Source: Octopus vulgaris (lineage: Eukaryota). From it: a stretch of DNA of 64,000 bases. The stretch is from contig OX597818.1 in NCBI GenBank assembly GCA_951406725.2, positions 34,968,001-35,032,000 on the forward strand. The letters run 5' to 3'. A model generated the notes under the pieces. It worked only from the letters and a program-made list of their open reading frames with translations, did not search any database and was not told where the DNA came from. The number at the start of each line of letters is the position of its first letter. The first letter of the stretch is position 1. The translations under genes were made by a program, and so were the position numbers. This document shows, piece after piece, positions 1-64,000 of this stretch.

Positions 1-154
1 TCCTCCTTCATTGTATTTGTATTTACTAATATCCACATGCCTAAAACACACTATTACATGTAGATATAATTTCTCCTTACAATCACTGCATTGAAAAGAT
101 AGTTTTATTAGTGGAACTTGAAAAGAAGCAGTCACTATAAATTATAAATTTTAA

Positions 155-291
155 CCTTTTTGTTACCATATTTCTGTTTGAGATGCTCTGTGTTTCTTTC
201 AATTAATTTTAAATATAACAAAGAATTTAGCAAAATAACATATTTATCATTAAGCTAGTGTTAGGAACATAAATTGTGATTAAGGTTTGGT
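155..291. mobile_element. piggyBac-type MITE, one end only (same family as 61538-61757)
   Basis: TTAA at 151-154 followed by CCTTTTTGTTACC; body aligns with 61538-61672; truncated where an RTE-tail fragment begins. Confidence 0.7.
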
Positions 292-381
292 CAAGCCATC
301 TGACCCATGCCAGCATGTAAAACAGATGCAAAATGATGATGATGATACACACATACGCATGTGCACAAATACATGTATATA

Positions 382-565
382 GTGGAAGTGCATGGCTTAG
401 TGGTTAGGGTGTTGCACTTATGATTGTAAGATTGTAGTTTCATTTCATGTTGCTACAGGCCACTCAACTGCTAAAAATGAGTAAATCGTGTGATGGACCA
501 GCATCCCATTAAAGGGGACAATATAAATGTCACAGAATCTGGGAAACTAGCCTTATGAGCCTATG
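382..565 (+). mobile_element. Degenerate tRNA-derived SINE with V-domain-like 3' part
   Basis: A-box-like TGGCTTAGTGGTTAGG head; GATGGACCAGCATCCCATTAAAGGGG resembles the V-SINE domain; related to 31290-31520. Confidence 0.5.
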
Positions 566-603
566 GTTTGACCCCTTTAGTGATATATATATATATATAT
601 ATA

Positions 604-897
604 TGAAATGCAAAATAGGACAAGAATGCAAAATATCCGGATAGTTAGGTGATACAAAAATGGGACAACAAAACATCTAGATAGACGATACAAAGAAAAC
701 AAGGATGGGTCATTCGAAGTTTTCTTTCCTCAGTCAAATACCAGATTATCTTCACAATTTTGGCTGATTATACTTCAGATTGCTCCAATCTAGCCAGCCC
801 CAAGGAAAAACTAAGCTAAGAGCATTAGATTCCTTGGAAGAAAGTAGCGAATGTATACAAAGACCAGGATGGAAAAAACGGACAATGTTACACAAAT
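604..897. mobile_element. Unclassified interspersed element embedded in (TA)n
   Basis: Flanked by (TA)n on both sides; 604-780 is the reverse complement of about 43775-43940. Confidence 0.6.
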
Positions 898-1463
898 ATA
901 TATATATATATATATAGCCCTACTGTCACAGCGGTGGTGTACCCCACTACTGTCACGTTCGTGTTAGATTGACAGTATACAACCATTCTATCGCCCCACC
1001 ACCGTACATGTCTCTACGAGAGATTTAGAAATATATATGTATGTACACAGACACACACACACACAGACCTCTCATGCATACATACATACTCTATCTGTTG
1101 GCAGCTGGTTTAGGCCCCATAGTTTCAGATGAAGATTCGAATTAGAGTAGAAACTGGCAAAGCCAATCCCTTTTGTTCGATTATAAAAAATGACATTTAC
1201 ATTTGTCCTCACACTGTCAATTACACATCAGAGTAAAGGCTAAAAATTGTATTGTTTCTAATTAACTACACCTTATTATACATTTTAGATTAATCACCAT
1301 GCTAAACCATATGAACAGGATATGAGCAGGTGTAACCTTTATCCACCAGGAAAATTAAAGCATTGTTTAATAGAAGCATCAAATTGAACTCGCACTCAGA
1401 ATGGATATCTTTTGTTGTTATAAATCAAAATATTTGTTTAAGTACCAAATGGCTGAAAACCAT

Positions 1464-1681
1464 ATTCTTTTATTCTTTTACTTGTTTCAGTCATTGACTG
1501 TGGCCCTGCTGGAGTACTGCCTTTAGTCGAGTAAATCGACCCCCAGGGCTTATTCTTTGTAATTCTTTGTAAGCCTAGTACTTATTCTATCGGTCTCTTT
1601 TGCCGAACCGCTAAGTTATGGGGAAGTAAATACACCAGCATCAGTTATCATGCGATGTTGGGGGGGACAAACACAGACACA

Positions 1682-1758
<77 letters not shown>

Positions 1759-2157
1759 TTAAATAATGAGGGAGATGAATTAATATTAATTTAAAACCAG
1801 TAGCCTAGCATACAAAAATCTGAAAAATCAGAGAAAATTCTAATACATGTGTATATTCAAAGGGCAAGACCGCTGAATTTTCCTCTAGAGAACATCCTTT
1901 GTAGTTTGATCGTTGGTGATCTATTTCTAGCATATGGCCGGCTACCTAACAGTCTTACCCTTTGAATATACACATATATATATACATATATATGACAGGC
2001 TTCTTTCAGTTTCTGTCTACCAAATCCACTCACAAGGCTTTGGTTGGCCCGAGGCTATAGTAGAAGACACTTGCCCAAGGTGCCATGCAGTGGGACTGAA
2101 CCTGGAACCATGTGGTTGGTAAGCAATGCTACTTACCACACAGCCACTCCTATGCCT
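1464..2157 (-). mobile_element. SINE family A (tRNA head, CORE-like CCTTGGGCAAGT segment, internal TA/CA microsatellite, AAGAGTA-type tail)
   Basis: Matches about 20 other copies in the window; a separate element (1760-1975) sits in its central microsatellite. Confidence 0.85.
1760..1975. repeat. Element with internal inverted repeat, nested in SINE microsatellite
   Basis: ATGTGTATATTCAAAGGGCAAGAC (from 1847) pairs with GTCTTACCCTTTGAATATACACAT (to 1975); leader AATTTAAAACCAGTAGCCTAGCA resembles 20315-20400 and 38371-38455. Confidence 0.6.
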
Positions 2158-2715
2158 ATAGTCATACAATACAATTTCCTTCCATGCTCTGAAAAAATAT
2201 TAAAAATTTCCTTAGTCAATGTGACTCAAAGATTCATTATTTTTGTTATCATAAATGAAAAAAGCAAGCAGATGATTGACTGATGCTCTTAAATCATAAT
2301 GTTTTAGCTATATCAAACTCTTTTATGATGTTAATATACTTAGTAAATGTTTTATAATTGATTCAATTGTTTCATTGATTACTTGAAAATCAGTAAAATG
2401 TGAAACTAAGAGACACAATGTATGTAGTTTCAGTTTGGAATTAAATTTATAATTTATTCTATACCTTTGTGTTAAGTTCTTTAAACCGTTATATTATTAT
2501 GAGTTTTTTAAACAGCTACAGTGTATTTCTTTATTCAACTCTGTTTTCAGAACACGCATATCTGTGTGTGCATGTTCTGAAAATAGAGTTGACAGAGTTA
2601 GAATAGAGTGAGAGAAAGTTAAGGAAACAGTTTCATCTGCTAGCAACAATGTGGCTGGTTTTTAAAGTGACGGGTAGATAGTGTGGTATCTTTATATAAA
2701 GTGTGATGTTGCATG

Positions 2716-2950
2716 GCAGTGAAGCATCTGGCAGAAGTGTTAGCACGCTGGGTGAAATGCTTAACAGTATTTTGTCTGTCTTTACGTTCTGAGTTCAAAT
2801 TCCGCCGAGGTCGACTTTGCCTTTCATCCTTTTGGGGTTGATTAAATAAGTATCAGTTACGCATTGGAGTCAATATAATTGACTTAATCCGTCTGTCTGT
2901 CCTTGTTTGTCTCCTCTGTGTTTAGCCCCTTGTGGGTAGTAAAGAAATAG
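2716..2950 (+). mobile_element. SINE family C (tRNA head, Deu/Nin-like central domain)
   Basis: B-box GAGTTCAAATTCC, then GACTTTGCCTTTCATCCTTTTGGGGTTGATTAAATAAGTA, similar to the Deu/Nin SINE domain; tail CCCCTTGTGGGTAGTAAAGAAATA. Confidence 0.8.
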
Positions 2951-3039
2951 GTCTTGAATGTAGAAGATTGTAAAATCTACCAAGAAATAAATCAATCCTG
3001 CTTCAGTGGATATGTAGTGGTAGTGAACATAAATTAATA

Positions 3040-3345
3040 GCCACAAATGATTTGAGAGAAAACTTTGATGTGAGATGAATATAAAAGCTGTAAAAGAGAA
3101 GACTGCACTGTTACGAGCATGTTAGGCATATGAGAATGAAATATGGTTAAAGAAGTTCCAAGCATTCTGAATGGTTAGAACCTGTAGAAAAAGGAAACTA
3201 AAGATGTGAGAAGAAGTAATGCAGATGGGTCTCAAGAAGCTAAGCTTCTCGAAAGAAATAGCAAAAGGCCAATTCAAGAAGTGGAATGCTGTACTGGAGA
3301 AGAGATGCATCCAGCCCATAAAGCTCGAAAAATGGATGGGGCATA
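3040..3345 (+). mobile_element. Highly decayed RTE LINE 3' region
   Basis: Similar to the C-terminal region at 17370-17640 (AGAAGACTG..., GCTGTACTGGAGAAG). Confidence 0.45.
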
Positions 3346-3489
3346 AACCATAATAACGGTAATGGAAGATGGGTCTTTTTCACCCATCATGTTTGTATTA
3401 AGTCTCCCTGCCATTAACAATCAATCTCGTTATTTTCTATTTCCATCCCTCATCTCTCTGTTACTCTCCCATCTATCAATGATTCCCTC

Positions 3490-3537
3490 CTCTCTCTCTC
3501 TCTCCCTTCTCTCTCACTCTTTCTCTCTCTTTCTCTC

Positions 3538-3568
<31 letters not shown>

Positions 3569-3648
3569 CTTCTCTCTCTTTCTCTCTCTCTCGCTTTCTC
3601 TTTCTCTTTCTCTCTCTCTCTCTGTCACACACACACATACACACACAT
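3490..3648. repeat. (CT)n/(CA)n microsatellite
   Basis: Direct reading. Confidence 0.95.
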
Positions 3649-4539
3649 TTTCACATTACTCTCCCTCTTTTCAATGACTTCCCCTTTTATCCCCCTGTTT
3701 CTCTACTATCTATCTCCCTTACATTCTATGCTTTTTCTCTTTCTCCCATGCTGCTTTCACACAGACACTCTTCTATCACACTTTCTCCTTTATTACTCTC
3801 TCATCATTCTCCTTTTCACTCTCTCCCCTGATCCTCTTCTATCCCTGTATCTCCCTTCTAAATGAGACATCACAAAGAAGTGATTCCTCTTAAGTCTTGT
3901 CAAGGACATGAGCAACTTCTCTGGTGTCCTTTTTATCCTACATTGTCACAGTTCAAATTAACAGAGACAATGTCAAGTAGAGAAGACATTTTAATCTTGC
4001 CTGGAACACTATAATATCTCAACTGCTGGTGTGATGATGAAATACATCCAATATACTTGGTAAAGTGGTAAGTGGTAAAAATGGTATCCGGCTGTAGAAT
4101 CCATGCTAAAAATAGAAATTGGTCTCCAACTTGCCAAGCATAGGACATAGTCACCAGCCTACTAAAAGAGCAGTGATTTCAAATATGAACTACTGGTTGT
4201 TCAGCTGTTACTTAGTTTAAAGTTAATTCTATTAAACAATTTTCTGTAGTGCTGGTCAGTGGGGAAATGATAAGATCACATATACTTATAACATTCTATT
4301 ACCCAATAATAAGAAGTGATACCATAATACCAACAAGCTCACATTTTCATTTTCCTTCTCTTTAAATGAGAATGACGGATCTCTCTTTTCATATGAAGTT
4401 GCATAAAAATTAATTTATAAAAAAAAAACATATTTTCAAATAAATTAAATCAACAACTATATGAAATGTTTACAAATGTATAAGAAGATACCAAGATGGA
4501 AGGTAAGTGTAGACTATCCTCCTCCCCCTCCGTGTCGTC

Positions 4540-6510
4540 ATTGTCATCATCATCATCACCATCATCATCACCATCATCACCACCACCACCACCACCACCA
4601 CCACCACCACCACCACACCACCACCATCATCCTCATCATCATCGCCATCATTTAACACCCATTTTCCATGCTGGCATGGGTTGGATGGTTTACCAGGAGC
4701 TGATCAGCTGAAGGGCTGTTCAGGCTCCACATCTGTTTTGACATGATGGTTTCTACAGCTGGATGCCCTTCTTAAACACCAACCACTTTACAGAGTGTAC
4801 TGGATGCTTTTATGCAGCATGGGTGCTTTTTATGTGGCACCAGCATCTACAAGCCTGCAAGATTTAGGGACACTCAGCTAGAGACAGATGCTGGGGATGA
4901 GCCTGTATGCAAGGGCAACCATGGTTTTACTTAGCTTGCCATGTCTTCTCAAACACAACAAACTGCCAGGAGTCTTGGTCTCCAGTCATCTCCTCTGTGA
5001 ATACCAGCATCTGTAGATCCTTTCTCATCATTTCACCTCATATCTTCCTGGGTCTACCCTTTCCACATGTTCCCTCTACAATTATAGATCAGCACCTCTT
5101 GATGCAACTGTCTTCATTCATATGCATTACATGGTCATACCAGCACAGTCTTCTCTCTTGTACACTACATCTGATGCTACATATACCTGTTTTTTTCTCT
5201 CAGATCCCTTACATTCTGTCGTATATGCACACTAACACTACCCATTCAGCAAAGCATACTGGTTCAAGTCTTTGCATATCCTCAGTAGTCATAGCCCCAT
5301 GTCTCACTGCCATGTAGTATAGCTGTTCATACACAGGCATTGTACATTCTGCCTTTCACTCAGAGGGAGAGACTCTTCATTACTAACAGAGCCAGTAGCT
5401 CTCTGAACTTGGCCCAGTCTATTCTGATTCTAGCAGCTATGCTTTTGGAACAACCATTCTCACTACAAACTCGGTCACCTAAATAACAGAAACTGTCTAC
5501 TACATCTAAGGATCCCCACTGTCATATGAGGGAGTCTGTTTTTTTGTACATTCCTAGTGTTTAATGTACTTGCACATCTGCCACTTGTAAAGACTACTTT
5601 CTCTGTTAGTGAAACTACCGCACCTCTTATGTGTCCATAGCTTGAACTGGGTACACCTTATGGAGTTTCTCCCAACACCTGTATCAAGCAAGGCCATCTC
5701 CCTGAAGAGATCTACAATTTGTCTGTTTTCCTACTTACCAATACTTTGGTATTTGCTAAATTAACTCAAAGGCCCTTTTATCCCAGTTTGTGCTTCAATA
5801 CCTGAAATTTCTTCTCCAGTTCTGGTAGTGATTCAGCAATAAGAACAAGGTCATCAGCATAGAGGGGCTCCCAAGGGCAGCCAGTCTTAAATAAGAGGTA
5901 TCTAGGAACCGAACCCTGGTGGACTCCTACTTGTACACTAAACTCCTTGCTATACTCATTGGTGACTTTCACCTTACTAACAACATCCTTGCACATGATT
6001 TGTACAGCTCTCACTAACCATTCATCAATCTTTAGCTTCCACATTGTCCACCAAATAAGGGAGTGGAGGTCCCTGTCAAAGGCTTTCTCCATGTTAACAA
6101 AAGCTAGAAACAGGATTTTATTTTTGGCCAAGTATTTCTCCTGCAGTTGCCTCACCAGGAAGATAGCATCGGTGGTGTTTCTCCTTGGTACAAATCCAAA
6201 CTGCATCTCATCTGTGCTGACTCTCTTCCTAATTAATGGAGCTATGACCTTTTTTGCAACTTTCAGCACCTGGTCCAGCAATTTAGTACCTCTGTAATTA
6301 TTTCTGTCTAAGGCATCACCTTTGCCTTTGAAGCAGTTGTCTATAATGCTGCTACACCAATCATTGGATATGACTCCCTTATGGACAACCTGATTAACTA
6401 TACAGGTTACCAGGTCACATCCCACTCCACTGAAGATTTTAAGCATCTCGGCAGTGATCCCTGATGGGCTGGAGGCTTTCCCTGTCTTCATATCCCTAAT
6501 TGCTTTATCT
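4540..6510 (-). mobile_element. 5'-truncated RTE-clade LINE with RT relic, C-terminus, 3' UTR and (GAT/GGT)n tail
   Basis: RT ORF 5778-6510; EGTCGKGRPRKI near 5040-5075; continues into the AAGGGCATCCAGCTGTAGAAAC...CAACCCATGCCAGCATGGAAAA 3' UTR and trinucleotide tail. Confidence 0.9.
5778..6510 (-). pseudogene. RTE reverse transcriptase fragment
   Basis: KGKGDALDRNNYRG, QFGFVPRRNTTDAIF, FVNMEKAFDR, GVHQGSV, YADDLVL; internal deletion between QGS and YADD and premature stop; the N-terminal part of the tracked ORF (to 6623) is non-element sequence. Confidence 0.92.
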
Positions 6511-7499
6511 GCTAAGCTAGTGATGAACAAAGCATAGTAATACATCGATAATTTTGGTAAAAAAAAAAGTAAATTAAACAAAATAAAATAAGAAAACATC
6601 CACCCTCCAACAGAAACACGCACCTAAAGATAAGAAGTCTGATTATAAGTGCATTAGATCTTGTAGACCGTGGTTCAAGTGTTGTCAGAGTACCAAGGCT
6701 GATATACACCATCAGAAAAAAAAAAGCTGAATTTTGTAGGTTATCTTAATCCTCCCCTCTCTCTTTCTCTCTTGTCTCTTTTCTTTCTTTTACCCCCTCC
6801 CCACTTGCTCTCTCTTTCTCTCTCTCTCTCTCATTCACTCCTTCTTTTTCGTTTTTCTCAGTTACCTCTTGCTTTTTCATTTAGATTTAACAATAGCTTA
6901 AAAGTGAAAGGAAGAAAGCTTATTCCTGGAAGAGTTGTATATGTAAATATGAGTCAGCAGACTTCTCTCTATATGTTTGTGTGTATGTGTAGATAAACAT
7001 GTGTGTTTGTGTGTGTATGTGCATGCCTCTGTATGTGTGTGTTTGATATGCAAGCATATGTGTTGCATATGTATTTAAATGTGTGCAGATGTGAATGTGT
7101 TTGAGCGTGTCTGTAGCCGTACAGAATATTTAGAAAGATATCTATATATGGCTTAGTGAATGTCTGTGTATCCGTCTATATACATACCCATTTATATATA
7201 TATATATATACATGGATATCTATGTATGGGTTTGTGAACATCTATGTATGTATACACCCAGATTCCTTAAAGTACATATTGTAATTCAGATGTATATATA
7301 TTTATGGCTAAAAATGGAAAATCCTCCTTAAACATATGACTTAGAAATTCCCTTCTCTGGAGGTGATACAAAGATCAGATCTATTACATACACCTTCAGC
7401 ATGTGTGTGTATGTATGTATGTGTGTGTGTGTGTGTGCGTGTGCGCGCACGCGCGTGCATGTGTGTGTGTGAGTGTTTGTTTAAGAGAGCAAGACGCAT

Positions 7500-7922
7500 C
7501 TTCTTCCCCATCTTCTCTCTCTTTCCTCTCCCTTTTTCCAACTGGGGTAGCCATGTATCTCCTTTACAGCAAAACACTGGTTTCTGTTCCTCTATTGTAT
7601 TTAGACTTTCATCACCTGGCACAAAGCTACCTTCCTCAATACTACTACTGCCTGCTCTGTTGAAAGGTTTTGTTTTACAAGTTACTTGGTAACCTCACTG
7701 GTGCTGGTGTCTCATAAAAAGCACCCAGGACACTCTACAAAGCGGTTGGCATTGGGTAGGGCATCCAGCCATAGAAACCATGTCACAGCAGACAGGGGAG
7801 CCTGGCACAATCCTTTGGATTGTCAACTCCAGTCAAAGCATCCAACCCATGCTAGCATAAACATTAGATGTTAAATGATGATAACGATGATGATGATCCT
7901 GATATTGATGATGATGATGATA
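7500..7922 (+). mobile_element. RTE 3' UTR fragment with (GAT)n tail
   Basis: AAAAAGCACCCAG...GGGCATCCAGCCATAGAAACC...CAACCCATGCTAGCAT then GAT repeats. Confidence 0.75.
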
Positions 7923-8314
7923 TTTTAAGAGGGGATGCACTCAGAACCAAAAGCAATAATTTCTTTTATTTTTAAGAAATTTTTCACTGATTCAAAGAAG
8001 TTAGAAAAAAACTTATCAGCAATTGTTGGTGAATCAAGAAGAAGAAAAAAAGAAATTTCAAGACAGCAAGACTAAATTTATTGAGCTAATTAATCTACTT
8101 AGGTAAAAGACAATATGGTCTTTGTTTGCAAGTAAGAGAAACGACCAAACTGTTCTTTCTTTGAAAATGTAAATTAGCATGAAAAATTTATGTACTGGAA
8201 AATATCTTCCTTTCTTTTTGAGAGTCACCAATACTTGTCAGTCTCCATCTCTGGAGTTAAATCTCAATAAAGAAATTATTGTGTACAGCATTCAGCTTAT
8301 CACTTTCAATTTAA

Positions 8315-8455
8315 CTCTTTAGCATTAAAACTAGCCATAACAAGCCATAATATTTAACATGTTTCATGTTGAAACTGGCCAGATCCGGCCTCTCACCTCA
8401 ACCCTACAATTTCTTTCTAAAACTAAACAATCACATCATTGAAATCTCTATACTA

Positions 8456-8486
<31 letters not shown>

Positions 8487-8885
8487 GTTTACGTCCGCTT
8501 TCCATGCTAGCATGGGTTGGATGATTTGACTGAGGACTGGCAAACTGGATGGCTGCACCAATGCCCTTCCTAATGCCAACCACTCCGAGACTGTAGTGGG
8601 TGCTTTTACGTGCCACCGATACGAGGGCCAGTCAGGCGGTACTGGCAATGGCCACACTCAAATGGTGTTTTTTTTATGTGCCACCTGCACAGGAGCCAGT
8701 CCAGTGGCACTGGCAATGACCTCACTCGAATGCTTTTTTTCATGTGCCACCGGAACAAGTGCCAGTAAGGTGACACTGGTAATAATCATGCTCGAATGTT
8801 ACTTTTTACATGCCAAGATAATTAATTCAAAACAATGGGAATAAATAAGCATCACATTTGACAGAATAATGTGAATACTAAAAGA
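8315..8885. mobile_element. piggyBac-type MITE interrupted by an RTE 3' end
   Basis: TTAA|CTCTTTAGCATT ... AATACTAAAAGA|TTAA (degenerate TIRs with TTAA flanks); insertion at about 8456-8815. Confidence 0.65.
8456..8815 (-). mobile_element. RTE 3' end (family B) with internal ~55-bp repeats
   Basis: (CAT)n-CGTTTACGTCCGCTTTCCATGCTAGCATGGG; four TTTT(A/C)(C/T)GTGCCA units. Confidence 0.8.
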
Positions 8886-8929
8886 TTAATTTACTAACAA
8901 TTTAAAGCGTTTCCCAACTGGATATTACC

Positions 8930-9523
8930 ACCATCACCACCATCACCACTGCCACCACTGCCACCACTGCCACCACTGCCACCACCGCCACCACTGCCAC
9001 CACCACCAACACCAACACCACCATCATCATCACCATCATTTAACATCCGCTTTCCATGCTAGAATGGGTTGGACGATTTGACTGAGGACTGGTGAACCAG
9101 ATGGCTGCACCAGGCTCCAATCTTGATTTGGCAGAGTTTCTACAGCTGGATGCCCTTCCTAGTTTGTTAAAATCATTAAAGGATGTTGGATTTGTAGAAT
9201 CAATTGAAGAGACACAAAAAGGGGATGCAGAAAAATGGAAGACACAAAGAGAGGGAGAGAGAGAGAGAGAGAAGGCAGAAAAAAGAAAAAAATCAAAGGC
9301 GCAGGAGTGGCTGTGTGGTAAGTAGCTTGCTTACCAACCACATGGTTCCGGGTTCAGTCCCATTGCGTGGCATCTTGGGCAAGTGTCTTCTGCTATAGCC
9401 TCGGGCCGACCAATGCCTTGTGAGTGGATTTGGTAGACGGAAACTGAAAGAAGCCTGTCGTATATATGTATATATATATATGTATGTGTGTGTGTGTTTG
9501 TGTGTCTGTGTTTGTCCCACTAG
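8930..9523 (+). repeat. Local duplication, copy 1 (copy 2 about 13890-14475)
   Basis: Near-identical across trinucleotide tract, RTE tail, unique spacer and SINE A head. Confidence 0.85.
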
Positions 9524-9700
9524 TTGGATAGATAGACAAATATAACAAAATAATTTGATAAAAAATGTGAATTTTTAATTATGTTCTGAGATGTTACAAA
9601 AACAACAAAAATATTTTTTAATTTTCTTTATTCTAATGGTGTGTTTACGTCCTCCGTCCTCCGTCACTTAGCGGTTCGGCAAAAAGAGACCGATAGAATT
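9298..9700 (+). mobile_element. SINE family A, interrupted at 9524-9636 and 3'-truncated
   Basis: GGCGCAGGAGTGGCTGTGTGGTAAG head; resumes GGTGTGTTTACGTCC at about 9637. Confidence 0.8.
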
Positions 9701-10313
9701 CTAAACTCACCTGAACAGAGTGAATGGTCTATAGTTTACCTATAGCATCTAGAACCATTGGTAGTTTCCTTTAACAGATTCATCAATGAAGTCAAGCTAT
9801 GCAAGAGTACAGCAGATAATTAGTCTCTCGAGGAGAATCCATTTCTTATAGGTATAATTACTGGTTTTAATTACCTTTTTTTTGTTGTATGGAGGCATGA
9901 TTGTTTTCCATTTTAGCATGGTCTTTGTTAGTATCTATTAGAGGTATACTCCCAAATAGTTCACAATAATCAATCCAGGCTATTTTAAGATTTCTCTTCA
10001 TCCCTTTGCTGTCTTTTGTAACAGTTCAGTTTACCAGTAGCGCTTGTTTACAGCAGTATATCCCCATTTAAAACTGTATGCCTATAAGCTTGTTTATCAG
10101 CAGCATTTAAAACCAATGATTAGCACTATTACCTGGTATTTCAATATTTCAGGGTCAGGATCCCTTCTTCAGGAGATTTACAAAAATAAAAAAAGAGTAT
10201 TGACAGATAATGTCTCTAAGCAGAAACTTGCATTCAAAAAACCTTTAATTGATATAATGATAATATAGTGGTAAAATCCCTGATTATAAGTGCACATATT
10301 AAAAATATTTTGG

Positions 10314-10647
10314 TTCTCTTTTACTCTTTTTCTTGTTTCAGTGATTTGACTGTGGCGATGCTGAAGCACTGCCTTTAGTCGAGCAAATCAACCCCAGGAC
10401 TTATTCTTTGTAAGCCTAGTACTTATACTATCGGTCTCTTTTGCCGAACTGCTAAGTTATGGTAAAACACAAACATGTATATATACAATGGGCTTCTTTT
10501 TTCAGTTTCCGTCTACCAAATCCACTCACAAGGCTTTGGTCGGCCTGAGTCTATAGTAGAAGACACTTGCCCAAGGTGCCATGCAGTGGGACTGAACCTG
10601 GAACCATGTGGTTCGTAAGCAAGTTACTTACCACATAGCCACTCCTA
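10314..10647 (-). mobile_element. SINE family A
   Basis: Head and tail match other copies; internal deletion. Confidence 0.85.
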
Positions 10648-10712
10648 AGATATTTTATTTTGGAATATGTATTGAAAAAATAATTCTGAAGTTGATTGGT
10701 AAGTTTTCTAGA

Positions 10713-10829
10713 ATTGGTCAGTACAAATCTAATATTGGTCAGTACAAATCTAATATTGGTTGGTACAAATCTAATATTGGTTGGAACAAATCTAATATTG
10801 GTTGGTACAAATCTAATATTGATTGGTAC
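10713..10829. repeat. 21-bp minisatellite, about 5.5 units
   Basis: Unit ATTGGT(CA/TG)GTACAAATCTAAT. Confidence 0.95.
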
Positions 10830-10889
10830 CCTTTATATATATATATATATATTGGAAAGCAAGTTTCTTACCACACAGCCATGCCTGCA

Positions 10890-10965
<76 letters not shown>

Positions 10966-11319
10966 TATATATATACATATAATATATACATATATATATA
11001 TATATTTGAATAGAAAAAGGGTAAAAATACTCTTGCTTACTATTATGTACCAACTCTGCTTTCAACGCCAGTTTATGTAAATTGGCATTGAAATAATTGT
11101 AACTGATCATTAAAGATGGGTTAAAGTAGTTCATTTTTTTATTATTTGGTTATATTTTACTTTTCACTAAAGCCACACAATAGTTTTACTGTCATAAAAC
11201 CAGGATTTTCTACACCTGAAGAATTTCAGTATTAGTCTGGAATCTGACAGTATTGATTATCTAGAATTTCGGTTGGGCTCTGCATTGGAAGTCCCCCATC
11301 TTTACACCCTAACAGGACC

Positions 11320-11538
11320 TTATATTCTTTTATTCTTTCAATTGTTTCAGTCATTTGATTGTGGCCATACTGGAGCACTGCCTTTAGTTGAACAAACTGA
11401 CCCCAGGACTTATTCTTTGTAAGCCTAGTGCTTATTCTATTGGTCTCTTTTGCCAAACTGCAAAGTTATGGGGACATAAACACACCAGCATCAGTTGTCA
11501 AGCGATGGTGAGGGGACAAACACAGAAACTCACACACA
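11320..11538 (-). mobile_element. SINE family A, 3' half
   Basis: Tail and body match family; ends in CA tract at the mariner junction. Confidence 0.8.
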
Positions 11539-12403
11539 TTGAGAATAACCCATATTGCACAACCTGAGAATTAGTAGAAAACCTCAACCTATCAAAATCC
11601 ATCGTTCATGAGCACTTGGTAAAGCTTGGGTACACAAATCACTACGATGTTTGGGTACCTCATGAGTTGAGTGAGAAGAATCTTTTGAATCGCATTTCCA
11701 TCTGTGATTCACTTTATAAACAGAATGAAAACGCGCCATTTTTAAAGCAAATTGTGACAGGTGATGAGAAATGGATTATCTACCGAAATGTTCAGAGAAA
11801 GCAATCCTGGAGTAAGCAACAAGAGCTTAGCCACCTCAAAAGTGGGTCTTCACCCTAAAAAAGTCTTGATTTATGTCTGGTGGGATTGGAAAGGAATTCT
11901 GTACTATGAGCTTCTCCCAAGTAACCAGACAATTAATTCTGAGAAATACTGCACACAACTGGATGAGTTAAAAGCAGCAATTCAAGAGAAACGTCCAGGA
12001 TTGACCAACAAGAAGAGTGTTATTTTCCAACATGATAATGCAAGACCACACGTTTCTTTGGGAACCAGACAAAAATTGCTGCAGCTCGGCTGGGATGTGT
12101 TACCCCACCCTCCATATTCACCAGATATTGCTCCTTCGGATTTCCACTTATTCAGGTCTCTGCAGAATAGTCTTAATGGTAAAAATTTCAATTCCTTGGA
12201 TGATGTAAAAAGATACCTTGATGAATTCTTTGCCATGAAACCACTTCAATTCTAGGAAGATGGTATTTTCAAGTTAAAGGAAAGATGCAGATGAATTGTG
12301 CAACAAAATGGTTCATATTTGGTTGACTAAAAATATAATGGCAAGGATTTATTGACCTTTTTCTTTCCTTTAAAAATTGGCACAAACTTTCCGGACAACC
12401 CAA
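11539..12403 (+). mobile_element. 5'-truncated mariner (DD34D) transposon with frameshifted transposase
   Basis: WVPHEL, IVTGDEKW, HDNARPH, HPPYSPDIAPSDFHLF across ORFs 11616-11858 and 11761-12255; right TIR ...CAAACTTTCCGGACAACCCAA followed by TA at 12404-12405. Confidence 0.93.
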
Positions 12404-12529
12404 TAGTATGTGTATGTATGTAGATAGTATGTTTTCCTTTCAGTTTCCATCAACCATTCACTTACAAGGCTTTGGTCAGCCTGGCATTATACTGCACTCT
12501 TACTTTTATAAAACAACTACCAGTAAAAT

Positions 12530-13005
12530 ATAGGGGGCTGATTAAATTCACTTTTATTTTGACAGTTTGCCCAGTAGGAGAAGAAGACATTATATCCTAG
12601 ATATTAACTAGATTATGGCTGGTAGATAACAGTTTACTAAAGGGAGTCACTCTCAGCTTCCCGCATGGCCACGAAACAGCTCTGGAACCTGGCACATATG
12701 TTCCTCACTATGTCACTGGGAAGGTTTTTGAACATCTCCTTGGTTCTGACCACCAGCTCAGCCTTGGTGTTTCAGGATTGCAAATAATGAAATTAAGGGG
12801 CTAGAAATTGGGGCTGGTGAAGTCAAAGAAATTCTCTGACAACCATTTCTGACTCTTTCTGGAGATATAGCAAAGAGCCAATCCTACTGCCACACATAAG
12901 GCCTTCCAGCAGCAGCAACCCTCACTAGCCAGAGTTTGACCATGATCTCCAGCAGTTTCACATAGCTGTCTGAATTGAGCCTAAAGCTCTGTCCCATGCT
13001 GTTGG
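12530..13005 (-). mobile_element. Decayed Tc1/mariner-superfamily transposase 3' region (maT/rosa-like)
   Basis: Minus strand reads AGRPYVWQ*D and KSQKWLSENFFDFTSPNF*PLN, resembling the YxFQQDxAP and WPPNSPD motifs; several stops and frameshifts. Confidence 0.65.
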
Positions 13006-13029
13006 ATGAATTTCAGTATATGCCTTACA

Positions 13030-13424
<395 letters not shown>

Positions 13425-13756
13425 ATACAGTCATAATGCCTGTTGTATACTTTCTTGCTAGTCAAAGCTTCATAATCTTCAGTACAGCTGTCCATGTCAT
13501 ATGTTACAACCTTTACAGTGTTCACAAAGCATTGAGCAACAGTCATGATGTTGGCATTTTGATATCCAGTGCAAATCATCATGACATAGGTAATCTTTTC
13601 CAATATTTAGACAGCTTCCAATCCTCCATGTCAGCTAACTTTTTCTCAACTACAACTTTAATCATTATGCTCTTCAGTGCCATTAAATTTTCACTGATAC
13701 ATCAAGCTGTTTCTCCAAAAATGAGATATAAAACATCATCAAATTTAGTTTGAACA

Positions 13757-14112
13757 CCATCATCATCATCATCACCATCACCATCACTATCACCATCAAA
13801 ACCACCACCACCACCACCACCATCATCATCGTCATCATCGTCATCATCGTCATCACCATCATCACCGTCATCACCATCATCACCGTCATCGCCATCACCA
13901 CCATCACCACTGCCACCACCGCCACCACTGCCACCACTGCCACCACTGCCACCACCACCAACACCAACACCACCATCATCATCACCATCATTTAACATCC
14001 GCTTTCCATGCTAGAATGGGTTGGACGATTTGACTGAGGACTGGTGAACCAGATGGCTGCACCAGGCTCCAATCTTGATTTGGCAGAGTTTCTACAGCTG
14101 GATGCCCTTCCT
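13757..14112 (-). mobile_element. RTE 3' end (family B) with compound CAT/CAC tail
   Basis: Consensus match 13992-14112; trinucleotide tract 13757-13990. Confidence 0.8.
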
Positions 14113-14247
14113 AGTTTGTTAAAATCATTAAAGGATGTTGGATTTGTAGAATCAATTGAGGTGACACAAAAAGGGGATGCAGAAAAATGGAAGACACAAA
14201 GAGAGGGAGGGAGAGAGAGAGAAGGCAGAAAAAAGAAAAAAATCAAA

Positions 14248-14418
14248 GGCGCAGGAGTGGCTGTGTGGTAAGTAGCTTGCTTACCAACCACATGGTTCCG
14301 GGTTCAGTCCCATTGCGTGGCATCTTGGGCAAGTGTCTTCTGCTATAGCCTCGGGCCAACCAATGCCTTGTGAGTGGATTTGGTAGACGGAAACTGAAAG
14401 AAGCCTGTCGTATATATG

Positions 14419-14449
<31 letters not shown>

Positions 14450-14672
14450 TTGTGTGTCTGTGTTTGTCCCACTAGCATTGCTTGACAACCAATGCTGGTG
14501 TGTTTACGTCCTCCATCACTCAGCGGTTCGGCAAAAAGAGACCGATAGAATAAGTACTGCGCTTACAAAAAGAATAAGTCCCGGGGTCGAGTTGCTCGAC
14601 TAAAGGCGGTGCTCCAGCATGGCCACAGTCAAATGACTGAAACAAGTAAAAGAGTAAAAGAGTAAAAGAGTA
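14248..14672 (+). mobile_element. SINE family A, full length
   Basis: Head, central microsatellite, (AAGAGTA)n tail. Confidence 0.9.
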
Positions 14673-15349
14673 AAGGAAAAGAGAGAAGAATAAAGAAAGT
14701 AATAGATAGAAGGAAGAAGGAAATATGCATTGCATCGAGATACAAATAGGGTAGACAGGAAGGAAAATTTGAATAACAATAGAAAAAAGGTAAAACAAAA
14801 ACAATATACACACACATACACACACACACGCATGCACACACACATACATACACACACAATCCCCTCCTACCCACAAGAGAAAGTCAATCAAAAACTGGGA
14901 CTTTACAGTCCAGCATTTAATCAGTTGTTATCCAAAGAAGTTTACTGATAAACCTACTAAGTATCATTCAGTAATTGAAACAGTGTATTGTTAAATTTCA
15001 ATCCTTAGAATTTTAACATTGTGATCAAAGTTTATTATTAGTGATTATACAGCTGAAAACAAAGGTAGTATCCTACAATAGAATTGTTTTGTGACTATTG
15101 GGTGATTATTTTTAGTATTCTTTCTGACACATCTGCACCAAACACTTATCAGATTGTGTTTCTAGTTTTTGTTTAAAATAATTCTCAGATTATATGAACC
15201 CAAGGGAGAAGATACAGTTCTAATAATTGGGGTATCTTAATTTCAACTTAATTATATCTCATCAGCTTTGGTTCAACCAGACGGTTTATATATTAAATGA
15301 TAAGGCTGGTAATAATATTTTTAATGTAGTAACGCCCCAAATTTTAGTT

Positions 15350-15680
15350 CATCATCATCATCATCATCATCATTGTTTAACGTCCGTTGGGTTGGATGGT
15401 TCAACCGGGTTCTGGGAAGCCAGGAGGTTGCACCAGGCTCCAGTCTGATCTGGCAGTGTTTCTACAGCTGGATGCCCTTCTTAATGCTAACTATTCCGTG
15501 AGTGTAGTGGGTGCTTTTTACGTGCCACCGGCACAGGTGTCAGGCAATGCTGGCAACGACCACGATTCAGTTGGTGCTTCTTATGTGCTACTGGCACAGA
15601 AGCCAGTCAAGGTGGCACTGGCATCGGCCACGTTCAAATGGTGCCCCTTTCAAGCCACCAGCACAGGTATCACAACTACA
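15350..15680 (-). mobile_element. RTE 3' end (family B)
   Basis: (CAT)n plus consensus. Confidence 0.8.
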
Positions 15681-15841
15681 ATTTAAAAATATGGAATGCT
15701 TCATGAATTTGTATGTCATCTCATTAAAATTAAATAAAAATAGACTGTAAACAATGCTTTGAGAATAAGTCTATAATGGATGGCAAGGTTTATGATATTG
15801 GGAGAATATTGTCTTCCTCCATAATCTCTTTTTGTTCTTTG

Positions 15842-16254
15842 TGTAGTTCAGGCTCCGGCAGGCGAAGAGAGAAGATTTCAAGCACAAATGCAATTTACAA
15901 CAGGTTTATTTACAGGTTCACAGGATAAGTGAAGTGTTCTGCTCTCAGCAACCATCATAAGCTGTGTGTGTTGTGCAGTAGCTCCGTTAGTGCAGGCACA
16001 TTGCCTTTGGAGGTACAACATACAGACAGGCCCAGCCAATGGAGTGCAATCAGCAAGCGCTGCTGCTAAGAGGCGGAAAGAAAAAGACCGAATCTCTTTC
16101 TGTTTTGCCCTTATATACAGTTTGCCATCGCGAGCCTCGTTGTGATCTCGCGCACGGCAAATGGATGCAAGTGAGGTCTCGCTCCAGTCTTGGAGATAAC
16201 AATGGCTGCTGTGAGATCTCATCCAATATGGTGCTGACTGCTTTTGCTGCTACA
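15842..16254 (-). mobile_element. Probable solo LTR (413 bp)
   Basis: TGTAG...CTACA inverted termini; minus-strand TATATAA (16111-16117) upstream of AATAAA (15905-15910); GC-richer than flanks; no TSD visible. Confidence 0.65.
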
Positions 16255-16879
16255 AGTCTGATCTTGGCAATATGGTAACAACTTCAAAGGACATGCTTTA
16301 ACTTTATTTCATCTCCTCAGCTAAGTATAACATATAACAATATTGTCAATATTTAGTGTAAGTCATTTGATAGCTTAGTTTTTTATATAATAGTGGGCAG
16401 TTTGAAACTCATATGTTTTGGCCACAATGCCAGTAATAGGATATAAGCTGTTGGTCTCTGAGCTAGTATCATATAGAATCAGGTAATCACATTCTCTCTT
16501 TGGAAATAGTTGGATAGTAAAGTCATTGGGTGATGAATGCAGAAGTAAGGACTATACAAATATAAATGTGTAATATAATTTGAGGGTTCATACAAACATA
16601 GCATAATTATATGCTGAAAAATTGACTTTGTTGAGGTAGTATTAAGTAAGAGTTGGAAAGATGTACTGGAGACAGACATGAAAAATTTGTTCCTCTCAGA
16701 GGAAATGAAACACCAAAATAGCTGAGGACTGTATAAGCCACATATAGAAAGAAAAGTGAAAGTCATGGAAACCAAACCCAGAATCAAGAGGCCGCAAGGT
16801 AAACATAGCAAAGACAAAAGTTTTAGTGAGTGAGAAAGAAAACAGAACCCTGATGACTATGCCTGATATACAGAAAACA

Positions 16880-17640
16880 AGTTGGTATAAACTCCAAACA
16901 CTGTACCCAAGCTATGGACACACAAGTAATGTAGTGGAATCATAAACAGATTAACAGAGAAGGAAATTTTCATATGAGATAGATGCATTGTAGCAGTAAA
17001 TACTATAAGCCCACTGGAAATAGACTTGAAATAGACTTGAATGTGTGGATGGCTCATAACATTTTATACTTAGGCGGTGTAATTAGTAAAGGAAATGGTT
17101 TCTCTGAAAGTACAGTAGTCTAAGTGAGAATGACTTGAAGGAAGTTCAGGGAGTTACTATTGCTGTTGGTAACAAGTGTCTTTCTCCACAGAGTGAAGGG
17201 CAGATTGTATTATGCTTGTGTTAGAACTGCAATGCTGCATGCTAATGGGACATGAGCTGTAAACCCATAGAACTTGAGGAGATGGAAAAGAAATAGGGTG
17301 AGCATACCCTATGGATATGCAATGTATGTGTACATGGACAACATAGTAAAAATGTGCTGAGGGAAAACTGGACAATGAATTAGATGTAGTATGTAAGAAA
17401 GAAGACTGTGCTGGTATGGACATGTGATGGGTATGGGTGAGGATATCTGTATAAAGAAGTGCCAATCACTTTATGTGGATGGAGCTAGTGAAAGAAGGAG
17501 ACCCAAGAAGATATGGGATGAAGTGGTGAAGGCATTTCTCAGGACCCTGAGCCTCAAAGAGGAGATGAAAAGGGACCAAGAAGGGACCAAGATGAGGACC
17601 ACTATGGTTCTCAGGAAGACCCTCTCACCATGGTGAAACT
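16880..17640 (+). mobile_element. RTE LINE C-terminal relic
   Basis: YLGGVIS, RRLCWYGHVMGM, ERRRPKKIWDEVVK; many stops and frameshifts. Confidence 0.8.
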
Positions 17641-17764
17641 GAGCTCTTGAAGTGATGTATGTGTGTGTGTGTGTGTGTGTGTAGCAACAGCAGTCTGAGC
17701 ATGTTACCTTTCTCCTTCCGTCCTTATTCTCCCATCACCCTACACACATCTTTTATGTGTCCAA

Positions 17765-18106
17765 AGCTTACACTGGGTGCATCTTATAGAGTTTCTACCT
17801 ACACATTTTCTACAGATTGAGCAGGGCCATCAACCTGAAGGGATTTATGATTTGTCTGCCTTCCTACTTAAAATGACTTTGGTTTTTGCTAGGTTAATGC
17901 TAAGGCCCTTTGATTCTAGACCATGCTTCTGTACTTCGAACTTCTCCCGTTCAGGTAGTGATTCAGCTATAAGAGCAAGGTCACCAGCATAGAGGAGCTC
18001 CCAGGGGCTGCCTGTCTTGAATTCCTCTTTTATTGCCTGGAGGACTATAATGAACAAGATGGGGCTGAGCATCAATCCTTGGTGGCCCCTGAATTCTTCA
18101 CTGTAC
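17765..18106 (-). pseudogene. RTE RT fragment (downstream part of split copy)
   Basis: HQGLMLSPILFIIVLQA...WELLYAGDLALIAES...GLSINLAKTKV. Confidence 0.88.
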
Positions 18107-19278
18107 TTGGATATCCGCCACAAGTGTGTGTGTCCGTGTGTTATACATGCGGCCAATGTGGCTGTTGACGGCTAATGAGTTTGTCCAATGGGGACGTGGT
18201 TGTGGGGTCATTACTGCCACTCAGCCAAATCCGCCCTCCACCATGCTGCTGTGCAGCACCTGCACTTTGCCGATAGCTCTGTACCTCGTGTCTGGCAGTG
18301 CGATCGAGAGGCCATTGTCTTGGCGGCGATATCAATTGTGAGTGTGTGTGTCCATGTGTTACGCATGCGGCCACATGATCATTACCACTGCTTGGTCGAA
18401 TGCGCACTCTGCAGCCATGCCATGCACTGCATACATTTCGCTGATAGCTCTGCGCTCTCGTGCTCACAATCGTTAGTAATGCACAAAAGCGCATGGTCTC
18501 GCGCGCATCAACATGGACGCCACCGTGACCGATGCTGGCAGCGTGGCTGCTGTCGCTGGGAGGTCCGCGTGATCCAAGTGGTCGATATCGGGATGTGGTC
18601 CGTCCTGTAAATTTACAGGTTGGGCCATGTGGAACAGCCACGCTCTAGATGACTGTCGCACCCTGAGGGGTCCCGACTACATTAAGGGGTACAAGCCAGC
18701 AGGTCGATGTCTCCGGCTTCGACTGCACTGCGGCACCAACGACTGCCAATGCTGCCCGGAGCCCTGTGATGGCCACAGCCTTCATGCGACCTGCACCGGG
18801 CTACCTTCCTTTGTGTACACGCTGTGGCTGCTGCCGCATGATGACTGTCGCAGCGGTGTCCTGTGCTCCCGTTGCAGTACCATGTCTGACTCGGCTGCTG
18901 GTGGCTCAGCCACTGACCGCGACTGTGACCATGTGGTTATCACTGCTGCTTGTCCGATTGTGCTTTCCACCTCTCCACCATGCTGCCATGCATTGTTTGC
19001 ATTTCGCCAAGAGCTCCGCGCTCTTTTGCTCACGATCATCGGTAACGCACAAAAGCTCACGGTCTCGTGCATGTCAACATGGATGCCACAGCGACCGATG
19101 CCGGCAGCTTGGAGGCTGTCGCTGGGAGGACCACATGATCCACATGGTCGATATCATGACGTGGTCTGTCCCATAAATTTACGGGTAGGGCCACGCAGAA
19201 CAGCCACGCTCTAGGTGACCATCGCATCCCAAGGGGGTCCAGAGTACTATGTAAGGTTGTCCAGACTACTATGTAGGG
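18107..19278. mobile_element. Unclassified GC-rich, internally repeated insertion with 13-bp TSD
   Basis: TTCTTCACTGTAC at 18094-18106 and 19279-19291; interrupts RTE RT; internal repeats about 18370-18690 and 18930-19256. Confidence 0.85.
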
Positions 19279-19405
19279 TTCTTCACTGTACCCGTTGTCC
19301 ACCCTCAACTTACTGGTAGCTTTCCTGTACAACCACTCTTCTATCTTTAGTTTCCACATTGTCCTCCAGATAAGGGATCGGGGGACTCTGTCAAAAACTT
19401 TAAAA
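19279..19405 (-). pseudogene. RTE RT fragment (upstream part of split copy)
   Basis: KVFDRVPRSLIWRTMWKLKIEEW...SKLRVDNGYSEE. Confidence 0.85.
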
Positions 19406-19527
19406 GTGTTCATTACATTGCTCATGTTTGTATTTATTGTAGGATTGGTGGTTTTTGAAGCTTTCGCTTTCATCTTTGGCAAGCGGTAATTTTACCCTTC
19501 TTTTATTCAAATATATATATATATGTT

Positions 19528-19797
19528 ATAGTTATCGCCATACTAATATGGCATTCTTATAAAAATAAGAATAAAGCTGACCGCTTATTAGCTCCATGAG
19601 GCCATCGCCTTAAGTTAGCTATTTGATACACAAACTGTATCAAATAGCTAACTTAAGGCGATGGCCTCATGGAGCTAATAAGCGGACAGCTTTATTCTTA
19701 TTTTTATAAGAATGCCATATTAGTATGGCGATAACTATTATTTTCCGGGAACGCTGCCGTGTTCTCTTTTAGAGAGACTTAGTAATTTTAATATTTC
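19528..19797. repeat. Near-perfect 103-bp inverted repeat plus unique tail, in (TA)n
   Basis: Arms 19528-19630 and 19636-19738, loop CAAAC, one mismatch; homologous to 35906-36239. Confidence 0.9.
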
Positions 19798-19905
19798 TAT
19801 TATATATATATGTATGTGTGTATATATATATATATACATATATATAAGGGCAGGCATGGCTGTGTGGTAAGAAACTTGCTTCCCAATATATATATATATA
19901 TGTTG

Positions 19906-20293
19906 ATTCTTTTATTCTTTTACACATTTCAGTCATTTGACTATGGCCATACTGGAGCACCAACTTAAAGGGGTTTTTAGTTGAAGAAATCAACACCAGG
20001 GCTTATTCTTTGTAAGCCTAGTACTTATTCTATCGGTCTCTTTTGCCAAACCACTAGGTTACATGGACACAAACACACTACCATCAGTTGTCAAGTATTG
20101 GTAGGAGACAAACACACACACACACACATGATGGGCTTCTTTTAGCTTCTGCCTCACAAATCCACTCACAAGGCTTTGATCAGCCTGAAGCTACAGTAGA
20201 AGACACATGCCCAAGGTGCCACACAGTGATAACTGAACGTGGAGCCATGTAGTTCGGAAGCAAGCTTCTTACCACACAGCCATACCTGCACCT
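19906..20293 (-). mobile_element. SINE family A
   Basis: Consensus match. Confidence 0.85.
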
Positions 20294-20430
20294 ATATACA
20301 TATATATATATATATAAAATTAATTAAGGGTAGAAATTGATATTTATCAATTAAGACCAGTGGTCTAGCATATTAAAAAAGAATCCGAAGATTAAAATAT
20401 TTATATATACCAATTAAGGACTGAACACGA

Positions 20431-20595
20431 AAAGTGGACAGTCAACATGCTAGATATAGACGTCAAATCGTCATTCACCACAAAAGATTATGTTCTCAGA
20501 TCAAACTCAACACTTTTGTGTTGAGTTTGATCTGAGAACATAATCTTTTGTGGTGAATGACGATTTGACGTCTATATCTAGCATGTTGACTGTCC

Positions 20596-20600
<5 letters not shown>
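20431..20600. repeat. Perfect 83-bp inverted repeat with TTTT loop
   Basis: Arms 20431-20513 and 20518-20600 are exact reverse complements. Confidence 0.95.
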
Positions 20601-20634
<34 letters not shown>

Positions 20635-20635
20635 T

Positions 20636-21411
20636 GATAAGAAATGGAGCAATAATAACACTTAGAAGTAGATCTTTGGTGTTTTAAAGTTATTTAATAA
20701 CAAGGAAAGTATGTTTACAGCTGTTTCAGTATATCAAGCTCCAACTGATATATGGAATTATGGACCTTACTAAAATGTAAGACTATTGAATTAACAAACA
20801 TTTTACTTCTTTTTTTTTCCTTTCCTTTCCTTACATTCTTCTTATTTACTTCTATTTATCTTTGACATATAATTGTTCTGATGATGTCTATCAATTGCAA
20901 CAAGGTAAATGAAAATTTACCCCAGCTATATATACTGAAACAGCTGTAAAATATTATCATCATTATTAAATGACTTTACGAGGGGCGTTCAATAAGTAAT
21001 GCCTCTGACCCACTTGCAGTTGTTTGATCTAGCTGAAAGTTTGCATGTGCAATTATTTATATCTCTATAGATTAAGTGGCAAATTACAGCTCTGAACTAA
21101 TTGTGGTTTCTGATTTACAGGTGTTTGAACTGAGTCAAGTGTGAAACGGAGCTTGTTGAGTGTCGAGCAGTGATGCGGTTTTTGTATTTGAAAGGACGCA
21201 CACCACGGGAAACTTTTGATGAAATAAAAGTAACTTATTGTGATGATGCCCTATCATATGACCTTGTAAAACGCTGGCATCGTGAATTCAAACATGGTCG
21301 GAACTTTGTGGAAACAGCTTCCAGATCTGGTCGCCCCTTTCTGTCATTGATGAGGCATCTGTCCGTACCAATGATCTACTTCTAACTGTTATTATTGCTC
21401 CATTTCTTATC
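20636..21411. mobile_element. Fold-back element with hammerhead-like motif, interrupted by mariner
   Basis: Left arm 20636-20733 pairs with 20930-20977 plus 21367-21411; CTGATGA 20878-20884 and GAAACAGCTGTA 20937-20948. Confidence 0.7.
20979..21366 (+). mobile_element. Mariner 5' fragment (irritans-like)
   Basis: TA|CGAGGGGCGTTCAATAAGTAATGCC TIR; ORF 21170 FLYLKGRTPRETFDEIK...VKRWHREFKHGR...RSGRP is the N-terminal HTH. Confidence 0.88.
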
Positions 21412-21539
21412 GTTTTTATATATATATTCAACCACAGTTTTACCTTTTAAATTACCTACTGCCGTATACCTTATAACAAAGACCATACATACTGAGGTAA
21501 TACCAGGAGTGCCTTTGGATACACCTGTTCCTTAGGCAG

Positions 21540-21688
21540 TTAGTGGTTGGCGTTTAGGAAGGGCATCCAGCTGTAGAAACACTGCCAGATCAGACTGGAG
21601 CCTGGTGCAGCCTCCTGGCTTACTAGACCCCAGTCAAACCGTCCAACCCATGCTAGCATGGAAAACAGACGTTAAACGATGATGATGA
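21540..21688 (+). mobile_element. RTE 3' end (family B)
   Basis: Consensus plus GAT tail. Confidence 0.8.
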
Positions 21689-21700
21689 TATATATATACA

Positions 21701-21830
21701 TGAGGAGTGGCTGCGGGGCAAGTAGCTTGCTTACGAGCCACATGGTTCCAGTTCAGTCCCACTGCATGACACCTTGGGCAAGTGATCAAATCCTTGTGAG
21801 TGGATTTGGTAGATGGAAACTAAAAGAAGC

Positions 21831-21877
<47 letters not shown>

Positions 21878-22083
21878 ATACGTTTGTGTGTCTGTGTTTG
21901 TCCGCTCAACATTGCTTGATAACCGATGCTAATGTATTACGTCCCCGTAACTTAGCGGTTCGGCAAAATAGAATAACTACTAGGCTTACAAAGAATAAGC
22001 CCTGGGGCCGATTTGCTCGACTAAAGGTCGTGCTCCAGCATGGCCACAGTCAAATGACTGAAACAGGTAGAGAGTAAAAGAGT
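21701..22083 (+). mobile_element. SINE family A
   Basis: Consensus match. Confidence 0.85.
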
Positions 22084-22497
22084 ATATATGTATACATATA
22101 TATATACATATACATATGTGTATATATATATATATATTTATATTTATATAATGGTAACATATATTTGCCAATTAAGTGTGACATCCTATACAGGACAGTG
22201 CTACTGATGTTTATAGCCCCAGGAAGACATCTCCTCCAGCAGGCTAATGACACATATTCTGTGTCCTATTAGTATTTGCGAGGGGAAGTCATTGCTCCCA
22301 TTTCTAGCCTTATGTGATACACACAGACTCTAGTTTCAGTGTGTTTTATATGTATATATATATATATATATATCATCATCATCATCATCATCATCATTTA
22401 GCGTCCGTTTTCCATGCTAGCATGGTTGGACGTTCTGCTGGGGTCTGTGGCAGAAGGCTTCATCAGGCCCAGTCAAATCTGGCAGTGTTTGACTGGG

Positions 22498-22588
<91 letters not shown>

Positions 22589-23261
22589 ATGTGTGTGTGT
22601 GTATCTGTGTGTGTGTGCCTATGTCTGTGTATGTATGTATGTGTGTGTGCCCGTGCACGCGCGCATTTGTGTATAGGACCATATAGTTTTGCTATATTTA
22701 CCTATTGTCTTTTTTGCTAAGTACAATATTGCTATAGATTTTCCTTTGTCTGGCTAATCTGCGTTATAGTTAAACTAGTTAATACAGCAAAAGACAATGT
22801 AAACCTAATACAAAATCAGCTGAAATGATCAAAGTTTGCTGATTCTTATCAGTCCATGACATCGACATAATTGTTGGAAGTTGCTCTTTCTCTACGCAGA
22901 TAATCAAAGCTATGATAGCCTGAATTAAGTTTTGATAGAACTATAAGATAAACACAGAATTTGTTTTCTCTTTCACTCTATTTGTTTTTTTTTTTAAATA
23001 TATTTTATTTTATTAGACTTTTGGTGTATTAATACTCAACATTTCCCCACATGTACAATAATACACATGTACACAAAAAAAAATATATAACCTATTTTGT
23101 GTCCAAAACAATAACACAATTTTAACAAACAACAGGAAAACAATAGTAATTAATGAAATGAAATGAAATTAAAGGCAGCATGACTAATAAATTATAAAAT
23201 TAAAAAAAATAACGAGGGTAATAACAAATGATTATCTTAAGCAGAGTATTATTAATTATGA

Positions 23262-23494
23262 GGGCAACAAGCTGGAAGAATCGTTAGCACGCCGGGCGAA
23301 ATGCTTAGCAGTATTTCGTCTGCCGTTACGGTCTTAGTTCAAATTCCACCGAGGTCGACTTTGCCTTTCATCCTTTGGGGGTCGATAAATTAAGTACCAG
23401 TTCACACTGGGGGGATGTTATAATTGACTTAATCCGTTTGTCTGTCCTCGTTTGTCCATTCTATGTTTAGCCCCTTGTGGGCAATAAAGAAATA
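23262..23494 (+). mobile_element. SINE family C with TSD
   Basis: Consensus match; flanked by TATTATTAATTA direct repeats. Confidence 0.85.
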
Positions 23495-23754
23495 AGAATA
23501 TTATTAATTAATTTGATGCTCTTGTTTGTATGTTTTTCTTCTTTTTATAACAAGCTAGAATAAAAATCTTAAATGCAAAAATTCAGTATTAAAATTGACT
23601 TTTGAGTATTTAAGGTCATTATGACATTTTTAAATAAGTTTATTTCTTAGCTTGCTACTGTCAAGAGGCATCTTCCTGCCTTTGTGCTAAAGTAGTTGAA
23701 GATAAAGGTCTTTCCTGAGTACAAACCCTGAATTTTGTTTATATTCCTTCATTG

Positions 23755-24236
23755 GACACTAAACTCTGCTTGCGAAGACCTGTTGAGGCAAGTGAAATCA
23801 AAATAAATTTGATGACTGGCATCCGTGCTAGTGGAGCACTAAGAGCACCATCCGAGTGCGATCATTGCCAGAGTACCAAACTGGCTTCCGTGCCGGTGGC
23901 ACGTAAAAAGCACCATTCGAGTGTGATCGTTGCCAGCATCGCCTTACTGGCACTTGTACTGGTGGCATGTGAAAAAACATTCGAGCGAGGTTGTTGCCAG
24001 TGCCGCTGGACTGGCTCCTATGCAGGTGGCACATAAAAAAACACCATTTGAGCATAGCACGTAAAAGCACCCACTACACTCTCGGAGTGGTTGGTGTTAG
24101 GAAGGGCATCCAGCTGTAGAAACTCTGCCAGATCAGATTGGAGCCTGGTGCAGCCATCTGGTTTGCCAGTCCTCAGTCAAATCGTCCAACCCATGCTAGC
24201 ATGGAAAGCAGACGTTAACCGATGATGATGATGATG
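23755..24236 (+). mobile_element. RTE 3' end (family B) with internal repeat units
   Basis: 4-5 GTGGCAC(G/A)TAAAAAGCACC-type units then consensus and GAT tail. Confidence 0.85.
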
Positions 24237-24299
24237 TTGATTTCTTATCAATGTATTGCTAACCTCATAGACAACATGTTATTCCTTTTATCTTCACAA

Positions 24300-24490
24300 A
24301 AGAGCAGACTGTAGGAGACAGGTGTAAACAGATCGATAAGTGAATGGTAAAGAGACAGAAGCATTAAATGGGGAAGATCTGCAGAGATTAGAAAGAAATG
24401 AGTTGGTTATGATGTGTTGAGTGTCCAAAGTTAATTTACAAGAAAGACTGAGGTCAAATGATCTTAAAAAGTGGCTGGACATTAAAATTA
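24300..24490 (+). mobile_element. RTE post-RT coding fragment
   Basis: ETEALNGEDLQRLERNELVMMC*VSKVNLQERLRSNDLKKWLDI. Confidence 0.65.
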
Positions 24491-25312
24491 ACAACCAAAG
24501 TTGGCAAGAAACAATCCCCCTTCTCCTCCTCCTCCTCCTCCTCCTCCTCCTCCTCATCATCATCATCATCATCACCACCACCACCACCAGCACTGCCACT
24601 GTCATCATCATCATCATCATCATTTAATATGCATGTGCCACGCTACATGGCTCAACAAGATTCAATGGGTCCAAGGCCTGCATTGTGCTCCAGTGTCTGT
24701 TTTGGTATGGTTTCTATGGCTCGATGCCCTTCCTAACATTAATCCCTTAACGGCATGTACTGGGTCCTTTTTCCCTACCACCAGCATTAGTGAGATCACT
24801 ATGCCACTTGTAAGACTATTAACTCTGAAGGAAAAGATTTGTACAAGGAGGTTAAGGGTTAAAGTATGAGAGGTGGAGCTAGAGCAGAACAGATTTCCTG
24901 CTGTGAAAGAGCTACAAGACTACTCACATTTTAGAAGAAGAGAAGGCTGGTGTTGTTGGCAGAGCTGGAAAGAGATAAAACCAGCAGTGATGAAGCACCT
25001 TGGTGGAGCCTCCTCTATACCAACATACCTGATCATTTTCAGATAACATGCAATCTACACAAACTTTGCCTGTCTGAGATACCATTGTCACTTCTATTTC
25101 TAGTCCATCACTTCCCTCTAGGCTACCCTCTTTATTGTTGCTCTATGTACAGAACATAATATATTCACCTTTCCCGTCTTGATTTCAGCAACAGAGACTT
25201 GCAATGACTTTGTCTCAAAGTTTCCCTCCTACATTTCCTAATAATGGTCTCGCTACTCTTCTTTTAAATTCAACCAACCATTAACATTTTAATGACTATC
25301 TCTCATCCTGTA

Positions 25313-26057
25313 CAGTGATCCCTCGCTACTTCGTGGTTCAACTATCGCAGATTTTAAAAATATATATATATGAACGCCTAAAATTTTTCATTAAATCCAT
25401 TAAAATATTAATCATCATCATCATCATCGTTTAACGCCCGTTTTCCATGCTAGCATGGGTTGGACGGTTCAACTGGGGTCTGGGAAGCCAGAAGGCTGCA
25501 CCATGCCCAGTCTGATCTGGCAGTGTTTCTACAGCTGGATGCCCTTCCTAATGCCAACCACTCCGTGAGTGTAGTGGGTGCTTTTTATGTGCCACCTGCA
25601 CAGGTGCCAGACGAGGCTGGCAATGGCCACAATTGGATGGTGCTTTTTACGTGCCACCACCACGGACGTGCCACCAAATAAATATTATTTCCTAGTCTAG
25701 GAACAACAAAACAAGAATAAAATAACAAAGATGTATATACAGGGGTATTTGAACTTAAGATGGCCTGTGATTGGTGCAATGGCGAGAGATGTCGAATCAC
25801 AGCTTTCTGTTTTGTAATCTGGCCTGTATAACAGTAACAATCTTTATTTTTTTAAATCTAAAGTGTTATTGCTTAACATTTGTCCTCGTTATTAATAGAC
25901 TACTGTAATGGGTGGGTTGTTAACAGTACAAGGAGGGTTTTAAAAGTCCAAATACACGTTAAATAAACACTGTAAATATGGTGTTCCTACTTCGCGGAAA
26001 TTCAGTTATCGCGACCGGTCCTGGAATCAATCTACCGCGATAAATGAGGGATCACTG
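25313..26057. mobile_element. pogo/Tigger-type MITE containing an RTE 3' end (about 25411-25677)
   Basis: TA|CAGTGATCCCTC ... GAGGGATCACTG TIRs. Confidence 0.8.
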
Positions 26058-26275
26058 TGCTGGAAATAATTCTCTGATTTCAATGTTCTCTTTAAAATTA
26101 TCAACATTACTGACTTAATGCACATAACTTTTTTCTGAGCTATTGCACACTTCTCACACAAGTGCAGAGGTTGAATGCTTAGTCATTTTGAACTGTCTGT
26201 ACAATTTAAATTATTTCCACTGATAAAGCTACTAGATATGCTGCTCACTTTACCTCCAGTTCTATACTTCGATAC

Positions 26276-26681
26276 TTACTCTCTTTACTCTTTTACTTGT
26301 TTCAGTCATGTGACTGTGGCCATGATGGAGCACCACCTTTAGTCGAGCAAATCGACCCAAGGAGATATTCTTTGTAAGCCTAGTACTTATTCTATCGGTC
26401 TCTTTTGCTGAACCGCTAAGTTACGGAGATGTAAACACATCAGCATCGGTTGACAAGTGATGTTGGTGGGGACAAACACAGACACACAATCATATACACA
26501 CACATACATATATATACATATATACGACAGACTTTTTTCAGTTTCCGTCTACCAAATCCACTCACAAGGCTTTGGTTGGCCCGAGGCTATAGTAGAAGAC
26601 ACTTGCCCATGGTGCCATGCAGTGGAACTGAACTCTGGAACCATGTAGTTTGTAAGCAAGCTGCTTACTACCCAGCCACTC
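26276..26681 (-). mobile_element. SINE family A
   Basis: Consensus match. Confidence 0.85.
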
Positions 26682-26929
26682 AGGAAAAAAAAAACTCTTC
26701 CAAAACTTGTCTTTTTTATTACATGTGTTTCACTATTGTGTACACAGTTTCCAAGTATAAGAATGTCTCCAATGATAAGCCAAATTTTCTTGGCAGTGTT
26801 TTTTGTGGCTCTTTACATACTGGGTTTTGTAATTGGTATACATCTTTATTATCATAAATGCCAGAGAGATAAGGTGGTGAGCAGACAGAATTGTTACTGC
26901 ACCAGACAATATGCTAAGTGGCATTTCTT

Positions 26930-27450
26930 CTGGTTTTATGTTCTGAGTTCAAATTCGACCAAGGTTGACTTAGCTTTTCATCATTTTGAGATCGATAAAA
27001 CAAGTATTAGTTGAGCACTGGGGTTGGTGTAATTGACAAGCCCCCATCCTTCACCCAAAATTAAGCCTTCTGCCCCTAACAGAGAGTTAATATGTTGAGT
27101 TGGCACAGGACAAAACACGTGTTTTTTGGCAGTGTTTTTTCCGAAGGTCAACTTTGCTTTTTATTCTTTCAGAATCAATAAAATAAGTACCAGTTGAGCA
27201 CTGGGGTTGATGTAATTAACAAGCCTCCATCCTTCACCCAAAATTAAGCTTTTTGCCCTTAACAGAGAGTTAAGGTGTTGAGTTGGCACAGAACAAAATG
27301 TGCTTTTTGGCAATGTTTTTTCCGAAGGTCAACTTTGCTTTTTATTCTTTCAGAATCAATAAAATAAGTACCAGTTGAGCACTGGGATCGATATAATCCC
27401 CTAACCCCTCCAAAAAAATTACTGGCGTTGTGCTAAAATTTGAAACCATT
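26930..27450 (+). repeat. Tandemly duplicated degenerate family C SINE segments (~180-bp period)
   Basis: AAGGTCAACTTTGCTTTTTATTCTTTCAGAATCAATAAAATAAGTACCAGTTGAGCACTGGG repeated at about 27144 and 27325, third copy near 26961. Confidence 0.75.
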
Positions 27451-27681
27451 CATTCTAAAGAGACAAAAAACAAAATTAAAATCCTCTATTTGTATGAAGA
27501 GGTAAAATATCAAATACTGTAAGGCTTTTAATCTGTTTTGCTACTATTTTCATTACTCTAGATTAATAGGGATTTAGTATGAAGTCATAAGGCCACAGAT
27601 TAGGAGTGAAAAGGAAGTAATATCCGCTATATAACTGGTGGTTATTGCTCTTTTTGGTTTTATCTTTCATCCATATATACA

Positions 27682-27771
<90 letters not shown>

Positions 27772-28339
27772 TTCAGCTCCCTTCTCTAGTAGCATGTCAA
27801 CTCGAAACTAAGAAGTTAGAAACTAAATATAATAAAGTACCTAGCCAAATCAGTCAACTTTCTTTATCCACTCAACCACCTTCACATAGATTAATAATGA
27901 TTCTCACTTTTTCTCTCTCTCTCACATACACATGCACACACATGCATACAGAAATATACATGCACACACATATACACGTATGTGTTAATACCTTGTTATA
28001 ACTGAAAGCAAGAAAGGATGGTGGTACACATGTTAGTACCTGCAAGGAAACTAGTAGGAAAGGAATCTTCACCCTGGACACAGCCAACCAGGGATTTACA
28101 TACTAAATCTAGAAGTCATGTATAAACAAGTAGTTTATGGTCTTTCATTGGTATTAACCTTGAGAGATATACCTTGTGTGTATGTGTATTGACAACCTAG
28201 GTGAAACAAATAAGACAAGAATGTGTTGCATATGTACAATGATTGAAGAAACAAGAATCAACACCTAGGTAAGAATATGAGCATGTGTATACTGCATGAT
28301 TGTAATGTGTATATGAATGCAAATGTGAAACTAAATACG

Positions 28340-28381
<42 letters not shown>

Positions 28382-28474
28382 TGTGTGTTTGTGTGTGTTT
28401 GTGTGTGTGTGCATCTGTATATGTATATGTATGCAAACCTATCTACCTACATACCTACCTACCTGCCTACCAAC

Positions 28475-28526
<52 letters not shown>

Positions 28527-28560
28527 ATATCTATATACATGCATGCATATATATATATTT

Positions 28561-28598
<38 letters not shown>

Positions 28599-28905
28599 TA
28601 TATATATATATATGCATATACATGAATACATAGTTGTTGTATATATAATTATATATAAAAATAATTATATATATTATATAAACATAATTGTATATATAAT
28701 TATATATAAACATGCATATATCTATATCTATCTATCTATCTTTTTCCTGGTGTGTGTGTGTGTGTATATATATATATGTATGTATAAATATGCATATGTA
28801 TATATATACATATATATATGTATATATACATATGTATATGTATATGTATGTATGTATGTATATATATATATATATATATACATATATAAAATATATGCAG
28901 ATATA

Positions 28906-29076
28906 GGCGCAGGAGTGGCTGTGTGGTAAGTAGCTTGCTAACCAACCACATGGTTCTGGGTTCAGTCCCACTGTGTGGCATCTTGGGCAAGTGTCTTCTG
29001 CTATAGCCCCGGGCCGACCAATGCCTTGTGAGTGGATTTGGTAGACAGAAACTGAAAGAAGCCTGTCGTATATATG

Positions 29077-29107
<31 letters not shown>

Positions 29108-29304
29108 TTGTCCTCCTAGCATTGCTTGACAACCGATGCTGGTGTGTTTACGTCCCCGTCACTTAGCGGTTCGGCAAAAGAGACCGATAGAATAAGTACT
29201 GGGCTTACAAATAATAAGTCCCGGGGTCGATTTGCTCGACTAAAGGCGGTGCTCCAGCATGGCTGCAGTCAAAATGACTGAAACAAGTAAAAGAGAAAAG
29301 AGAA
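28906..29304 (+). mobile_element. SINE family A, full length
   Basis: Consensus match. Confidence 0.9.
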
Positions 29305-29347
<43 letters not shown>

Positions 29348-29371
29348 CATACATACATACATACATACATA

Positions 29372-29607
29372 CAAGGTCTGATCAATAAGTATCAGGGCTG
29401 TTGCCATAGTAACAAAGCTAAAGCACGCAGAGTGAAGCTGGTTGGCAAAGATTGACCTTGAACTCTGCTGTGCATGCACACTAAGTTTTAACATTCTAGC
29501 TCACGTCTGCTGTTTACAACAGTACTTGGAAGGAAGATGTGTAGTGTGTGATCGTCACATTGACCATGTCAAAGAAAGTTGGCACGGCGATACCTGCTTA
29601 GAGGCCC
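29372..29607 (+). mobile_element. Mariner 5' end fragment
   Basis: TA|CAAGGTCTGATCAATAAGTATC TIR-like start; short GDTCLEA remnant of a transposase N-terminus. Confidence 0.6.
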
Positions 29608-29634
29608 ATCAAACCACACACACACATATATATA

Positions 29635-29669
<35 letters not shown>

Positions 29670-29670
<1 letters not shown>

Positions 29671-30236
29671 CTCTTTACTCTTTACTCTTTTACTTGTTTC
29701 AGTCATTTTGACTGCGGCCATGCTGGAGCACCGCCTTAAATCGAGCAACTTGACCCCAGGACTTATTCTTTGTAAGCCCAGTACTTATTCTATTGGTCTC
29801 TTTTGCCGAACCGCTAAGTGACGGGGACATAAACACACCAGCATCGGTTGTCAAGCAATGCTAGGGGGACAAACAGACACTATAAATTAATATGTTCAAT
29901 AAAAATAATTATTTTCGAAATTTTTTCTCTTATGAGGTTCTTACGCTATCTACCTGACAATTTCTTGTTAAGTTTTCCTTATTAAGTAGTTGTCCATTGC
30001 TATATATATATATATATATATATACTTTACTCTTTACTCTTTTACTTGTTTCAGTCATTTTGACTGCGCATGCTGGAGCACCGCCTTAAATCGAGCAACT
30101 TGACCCCAGGACTTATTCTTTGTAAGCCCAGTACTTATTCTATTGGTCTCTTTTGCCGAACCGCTATGACGGGGACATAAACACACCAGCATCGGTTGTC
30201 AAGCAATGCTAGGGGGACAAACAGACACACAAACAT

Positions 30237-30271
<35 letters not shown>

Positions 30272-30433
30272 CATATATACGATGGGCTTCTTTCAGTTTC
30301 TGTCTACCAAATCCACTCACAAGGCTTTGGTCGGCCCGAGGCTATAGTACAAGACACTTGCCCAAGGTGCCACACAGTGGGACTGAACCCGGAACCATGT
30401 GGTTGGTAAGCAAGCTACTTACCACACAGCCAC
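29670..30433 (-). mobile_element. SINE family A: duplicated 3' half (29670-29880) plus full copy (30024-30433)
   Basis: The two 3' halves share private variants (CCGCCTTAAATCGAGCAACTTGACCCC). Confidence 0.85.
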
Positions 30434-30442
30434 ATATATATA

Positions 30443-30632
30443 ATTTAAAGAAGATAGAAAATGGAGAAATATCAATGAACATCAATTGACTTACATCAAA
30501 TATTATTTATTAATTCATGTAAATAGACTACATAGATGGGATGCAGGTTCTTTGTATTGAATTAATAAATAATAATTAATGTAAGCAAATTGTTGTTTAT
30601 TGATATTTCTCCATTTCCTCTCTTCTTTAAAT
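30443..30632. repeat. Imperfect fold-back element
   Basis: ATTTAAAGAAGATAGAAAATGGAGAAATATCAAT pairs with ATTGATATTTCTCCATTTCCTCTCTTCTTTAAAT. Confidence 0.8.
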
Positions 30633-30827
30633 GTTGATTCTTGATAAACTCATGTTTATCCTTATCTTTACCTATAATTTATGAGCATAATATGCTTGGA
30701 TATGTGTGCCCATGGTTAAACATAGGTAATATACCAATAGTGTAATGGAAACTTCTATCCCTTCACGTGTGTATCATTGGCAATTTTTTTCTCCGTCTTC
30801 CCTTCCTTGGACCTTTCCTTTTTCTAT

Positions 30828-30862
30828 GTTTCTGATGAAGAGCTCCACTTGAAACGTTGAAT
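30828..30862 (+). ncRNA. Minimal hammerhead-ribozyme-like motif in a Penelope-like terminal-repeat remnant (about 30780-30958)
   Basis: GTTT-CTGATGA-A-GAGC-TCC-ACTT-GAAA-CG-TT-GAAT; intact core, decayed stems; sister copies 51688 and 53730. Confidence 0.6.
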
Positions 30863-30972
30863 CCTCCTTCTTTCTTTCCTTTCCTGAGTGTCCAATAACA
30901 CTATACTTGTTCCACGTCCTCATGTTGTGTTTTCTCCTTGTTCATATTTGGGGTAACTATATATATACATAT

Positions 30973-31045
<73 letters not shown>

Positions 31046-31052
31046 TATATAA

Positions 31053-31259
31053 ATGAGTGGGTACTGAAGAGTTCTTGGCTTTAAGGATATTGCAAAAAGA
31101 CTGATTGGCAGCCCAACTTTCTGGGTTCTTTTACAAGGCTCAGAAAAAATGGACAACTGCTGCAATAGGAATCTGAGATGGGAATATATTGAATAGAATT
31201 TTAATTAATTAATGTAATTTCTTTTACTCAAAGCCAGGAACTTTTCAGCCAACCCTCAT
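31053..31259. mobile_element. Mariner-derived MITE
   Basis: ATGAGTGGGTACTGAAGAGTTCTTGGCTTT pairs with AAAGCCAGGAACTTTTCAGCCAACCCTCAT. Confidence 0.75.
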
Positions 31260-31739
31260 GTATATGTATATATACATGCATATATATATGAGAAGTGCAG
31301 CCAGGGGGTTAGGATATTAACACTCAATAACAAGACCACGGTTTCAATTCGTGGACTGGAGGGTACATTGTGTTCCTGAGCAAAATACTTTATTTCACAT
31401 TGCCCCCACCCGCTGCCACCTCTGTCCATTCGGCTGTAAAGGACTAACCCTATGTTGGACTGGTATCCTGTTCAGGGGATAAAATGTAATTTATATGCCA
31501 TGGAAACCATGATTCCTATGACAGTACTAACTTAAGCATGTATCTGTGTGAGTGTGTGTGTGTGTGTGTGCATGCACATGCATGCGTGTGTGTATGTGTG
31601 TGAGTGCATGTGTCAGTGTATGCACATGAGTGTATGGATATGCATGTGTACAAGTTACACACATACAATTCTGCGAATTGATAAGATATGCTTATATAAA
31701 CACACTCACACTAAAACCTCTCATCACCTGACACATAGT

Positions 31740-32028
31740 AACCTCCCTTAATACTACTCCTACCTCAGTTGAGGGGTTCTGTCTTACAAGTCACTTGGTG
31801 ACTTTGCCTGGGCTGGCGCCATGTAAAAAAGCACCCGATGCACTCTGTAAAGCAGTTGGCATTAGGAATAACATTCAGCCTTAGAAACCATGCAAAAGCT
31901 GACAATAAAACTTGGCACAGTCCTTCCTCTGGCTCGTCACCTCCTGTCAAAATGTCCCACCCATGCCAGCAAGGAAATCAGATGTTAAAGGATGAAGATG
32001 CTGAAGATGATGATGATGATGGTGATGA
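31740..32028 (+). mobile_element. RTE 3' UTR variant with GAT tail
   Basis: Similar to 7630-7922. Confidence 0.7.
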
Positions 32029-32521
32029 TATTTTATTTAATGTGATCATCAGTTTGTTTTTTTAAAATTGCTGAATTTAATAGAACAGAAATTTGTTTGC
32101 TACCTCTAGCAAGTGGTGGCCACATGAAGGCTCCATCCATTGGCTTGCTATGCCGTGTTTACAATATATATTAAAAGCTCAACCATAAACCTATTCCAAA
32201 CTTACTTTTTGAACAATGTCAACAAGAACTGTGATACATAAACAATAGTCTTAATGAGATAGAGTAGAAATGCAAAACTAAAGAAACAACAACAGTACAA
32301 TTAGCAGCAGCAGTAATTATGGATCATTGCTGTTTTGTTTTTTAACCTTGTTACTTCAAATAGTAAGGAGCAGATAGGTGAATGTCATTTTTACATTTCA
32401 TTTGCCAGTTTTTTCATAGTGCGGGTTCTGATGTGTCATGCAAGACTTCTATATACATTCACTTCACATATATATATATATATATACATGTATAAAAATA
32501 TGAATAAAATATATATATAGT

Positions 32522-32911
32522 AGGCACAGGAGTGGCTGTGTGGTAAGTAGCTTGCTTACCAACCACATGGTTCCGGGTTCAGTTCCCACTGCGTGGCACC
32601 TTGGGCAAGTGTCTTCTACTATAGCCTCGGGCCAACCAAAGCCATGTGAGTGGATTTGGTAGATGGAAACTGAAAGAAGCCCATTGTATATATGTATATA
32701 TATATGTGTATATGTGTGTATATTTGTATGTCTGTGTTTGTCCTCCCCAACATCGCTTGACAACCGATGGTGGTGTGTTTATGTCTCTGTAACTTAGCGG
32801 TTCAGCAAAAGAGACCAATAGAATAAGTACTAGGCTTACAAAAAACAAGTCCTGGTGTCAATTTGCTCAACTAAAGGCGGTGCTCCAGCATGGCCACAGT
32901 CAAATGACTGA

Positions 32912-32915
<4 letters not shown>
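32522..32915 (+). mobile_element. SINE family A
   Basis: Consensus match. Confidence 0.88.
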
Positions 32916-32956
<41 letters not shown>

Positions 32957-33340
32957 AATATATATGCATATATGTATACTTACATTTATACATATATATA
33001 TATATATGCATATGTGGGCACAGGATGTCATATATATATATATATGTATATGTGTGTATATATATATATACATATCAATATCATCATCATTGTCGTTTAA
33101 CGTCCACTTTCCATGCTGGCATGGGTTGGACGGTTTCACTGATGGCTGATGAAGACACAAACACACAAGGATAGAATCCAAATCATGCTAGAAGGTGCAG
33201 TGCTAAATTAAAATCTTTGTGTACATGACATATTGAATGTATGTACATTATTGAGAAGTCAAAGCCTGCAATGGTTGTCTTGGAAAAGGTCCTTTTATAG
33301 CTGTAGTGGATTAAAGACTCAATATACTTCACTGCTAAAA

Positions 33341-33960
33341 GGCAGCAAGCTGGCAGAAATGTTAGAACACTGGGCGAAATATTTAACGGTATTTCATCTG
33401 TCTTTATGTTCTGAGTTCAAATTCCGCTGGGGTCAAATTTGCCTTTCTTCCTATCAGAGTTGATAAATTAAGTACCAGTTGCATACTGAAGTCAATCCAA
33501 TCGACTGGCCCCCTCCCCCCAAATTGTGCCTAGAGTAGAAAAGAATATCTCTCTTTAAAGGTGGTAAGCTGGCAGAAATGTTAGCACGCTGGGTGAAAGC
33601 TTAGCAATATTTCATCTGTCTTTATGTTCTGAGTTCAAATTCTGCCGAAGTCGACTTTGCCTTTCATCCTTTCGGGGTTGATTAAATAAGTACCAGTTAT
33701 TCACTAAGGTCGATATAATTGACCAAATCCATTTGTCTGTCCTTGTTTGTCCCCTCTGTGTCTAACTCCTTGTGGGCAATAAAGAAATAAGAAATGTTAG
33801 CACGCCGGATGAAATGCTTAGTAGTATTTCATCTGTCTTTATATTCTGAGTTCAAATTCCGCCGAGGTTAACTTTGCCTTTCATCCTTTCGGGGTCGATA
33901 AATTAAATACGACTGGCACCCTCCCCAAAAATTTTGGGCCTTGTGCCTAGAGTTGAAAAG
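33341..33960 (+). mobile_element. Family C SINE trimer inside one 17-bp TSD
   Basis: AATATACTTCACTGCTA at 33321-33337 and 33961-33977; units begin about 33341, 33559, 33790. Confidence 0.88.
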
Positions 33961-34291
33961 AATATACTTCACTGCTAGACAATATGAGATGGGCTTCCAT
34001 GCAATTTCTATCTATCAAATTCACTCACAAGGCATTGGTTAACCCAAGGCTATAGTAGAAGATACTTGCCCAGAGTACCACATGGTAGGACCGAACCTAA
34101 AACTACAGAACTGTTTCCTACCACATAACAATGCCTGCACTTATTCAAATATCTTTTATTTTTTACTTGTTTCAGTCATTAGAGATACCAATAAAAAAAA
34201 AGTAAAAAATCTTTTTACTATTATTTTATTGGTATCTCTTTTATAAAAATTTTATATATCTTCATTTTTACCTTAATATTTATATATTCTA

Positions 34292-34506
34292 AGGCGACGA
34301 GCTGTCAGAATCATTAGCATGCCGGGCGGAATGCTTAACGGCATTTCACCCATCTTCACATTCTGAGTTCAAATTCCCCTGGGGTTGACTTTGCCTTTCA
34401 TCCTTTCAGGGTCTATAAATTAAGTACCAGTGAAACACTGGGGTCGATATAATCAACTAGACTCCTCCCCCAAAATTTCAAGGCCTTGTGCCTTCAGTAG
34501 AAAAGA
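34292..34506 (+). mobile_element. SINE family C
   Basis: Consensus; AATATTTATATA flanking repeats. Confidence 0.82.
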
Positions 34507-34654
34507 ATATTTATATACTCTCTATTTCTTTAAAATTTTAATTTTCTTATTACTTTTATACCCTAATGCTTCTCTTTTTTCTTATAATTTTTAATTTCTT
34601 ATTTTTTTGAGTTCTCTTATTGCTATAATATTACAGTTCTGCTAAGTTGTAGCT

Positions 34655-34990
34655 GAGACCTCCTTCGGTCATGACTGACCATAGGATTGCACCTAGAAAG
34701 TTACCCTCCCAGGTACAAGTCCGGGCAAGGTTGTTTATGGAAGACCAGCAGTCGCCCATGCATACCAGCCTCCCCTCTCCACACTACCAATGTTACCCAA
34801 GGTAAAGGCAAAGGCTGATACAGCTTGACACCTGGGACATCGCAACTCATTTCTACAGCTGAGTGCACTGGAGCAACATGAAATAAAGTGTCTTGATCAA
34901 AAACACAACATGCAGCCTGGTCCAGGATTCAAACTCACAACCTCACGATCGTAAGCTCAACACTCTAACCACTGAGCCATGCACCTTCAC
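34655..34990 (-). mobile_element. SINE family D (tRNA head, Meta-like domain)
   Basis: Minus-strand TGGCTCAGTGGTTAGAG A-box and GAGTTTGAATCC B-box; TGTTGTGTT..GA.CAAGACACTTTATTT segment; copies at 36525-36845 and 57752-58003. Confidence 0.82.
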
Positions 34991-35905
34991 ATAAGTCATA
35001 GTAGGTTCTTTTTATTCCCATGCAATGATTCCCAGTCATAGTTTAGAGCTTTGCCCCCATAACCCTTATTCCATTATCCTTTAGTCTTCCTCTATTAATA
35101 TTAAGATAATTAGTAATGGTTGGGTCAGCTTTCTTTCTTTCTTTTTTCTCCTTATCCTCCCTTCCCTATCCCTCACATCCTTATTACAGCCCTTTGCCTT
35201 TTCTTCAACTTGTGGAGATAAAACTTGTGTATTGGTTCCATCACAAATGACTTTGATAATTTAGTAGGTTGACCTGACCACAAATCATTTTCTTACCACT
35301 GACCAGTAAACATTAAACATCTCCTTAATAGATAAACCCAAGACTAATGGAGCCGCACCCCCCTCTCTTGTTCTGATCAAATATACAGTGTTCTGATAAA
35401 TCCATTCTGTCAACTGAAATAGTAACAGAATCACAGTAAATGATTTTGCTCAGTGGATTTTAAACTATGTTAAGTCATTTTGAATGTCCTTTATTTTGAA
35501 GTTCATGAATTCACTTGACGAAAATGGTTTCTTTACAATTATGTAATGTTTACATTAATCAATTAAAGGATTCATTAGAAACAGCCTTAATGAATTGACA
35601 CCTGTACCTCTACCGTTACTCATTTATATTTTATTCACATGTCTCAGAATCTGCCCTTCATAAATATTATGGACTGTATATTTGATATAATGTACATATC
35701 TGTATAGTTCAACGGCAGATTTCTTCACCCAGTTGAGTCTAATTGTCTAAAAACACAGCAAGAATTTCATTCAGCTGGTACTTATGTACCAAGTTTGATA
35801 TTTACATAATATTGTTGTGCATGTTTATTATTCTGACCTAATGAGGTACCTCAATTTAAGTACCTAATTTAACTGAATCTTATATATATATATATCATTA
35901 TTATT

Positions 35906-36239
35906 ATTATTTCTAAGTCTCTCTAAAGGAGACTACGGCAGCGGTACTGGATATTAACAGTTATCACCAATCTAATATGGCAGTCCGTAAATATAGGATG
36001 AAAGCTGCCGTTGATAAGCTCCAAGAGGCCATTGCCTGTAGCTAGCTATGTGACACATGAACCTGTGTCCATTTAAACCTTTGAACAGGGAAGGTCAGCT
36101 GCTGTTCGAAGGTTATAATGGACACATGTTAGTGTGTCATATAGCTAGCTAGAGGCAATGGCCTCTTGGAGCTAATCAACGGCATCTTTTGTCCTATATT
36201 TATGGACTGCCATATTAGATTGGCGATAACTGTTAATAT
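35906..36239. repeat. Fold-back element (~140-bp arms) plus tail, same family as 19528-19797 in opposite orientation
   Basis: Arms span 35951-36239; tail 35906-35950 is the reverse complement of about 19744-19790. Confidence 0.88.
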
Positions 36240-36289
36240 ATATATATTAACAGTTTTTGTTCATCTTGATGCTGACATAAGTTCCTTGT

Positions 36290-36372
36290 TTTTCCAGATG
36301 AGAAGGCGGCATAATGCACCCCTTATTCCTTCGAAATTAGGAATATGCAGCCTTCGAAACATATGTCGAGAA
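36290..36372 (+). ncRNA. Hammerhead-ribozyme-like motif (one core substitution)
   Basis: TTTTC-CAGATGA-GAAGGC...GCCTTC-GAAA-CATATG-TC-GAGAA: stem I 5 bp, stem II base 6 bp, palindromic stem III, GUC site; U4 replaced by A. Confidence 0.6.
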
Positions 36373-36413
36373 TAAAGGAATTTTGTTAATTCGTCGTTCA
36401 ACTCCATTCTTTC

Positions 36414-36524
<111 letters not shown>

Positions 36525-36845
36525 AGCTCAGTGGTTAGATAGCAACCTCATAATCAAGAGGTAGTGAATTTGATTCTCAAACTGGGCTGTGTGTTGTGTT
36601 CTTGAGCAAGACACTTTATTTTACATTGCTCCAATTCACTCAGCTACAGAAACGAGTTGCAATGTTACTGGTGCCAAATTGTATTGGTTTTTGCTTTTCC
36701 TTTGGATAACATTGTTAGTATGAAGAAAGGAGGCTGTTATGCATAGACAAGTGCTGGCCTTCCATAAACAACTTTGCCTGGACTTGTGCCTTGGAGGGGA
36801 ACCTTCTAGGTGCAATCCCATGGTCATTCATGACTGAAGGGAGTC
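36525..36845 (+). mobile_element. SINE family D
   Basis: Reverse complement of 34655-34990. Confidence 0.8.
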
Positions 36846-37342
36846 TTTTTTTAATATGTATGACAGGATTCTTTCAATTACTACCAACCAAATCCACTCA
36901 CAAGGCTTTAGTCAGCCTGAGGCTGCAGTAGAAGACACTTGCCCAAGGTGCCATGCAGTGGGACTGAACTCAGAACCATGTGGTTGGGAAGCAAACGTTT
37001 TACTACACTGCCACTACTGAACCTATATTTAAATTAAGTATAGTTAAATATTTTTATGGTGGTAGAGTAAAGTCATTTATTTGCAAGCTGGACAAATATG
37101 TAGAAGTTTTCTCATTGGCTTTCTACAAAAAGTCGAAGTCATTATGAAAGCTCTGAACATTATTGTATATCTAAAGATATTAGAATTAGAAATATGAAAT
37201 TAGGAAAAATTGTGAAATATCAAATTTGAAGCCAGCATGAAATTGCAAATAACTGTGTGGCAGTCTAAGAAGGATAGAGAATCATACTGACAGAGATATG
37301 CACTAAAAAAGTTGTCTGGAAGATAAGACAAATGGATAACTA

Positions 37343-37403
<61 letters not shown>

Positions 37404-37404
<1 letters not shown>

Positions 37405-37843
37405 GAGGAAAACACCCCCCACCGTCCAATGGACAGTGCTGAGTTGTCAAACATTTAAACCAAATTTTCTCAAAACAACTTGTCCAACCGTCCCATAGAC
37501 ACCCCCCTTTGAGAAACACTGATTTAAACTAAATTTGAGACACCAGCAAAAGAAGAAATAAAGATAGACTTTTTCTATTCCAAAGAAAAACGATTTTATT
37601 CACACAAATATGCAACCAAAGAGTTTAAAGTACCAGTAAGTACATCACAACAGCTTATGTACTTGTGTGTACAAATGCACGTTCCCATGGCTTTATCGAT
37701 CGCATTCTCACCTGGAATCGAGTTTTGTAATTTTTTCAAGACTTATACATGCCCTGATACCGTCGGTATCTGCATATCAAATTTAAGCGCAATCGGATGG
37801 AGGATGCCTGAGATCCTAGAAGGCACACAGACAGAATGGATTT

Positions 37844-37852
<9 letters not shown>
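37404..37852. mobile_element. Non-autonomous Helitron/Helentron-like element in (TA)n
   Basis: Shares both ends with 45888-46295; CAAATTT..GC.AATCGG...ACAGACAGA...TTTTATATA end typical of DINE-1-like elements. Confidence 0.6.
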
Positions 37853-37896
<44 letters not shown>

Positions 37897-37944
37897 TATA
37901 CACACACTCACACACACACACATCATACATACATATATATATAT

Positions 37945-38255
37945 CACCGTGACCACCATGACTGACCAGGCTATCAGATGTTGCTACAGATCGCTGGTCA
38001 CAATGCACTTCACATTGTTTTAGCCTTCAAATGATGCCACCCCGCTGGCTAAGTGAGCAGGCCATCAGAAGAAAGAGTGAGAGAAAGTTGCAGTGAAAGA
38101 GTACAGTAGGGATCGCCACCACCCCCTTCCGGAGCCTCGTGGAACTTTAGGTGTTTTCACTCAATAAACACTCACAACGCCCGGTCTGGGAATCGAAACT
38201 GTGATCCTACCACTGCGAGTCCACTGCCCTAACCACTGGGCCATTGCACCTCCAC
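37945..38255 (-). mobile_element. SINE family E (tRNA head)
   Basis: Minus-strand TGGCCCAGTGGTTAGG A-box and GTTTCGATTCCC B-box; head and middle shared with 61205-61478. Confidence 0.78.
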
Positions 38256-38377
<122 letters not shown>

Positions 38378-38449
38378 TAAGGGTCAAAATTGATATTAGT
38401 CAATTAAAACCAGTGGTCTAGCACATTAAAAACAATCCGAAGATTAAAA

Positions 38450-38483
<34 letters not shown>

Positions 38484-38485
<2 letters not shown>

Positions 38486-38908
38486 AGAAAATAGAGAGAT
38501 AATTAATAATTATTTATAAATAAATTAGACATCATCTCTGACAGCTGTTTCGATACCAGACCGTTATAAATTAATTACCATAATTAATACCATTTAAAAG
38601 TCAAATCTCATCAGAGATGGCTAAAAATATACAAGGTATTCATATTCCTACTTGCGGAGTATAAGGCTCAAACAGTTTGGAACAGTATACTCAACAAGTA
38701 GTAATATGAATACCTAATTGTATTTTTAGCCAGATCTGATGAGATTCGACTTTTAAATGGTTTTAAGTATGGTAATTAATTTATAATTAATTTATAATTA
38801 ATTTATATGGTAATTAATTTATAATGGTCTGGACTCGAAACAGCTGTCAGTGATGTTGTCTAATTCTTCAATTAATAAATAATTATTAATTATCTCTCTA
38901 TTTTCTTA
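38484..38908. mobile_element. Fold-back element with hammerhead cores on both strands
   Basis: Plus: CTGATGA 38736-38742 and GAAACAGCTGTC 38837-38848; minus: TCATCAG 38608-38614 and GACAGCTGTTTC 38540-38551; arms about 180-220 bp. Confidence 0.8.
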
Positions 38909-39479
38909 TCTTCTTAAAATATACATAAACCACTGTTTGTCTAGTTACGTTGCAGTTGAATATTAATTGTAATATTCAACACTTTTTAAATCGGTAACTA
39001 ACCAGTATTTTCATTGGATTTATTATCCTTTATTGAGGTTTGTAACCTTTATTTGAATTTATATATGTGTGTGTGTGTGTGTGTGTTTAAGAAGGATAGA
39101 AGAACAGAGAATCATACAGACAGAAATATACTGCACTAAAAAAATGTTCTAGTGAAGATAAGACAAATGGATATAGCTATATTTATATACACATATCTAA
39201 GGGGCTTCTTTCATTTTCTTTCAACCAAATCCATATCCATTCACAAGGCTTTCATTGGGCTGGCACTATAGTAGAGGATACATACCCAAAGTGCCATACT
39301 GTAGGCCTGAACTTAAAAACTACATAGTTGGGAAGCAGACTTCTTAACCATACAGCCCTACCTGCCCCCATGACAATATAATACAACCCACACTGGACAC
39401 ACTCCATATACACATCATCTCACATTATGACATATAACACAGCTTACATAAGAAAGACAAATCTTCCCCCTTCTTTTAT

Positions 39480-39790
39480 GCTTCACCCTCCCCTCGTTAG
39501 TTGTGGGGTCTTGTCTTATGAGATATTTGGTGAGATCACTGGTGCTAGTACCACATAAAAAAGCACCCAGTACAGTAGTTGGCATTAGAAAGTACCATGC
39601 CAAAGTGGACAATGGAGCTTGGTATATAGTTCTCTGGCTTGAAAATTCCTGTCAAACCGTCCAGCCCATGAAAACAGATGTTAAATAGTGATGGTGATGA
39701 TAATGATGATGATGATGATGATAATGATAATGATGACGGTGACGACGATGACGGTGACAACGATGATGATAATGATGATGATGATGATAT
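39480..39790 (+). mobile_element. RTE 3' UTR variant with GAT-type tail
   Basis: AAAAAGCACCCAGTACA...CAGCCCATG...GATGTTAAAT plus tail. Confidence 0.7.
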
Positions 39791-40321
39791 CTTCCAGACA
39801 ATTGTTTTAGTGCATATTTCTGTCAGTATGATTCATTATTCTTAAGACACCACACAAGCTTATTCTCAAAAGGACAAGAGTGAGAGATCTCCTTAAATTT
39901 AAATCAACTAAAAATTAAACAGAGATAAGGCAAGTGGTAGTGGAACAGAGGAATAAATTTGATCTTTGGTAGCTTAAATATACGTATACACTCCTTCATA
40001 GATTATGTTTAATGTTTAAAAGACATTTTATGCGTGGGGCCTTGATAAGGACAGTAAAATAGGCGCAGATGACTGAGTTCCAAAGTTCGAATTCTATAAG
40101 GATTAATTTTTCTTTTCTCTCCTTTAATGAAAATAAAGTGTCAATATAATGTAGCACTGATTGAACAAATCTATTATTGAGTAGTTCTAATCATGACCAT
40201 CCCCTCCAAGTTGTGCTACTGCTGGCTGATCCATCATACAGATGCAGATGTGTCAATGACATACTAAACAACCAAGAGAGGTTCACAGTTCATATTTTGT
40301 AAGTATCACTTAATTAAGTAT

Positions 40322-41090
40322 GGGGCTGGGCACCCTGTCAGTTATGACAATGAGTGTTCCAGTTGATTCAGTCAATGGGATAGCCTGTTCATGAAATTTA
40401 AGTGCAAGTGGCTGAACGCTCCACAGACACGTGTACCCTTAATGTCGCTCTGAGAGAGACTCAGCATGACACACTGAATACGACAAGATTGTCCCTTTTG
40501 AATTACAGGTACAATTCATTTTTGCAAGCTGAGTGGAGTGCAGTAACATGAAATAAGGCAGAGAGCTGGCAGAAAGGTTAGCACACTGGGCGAAATGCTT
40601 AGCAGTATTTCATCTGCTGTTACGTTTTGAGTTCAAATTCCGCCGAGGTCGACTTTGCCTTTCATCCTTTTGGGGTCGATAAATTAAGTACCAGTTACGC
40701 ACTGGGGTTCATGTAATCGACTTAATCCCTTTGTTTGTCCTTGTTTGTCCCCTTTATGTTTAGCCCCCTGTGGGCAATAAAGAAATAAGAAATGTTAACA
40801 CAACGGGTGAAATGCTTAGCGGCATTTTGTCTGCTGGTACGTTCTGAGTTCAAATTCTGCTGAGGTCGACTTTGCCCTTCATCCTTTCGGGGTCGATAAA
40901 TTAAGGACTAGTTACACACTGGGGTCGATGTAATCGACTTAATCCGTTTGTCTGTCCTTGTTTGTCCCCTCTTTGTTTAGCCCCTTGTGGGCAATAAAGA
41001 AATATGAAATAAAGCATCTCACTCAAGGATACAATGCACCACCAGGAAACAAACTCATGACCTCATCAGCCAAATATACTACCCACTACA
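40322..41090 (-). mobile_element. Meta-like SINE split by a family C SINE dimer
   Basis: Host halves 40322-40556 and 41004-41090; duplicated ATGAAATAA at 40548-40556 and 41004-41012. Confidence 0.7.
40557..41003 (+). mobile_element. Family C SINE dimer
   Basis: Two tandem consensus units (junction about 40790). Confidence 0.88.
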
Positions 41091-41099
41091 GGGGCAGAC

Positions 41100-41475
41100 C
41101 CTAGGGAAAAGACGTGCACCCTTCTAAACAATGTTATTATGCTCTTTCCTCCTGGAATTGTATTTCCTTGTGACCTTGTGATCTCTGTTTGAAAAATTAC
41201 TGGGATGGTGCCGGCACCTTCACAAGTATGTGGACAAGACATTAATCTAATGCTTGAAAAATTGGTATAAACCTAGTTGAAAGAAACCTGCCAAGATATT
41301 GCATCCTTTAAAACCTCCATGCTTCCTGAAATTCGCCAACACTACACCTGATATCCACCCCTTCCATACACATGCACACATGTATATCATGACTCATACC
41401 CTGTTCACTTTCCTGACTTTTGTACATAATTCTATGTACTAGTTGTAGTGCACTTGAACACTATACATAATAATT

Positions 41476-41480
<5 letters not shown>
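41100..41480 (+). mobile_element. CR1/L2-like LINE 3' end
   Basis: Ends PEIRQHYT*, then TTGTAGTGCACTTGAACACT...ATAATTTC and an (ATT)n tail. Confidence 0.5.
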
Positions 41481-41534
<54 letters not shown>

Positions 41535-41536
<2 letters not shown>

Positions 41537-41761
41537 TTAGTTTTATTTTCATAGCGTGCTTTCACTTCACTACTGAGCGCAGCTCTGTGTGCCTTGGGTA
41601 TGTGCTGTGATTTGTTGTGATGCTCTGATGGCTACTGTATTGAAAGTGTTCTGCGTAGGATGTGTGCAGTGCCTAGTAGTGCAATTTTCTGTATGTTATA
41701 TGTGTTTGTAAGTTCTGGTGTTTTTGTTATGTATTTGTCTGAATATTTTTTTATCATGCCT
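41535..41761 (-). mobile_element. R4/Dong-clade non-LTR retrotransposon 3' end inside (TAA)n
   Basis: 41760-41632 reads GMIKKYSDKYITKTPELTNTYNIQKIALLGTAHILRRTLSIQ*; (TTA)n on both flanks. Confidence 0.8.
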
Positions 41762-41776
41762 TTATTATTATTATTA

Positions 41777-41846
<70 letters not shown>

Positions 41847-42450
41847 GGACTGAGGTAACTCCTCCAGAAGTTATAGAGAAATAAATAGAAGAGTGCCAAA
41901 GTTATCATGCAAAATTGGTTATCATAAAAAATAGAAGTGACATATATACATACATACATATATAGACACTAATTCACACATATGCACTTGGATATATAGA
42001 TGTATATCACAGACATTTGTGGACATACACTAATCCAAATATGTACAGACACATGGGCACCCTCCCCCCCCCCACACACTAACATATACACATGAACATT
42101 AAATGATGATGATATTAATCTGTTCTGACCCCTTCTCTCATACTTTTACCCATCATCTTGTAGCATAAAATATCCTCTTCAGGGTTCACAGTCTTTCCAG
42201 GTGCATAGTGACAGCTTGAAAAAAGAGCACCCAGTATACACTGTAGTGGTTAGCATTAGGAAGGGCATCCAGCTGCAGAAACCATGTGCAACTAGACAAT
42301 GGAGCATGATGTAGTCCTTAGATAAACTTGGGTAGTTTATCCCATCCCCCCTCTGACTTCTAGTATATGCAGTTGAAAAAACCACATTATTTATGGGATG
42401 ACCCCAATGCATGGAACCATTTAAAAAAAATATCGCATGAGAGACCGATA

Positions 42451-42610
42451 GGTGCAGGAGTGGCTGTGTGGTAAGTAGCTTGCTTACCAACCACATGGTT
42501 CTGGGTTCAGTCCCACTGTGTGGCACCTTGGGCAAGGGTCTTCTGCTATCGCCTCAGGCCGACCAAAGCCGTGTGAGTGAATTTTGTAGACGGAAGCTGC
42601 AAGAAGCCTG

Positions 42611-42676
<66 letters not shown>

Positions 42677-42902
42677 TTGTGTGTGTATATGTTTGTGCGT
42701 CTGTGTTTGTCCTCCCCAACATCGCTTGACAACTGATGCTGGTGTGTTTACATCCCCCGTCACTTAGCGGTTCGGCATGAGAGACCGATAGAATAAGTAC
42801 TAGTCCTACAACGAATAAGTCCTGGGATTGATTTGCTTGACTAAAGGCGGTGCTCCAGCATGGCCGTAGTCAAATGACTGAAACTAGTAAAAGAATAAAA
42901 GA
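42451..42902 (+). mobile_element. SINE family A
   Basis: Consensus match. Confidence 0.88.
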
Positions 42903-42977
42903 AACTTCATTGTTCTCTGTCAGGTATTAAATACTGTTAAGTCACCAACACCATATCTTGTCATTCTTCTTCCTAAT

Positions 42978-43330
42978 ACAAGGTGCATTCTAGAAGTTTT
43001 GGAACATTTTCAGGAATGGCATTTGTTAATTTCAAAGAAGTACAAGACTAATCTCCTACAAAAGTAGGATTATCTGATTTCAATGCAGTTGTTATAGTGT
43101 TCCAGCCACATCATGAAAGACCCCATAGAAGTCCTCCAAAATGAAGGTGTTCAGGATCCTTGTCACTGCATCCTTCATCATCTCCATTAGCTTGGGGAAC
43201 CAACCAAAAGTCACTGAGAGTGAGGTCGTGGCTGTAGTGAATGTGAGACACAGTTTTCAAACCTATCTCTGTTAATTAGTTGGTTACTAGGATGGAATTG
43301 TGGAATGGTGCATTGTCCTGGTGCAAGTGC
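42978..43330 (-). mobile_element. Mariner 3' half, decayed
   Basis: Minus strand HQDNAP, YSHDLTLSDFWL, WLEHYNNCIEI; TIR-like TA|CAAGGTGCATTCTAGAAGTT. Confidence 0.75.
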
Positions 43331-43586
43331 TCTGGTAATGGAATCCCTTCCTGAACTCCCTCAAAACCTCTACAAAGTAAAAAAGGGAGTACCTTGTCAT
43401 ATTCTTCCTTTCAGTTTTCCAGTTGTCACTAAGGATTTTCAGGAAGATATTCAAAGAATTTTCATTGCCCCACCACTAAAATTTAAAAAAAAATACACAC
43501 AGAAAATTTAGGGGATATGCTTGCACAGCCCCTGTTCCAGAATCTGTTCTAGATGTCTTTGCTTTACAAAATGCTCCCACATCATA

Positions 43587-43671
<85 letters not shown>

Positions 43672-43774
43672 CACGCATACTTTATGTGTTTTTGGTGAGA
43701 ATTGGAGGTTGTTGATGTCATAAGGATTTTATAAACTTTCCAGAGAGTATGAAATAATTAATCTTGATGTTAAG

Positions 43775-43934
43775 ATTAATCAGCTGAAATTGTGAGGATG
43801 ATCCAGTTCTTGACTGAGGATAAAAAGCTTTGAATGACCTGTCCTTGTCTTTTTGTATCGTCTATCTGGATGTTTTGTTGTCCCTTTTTGTATCACCTAG
43901 TTGTCCGGATGCTTTGCGTTCTTGTCCCATTTTG

Positions 43935-43940
<6 letters not shown>
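43775..43940. mobile_element. Partial copy of the 604-897 element, inverted
   Basis: Reverse complement of 604-780; abuts (TA)n. Confidence 0.65.
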
Positions 43941-43990
<50 letters not shown>

Positions 43991-44030
43991 CGACATACGT
44001 ACACTTTGTTTTCTTTTATATATATATATA

Positions 44031-44410
44031 CTAGCAGTATCGCCCGGCGTTGCTCGGGTTTGTTTCGACCCTTTAGAATTGGAATTTTTGAAAATTAAAA
44101 ATGTTGCATTATGTAGCTTGTTATTCTCTTTAAGTGAACATTTTACTGGTTTAAATACACCGAAAAATGGCGACACAGCAGTCAAAAAATCATTAAAAAA
44201 TGAGATTTCCATAGAAAAAGAGCACCTTTTTGATGTAAATAACTTTTGGTCCTAACATGCTCCGATTCAAATTTTTTCTTCTACAGAATGAAGAGCAAGC
44301 TTTCTTCTATCATACTTTCAATTTTGGTCAACTTGCGCTGCAGGGTCTTGGAGGAGATAGTGTTAGTTAAAGGCTATCAAACCTGCCACACACAGACAAC
44401 TTTATATATA
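44031..44410 (-). mobile_element. Non-autonomous Helitron
   Basis: Minus-strand 3' end: hairpin CCCGAGC-AAC-GCCGGG (44043-44058) 8 nt before CTAG (44031-44034) followed by T; other end runs into (TA)n. Confidence 0.78.
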
Positions 44411-44429
44411 TATATATATATATATATTT

Positions 44430-44742
44430 TATTTTTCATGCAATTTACGCATGCTTGCACGCGTGGTGAACACAGTTCACGTCAAACAGCTGACTGAGTA
44501 AAGTTCACTATTCAACGCATGGATAAGGCCTAAACAAACACATTATCGAGATTTTTGCACTTGCGAGATGAATTTCGGAACAGAAATAGCGCAGTTCAAT
44601 TTTCATTCGCCTAAACTTTAAGTGACCCATTTTTGGTGGTTCTACAATTTGTTGGCTAGGAGGAGATGTGCCGGGAAGTTAAACACACAGACACACACAC
44701 AGATACACACACAGACACACAAGTTGAGTTTTATATATATAG
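44430..44742 (-). mobile_element. Second Helitron-like fragment
   Basis: GGAGATG...ACACAGACACAC...GTTGAGTTTTATATATATAG end resembles that of 44031-44410. Confidence 0.5.
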
Positions 44743-44887
44743 GTATATGTATAATTGTATCAAGGACCTATAATCCTTTAAGGGATGCTAGCATCCTAAT
44801 TCTCTGGCTTATACCATTGTGCAGTGAAAACTAAATAAATTAGTTTTGCATTTATATATATAAAGGTATTTAAAATAATTATGAATG

Positions 44888-45381
44888 GGAAAAAGAAGAA
44901 AATGAAGAAACTGACATGCAGACATCAGGTTATTTAAAGATATTCAAATCCATATAACGAAATTCCAGTCCTACAGCTGTTTCCATATCTAATTAGTTCA
45001 CTTACAGAAACTGAATTAAGTTAAATTAAATTAATTTAATTTAATCTAATTAAAATTTTTGATGTTGAAACTGGTTATTTGGGTATTTCATCAGGGAAAG
45101 ATTTCCCAAAAGGGAGTTATATTTCAAAGTGTTTGATGTCCTATGACAGACTCTTAAAATGTAACTCTCTTTTGAAAATTTCTTCCTGGATGAAATATCC
45201 AATTAACCAGTTTCCACATGAAAATTGAAATCAAATTAATTTAATTAATTTAATTTAATTTCTGTAATTGAACTAATTGGATATGGAAATGGCTGTAGGA
45301 TTTGAATTTCATTATAAAGATTTGAATATTTTAAAATATTTTAAAATGTCTGCATGTCAGTTTCTCTATTTTTTCTTTTCC
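44888..45381. mobile_element. Fold-back element with hammerhead-like cores
   Basis: Arms about 230 bp; minus-strand CTGATGA (45088-45094) and GAAACAGCTGTA (44972-44983); plus-strand mirror decayed (CTGGATGA, GAAATGGCTGTA). Confidence 0.78.
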
Positions 45382-45386
45382 TCATA

Positions 45387-45780
45387 TATCATCATCATCA
45401 TCATCATCGTTTAACGTCCGTTCTCCATGCTAGCATGGGTTGGACGGTTCGACCGGGGATCTGGGAAGCCAGAAGGCTGCACCAGGCTCCAGTCTTATCT
45501 GGCAATGTTTCTACAGCTGGATGTCCTTCCTAACGCCAACCACTCCGTGAGTGTAGTGGGTGCTTTTTACATGCCACCTGCACAGGTGCCAGGCGAGGCT
45601 GGCAACGGCCACGGTCGGATTGGTGTATTTTACGTGCCACCAGCATGGAAGCCAGTCGAGGCAGCGCTGGCATCGGCCATGAGTCGGATAGTGCTTTTTA
45701 CGTACCACCAGACCAGGGATCTTGGCTGGTTCAATTCGATTTTGATTTCGCTTTCGCTTGCCCCAACATGTCTTTGCAAG
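45387..45780 (-). mobile_element. RTE 3' end (family B)
   Basis: Consensus with internal units. Confidence 0.85.
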
Positions 45781-45833
45781 CAGCACATACATATATAAAC
45801 AAACACATACACACACTCACCACACCCCCATAT

Positions 45834-45880
<47 letters not shown>

Positions 45881-45887
45881 CATATAT

Positions 45888-46295
45888 GAGCAAAACGCCC
45901 CCATCCAATGGACGGTGCTGAGTTGTCAGACATTTAAACCAAATTTTCTCAAAACAACTTGTCTGACCGTTCCATAGGCCTCCCCTTTGAGAAACACTGA
46001 TTTAACTTAAATTTGAGACACTAAACAGGCCAGCTTTTTGTGCACAAACTGCACGTACATTTTTCTCGCATGTGCGTGGTATTGATCGCAACAGTTGATG
46101 TTCTTGCGCTTACAAATGCACATTCCCACGGCTTTATCGATCGCATTCTCACCTGGAATCAATTTTTGTAATTTTTTCAAGACTTATACACGCCCTGATA
46201 CCATCAGTATCTACATATCAAATTTGAGCGCAATCGGATGGAGGATGCCTGAGATTCTAGAAGACACACAGACAGACAGAATGGATTTTATAATA
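45888..46295. mobile_element. Non-autonomous Helitron/Helentron-like element
   Basis: Copy of 37404-37852 with a different central segment. Confidence 0.6.
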
Positions 46296-46410
46296 TATAT
46301 ATATATATATATATGTGTGTGTATAAGGATGAAATGGAACACACGAGTTGATATATATGAAAAAATAAGTCAAGATAGAAAATGCTAAAATAATTTTATA
46401 AAGAACATTT

Positions 46411-46448
46411 CAGTACCGGTTTTGGTCATTTTGAGACCTTTTCAACTG
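46411..46448 (-). ncRNA. Minimal hammerhead motif, U3-A8 variant (G12 mutated to A)
   Basis: Minus strand CAG-TTGAAAA-GGTC-TCAAAAT-GACC-AAAA-CCGG-TA-CTG. Confidence 0.6.
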
Positions 46449-46654
46449 TAACGATTAAATAATTAAATTTAGAAAAATTAAAAGAAAAGTTTTTTTAAAA
46501 GAATATTTGTATAGTGTTCAAATATAAGTGGCATTTTCCTTGTTTCTGCCTTGCTCTGTCTCTCTTGTTTACACTTGTGGGTTCGAGGTCAAACAAATCA
46601 TCTTTTAAAAAAACTTTTCTTTCAATTTTTCTAAATTTAATTATTTAATCGTTA

Positions 46655-46692
46655 CAGTTGAAAAGGTCTCAAAATGACCGAAACTGGTACTG
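46655..46692 (+). ncRNA. Minimal type I hammerhead ribozyme motif, U3-A8 variant
   Basis: CAG-TTGAAAA-GGTC-TCAAAAT-GACC-GAAA-CTGG-TA-CTG: stem I CAG/CTG, stem II GGTC/GACC, GUA site. Confidence 0.75.
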
Positions 46693-46743
46693 AAATGTTC
46701 TTTATAAATATATTTTAGCATTTTCTATCTTGACTTGTTTTTC

Positions 46744-46807
<64 letters not shown>

Positions 46808-48310
46808 ATATATACGTTTATATATTTATTGTGCAAGATTTGGCTAAACTGGCAAAATGACCATTCCGAAATACAACAATATATATATATATATATACAC
46901 ATACACATACACGCATTCATAAATACATACACATGTATGTATACAAATTCAAGCCTCAGTACACTATACACCTCATACATACTTGTAGGTATGCTGCACA
47001 GCTTCCTTAATATTAAGAAAAATAACATATGTAAGCATACACATATATGTAAAAATAAAAAGAAATCTTTTATAATTCCAAATATTTATCAAATTTTTGC
47101 TAGTAATGACAGGTTAAACAAAAAAATGATAAATGAAAATAAATAATTAAAAAAAGTAAAACAAAAAATAAATAGTTTGATCTCACAGCGATTGTGACAT
47201 TATGCAATTGATAAGGTGACCTGAGTTGATCCTATCACACTTCCTAATCAAGGAAGAAATCATACACATAAACACTCAGACACATACATACATACATACA
47301 TACATACAGACATATCCTATGTATCTTTGAGCATGACGTAACAATACAGAGTACACTCAGCATGGTGATAAATTTCCTTATGACAGGTTATATAAATGAG
47401 ATTGAATAGGTTGAAATATTCAAAGTTTAAAAAAGTTCTTTGGAACATTTTCACCTTTGCTGTATTGAACTTTCGGGTTTTTCTCTTCTTCTTGGATACA
47501 ACGGATATTTGAAAAAGTCATTGATTTGAATAAACCAAACAGTGATATAGAAGGAGTTCACATTATAGCATGCTTGGTGAATGCTGTATACATATATATA
47601 TGAGGTAATTAATTCCTTACCAAAATATAACAACAAATATGTATTGTCATACATATTTAATTAATTTTGTATACCTGTATGTATTAGTTATGTATAAGTC
47701 ATGTATGTCTGTGTGTATGTATTTACATGTATGTATTTGGCATGTAAGTATGTATATAAGTATATATATTTTTGTATTAGTTATATATGTACGGTGTTTA
47801 GCTATATATGTATTATTTAGCCATATATGTAATATCTATGTGTTTGTGTAAAAATGTCTCAAGAAATGTTTGAATTCAAGCTGTACCACAGATGCACGGT
47901 TTCTTACCTGAGGGTAAACCCTAAATAGTAGAGATACTCCAAGAGGGAAAAAGAACCTCTGTAAAAATCCTAAGTGTATGGGAACCAAAGGTTGGCGGTA
48001 TGGTTCTTGACCTCTTGTATAATTTTCTGTGAATAAATACGGGAAAGTCTTTATGATTTTCCTTCCTGGTCTTTTGCTGTTTATCTATATGCAAAGTGAA
48101 ACCAAGCTAAGTGGATCTTTTGAAATTACACTGGTATCTCATAGGACTATTGATGATGACTTTCACACTCTGGTAAAGTGGGTATGAGAATATATTGGGT
48201 GACCCTTGAAGTGTCTGAAATCATAAAAAAAAAAGGTTAAGAATTATTCCTCTAACAGTTTTCTTTCTACTATCTGCAATTCCATTTTGTCAGGAAACAT
48301 TGCATTTAAA

Positions 48311-48551
48311 ACACTCACCGGTAAAATTTCCACTTATTTTGTCTTTTTATCTTCCTAAAATTTGAAAAGGTTGCAAGACGCAACGAAAAGTTTAGGAAAA
48401 TAAAAAGATGAAATAAGTGGAAATTTTACCGGTGAGTGTGTTAAATAATAAGGCACTAAAAGAGAATGACTCTCCCCAGACACAACAGAATATGCTTCAA
48501 CACACAAACTCATATAAAGAATCTTACAAACCAAATCCAAAAACGAAATAT
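48311..48551. mobile_element. Hairpin element with central hammerhead-like motif and 12-bp TSD
   Basis: ATTGCATTTAAA at 48299-48310 and 48552-48563; inverted arms span 48305-48445; centre TTGAAAA-G-GTTGC-AAGAC-GCAAC-GAAA (48362-48388). Confidence 0.82.
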
Positions 48552-49362
48552 ATTGCATTTAAAGTTTAAAACTTTTGATTCTATTGAAGAAAGAAGGATG
48601 ATTTGTTTGGAAATTTGAAAGAGAAGTTTGAACATGTTTGGATCATAATCTATGCGATGTTTATTAGGTTTAGCAGTCAAGGGATTTGAGCAGGGTTAAT
48701 TGAGGCAAAGTGCTTATAGATTACTTTGTATTGATTTATTAGGACTTAGATTTTCCAGAGTTCTATGATTCAATTGATTTTTTTTTTACATTTTGTGGTA
48801 TAGCTTTCCCAGAGTGAAACTAATAACATGATTATGCTTCAATGGAAGAAACTATAGATCTAATGTAGAAATCATTAGATATATAGTTTACACATTTTAT
48901 GGTTCCATTGGTTCTAAAGCAACCATACTATTGATTTTTGCAGTGGATGATCTTTGCTGGACTTGAATTTTCATGATGACTTTCTTGATGTTGTGTGACC
49001 ACACCACATGAGAGAAATACTTCAGAGATGGCCAGGTAAAAAGTTCAAGACAATTCTAACAGATTTCTGTTTTTGCCAAATTATTCTGGAAGGCCAAAAA
49101 ACATGGTTTTCTTTCAGCAGTATCTTGTATGGTGATTATATGGGTTTCACCACACTCAAGCTTTTCAGAAACAATAATTCACAGATTTATAACGACTTTG
49201 ATACTTGATGATACAAGGGGTTCCTAGTTAGAAGAAAGTAAAGCTAGTATCCTAAACTATTTCCTGAATTAAACAAAGTAGGTCAAATTTTTCTATATTC
49301 AATTCCATGATGTTATATACTGTGCAGAAATTTGTTTGAACAAGTTTAAATGCTTATCTGAA

Positions 49363-49397
<35 letters not shown>

Positions 49398-50099
49398 GTA
49401 TGTATTTATGTATGTGTGTATGTATGTATGTATGTATGTATGTATGTATGTATGTATTTATTTCTTTTAGGATATATACACAAGCTATTACAGTAAATAA
49501 ATAGATATCAGCAGGGACCTCGGGAGCTTTCTTCAATGCAGAACTTAACCTAGAAAATGTAGAACAATTGAAGAGTTTGCATTCATATCTAAGCAAAAAA
49601 ACAATAAGATAGAAGACTTGACTGAAAATCAGAAAATTTGCCTTGTATTTTGTTGCATTGCTTTACTCTAGTTATGTCGTGGTTGACTTTGCTTTTCCCC
49701 TTTCAGAAGTCAATAAAGTAGAAGTCAAGTATAGGGATTGGTTTAGTTGACTGTTCCTTCTCCCTAGATGAAGAGAGGAATAAATATTTATATAAAGTTC
49801 TTGAGAGAAAAGGGCTTTTGCCCCTTATTTTTCTTTAAGCTCTATAAAAATCTTAAATATAAGATATTATGTATACTATGTATGTGCTTCTGTATGTATT
49901 CCTGTCTGTATATATGACTGCATTTTCAGATCAATTTCTTTTTAGTGATGGGCAAATTTGGATTAAACAATAAATAAAAAGTTTATATTTTATTCAGAGT
50001 GTTGTGTATATCCACATAACACTCTGAGTAAGCACCTTTATTTTACTTCAAGCTCACTTTTGACTGTGCAAAGTGGGTATGAAAGTGAAATAAAGATGT

Positions 50100-50370
50100 G
50101 CCCCCTTCGATGCCAGTGCCCCCTAACTGGCTCCTGTGCTGGTGGCATGTAAAAAATACTATCCAAATGTGATCAATGCCAGGGCCACTTGACTAGCATG
50201 TAAAAAGCACTCACTACACTCTCGGAGTGGTTGGTATTAGGAAGGGCATCCAGCTGTAGAAACATTGAAAGATCATATTGGAGGCTGGTGCAGCCAGCGG
50301 CTTTCCAGACCTCAGTTGAATTATCCAACCCATGCTAGCATGAAAAATGGACGTTAAACGATGATGATGA
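50100..50370 (+). mobile_element. RTE 3' end (family B)
   Basis: Consensus plus GAT tail. Confidence 0.8.
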
Positions 50371-50638
50371 TAATAAATGAACATTGAAATAGGTATAGTC
50401 CGAGGCAATCCCAATGAAGTAAACCTCTGATGAAAGAAATTCCAGCTGTAACCATTGATGTACTTTCAGATGTACCCAAAATTATACTATGTATTGTATT
50501 CTTCAATTTTCAAAAACAGTTGATTGTTATTCCTTGTAGGTTGAGCTGTTACAGAAATACCTTCTTGTTCGCTCATTTTATGCAGTGTTGTGCTAATACA
50601 TAGTGCAGATGTGAACATGTAGCATCTATGTGTGTGCT

Positions 50639-50671
<33 letters not shown>

Positions 50672-51111
50672 ACGTGAGTATATGCATGCACATGTATGTG
50701 TTTAGAAATAGGTTGATAGACAGGTAGATATAGGTATGAGAAGAGCTACGTTATATATTCCTATGATGCTTGTTTTCTAATCTAGTGGTGGCCTGTCCTT
50801 GGGTAGGTCTTGTGCATGTGAACCTTCTCCAGCACTTTCTATACGACTTGGAAGGGCCCTTATCCTTCTCTGTCACTATTACATAGATTACTGGAACTTT
50901 GGCTACCATAATTAGAGCTGGGACGAATACTTGAGTGATTTCCCATTGCCTTCTGCAAAATGGTGAAACAATGGAAGATATTTTTGAAGAAGAATTTTGT
51001 CACCTTATTCATAAAAAGCAGTCACTGTAAGTAATAAGAATAGGAAAAATACCATAAACAATTATAGAAAATGGAGGAGGAGAAAAAGTAAAGAAAATAA
51101 TAAGTATATAC

Positions 51112-51143
51112 ATCTATATCTGTCTGTCTATCTACCTATCTAT

Positions 51144-51216
<73 letters not shown>

Positions 51217-51225
51217 GATATATCG

Positions 51226-51292
<67 letters not shown>

Positions 51293-51331
51293 GATCGATC
51301 GATCGATCTATCTATCTACACACACACACAG
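51112..51331. repeat. (TATC)n compound microsatellite
   Basis: Direct reading. Confidence 0.95.
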
Positions 51332-51648
51332 AACAAATAGTGAGGAATTATGGGATTATCAATCCAGGCAAAATACTTCATAAGCCCTCTGTTGACCCAC
51401 CAGTCTAACAATATTACTCAGATTAGGGAAGAACTTCAAGTAATCTTTTGGTAGGGTCCCACGTTATGGTTCATCACAATTCTATATTGTAAATCCATGG
51501 ATGAGCTTCAGATAAAATGGTTTTTACAGAGCGATATATAAGAAACAAAGTAAAGGTCATTACATATAATTCCTTTATTTGAGCAAATTTGGCTTACAGC
51601 TGTTTCCAGTAGTCGTTATAGACAGGTTTACTCAATAGGTCTATTGAT

Positions 51649-51687
<39 letters not shown>

Positions 51688-51690
<3 letters not shown>

Positions 51691-51832
51691 CCGTCGAAGA
51701 GCTCCGCTCGAAACGTTAAACCCTCCTTCTTCCCTTCTTTCCTGAGCGTCCAATAATACTTTATTTGTTCCACGTCCTCGCGTTGCTGTGCTTTTTTTTG
51801 TTTTTTTTGTGTTTTCTTGTTTGGATTAACTT
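51688..51832 (+). mobile_element. Penelope-like terminal-repeat remnant starting at a hammerhead motif
   Basis: TTT-CCGTCGA-A-GAGC-TCC-GCTC-GAAA-CG-TT-AAA; downstream sequence aligns with 30860-30958; (TA)n on both flanks. Confidence 0.65.
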
Positions 51833-51870
<38 letters not shown>

Positions 51871-51902
51871 ATATGATGGTGATTGTATTATATTATTATA
51901 TG

Positions 51903-52225
51903 CAGCACAGGAGTAGCTGTGTGGTAAGTAGCTTGCTTACCAACCACATGGTTCCGGGTTCAGTCCTCGGGCTGACCAAAACCTTGTGAGTGGATTTGGT
52001 AGATGGAAAGTGAAAGAAGCCCATCATCATTGCTTAACATCCACTTTCCATGCTGGCATGAGTTGGACAGTTTGACCGGGGACTGGTGAGCTAGATGGTT
52101 GCACCAGGCTCCAATCTGATCTGGCAGAGTTTCTACAGCTGGATGCCCTTCCTAACGCCAACCACTCCGAGAGTGTGGTGGGTGCTTTTATGTGCCAGTC
52201 AGGCAGTACTGGCAACGGTCCATTG

Positions 52226-52257
<32 letters not shown>

Positions 52258-52430
52258 ATATGTGTTTACATCCCCCTAACTTAGCGGTTTGGCAAAAAAG
52301 ACTGATAGAATAAGTACTAGACTTACAAACAATAAGTCCTGGTGTCGATTTTTTCAACTGAAGGCTGTGCTCCGGCATGGCCAAAGTCAAATGACTGAAA
52401 CAAGTAAAAGAATAAAAAATAAAAGAATAA
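51903..52430 (+). mobile_element. SINE family A with nested inverted RTE 3' end (52023-52222)
   Basis: Head 51903-52023, tail 52261-52430. Confidence 0.78.
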
Positions 52431-52662
52431 AATCTATACACAATGTTTCCTCTTACAGTAATCATATAGAGTTTCATGACACTGACCTTGGGCAGAGGGA
52501 ACTTACTGGCAGAATGGCTATCATTCACAGTTAGGTTTTAACTGTGAGTCATCATATCATGACTTTCGTTTTGTCTTACAAGTGAAACAGTAATTTATGG
52601 ACTTCCTTGTTGCTTAGTTATTTGCTTTCTCAATTTAGTTTGATAATCCTGTTGAGTTTGGC

Positions 52663-52663
52663 T

Positions 52664-52699
<36 letters not shown>

Positions 52700-52990
52700 G
52701 ATTAACGTCTGTTTTCCATGCTGGCATGGGTTGGACGGTTTAACTGAGGTCTGGAGAGCCAGCGGCTGCACCAGGCTCCAATCTGGTCTGGCAGAGTTTC
52801 TACAGCTGGATGCCCGTCCTAATGCTAACCACTCCAAGAGTGTAGTGGGTGCTTTTTACGTGCCACTGGCACAGGAGCCAGTAAGGCGAGCCTGGCAACG
52901 ATCATGTTCAGATAGTGCTTTTTGTATGCCACCGGCACCGGAGCCAGTCAGGTAGTACTGGCATCGGTCATGATTGGTTGGTGCTTTTTT
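52663..52990 (-). mobile_element. RTE 3' end (family B)
   Basis: (CAT)n plus consensus. Confidence 0.82.
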
Positions 52991-53251
52991 GCTATATTGT
53001 ACTTATAATTATGCCAGCACTCAGACATTAATTGAGTCAAACTTCTTGTTGTTTTAGTGAAGATGAAGTATTGAGCATCAGTGTCAAGGAAATGGTAATT
53101 TCCACACAGGGTATATCTGTTACTGAAGAATAATATTGCCCCGATGATATCAAAATTGTTAATATTATAGTTTTTTACACACACACATGTACATGCACAT
53201 GTATACAGACACAAACACACACACAATCTGTGTGTGCATGTATGTGTGTGA

Positions 53252-53283
<32 letters not shown>

Positions 53284-53289
<6 letters not shown>

Positions 53290-53470
53290 TAAGTAAAAGA
53301 AAAAAGAAAATGGAGAAACTGATGTATATATTTATTTGAACATATTCAATTCTGTACAATGTCAAACTCAAAGGAATTTGAATTTGATATTGTACAGTAT
53401 TGAATATTCTCAAAGAAATTGATATTTATATATCAATTTCTTAAATTTCTTTTTCAGTTCCTTAAATAAT
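53284..53470. repeat. Imperfect fold-back element
   Basis: AATTCTGTACAATGTCAAA pairs with TTTGATATTGTACAGTATT; leader AAGAAAATGGAGAAA shared with 30443 and 44888. Confidence 0.7.
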
Positions 53471-53605
53471 TTGTTCCTATATCCAGCAATGCAAAACTAA
53501 GATCTTTGGTTTTTTACTGTCACTGGATAAAACTGGCAGATTTGGATGCTGACATTCTTTTGAGAGGATTTTATATCCATGGTTTAATTGTGTATGTGTA
53601 TATGT

Positions 53606-53641
<36 letters not shown>

Positions 53642-53897
53642 GGGGGAGAATTCACAAAAAAACAAAAGACGAAGATAGTTGGTGTAGACAAACTGATGTA
53701 TTAGTATAACGCTCAGGAAGTGAAAAAGTCTTTAACGTTTCGAGCCTATGCTCTTCCACAGAAAGGAACACAGAAAGAAACAAGGAAAGAAAATAAAAAT
53801 GTGTAGTGGCTAGCCGGTGAATGCCGGACAGAGGGGTCATGCAGGAGAGCTAGAGATAAGGGGAGATAATAAAGTAGTGGTGATCCCAAAACGAACG
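53642..53897 (-). mobile_element. Penelope-like terminal-repeat remnant with hammerhead motif (53730-53765)
   Basis: Minus strand CTTT-CTGTGGA-A-GAGC-ATAG-GCTC-GAAA-CG-TT-AAAG: perfect stems I and II, A6 replaced by U. Confidence 0.68.
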
Positions 53898-54197
53898 TGT
53901 GCATGTGTGTGTATATATATATGTTTATGTGTATGTGTGCGTGTGCATATATGTATGTGTGTATATATGTATGCATGTATTCCATGAATTCACAATCCAC
54001 AGACCAAGTTTAACATGTTCAACCTCAAAATATGTGAAACCCTACACTTATGTGCACTTATGTGAAAATATGAGCAATTATGTACACACATGCAAAAATG
54101 AACAAAATGCATAATGTAGATATGTATGTAAATATATGTGTGTATGTGTCTGTGTATATATATATAAATATGCATGTGCATGTGTGTGTGAGTGTAT

Positions 54198-54402
54198 GCA
54201 GAAATGTTAGCACGCCGGGCGAAATGCGTTGCCGTATTTCGTCTGCTGTTACATTCCGAGTTCAAATTCCGCCGAGGTCGACTTTGCCTTTCATCCTTCC
54301 GGGGTCGATAAATTAAGTACCAGTTATGCACTGGGGTCGATGTAATCGACTTAATCCTTGTTTGTCTCCCCTGTGTTTAGCCCCTTGTGGGTAGTAAAGA
54401 AA
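54198..54402 (+). mobile_element. SINE family C
   Basis: Consensus match. Confidence 0.85.
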
Positions 54403-54960
54403 TATATATGTATGTGTGTATATATGCATATGTTTATGACACAACATGAAACACAAACTTATAAATATAGAATCCCATGAATTCACAACCCCATGGTCCA
54501 AGTTTAACATGTTTAATGTCAAAATATGCGTAAAATTTGTGAAATTCCACAATTACGTGCATTTATGTGCAAATTCGAACACACTTCAACATGAAGAAAA
54601 TGCATAATGAGGTGTGTGTAAGTGTCTGTTTGTACATATTCTGCAAGGACATTCTGCATCCATGTACATGTGCATATATGTGTGTATTCATATCCATATT
54701 TATATTTATCATTTTGCTGTGTGTCAGTTTGGGGCCGTGGTATGATATAGAAATTTGGTTATTGTTGTGTTTAAGGTTCACAAAAGAATGTAGTTGATGA
54801 AAAATTTAGTTGGTCAGTGGATGTCTATTCAACAGCAATGAAACCCCAGCAATGAAACTGCAATGAAACATCTGCTGACCCAAAAACCTGTGCACCTACA
54901 CACACACACACACTTGCTACATTTACATCTGTCTGTCTGTCTGTCTGTATGTCTGCCTGC

Positions 54961-55019
<59 letters not shown>

Positions 55020-55050
55020 CCTATCTATCTAAGTACAAACATACAAACTG

Positions 55051-55202
<152 letters not shown>

Positions 55203-55228
55203 GTAGATAGATAAATAGACAGACAGAC

Positions 55229-55287
<59 letters not shown>

Positions 55288-55342
55288 CTGACAGACAGAC
55301 ACACATAGATAGACAGACAGACAAACAGATAGATAGATAACT

Positions 55343-55739
55343 TTCTTTATTGGCCACACAGGGCTGAACACAGAGGGGACAAATACAAACGTAGAGCTTT
55401 TCTTTTCGAAAATGAAAAAGCGAAAGAGAAAAAAAAGTAAAATTCCGATCAAAAGGGGTGGGGGGGGAAAAGCAATCAAAAGGGATCGTGTATCACAGAA
55501 GAAATGTTTTAAATGTAAGCAACAAGATTAGGTTTATCTTTGGAAAGAAAAGCCTACGGAAAAGACCACTGTAATCTCAGGCAGGGAGGGAATAAACACA
55601 TGAGAGCAAAGTGCTCTCTCTCTCTTTTTTTGATTTACAGGATCATGCTCAAAGTGGTTTCGTCGCTTGCACACACCATCTTTGCTATATTCACCCACCT
55701 TGTTTTGAAACTTTCACGAGACAAAACTTGTCTTGCCAT

Positions 55740-55740
<1 letters not shown>
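55343..55740 (-). mobile_element. L1/Tx1-like LINE 3' end inside (GATA)n
   Basis: Minus strand RQVLSRESFKTRWVNIAKMVCASDETTLSMIL*, 3' UTR ending TTTGTCCCCTCTGTGTTCAGCCCTGTGTGGCCAATAAAGAA; GATA arrays on both sides; clade assignment is inferred. Confidence 0.62.
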
Positions 55741-55822
<82 letters not shown>

Positions 55823-57596
55823 ATTTATAGATTTGTAAAAGTTTGCTTGAATGAACCTGTGTAATATGACATGTCTATCTTATCACACCTTTCTTATAGA
55901 CTTTGTTCTCAGGTGCTATCTAGTGCAATCAGTGCCCATTAGGTTCAAGTGCTTCTCTGGTCAGGTGTTTCTTTTAGAATTTATATGGCCACCACATAGA
56001 AACAGAAAATCTGGATGTGCAACATATGTGAAAGAAGGCAGTTATAAGTAACTTAAGAAGAGAAAAAACAAAACAAACTGTTAACAAATGGAAGGAAGAG
56101 ATGATCTCTTGGTCTGATGAGGCCTTATGTAATTTTTGCCCTTTTTCTTCATGTATAGAAAAACCAATTTTGGTGATTCTGATAAGTAGGTGTTGTTACT
56201 TTTCAGATGACTTCTGAGAGGAGGGACAAATATTTTATATCTGTTGGTAAGTAATACAACTTTTACTACTGCCTTTCTACCATATTTTTTTTTCCACCTG
56301 TCTTTATAACTATCTCTTCTTGTCTCTACATGTCTATTTGTATTATACACTTATTTGCCATTATGTATCATATACTGTTTAGTCTCTCCAACTCAACACC
56401 AAAGAGACCAATGGACTGATATCACAAAGCATTAATTAGTTTTTATTTTTAAACAATTACTTGTTTAGTAACCAGTATAAAGCAGCATATTATAAATAAA
56501 ACCATATAATACAACATTTATTTTATAATACAACATTCACATGGGGATACAAAATTCTGAGAGAGATGTATGTGTGTTATAATCCATAACTTTTCAAGGA
56601 GTCAATATATATCTGCAGCTGTGGTGGTTCATGTATAGGCACTGCAGAACTGCAGCACCCCCTATTTCCATTCGATATTATCGATAACATTCAATATAAT
56701 GAATCCTTTTTTCTTTAATTCTTTCTTTATACTTGTACATTATATAATCCTAAAGCTTAATGTAAGTAGCCATTCCCTAGTTTATGAAAAAAATATAAAA
56801 ATCCTTGGATAGAACTGTGCACTTCACAGTTCCAGCGAAGTGGTGTTTGGTTTTGTGTGCATGCTCACATGTCCGAGATAGGAAGCTTCACCTTAGGGAG
56901 AGAGAGCACAGCATGAATGATAGTGCCGGGTGGAAGGTAGTGTTTCTTTTTGACATCACATGTGTTGTGCTTAAAAACATATTTATATTCTTGAATGTGA
57001 TAAAGTGTAGAATTAGGTTATTATCCTGCTTCCAGCTTCAATATTGCTGCCAGGATTTGAAAAATAATTACAGATTTTCTACCCTTATTTTGTAATTTGG
57101 TGAAGTTTTTGCAAAACAAAGAGGAATTTGGGGCGGTGTTCAGTGAACAAATTAAACACACTACCTGGCAGTGGCTAAAATACAAACTGATCAAGTTTAT
57201 GCATAAATTTTCTATTTATATGTTTGTTTCCTTTTACACAATATTAAAACAAATGCCTAAAAATTTTCTGAAGCAGCAGCCCCACTAACTTTATCTACAA
57301 GCCACCTCGGATCTGTAGACATAATTTACACTTCAGTTGTTCCCTAATGAAGGTATTTCATTTACTTCTTATAATAAATAGGGAGATGAATGAGCCTGGG
57401 ACTCTTGTGGTCTCACATAATTACTGTTAGTAATTAACAGATATGGCTGTGTAGTAAGGAGCTTGCTTCCCAGCCACATGATATCAGGTTCAGTCCCACT
57501 GTGTGGTATCTTGGGCAAGTATCTTTTACTATAGCTCTGGGCTGAGTGAAGTTTTGTAAATAGTTTTGTTGATAGAATCTGAAAGAAACCTGTCAT

Positions 57597-57627
<31 letters not shown>

Positions 57628-57653
57628 TATGTACATACATACATGTATATATG

Positions 57654-57687
<34 letters not shown>

Positions 57688-57751
57688 CCAAATATATACG
57701 CTTTTATTATTATTATTATATATATATATACATATATATACATACATATTG

Positions 57752-58003
57752 CTGAGAACCCCTTCGGTCATGACTGACCGTAGGATTGCACCTAGAAAGT
57801 TACCCTCCCAGGCACAAGTCTGGGCAAGGTTGTTTATGGAAGACCAGAAGTCGCCCATGCATACCAGCCTCCCCTCTCCACGCCAATAGTGTTATCCAAG
57901 GGAAAGGCAAAGGGCGATACAGCTTGGCACCTGTGACATCGCAACTCATTTCTACAGCTGGAGCAACGTGAAATAAAGTGTCTTGCTCAAGAACACAACA
58001 CGC
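57752..58003 (-). mobile_element. SINE family D, headless
   Basis: Aligns with 34655-34912. Confidence 0.82.
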
Positions 58004-58274
58004 AATGATGATAATGATGACATATATGTGCATATGTGCATCTTCATGCTTGTGTTTGTCCCCCACCTAACAAAACTGGTGTTGGCCTGTTAATATTTCT
58101 GTAACTTAGCAGTAGGGTAAACAAAACCAATAAAACAAGCACTAGGCATAAATACAAGTACTAATGTTGATTTGTCCAAAGAAACCCTTCAAACCCACTG
58201 TCCAACGACTGAAACAAGTTTTGAAGTAAAAGATAAAACAAAACCAAAATAAGACTGTTATGGAATATTCAGAA

Positions 58275-58521
58275 CTGCCAGTGGCACGTAAAAAGCACCA
58301 TCCGTCCGTGGCTGTTTGCCAGCTCCGTCTGGCACCTGTGTGGGTGGCACGTAAAAAGCACCCACTACACTCACGGAGTGGTTGGCGTTAGGAAGGGCAT
58401 CCAGCCATAGAAACACTGCCAGATCAGACTGGGCCTGATGCAGCCTTCTGGCTTCACAGACCCCAGTTGAACTGTCCAACCCATGCTAGCATGGAAAGCA
58501 GACGCTAAACGATGATGATGA
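58275..58521 (+). mobile_element. RTE 3' end (family B)
   Basis: Consensus plus GAT tail. Confidence 0.82.
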
Positions 58522-58940
58522 TATTCACCACAAGAAAGAAAGAGAATTTCATGATGATTATCAGAAATTAGTATTTTTATGGGTAAAACAAAACTTAGTA
58601 ATTAACAGCACAAAATATAAAAAAGAGGCAGTCTTTACTTCTCATTCAGTTCAGCTCTATGTTCTGCGTTCAAATACTACTGAGGTTGACTTTGCCTTTC
58701 ATCCTCTCTGTGGTCTGTACATTCGACTTCCCCTCCCACCTCAAGATTGCTGGCCTTGTGTCAAAGTTAGAAAGGATTATTCATTATTCGGACGTATTGC
58801 AATCATTCAAATTAATAAGCATTCTTCTTGTTCTCTTTTAATCTGTTAAGATTGTTTATTACAAATGGTTTAAAGTGAAAAAATCGATGTGTCATCACCA
58901 CTTTTTACAAGCTTATGTCATAATTGTTATCATCATCATG

Positions 58941-58973
<33 letters not shown>

Positions 58974-59008
58974 ATTTTTATTATAATTATTATTATTATC
59001 ATAATTCA

Positions 59009-59220
59009 GGTGGTGAGCTGGCAGAATCGTTAGCACACTGGACGAAATGCTTAGCAGTATTTCACCTAACGCTACATTCTGAGTTCAAATTCCACCGAGG
59101 TTGACTTTGCCTATCATCCTTTCGGGGCCGATAAATTAAGTACCAGTGAAACACCGGGTTCAAGGTGATCAACTTATCCCTTCCCACAAAATGGCTGCCC
59201 TTGGAGAAAAATTTGAAACC

Positions 59221-59280
<60 letters not shown>

Positions 59281-59482
59281 GTTATTATTATTATTATTAA
59301 GGCAGCAAACTGGCAGAATCTTTAGCACACCAGGCAAAATACTAAGTGGTATTTCATCTTTCTTCACATTCTGAGTTCAAATTCCACCAAGGAGGTCCAA
59401 CTTTGCCTTTCATCCTTTCAGGGTCGATAAATCAACTAGCCCCCTCCCCAAAATTTTAGGCATTGTGCTTATAATAGAAAAG
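59009..59482 (+). mobile_element. Two family C SINEs separated and flanked by (TTA)n
   Basis: Units 59009-59220 and 59301-59482. Confidence 0.8.
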
Positions 59483-59489
59483 ATTATAA

Positions 59490-59520
<31 letters not shown>

Positions 59521-60484
59521 CATCATAATTATTAAGGCGGCAAGTTAGCAGAATTGATAGCACACACACACACACACACAGACATGTATGTCTATATGTA
59601 TGTATATGAATGTGTGTGTGGATGGGGTGTATGTGCATATCGTGTGTGCGTGTTTGTGTTTCCTTGTCTTGACAGTACATGATAGGTGCGAGCAAGAATC
59701 ACCATCATACAAATGATGGTCTTCATTTTCAGCTTTCTGTGTAAAACATGTTTAGTTTTGGGGAAATATTAACTTACTTGGAAACAGTTGAGAGTTGGTG
59801 ACAGGAAGAGTATCCAGCTGAAGAAAATCTGCCTCAATGAATTCTATTTGATACATGCAAGCATGGAATTGTGGACATTCAAATAATTGGTGATGACAAT
59901 GATGTAGATGACAACGATGATGATGATGATGACGACAATGATGACAACGATGATGATGATGTTGATGATGACAATGATGATGATGATGACAATGTTTATA
60001 ATGACAACTAGCTGGCCCTGTGCCGTCATAAATGATGGCTAATTGTAGTATTTTATATATAAATAAGGTACAAAATAATCAGATGCAAATATTCACATAT
60101 TTCCCGTGTACACGCACATGCATACACACACATACACTAGCACAGAGTTGAAATGCTGTTTGATTTTTCTTTTCAGTGTTGAATGTTCACCATCCCATTT
60201 CCATTGCACACACACACACAGACACACACACACACAAACATTCACATGACACCCTTTTACATAACACACACATACACTCACACAAGGTTGAAACACTGTT
60301 TGATTTTTTCTTTTTTTCCACTGTAGAACTTCCATCACCCCACTACCAAATTTGCCTCTACTCCTTCCTTCCTTATTCATCTATCACCCCTTCCTTTCTC
60401 ATTCATATGTTGTGACAGAGAAATACACAACAGTATTATCATAGCAGATGATGAAATCATTTGATCTTTACAATGTTGAATGAT

Positions 60485-60904
60485 AGGCGCAGGAGTGGCT
60501 GTGTGGTAAGTAGCTTGTTTACCAACCACATGGTTCCGGGTTCAGTCCCACTGCATGGCACCTTGGGCAAGTGTCTTCTACTATAGCCTCAGGCCAACCA
60601 AAGCCTTGTGAGTGGATTTGGTAGACGGAAACTGAAAGAAGCCCGTCGTATATATGTATATATATATATGTATATGTATGCGCGTGTGTTTGTGTGTCTG
60701 TGTTTGTCCTCCCACCATTGCTTGACAACCGATGCTGGTGTGTTTATGTCCCTGTCACTTAGTGGTTCGGCAAAAGAGACCGATAGAATAAGTACTGGGC
60801 TTACAAAGAATAAGTCCCAGAGTCAAGTTGCACAATTAAAGGCAGTGCTCCAGCATGGCCGCAGTCAAATGACTGAAACAAGTAAAAGAGTAAAGAGTAA
60901 AGAG
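60485..60904 (+). mobile_element. SINE family A, full length
   Basis: Consensus match. Confidence 0.9.
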
Positions 60905-61204
60905 ATATAAAGTTCAATCATTACAGTTTGATGAGATTGCAAATCTAAAGTTGCTGTTTGTATTAGATATAATTGAGTAACAATCTAAAACATTTCATTA
61001 TATCAATCATTTTTCCTGTTTCAAGAAATCTCAGATTTTTTACTGAGTTCTTTCTCACACTTGCCCTAAGATCTCTCTCTCACCAGTTTGCTGTTCTCAC
61101 ATTTATGCCCGCTCTGATTAATTTACAACCCTATGAAGAAGTCCCTATAGTAGCTAAACTTCCCTCAAATCTCACACTGTCATTTTAAATGTTTGTTCTT
61201 TCTC

Positions 61205-61478
61205 AAGCCACGCCTGGCTCATAAGGGCCAGTTTCCCAGTTTCCTTGGCATATAGGTTCCCCACCTGGACAGGATTTCGGTCTGTTGCAGGTGAGCTGCA
61301 AGATGCAGGAGGAAAGAGTGAGAGAAAGTTGTGGTGAAAGAGTCAGCAGAAGTTTGGCAGTACCTTCTGCCAGAGCCACGTGGAGCTTAGATGTTTTGCT
61401 CATAAACACACACATCGCCCAGTCTGAGATTCGAACCCACGATCCCACTGCTCTAACCACTAGGCCATGTGCCTCCAC
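61205..61478 (-). mobile_element. SINE family E variant with V-domain-like tail
   Basis: tRNA head and GAAAGAGTGAGAGAAAGTTG segment shared with 37945-38255, but a different 3' part. Confidence 0.72.
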
Positions 61479-61537
61479 TCATATTAAATAGGGAAAAGTG
61501 ATATTAGATATAAGGTTTGTCCCAGATACACCTTTAG

Positions 61538-61757
61538 CCCTTTTGTTACTGCATTTATTTTGAGATGCTCTGTGTTTCTTTCAATTACTTTAAATATAAC
61601 AAAAAATTTAGTAAAATAACTTGGTTATCATTAAGCTAGTGTTAGGAACATAAATTGTGACTAAGGTTTGGTGGAAGATTTTTATTCAAAACTTATTAAA
61701 ACAAGACATTCGTACTCAGAGCCAGAATTGGTTTCAGCCGGGTTGGTAACGAAAGCG
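61538..61757. mobile_element. piggyBac-type MITE, complete
   Basis: TTAG|CCCTTTTGTTAC ... GTAACGAAAGCG|TTAA. Confidence 0.8.
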
Positions 61758-61865
61758 TTAATAAGATTTGATGGTCACTGACAGACTCTCATTGATCATT
61801 GGTCTGCTTAATCAGGATTGACATTCAGTCAAACAGAAACTACAGCTTGATCATTTTGTTTTAGT

Positions 61866-62205
61866 CTTTTATTCTTTTACTTGTTTCAGTCATTTGTCTG
61901 TGGCCATACTGGAGCACTGCTTTTAGTCGAGCAAATCAACCTCAGGACTTATTCTTTGTAAGCCTAGTACTTATTTTATCAGTTTCTTTTTGCCGAACTG
62001 CTAAGTTATGGAGACATAAGCACACCAGCGTTGGGGAGACAAAAACAGACACACAAACATTCACACACACACATCATGGGTTTCTTTCAGTTTCAGTCTA
62101 CCAAATCCACTCACAAAGCTCCAGTCAGCCATAGTTGAAGACTGGGACTGAACTTGGAACTATGTGGTTGGGAAGCAAATTTCTTACCACACAGTGATAC
62201 CATGC
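61866..62205 (-). mobile_element. SINE family A
   Basis: Consensus match with deletions. Confidence 0.8.
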
Positions 62206-63239
62206 ATATATACAAACATTATATTCATATGCACATCAAAGTGCACTTTAAAAGTGATAATGATGTTTTTTCAATTACTATAAACACCACACACACACAT
62301 TTATGAATTTATAATATTATATTATAAATATATTATAAATATGATAATTTAAATATAAATTCGCATACATAAATACGTTTTGATATATTAGTGATTCCTT
62401 TGAATAATTAGAGTTTAAAACAGCCAACAAGTTTGTGATTCTTAAATTCAATTCTACTGTAAGCTTTTCCATTCTTGTGGTTGATTTTAGCCATTCCTAC
62501 CTCTTCCTTAATCAAGCAGATCAATGATTAAAGACATTCAACCCATGACCATTCCATTTTTTTTTTATATAATTGATATATTTTGCACTACTTTATCCAA
62601 TTAGCCTTCATTTTACTTTTCTTTTTTTTTTTTCGATGATAGTAGAGAATTATTTCAGAGAGATTTTGTTATCATTTCTAGCAGGTTGATTGATTACAAA
62701 AATTTCCCCTTTTTTGGTTGCCCAGTTTATATTCAAATAGTACAGTAGTTCTATTTACCTTATTTCACCTATCCATTGAGGAACACATACCATATCATAT
62801 GGAGAATGCTTCTTGTAATAGACTAGTATCTTATCCAGGAATATATTTATCCCTCATCTGCTTAATTACTTGCCCTTTAAAATCCTTATGGATTTGATGA
62901 AAATATAAAGAAAATTGAGGTTTCCAGATGACACAGTACATATCTAGCTATTGCATTTGCTCCACCCATTCTCTGTTGATCAGCAAATTGTCATTCTCTA
63001 ATATATAACCTTTTGTGTTTTAATATTCATTTTTCTTTATATGAATTATAAAAATTAAAATATAAATAAATAGGGACAAGGAATGGCTTTGTGGTTAAGG
63101 AAGCATGTTTTGCAGCTTCAAGGTTTTGGGTTCAATCCCATTGCACAGCATCTTGGGCAAGTGTCTTCTACTATAGCCCCAGCTTGAACAATGTCTTGTG
63201 AATGAATCTAGTATATAGGAACGGTGTGGAAGCCCTTTG

Positions 63240-63272
<33 letters not shown>

Positions 63273-63689
63273 ATGTGTATTATTTCCCTGATGAAGGCTG
63301 GTTTATGGGGTTAACCTATGTTTCCTGTTCATAAAGGGTTTAACTTTATGGTGTATTTTCAGACCCCAAGACCTGTTGGCTTATGACCTCTTTAAAATAT
63401 GGAAGGGAAAAGTCTGGATTATCTCCCTTTGCTAATGGCTATTGACTTCCAGCTGGGCTGCCATCGATCAGCTATAAGGATAAACAATATGTGACTACCC
63501 TCCTCTCCTGTTAGCCATCAACTTCTGGCAGTTCCCAAAAAGTCAACAGAAATCTCCTAAATGCAGACATATATGTGTGTATGTGTGTGTGTGTGTATGT
63601 GTGTGTGTATGTGTGTGCGTGTGTGTGTATGTGTGTGCATGCGTGCATGTGTGTGTGTGTGTATGTGTGCACGAGTGTGTGTGTGTCCT

Positions 63690-64000
63690 AGTCCCCATGG
63701 AGGCAAGGAAGTGGTGAAGTGTAATCTTCCAATGTTGGGCCTCACATAGGTGATGACAAATGACTGAAACCTTTGGCGATACGCAGTACTTGGGAAGACT
63801 CATCAAGCCAAGTGAAATTGTAGTCATGGCTGTTGCCAGTGTCATATAAATGGCACCTGTGAAAGCGTAGCTGTGGCTGTTGCTGGTATTATGCGTATAG
63901 TACCCATGCCAATGGTATGTAAAATGCACCCATTACACACTTGGAGTGGTTAGCATTAAGAAGGGCATCCAGCTGAAGAGACCAAGCCAAATCAGACTGA
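63690..64000 (+). mobile_element. RTE C-terminus running into the family B 3' UTR (cut by window end)
   Basis: EVVKCNLPMLGLT*VMTND*NLWRYAVLGKTHQAK*, then AAGGGCATCCAGCTG. Confidence 0.78.

What the first reader, a model, noticed from the sequence alone, without database searches (positions are those of the whole stretch)
46351..46751. Best case: compact U3-A8 hammerhead mirrored in both arms of a 400-bp hairpin
The two arms correct each other to CAG-UUGAAAA-GGUC-UCAAAAU-GACC-GAAA-CCGG-UA-CUG. The usual C3-G8 tertiary pair is replaced by U3-A8, a compensatory double change that argues for selection on catalysis, and stem III is the palindrome ACCGGU suited to dimer formation. Each arm has one lesion (G12A on the left, CCGG to CTGG on the right), both compatible with CpG decay.
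Basis: partly seen in the sequence, partly recalled or inferred. Interest (0 to 1): 0.8.

Follow-up and report, generated by a model that had tools for sequence, protein, structure and literature searches.

The report
Penelope-element foldback with known hammerhead variant
The 400-base hairpin is two decayed, head-to-head copies of the end of a very abundant repeat, likely a Penelope-like jumping gene; each copy carries a hammerhead self-cutting-RNA motif whose unusual U3-A8 core is already published, and this copy is predicted to be inactive.

Summary
Arms 46361-46510 and 46593-46742 are 95% complementary, and each holds a type I hammerhead motif (core 46658 +, 46445 -). Contigs from three organism labels confirm that G12, U3, A8 and the stem III palindrome are the family majority, so each arm's lesion is private, and both lie at CpG sites.

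The mirroring is not independent evidence: it follows from an inversion. The 'loop' is the longer copy's own upstream sequence, the junction is private to this locus, and other loci join at other points. The left end alone carries a ~37-nt family-borne extension, the one-sided 'tail' of Penelope-like elements (PLEs), and both ends lie in (TA)n. Two neighbouring foldbacks have the same layout with C3-G8 cores.

U3-A8 cores, palindromic stem III and opposite-strand pairs 100-700 bp apart are all published for PLE hammerheads (PMC4209133). A second subfamily swaps G10.1-C11.1 for A-U, modest support for selection in the source lineage. This locus is predicted to be inert: read-through RNA forms a long duplex, and the right-arm lesion favours a misfold. 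No linked RT/endonuclease gene was found; cleavage is untested. New member of a known kind.

The parts
46322..46590 (-). Longer copy (269 nt) of the repeat's 3' end, read 46590 to 46322; 5'-truncated at 46590
   Evidence: table 7: letters before 46593 in other copies equal the reverse complement of the 'loop', and other copies continue beyond 46590
46593..46743 (+). Shorter inverted copy (151 nt) of the same 3' end, without the tail, running into (TA)n
   Evidence: (blastn 46593-46751, 94%)
46591..46592 (.). Head-to-head junction with 2 bases that belong to neither copy; private to this locus
   Evidence: summed depth falls 20- to 40-fold below the peaks on either side in bin 46591-98 in the three DNA-type runs; no listed piece spans the stretch; five other joints at other points
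46322..46358 (-). One-sided ~37-nt extension (short TA run plus 29 unique nt), read as the PLE 'tail'; its outer end is set by the start of the microsatellite
   Evidence: One search compared by eye with loose-end rows: X4 row 46740, 24 of 29 letters (15 of 20 past the TA run); X1 row 46741, 13 of 18 past the TA run; binomial p about 1e-5 and 7e-5
46655..46692 (+). Right type I hammerhead motif: U3 46658, A8 46663, G12 46680, predicted cut after 46689; private C-to-T at 46685 in stem III
46411..46448 (-). Left type I hammerhead motif: U3 46445, predicted cut after 46414; private G12A at 46423; stem III palindrome intact
46511..46590 (-). Hairpin 'loop': upstream sequence of the left copy, itself high-copy; no Pfam match in the two open frames tested
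   Evidence: proteins 146, 147
46292..46321 (.). Left flanking (TA)n/(TG)n microsatellite, likely insertion target
46744..46814 (.). Right flanking (TA)n microsatellite, likely insertion target

Best explanation
The hairpin is two 5'-truncated copies of the 3' end of a high-copy repeat, joined head to head inside a (TA)n tract, and is likely a single insertion of a Penelope-like retroelement (PLE) whose terminal repeat carries a type I hammerhead of the published U3-A8 variant. Shown here: the two-copy anatomy, the private junction, other junctions at other loci, the one-sided extension, the family-majority ribozyme sequence and the two private lesions. Inferred from PLE biochemistry: the element's GIY-YIG endonuclease nicked both strands of an AT-rich target, reverse transcription began at two start sites about 37 nt apart downstream of the ribozyme (one end with the tail, one without), both cDNAs stopped early (269 and 151 nt) and were joined by repair. 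Inferred for the source elements: the hammerhead would cut after GUA as a dimer paired through the 6-nt stem III palindrome, probably weakly or with protein help (my odds that the family-majority form cleaves as a dimer in vitro: about 0.6). This locus is predicted to be inert: neutral CpG decay hit one arm at G12 and the other in stem III, and RNA made through the foldback would be a ~150-bp duplex.
For: Anatomy and family data. Five further head-to-head joints at different points (46570|46624, 46572|46647, 46587|46701, 46589|46694, 46591|46701; one contig each, depth 7-68; table 5). Other copies also run into TA at 46740-41 (table 7). Compensatory A10.1-U11.1 with a 2-nt shorter loop II on one contig (X10 record 16), with the same 5' side in 10, 14 and 18 loose-end contigs of X1, X4, X8. 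Predicted double-hammerhead dimer for the left arm, -27.3 against 2 x -8.8 kcal/mol. Same layout, with C3-G8 cores 56-88 nt from the outer end, in foldbacks 38484-38908 and 44885-45385. Literature: U3-A8 variant and opposite-strand pairs 100-700 bp apart (PMC4209133; same 7-nt core in the S. mansoni(4) row); inverted 5'-truncated copy, 30-40-bp tail at one end, (TA)n targets (PMC8557442); both strands nicked and extended, two RT start sites defining the tail, hammerhead protein-assisted and dispensable for insertion in vitro (PMC11167929).
Against: No RT/GIY-YIG gene is linked to this family: none among 147 frames scanned in the window (145 of 331 stop-to-stop frames of 60 aa or more, plus 2 short ones), and no genome is held. 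The extra base between A9 and 10.1 that is in the PLE consensus is absent. Rfam scores are far below gathering. The tail comparison rests on by-eye matching to consensus rows of 0.64-0.67 agreement and was not clear in X8. Only one covarying pair was seen, which may be one event, and the family is too young for core invariance to mean much. Joints from contigs laid at 80% likeness with short sides can be artefacts.
Confidence: 0.85

Rival explanations
1. The element is a MITE or foldback DNA transposon with 150-bp terminal inverted repeats and a TA target, and the hammerhead is a passenger or a chance match.
For: Long inverted repeats at the ends, TA flanks, high copy number, no coding capacity; mariner-type transposase fragments occur in the window.
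Against: The junction is private and other loci join elsewhere; the loop is collinear upstream sequence of one arm; only one end has the extension; the motif is rare in shuffles and shows a compensatory change.
Confidence: 0.04
2. The family is a non-LTR retrozyme or SINE-like hammerhead repeat that spreads through small circular RNAs, and the foldback is a secondary rearrangement.
For: Compact type I hammerhead with 4-bp stem II and short palindromic stem III; no ORF; retrozymes are proposed to be non-autonomous PLE derivatives (10.64898/2026.07.22.740005), so this reading overlaps the main one.
Against: No head-to-tail tandem at this locus and no recurring unit-length joint among those listed; retrozymes are defined as ~300-bp tandem repeats (PMC7229834); tail and inversion are PLE insertion traits.
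Confidence: 0.07
3. This locus itself makes an active, selected ribozyme: sense RNAs from the two strands pair in trans, and the right copy's intact G12 core cuts the left copy's intact site.
For: The left+right heterodimer folds into the double-hammerhead topology with one G-U wobble in stem III (-25.0 kcal/mol).
Against: It gains only 3.2 kcal/mol over the monomer folds; it needs divergent transcription starting inside the hairpin; both lesions sit at the most mutable sites and match neutral decay; read-through RNA cannot fold either motif.
Confidence: 0.03

Closest known systems
Minimal type I hammerheads in the pseudo-LTRs of metazoan Penelope-like elements, including the U3-A8 variant of S. 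mansoni Cercyon elements (Cervera and de la Pena 2014, PMC4209133; main text parts 1-2 of 4 and supplement parts 1-2 of 3 read)
   Same: Type I topology, U3-A8 covariation, the same 7-nt core as the S. mansoni(4) row, G10.1-C11.1, palindromic stem III, short stem I, U-rich 5' and AU-rich 3' flanks, thousands of dispersed copies, pairs on opposite strands 100-700 bp apart.
   Different: No extra base between A9 and 10.1; stem II is 4 bp, not 7-8; stem III is a 6-nt palindrome rather than the bare core; no PLE ORF shown to be linked; Fig. S3 lists no cephalopod.
Hammerhead of the Marsupenaeus japonicus PLE (row in Fig. S3 of PMC4209133; MjPLE01 called Neptune-like in PMC8557442)
   Same: No extra base, 4-bp stem II, 6-nt palindromic stem III, cut after UA; its A-U first pair matches the second subfamily here.
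   Different: Canonical C3-G8 core, 5-bp stem I, shorter loop II; no sequence relationship was tested.
Inverted, 5'-truncated PLE insertions with a one-sided 30-40-bp tail and (TA)n preference (PMC8557442, passages; PAc in vitro, PMC11167929, parts 1-2 of 4)
   Same: Inverted truncated copy at the 5' end, extension at one end only, AT-rich microsatellite target, hammerhead near the 3' end.
   Different: Both copies here are so short that no ORF remains, giving a MITE-like look; the clade is unassigned. Naiads also target (TA)n but are reported to lack canonical hammerheads, and three short motifs from this window found no match in that paper's supplement.
Non-LTR retrozymes (PMC7229834, passages; 10.64898/2026.07.22.740005, part 1 of 5)
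   Same: Non-coding, type I hammerhead, abundant, likely PLE-mobilised.
   Different: Retrozymes are head-to-tail tandems with circular RNA intermediates; this is a head-to-head pair.

Membership tests
Type I hammerhead ribozyme | Conserved core bases 3-9, 12-15.1, 16.1 and H17 with a Watson-Crick 3-8 pair | tested here: met
   Right arm has all of them with U3-A8; left arm lacks G12; family majority has all
Type I hammerhead ribozyme | Stems I, II and III can form | tested here: met
   Left arm: stem II p 0.99, stem I p 0.76; stem III forms 6 bp in the predicted dimer. Right arm as it stands misfolds, stem I p 0.005
Type I hammerhead ribozyme | Covariation that keeps the helices | tested here: inconclusive
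   One pair, G10.1-C11.1 to A-U, both sides on one contig; may be a single event
Type I hammerhead ribozyme | Score at an Rfam hammerhead gathering threshold | tested here: not met
   HH9 18 bits against 52. This tests membership of the Rfam families only, not of the ribozyme class
Type I hammerhead ribozyme | Site-specific self-cleavage | not testable with these tools
   Needs an in vitro assay; only contigs could be laid, which cannot show RNA ends
PLE-associated hammerhead (metazoan) | Short palindromic stem III, G10.1-C11.1, short stem I, AU-rich flanks | tested here: met
PLE-associated hammerhead (metazoan) | Extra base between positions 9 and 10.1 (consensus trait, not universal) | tested here: not met
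   Absent here; also absent in the M. japonicus and S. kowalevskii(2) rows of Fig. S3
Penelope-like element insertion | 5'-truncated copy with an adjacent inverted truncated copy, breakpoints varying between loci | tested here: met
   tables 2, 5, 7
Penelope-like element insertion | 30-40-bp tail at one end only | tested here: met
   46322-46358, 37 nt, left end only; similar letters in loose-end rows of 2 of 3 DNA-type runs
Penelope-like element insertion | AT-rich or (TA)n target | tested here: met
   Both flanks here and the loose ends at 46740-41; not specific to PLEs
Penelope-like element insertion | Family linked to a telomerase-like RT plus GIY-YIG ORF | not testable with these tools
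   No genome held; loose ends give 30 letters only; none adjacent in the window, as expected for copies of 151 and 269 nt
MITE / foldback DNA transposon | Copies share fixed symmetric ends and a fixed interior | tested here: not met
   Private junction, other joints elsewhere, one-sided extension
Non-LTR retrozyme | Head-to-tail tandem units of about 300 bp | tested here: not met
   Head-to-head at this locus, no other copy in the window; other loci could not be examined
Non-LTR retrozyme | Circular RNA intermediate | not testable with these tools
   Contigs only

The most novel reading that the evidence does not exclude
This genome holds thousands of miniature, ORF-less, ribozyme-bearing PLE foldbacks from several families, each pairing one tailed and one untailed 3' end. 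If that pairing is systematic, they are a natural record of both target strands being primed from the two RT start sites seen in vitro, and would directly test how PLE inversions form. They would also be the first hammerheads described for this host group if it is a cephalopod, and a large source of MITE mimics and long double-stranded RNA.
Probability: 0.3. Interest if true: 0.45.

Novelty: new member of a known kind. Interest (0 to 1): 0.2.

Why it matters
As a ribozyme variant it adds little: U3-A8 is published and recurs in PLEs of many hosts. Its value is in annotation and mechanism. Such hairpins are easily filed as MITEs or miRNA precursors (a neighbouring foldback draws low-E miRNA matches), and a 64-kb window holds at least three with hammerhead motifs. 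The tailed/untailed ends offer a genomic test of how PLE inverted insertions arise, which PMC8557442 names as unresolved. My searches for hammerheads in octopus or cephalopods (open-licence library only) listed no paper devoted to them.

Tried and rejected
No whole genome is held, so no genome-wide consensus or copy count. Summed contig depth divided by the median depth of the 8 listed pieces per run gives about 6,000, 17,000 and 10,000; the tool warns this is no copy number, so I use it only as 'high-copy'. Sequencing runs: 24 listed, 12 studies, 6 organism labels; I laid 4 (labels A, B, C); the other 20 are not used as evidence. No RNA holder listed; X10 is only guessed to be RNA, so nothing is claimed on expression. 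Metagenome scans: 0 hits with the family pattern; 3 hits with a looser pattern, judged chance: by eye none is flanked by family sequence or has the family's stem II, two look like one bacterial coding region, and Rfam finds only tRNAs in the three loci. Other copies in the window: only low-complexity matches at 9260-9290 and 14211-14240. Idea that the loop is the C-terminus of a GIY-YIG ORF: translations showed nothing convincing and Pfam gave no match. Naiad assignment: no motif match in the supplement of PMC8557442 (line breaks could hide a match; the full Naiad sequences were not compared). Strand asymmetry of CpG changes as evidence of selection on G12: rejected, because the same asymmetry holds at 46650-51 outside the core. 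A longer distal stem I (4 more pairs past an A-A mismatch) can be drawn but no covariation was shown. miRNA matches are below gathering and reflect hairpins or microsatellites. Lunse et al. on PLE hammerhead dimers is not held; seen only as cited in PMC6765202. The O. vulgaris repeat paper (PMC13282606, passages) lists recently active Penelope-like families; its supplement was listed but not read. Earlier-scan look-ups by sequence, place and one word set returned nothing.

Full report
Observation. The hairpin is real: arms 46361-46510 and 46593-46742, 150 nt, 95% complementary, folding z-score -27.9. The right arm reads, on the + strand, as a type I hammerhead with stem I 46655-57/46690-92, core 46658-64 (U3, A8), stem II 46665-68/46676-79, G12 at 46680 and a predicted cut after 46689; the left arm holds the same motif on the - strand (core 46445, cut after 46414). 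A compact descriptor finds this one site in the window, against a mean of 0.047 hits in 150 shuffles (post hoc descriptor). Rfam gives HH9 at 18 bits, gathering 52, on both arms and nothing at gathering in the window.

The family. No genome is held and the window has no second copy, so I laid public contigs on 46511-46742. Of 24 listed runs I laid 4: 3235, 1612, 1836 and 44 contigs aligned for X1 (organism A), X4 (B), X8 (C) and X10 (A, RNA only by guess). Summed depth over the motif is 1e5 or more in most bins of the three DNA-type runs, while listed pieces have median depth 11-47, so the family is high-copy. C at 46685 is carried by 99.5, 98.8 and 97.5% of depth; 46658, 46663 and 46680 are not listed at the 3% threshold. 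Both are transitions at CpG: 2 of 12 CpG bases changed against 4-5 of 272 others (Fisher p 0.02-0.03, counts entered by hand), in a window with CpG observed/expected 0.40. That fits neutral decay, although transposon methylation is reported to be low in octopus outside gene bodies (PMC9476566, passages).

One piece of real covariation appeared. 46679 C-to-T is at 3.7, 13.7 and 17.4% and 46665 G-to-A at 0.8, 1.3 and 3.1%; X10 record 16 carries both A10.1 and U11.1 with a loop II two bases shorter, and loose-end rows with the same 5' side appear in 10, 14 and 18 contigs of the other runs. This is one pair and perhaps one event: modest support for selection on the fold in the source lineage, none for this locus.

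The hairpin is not a two-armed transposon. In other copies the letters upstream of 46593 are the reverse complement of the 'loop', and the letters beyond 46590 continue into further family sequence (table 7). So the left copy runs 46590 to 46322 on the - strand and a shorter copy runs 46593 to 46743 on the + strand, with two bases between them. Depth collapses at 46591-98 in the three DNA-type runs, no listed piece spans the stretch, and five contigs join the two orientations at five other points (table 5; one contig each, and such joints can be artefacts). The left end has an extension, 46322-46358, that the right end lacks. Loose-end rows behind 46740 (X4, 8 contigs) and 46741 (X1, 19 contigs) resemble it at 15 of 20 and 13 of 18 letters past the TA run (by eye; binomial p about 1e-5 and 7e-5); the X8 row is unclear, and other rows run straight into TA. 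The extension therefore belongs to the family and is optional.

Comparison with what is known. PMC4209133 (main text parts 1-2 of 4, supplement parts 1-2 of 3) reports the U3-A8 covariant in PLE hammerheads (about 1,300 hits in S. mansoni), palindromic stem III, and pairs of motifs 100-700 bp apart on opposite strands; dimers cleaved weakly in vitro and a monomer did not. PMC3088659 (passages) reports natural U3-A8 cores and cites their activity in vitro. PMC8557442 (passages) describes the inverted 5'-truncated copy, the 30-40-bp tail at one end and (TA)n targets. PMC11167929 (parts 1-2 of 4) shows a PLE protein nicking and extending both strands of AT-rich DNA, starting at two RNA sites whose spacing is the tail; its hammerhead cut only with protein and was dispensable for insertion in vitro. 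Every structural trait of this locus is on that list. The departures are the missing extra base after A9 and the 4-bp stem II, both shared with the M. japonicus PLE row. The one defining trait not shown is a linked RT/GIY-YIG gene; none was found among 147 frames scanned.

How it likely works. Inferred: a PLE protein nicked both strands of a (TA)n tract, copied the element's 3' end twice, once from each start site, both copies stopped early and were joined. In the source elements the hammerhead would act as a dimer: the left-arm RNA, which has the intact palindrome, co-folds into the double-hammerhead topology, 9.7 kcal/mol better than two monomers. At this locus activity is unlikely. On either strand one arm is antisense, so a cis dimer is impossible, and in read-through RNA stem II has probability about 1e-19. 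The right arm alone misfolds, because the change at 46685 lets stem III sequence pair with the 5' side of stem I (stem I probability 0.005); the left arm lacks G12, the general base (established hammerhead chemistry, recalled). A trans heterodimer can be drawn but gains only 3.2 kcal/mol.

Context. The window has at least eight other short foldbacks. 38484-38908 has an intact C3-G8 motif with a 50-nt loop II (2 real hits for the long-loop descriptor, both in foldbacks, against a shuffle mean of 0.047), and 44885-45385 has a similar core and the same stem III palindrome by eye. Their predicted cut sites lie 56 and 87-88 nt from the outer ends, against 54-55 here. The repeat content looks octopus-like to me; that is recall, not a tool result. 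Earlier notes of this scan list U3-A8 PLE hammerheads in at least four other genomes; they are unchecked and I use them only as a sign that the variant is common.

Verdict. Observation confirmed, interpretation partly supported. A new member of a known kind, interest 0.2. What remains open is the autonomous partner, cleavage by the family-majority form, and whether tailed and untailed ends pair systematically.

Noticed in passing
window 38484-38908: Head-to-head foldback whose left arm has an intact type I hammerhead motif on the - strand (C3-G8 core at 38614, 50-nt AT-rich loop II, 8-nt palindromic stem III, predicted cut at 38540); the right arm has a damaged stem I and a short extra stretch at its outer end that may be a tail.
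   Followed up: partly
window 44885-45385: Foldback with a canonical core at 45094 (-), the same stem III palindrome as the 38.5-kb element and a long AT-rich insert in loop II; right-arm copy decayed.
   Followed up: partly
window 19528-19738 and 35951-36239: Two related foldbacks (80% over 105 nt) with near-perfect arms and no hammerhead core found by my descriptors; another structured RNA is possible but was not tested.
   Followed up: no
window 20431-20600, 48304-48446, 30443-30632, 53284-53470, 34181-34239: Further short foldbacks. 20431-20600 has identical 83-nt arms; 30443 and 53284 end in a pyrimidine tract like the finding's; 48304-48446 draws miRNA-family matches below gathering and holds the same 6-nt palindrome near its ends.
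   Followed up: no
X10 record 16 and loose ends before 46673: A second subfamily with a different and shorter sequence 5' of the ribozyme, A10.1-U11.1 and a 5-nt loop II.
   Followed up: partly
window 5781-6623 (-) and 17848-18171 (-): Reverse transcriptase fragments (Pfam RVT_1, E 1e-9 and 1e-6), LINE-like by eye and far from the finding.
   Followed up: no
window 11758-12252 (+) and 21134-21382 (+): Mariner-type transposase fragments (Transposase_1, HTH_48).
   Followed up: no
window 8929-9523 and 13881-14475: A 597-nt direct duplication at 97% identity, 5 kb apart.
   Followed up: no
window 14247-14665, 26281-26681, 28905-29331, 30001-30433, 32521-32916, 42447-42899, 60479-60909 and others: A ~400-nt SINE-like repeat in many copies, and a second abundant repeat around 25411-25666, 45388-45699, 52679-52989.
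   Followed up: no

Follow-up and report, generated by a model that had tools for sequence, protein, structure and literature searches.

Penelope-like elements (PLEs) carry minimal hammerheads in which helix II is preceded by an extra base, a true helix III is missing, positions 15.2-16.2 form a palindrome and helix I is short, and a U3-A8 variant of these ribozymes is represented by Cercyon in Schistosoma mansoni (~1,300 hits; PMC4209133). There, S. mansoni(4) combines the box UUGAAAA and H17=U with a 3-bp helix I, and C. gigas has an A-U-U-U linker; the single minimal hammerheads described in that study are inactive, and pairs on opposite strands, 100-700 bp apart, are reported (PMC4209133). 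Inverted, 5'-truncated copies and tails are typical of PLEs (PMC8557442, PMC8969392), and the EN+ Penelope elements of Adineta vaga display 8-10-bp target-site duplications (TSDs), an empty site and palindromes at the junctions (PMC3846280). One PLE enzyme cuts and extends both strands, prefers ATT, uses uncut RNA and inserts without ribozyme cleavage in vitro, and two internal A/C-rich starts define the tail (PMC11167929). In an octopus genome, 190 families of PLEs are reported to make up 6.83% of the sequence, but no family sequences are given for comparison (PMC13282606).

Both the inverted architecture and the U3-A8 core variant have already been published. Here we describe a 241-bp insert in the genome of Octopus vulgaris, located in a window of 64,000 nucleotides (contig OX597818.1; all coordinates are those of the window). 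The insert is probably a 5'-truncated, 5'-inverted terminal fragment of a PLE (pseudo-LTR plus tail) that contains a predicted-inactive minimal U3-A8 hammerhead and would have been made by priming from two strands.

The insert and its empty site

The insert is flanked by two exact copies of a 12-bp TSD, ATTGCATTTAAA, at 48299-48310 and 48552-48563 (features are on the plus strand unless stated otherwise), the 5' bases of which are ATT. A comparable direct repeat was found in none of 500 local shuffles, and the sequence thus agrees with the original prediction of a 241-bp element bounded by an exact 12-bp TSD of the retrotransposon type. There is no second copy of the element in the window. The inverted arm, on the minus strand at 48311-48363, is the reverse complement of its direct partner at 48387-48439 (53 bp, 4 mismatches) and takes the place of the family sequence upstream of the core, as indicated by the complementarity and by the loose ends of family contigs before 48362. 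In a wider alignment, 48304-48363 against 48387-48446, the arms are 92% complementary, and the predicted RNA fold has -82.9 kcal/mol (z -12.8; 0 of 200 shuffles). Hairpin and fold-back arms are therefore as first proposed, but the '106-bp tail' of that proposal had been counted from 48446, whereas the unpaired 3' portion within the insert comprises 112 nt (48440-48551). This portion consists of a body that reaches the main 3' end of the family (48440-48493; the ends cluster at 48485-48493 and are followed by AT-rich sequence) and an optional A/C-rich tail (48494-48551), beyond which lies the right TSD. Microhomology is present at both junctions. On the outer side, the 3' end of the TSD shares six of seven bases with the internal positions 48440-48446; on the inner side, the inverted arm and the direct copy have TT (48362-48363, U3 and U4) in common, and family contigs start at 48362.

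The target is symmetric at this one site, with AAAC (48295-48298) before the TSD and GTTT (48564-48567) after it, so that each strand would be nicked just before its own GTTT, a pattern that a dimeric endonuclease might produce. A candidate 48-nt intron (48432-48479) has a strong GTGAGT donor and a pyrimidine-rich acceptor ending in CAG; no joint that removes it is present among the 15 of 81 joints listed. In some PLEs, the tail encodes the start of the ORF. Two open frames run through the tail of the insert, of 45 aa (48417-48551) and 30 aa (48460-48549), and there is an ATG at 48492, the place of the family's main 3' end; given that Pfam returned no match for either frame and that the 45-aa frame has no homologue (weak evidence), the tail was rejected as the start of a PLE ORF.

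Contigs of paralogues and relatives were compared with the window at 80% likeness in four runs (X2, X5, X6 and X10) chosen from 24. RNA-type runs, with shares of just 0.04-0.19, were not among the four. In one X10 contig, from a related organism, 47954-48298 (record 661-1008) and 48552-48950 (record 1009-1405) are contiguous, and exactly 48299-48551, that is, one TSD and the insert, are skipped. Because this empty site holds one copy of the TSD, hairpin, core and tail arrived together, as originally claimed, and the insert is a single insertion from an abundant repeat family. The right junction is bridged in X5 and X6, which extend 45 and 56 letters into the element; the X2 contig extends 27 letters, below the 31-letter rule, and where the left flank is blank, in X2 and X5, nothing follows from it. 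Divergence of the flanks from X10 is 6.2% (46/744) and that between the arms is 7.5% (4/53, CI 2-18%), values that are compatible with an insertion around the time of the X10 split. Two of the four arm mismatches are TG against CA at 48409-10 and would be explained by a single CpG lost independently on identical arms, through decay on the two strands.

These features parallel those of the EN+ Penelope elements, in which head-to-head inverted, 5'-truncated copies with an optional 3' tail (PMC3846280; PMC8557442, Fig. 2), TSDs of about 10 bp, an empty site with one TSD copy and AT-rich targets (PMC3846280) are described. Unlike EN+ Penelope, the insert has no ORF, and its short arm ends 54 nt short of the main 3' end; the tail, at ~58-60 nt, is longer than the 30-40 nt published for PLEs. 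The A/C-rich 3' ends 110-190 nt downstream of the hammerhead, the two clusters of ends, the ATT at the target and the uncut RNA template are shared with PAc, the Poseidon element of Anolis (PMC11167929). In PAc, however, the core is C3-G8 and the ORF begins at helix II, whereas this copy shows no such start.

The hammerhead core and the repeat family

The core TTGAAAA-G-GTTGC-AAGAC-GCAAC-GAAA begins at 48362 and belongs to the remnant of a minimal type I hammerhead (48362-48395; layout as in PMC4209133, Fig. S3). The core boxes, the G10.1-C11.1 pair, helix II and UH are all present: the U3-A8 box (48362-68) is followed by the extra G (48369), helix II (48370-84), GAAA (48385-88), the 2-nt linker (48389-90), UH (48391-92) and TAG, the 3' strand of helix I (48393-95). 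A minimal-hammerhead descriptor that follows the published layout, although written after the motif had been seen, recovers two sites in the window (46658 and 48362) and none in 60 shuffled windows. As in Cercyon, there is a UUGAAAA box, an extra nucleotide before helix II, a G10.1-C11.1 pair, no real helix III, a 2-nt linker and H17=U (PMC4209133); the extra nucleotide is G here as against H in the consensus of that source, G being found in its Nasonia row. The insert differs from Cercyon by the loss of helix I and the AG linker in this copy, and by its sequence family and host.

Helix I adjoining the core amounts to 0-1 bp. The CTA that precedes U3 in the paralogues, and in the paralogues only, could pair with the TAG at 48393-95, and the resulting helix I of ~3 bp, as in the minimal hammerheads of PMC4209133, would be the state of the family but not of this copy. 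With this putative helix I, the layout resembles that of S. mansoni(4), and the family core accordingly would fit the published minimal hammerheads of PLEs; the same fit places the predicted cut after 48392. In the insert, the inverted arm sits where CTA was, and the 5' strand of helix I is lost. The linker (15.2-16.2), which is palindromic in minimal hammerheads that form dimers, is AG in the direct copy and AT, a palindrome, in the inverted arm. An alternative register, with a 4-nt loop AGTT and a cut after UA, leaves a single wobble pair as helix I. In the predicted fold, the long stem takes up U3, U4, U16.1 and H17 as paired bases (P 0.87-0.98), and opening the core costs 3.7 kcal/mol and leaves four extra bases before U3. 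Because helix I has at most one pair and these four positions are held in the long stem, the hammerhead of this copy is predicted to be inactive. Of the original claim of a U3-A8 hammerhead at the turn, the core is real, whereas the ribozyme is not intact.

None of the 95 Rfam matches at E<=1 is to a hammerhead family. Matches to microRNA precursors were rejected as driven by the hairpin (best score 59 bits versus a gathering score of 150). Motif matches outside the window were dismissed as chance as well: five metagenomic loci share the motif only, without similarity in helices or flanks (GC 0.44-0.61); two scans of viral contigs gave 0 and 1 match and prokaryote genomes gave one, each only 18-23 nt long. 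In a bacterial MAG (L006), two near copies of 20-23 nt, at 601-623 and 682-701 and 81 nt apart, match the arm; the MAG is otherwise unrelated, and these matches also were taken as chance.

The family to which the insert belongs is matched in all four runs, by 7,829-19,468 contigs per run, with a summed depth over the element of 10^4-10^5 times that of the flank, which is not a copy number. Depth climbs from the core to 48460-93 and then drops, and coverage falls towards the 5' end. The 3' ends of family members form two clusters, at 48485-93 and 48551-53, and 48494-48551 is therefore an optional tail. Among the 24 of 1,146 rows listed, loose ends cluster behind these same two positions, with AT-rich sequence, and before 48362 and 48411; those behind 48485-93 have an agreement of 0.42-0.54 and point to AT-rich targets, and the cluster at 48411 looks like subfamily divergence in 48397-48410. 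Loose ends before 48362 were found in 178, 143, 196 and 83 contigs of the four runs, with a consensus that ends in GACTA at an agreement of only ~0.5. Given that these contigs align from 48362 with other letters upstream, the family extends upstream and U3 is native, and the possibility that U3 was made by the inversion was rejected. None of the 40 of 88 variant rows listed falls in the element, and head-to-head joints between opposite strands recur in all four runs.

Position of the turn and origin of the inverted copy

The insert behaves as a terminal fragment of a PLE would and is probably derived from such an element, although its autonomous RT-endonuclease parent was not found: no GIY-YIG or PLE-type domain was detected in 149 of 267 window frames, and a homologue search with one tail frame gave no protein match. 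The PLE affinity originally proposed is favoured by the minimal core, the inverted 5'-truncated copy, the optional tail and the TSD of this copy, all of which match published traits of these elements.

By analogy with a PLE enzyme that cuts and extends both strands and does not require ribozyme cleavage (PMC11167929), we infer that the insert was mobilized in trans, that both target strands served as primers and that the products were joined head-to-head. A trans-acting PLE protein would nick the two target strands 12 nt apart, and the bottom-strand end would prime reverse transcription at the tail end (48551), which would continue across the ribozyme, still uncut, as far as U3 (48362). At 48440-46, the top-strand end would anneal through the 6-nt homology and be extended by 53 nt, up to the helix II base (48387), after which the two cDNA ends would be joined head-to-head via the TT/AA microhomology, with loss of the 5' strand of helix I. 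A pause at helix II may have placed the join; cleavage of the RNA did not. What counts against this scheme is that the outer end of the short arm, 48439, is not among the common family ends listed, and non-canonical priming is therefore needed.

The main rival to two-strand priming shares the PLE origin and yields the same product: a single cDNA ending at the core would snap back via the DNA of the ribozyme helices, prime itself and be captured through the 6-nt homology with the target. This is a possible but rather unlikely course of events, and it restates in structural, non-catalytic form the original idea that the position of the ribozyme is linked to the fold-back. Self-priming has been proposed for the palindromes at inverted PLE junctions (PMC3846280), and helix II is predicted to form in the cDNA (-4.1 kcal/mol), bringing the end beside the landing site, but the 2-bp pairing of the end is missing from the predicted cDNA fold. 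In X2 and in X5, a single contig is 4 nt shorter at 48358 and turns in the exact register of helix I, although depth across 48358 is only 0.13-0.20% of that of the core bin. Nine inversion-type joints are found among the 15 of 81 listed; six turn at 48362/3, as snap-back would suggest, but with partner ends that vary (48411-48448 and beyond), one lies at 48374 and two have a direct part starting downstream (48414 and 48465). The 48362/48411 joint is seen in all four runs. Among the 12 of 43 between-letter rows listed, as read by hand, three direct copies start ~5-9 nt upstream of U3, one turns at ~48393-95, seven have direct parts that start at 48414-48492 and one has no inversion; the sampling of these rows is biased. 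Turns at 48362 pile up partly by necessity, because the reference lacks the parental sequence upstream and turns located there collapse onto this position. The other U3-A8 element in the window, at 46.6 kb, turns at least 65 nt upstream of its own core, which also speaks against a snap-back at the core. The inversion point thus lies at the core edge in this copy, as predicted, but not as a general rule: paralogue junctions are scattered upstream of, within and downstream of the core, and the turn is not fixed at its edge. Given the partly forced pile-up, the link between ribozyme position and fold-back formation is no more than a possible one. That ribozyme cleavage generates the RNA 5' end at which the inversion forms is very improbable. 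The X6 contig that turns at ~48393-95, the predicted first bases past the cut, and two more contigs with an arm end near 48389-91 (all read by hand) agree with it, but most listed junctions are elsewhere, PLE insertion in vitro did not need cleavage (PMC11167929), and the direct part of the insert starts 31 nt upstream of the cut, so that the template was uncut and cleavage did not set the turn.

That the insert is one unit of a tandem retrozyme, or else a SINE dependent on a LINE, inverted by twin priming, is improbable, even though the size of the insert is within the retrozyme range, retrozymes are reported as non-autonomous PLE derivatives and LINE-like RT fragments occur in the window. 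Like non-LTR retrozymes (PMC7229834; bioRxiv 10.64898/2026.07.22.740005), the insert is short, non-coding, hammerhead-bearing and probably moved by PLEs; retrozymes, however, are tandem arrays with at least two complete ribozymes, whereas here only one copy is present, inverted and with one broken core of the minimal PLE type. No head-to-tail joint is found among the 15 of 81 listed, there is no tRNA gene in the window, and the insert ends in neither poly(A) nor a repeat. If the hammerhead-like core were there by chance, a MITE or fold-back DNA transposon would also be short, non-coding, very abundant and endowed with a strong hairpin, but this reading is strongly disfavoured, with only a slight chance of being correct: the arms are not terminal, the right one stopping 112 nt before the end, and the 12-bp TSD, the variable ends, the 5' coverage gradient, the absence of the core from 60 shuffled windows and its fit to published PLE ribozymes all argue against this origin.

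Neighbouring elements and implications for PLEs

The window is composed of microsatellite-rich DNA with RT and mariner remnants, and its repeats presumably resemble octopod repeats. The second U3-A8 element (46327-46742) lies between TA repeats and has arms at 46361-46510 and 46593-46742 (95%), with ~33 extra, tail-like nucleotides on the left. Its right arm contains a complete minimal hammerhead at 46658, with a CAG/CTG helix I that is extendable past one mismatch and a CTGG loop (CCGG in the other arm), and the copy in the left arm has G12 changed to A; 46658 is a better ribozyme candidate than the core at 48362. The insert shares only the core with this element and, as anticipated, represents a second family with U3-A8. 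A third family comprises head-to-head hairpins at 19528-19738 and 35951-36239, which are 76-80% alike, lie beside TA repeats and contain no core by the minimal-hammerhead descriptors; it may be a PLE type that lacks a hammerhead. At 29100-29880 and 60772-61990, copies of an abundant SINE-like repeat are paired in inverted orientation around unrelated spacers, and decayed fragments at 5778-6623, 17848-18171, 11758-12255 and 21134-21382 derive from RT (PF00078) and mariner transposase (PF01359, PF17906).

No description of this family was found in the titles, abstract openings and passages searched, and it may be catalogued in Repbase/Dfam, subscription papers or supplements outside the search; four exact motifs of the element are absent from the part of the PMC8557442 supplement (Naiad) that was available, and 'hammerhead' is absent from the supplement of PMC13282606. 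The titles, abstract openings and passages searched likewise gave no mapping of PLE inversion points against the hammerhead.

As it stands, the insert is one more truncated, inverted copy of the PLE type. It is, however, a clean and dated example: its empty site was found, its TSD is exact, both of its junctions show microhomology, and its family is very abundant and has two 3' ends. PMC8557442 and PMC3846280 treat the way in which inverted PLE copies arise as an unsolved question. It is doubtful that hammerhead helices, rather than cleavage, set the stop of PLE reverse transcription and the turn, by a pause or as a snap-back primer; if they did, this would explain the palindromes at inverted PLE junctions, and in copies that turn in the register of helix I the U3-A8 ribozyme would be intact, clamped by a helix I both long and perfect. 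The 4-nt-shorter contigs of X2 and X5 would set such a helix against an otherwise complete core. A family of this size would allow a direct test of whether ribozyme structure positions the turn. With this insert, the U3-A8 core is extended to a pair of families that look abundant in a single animal genome and of which the literature searched gave no earlier description.
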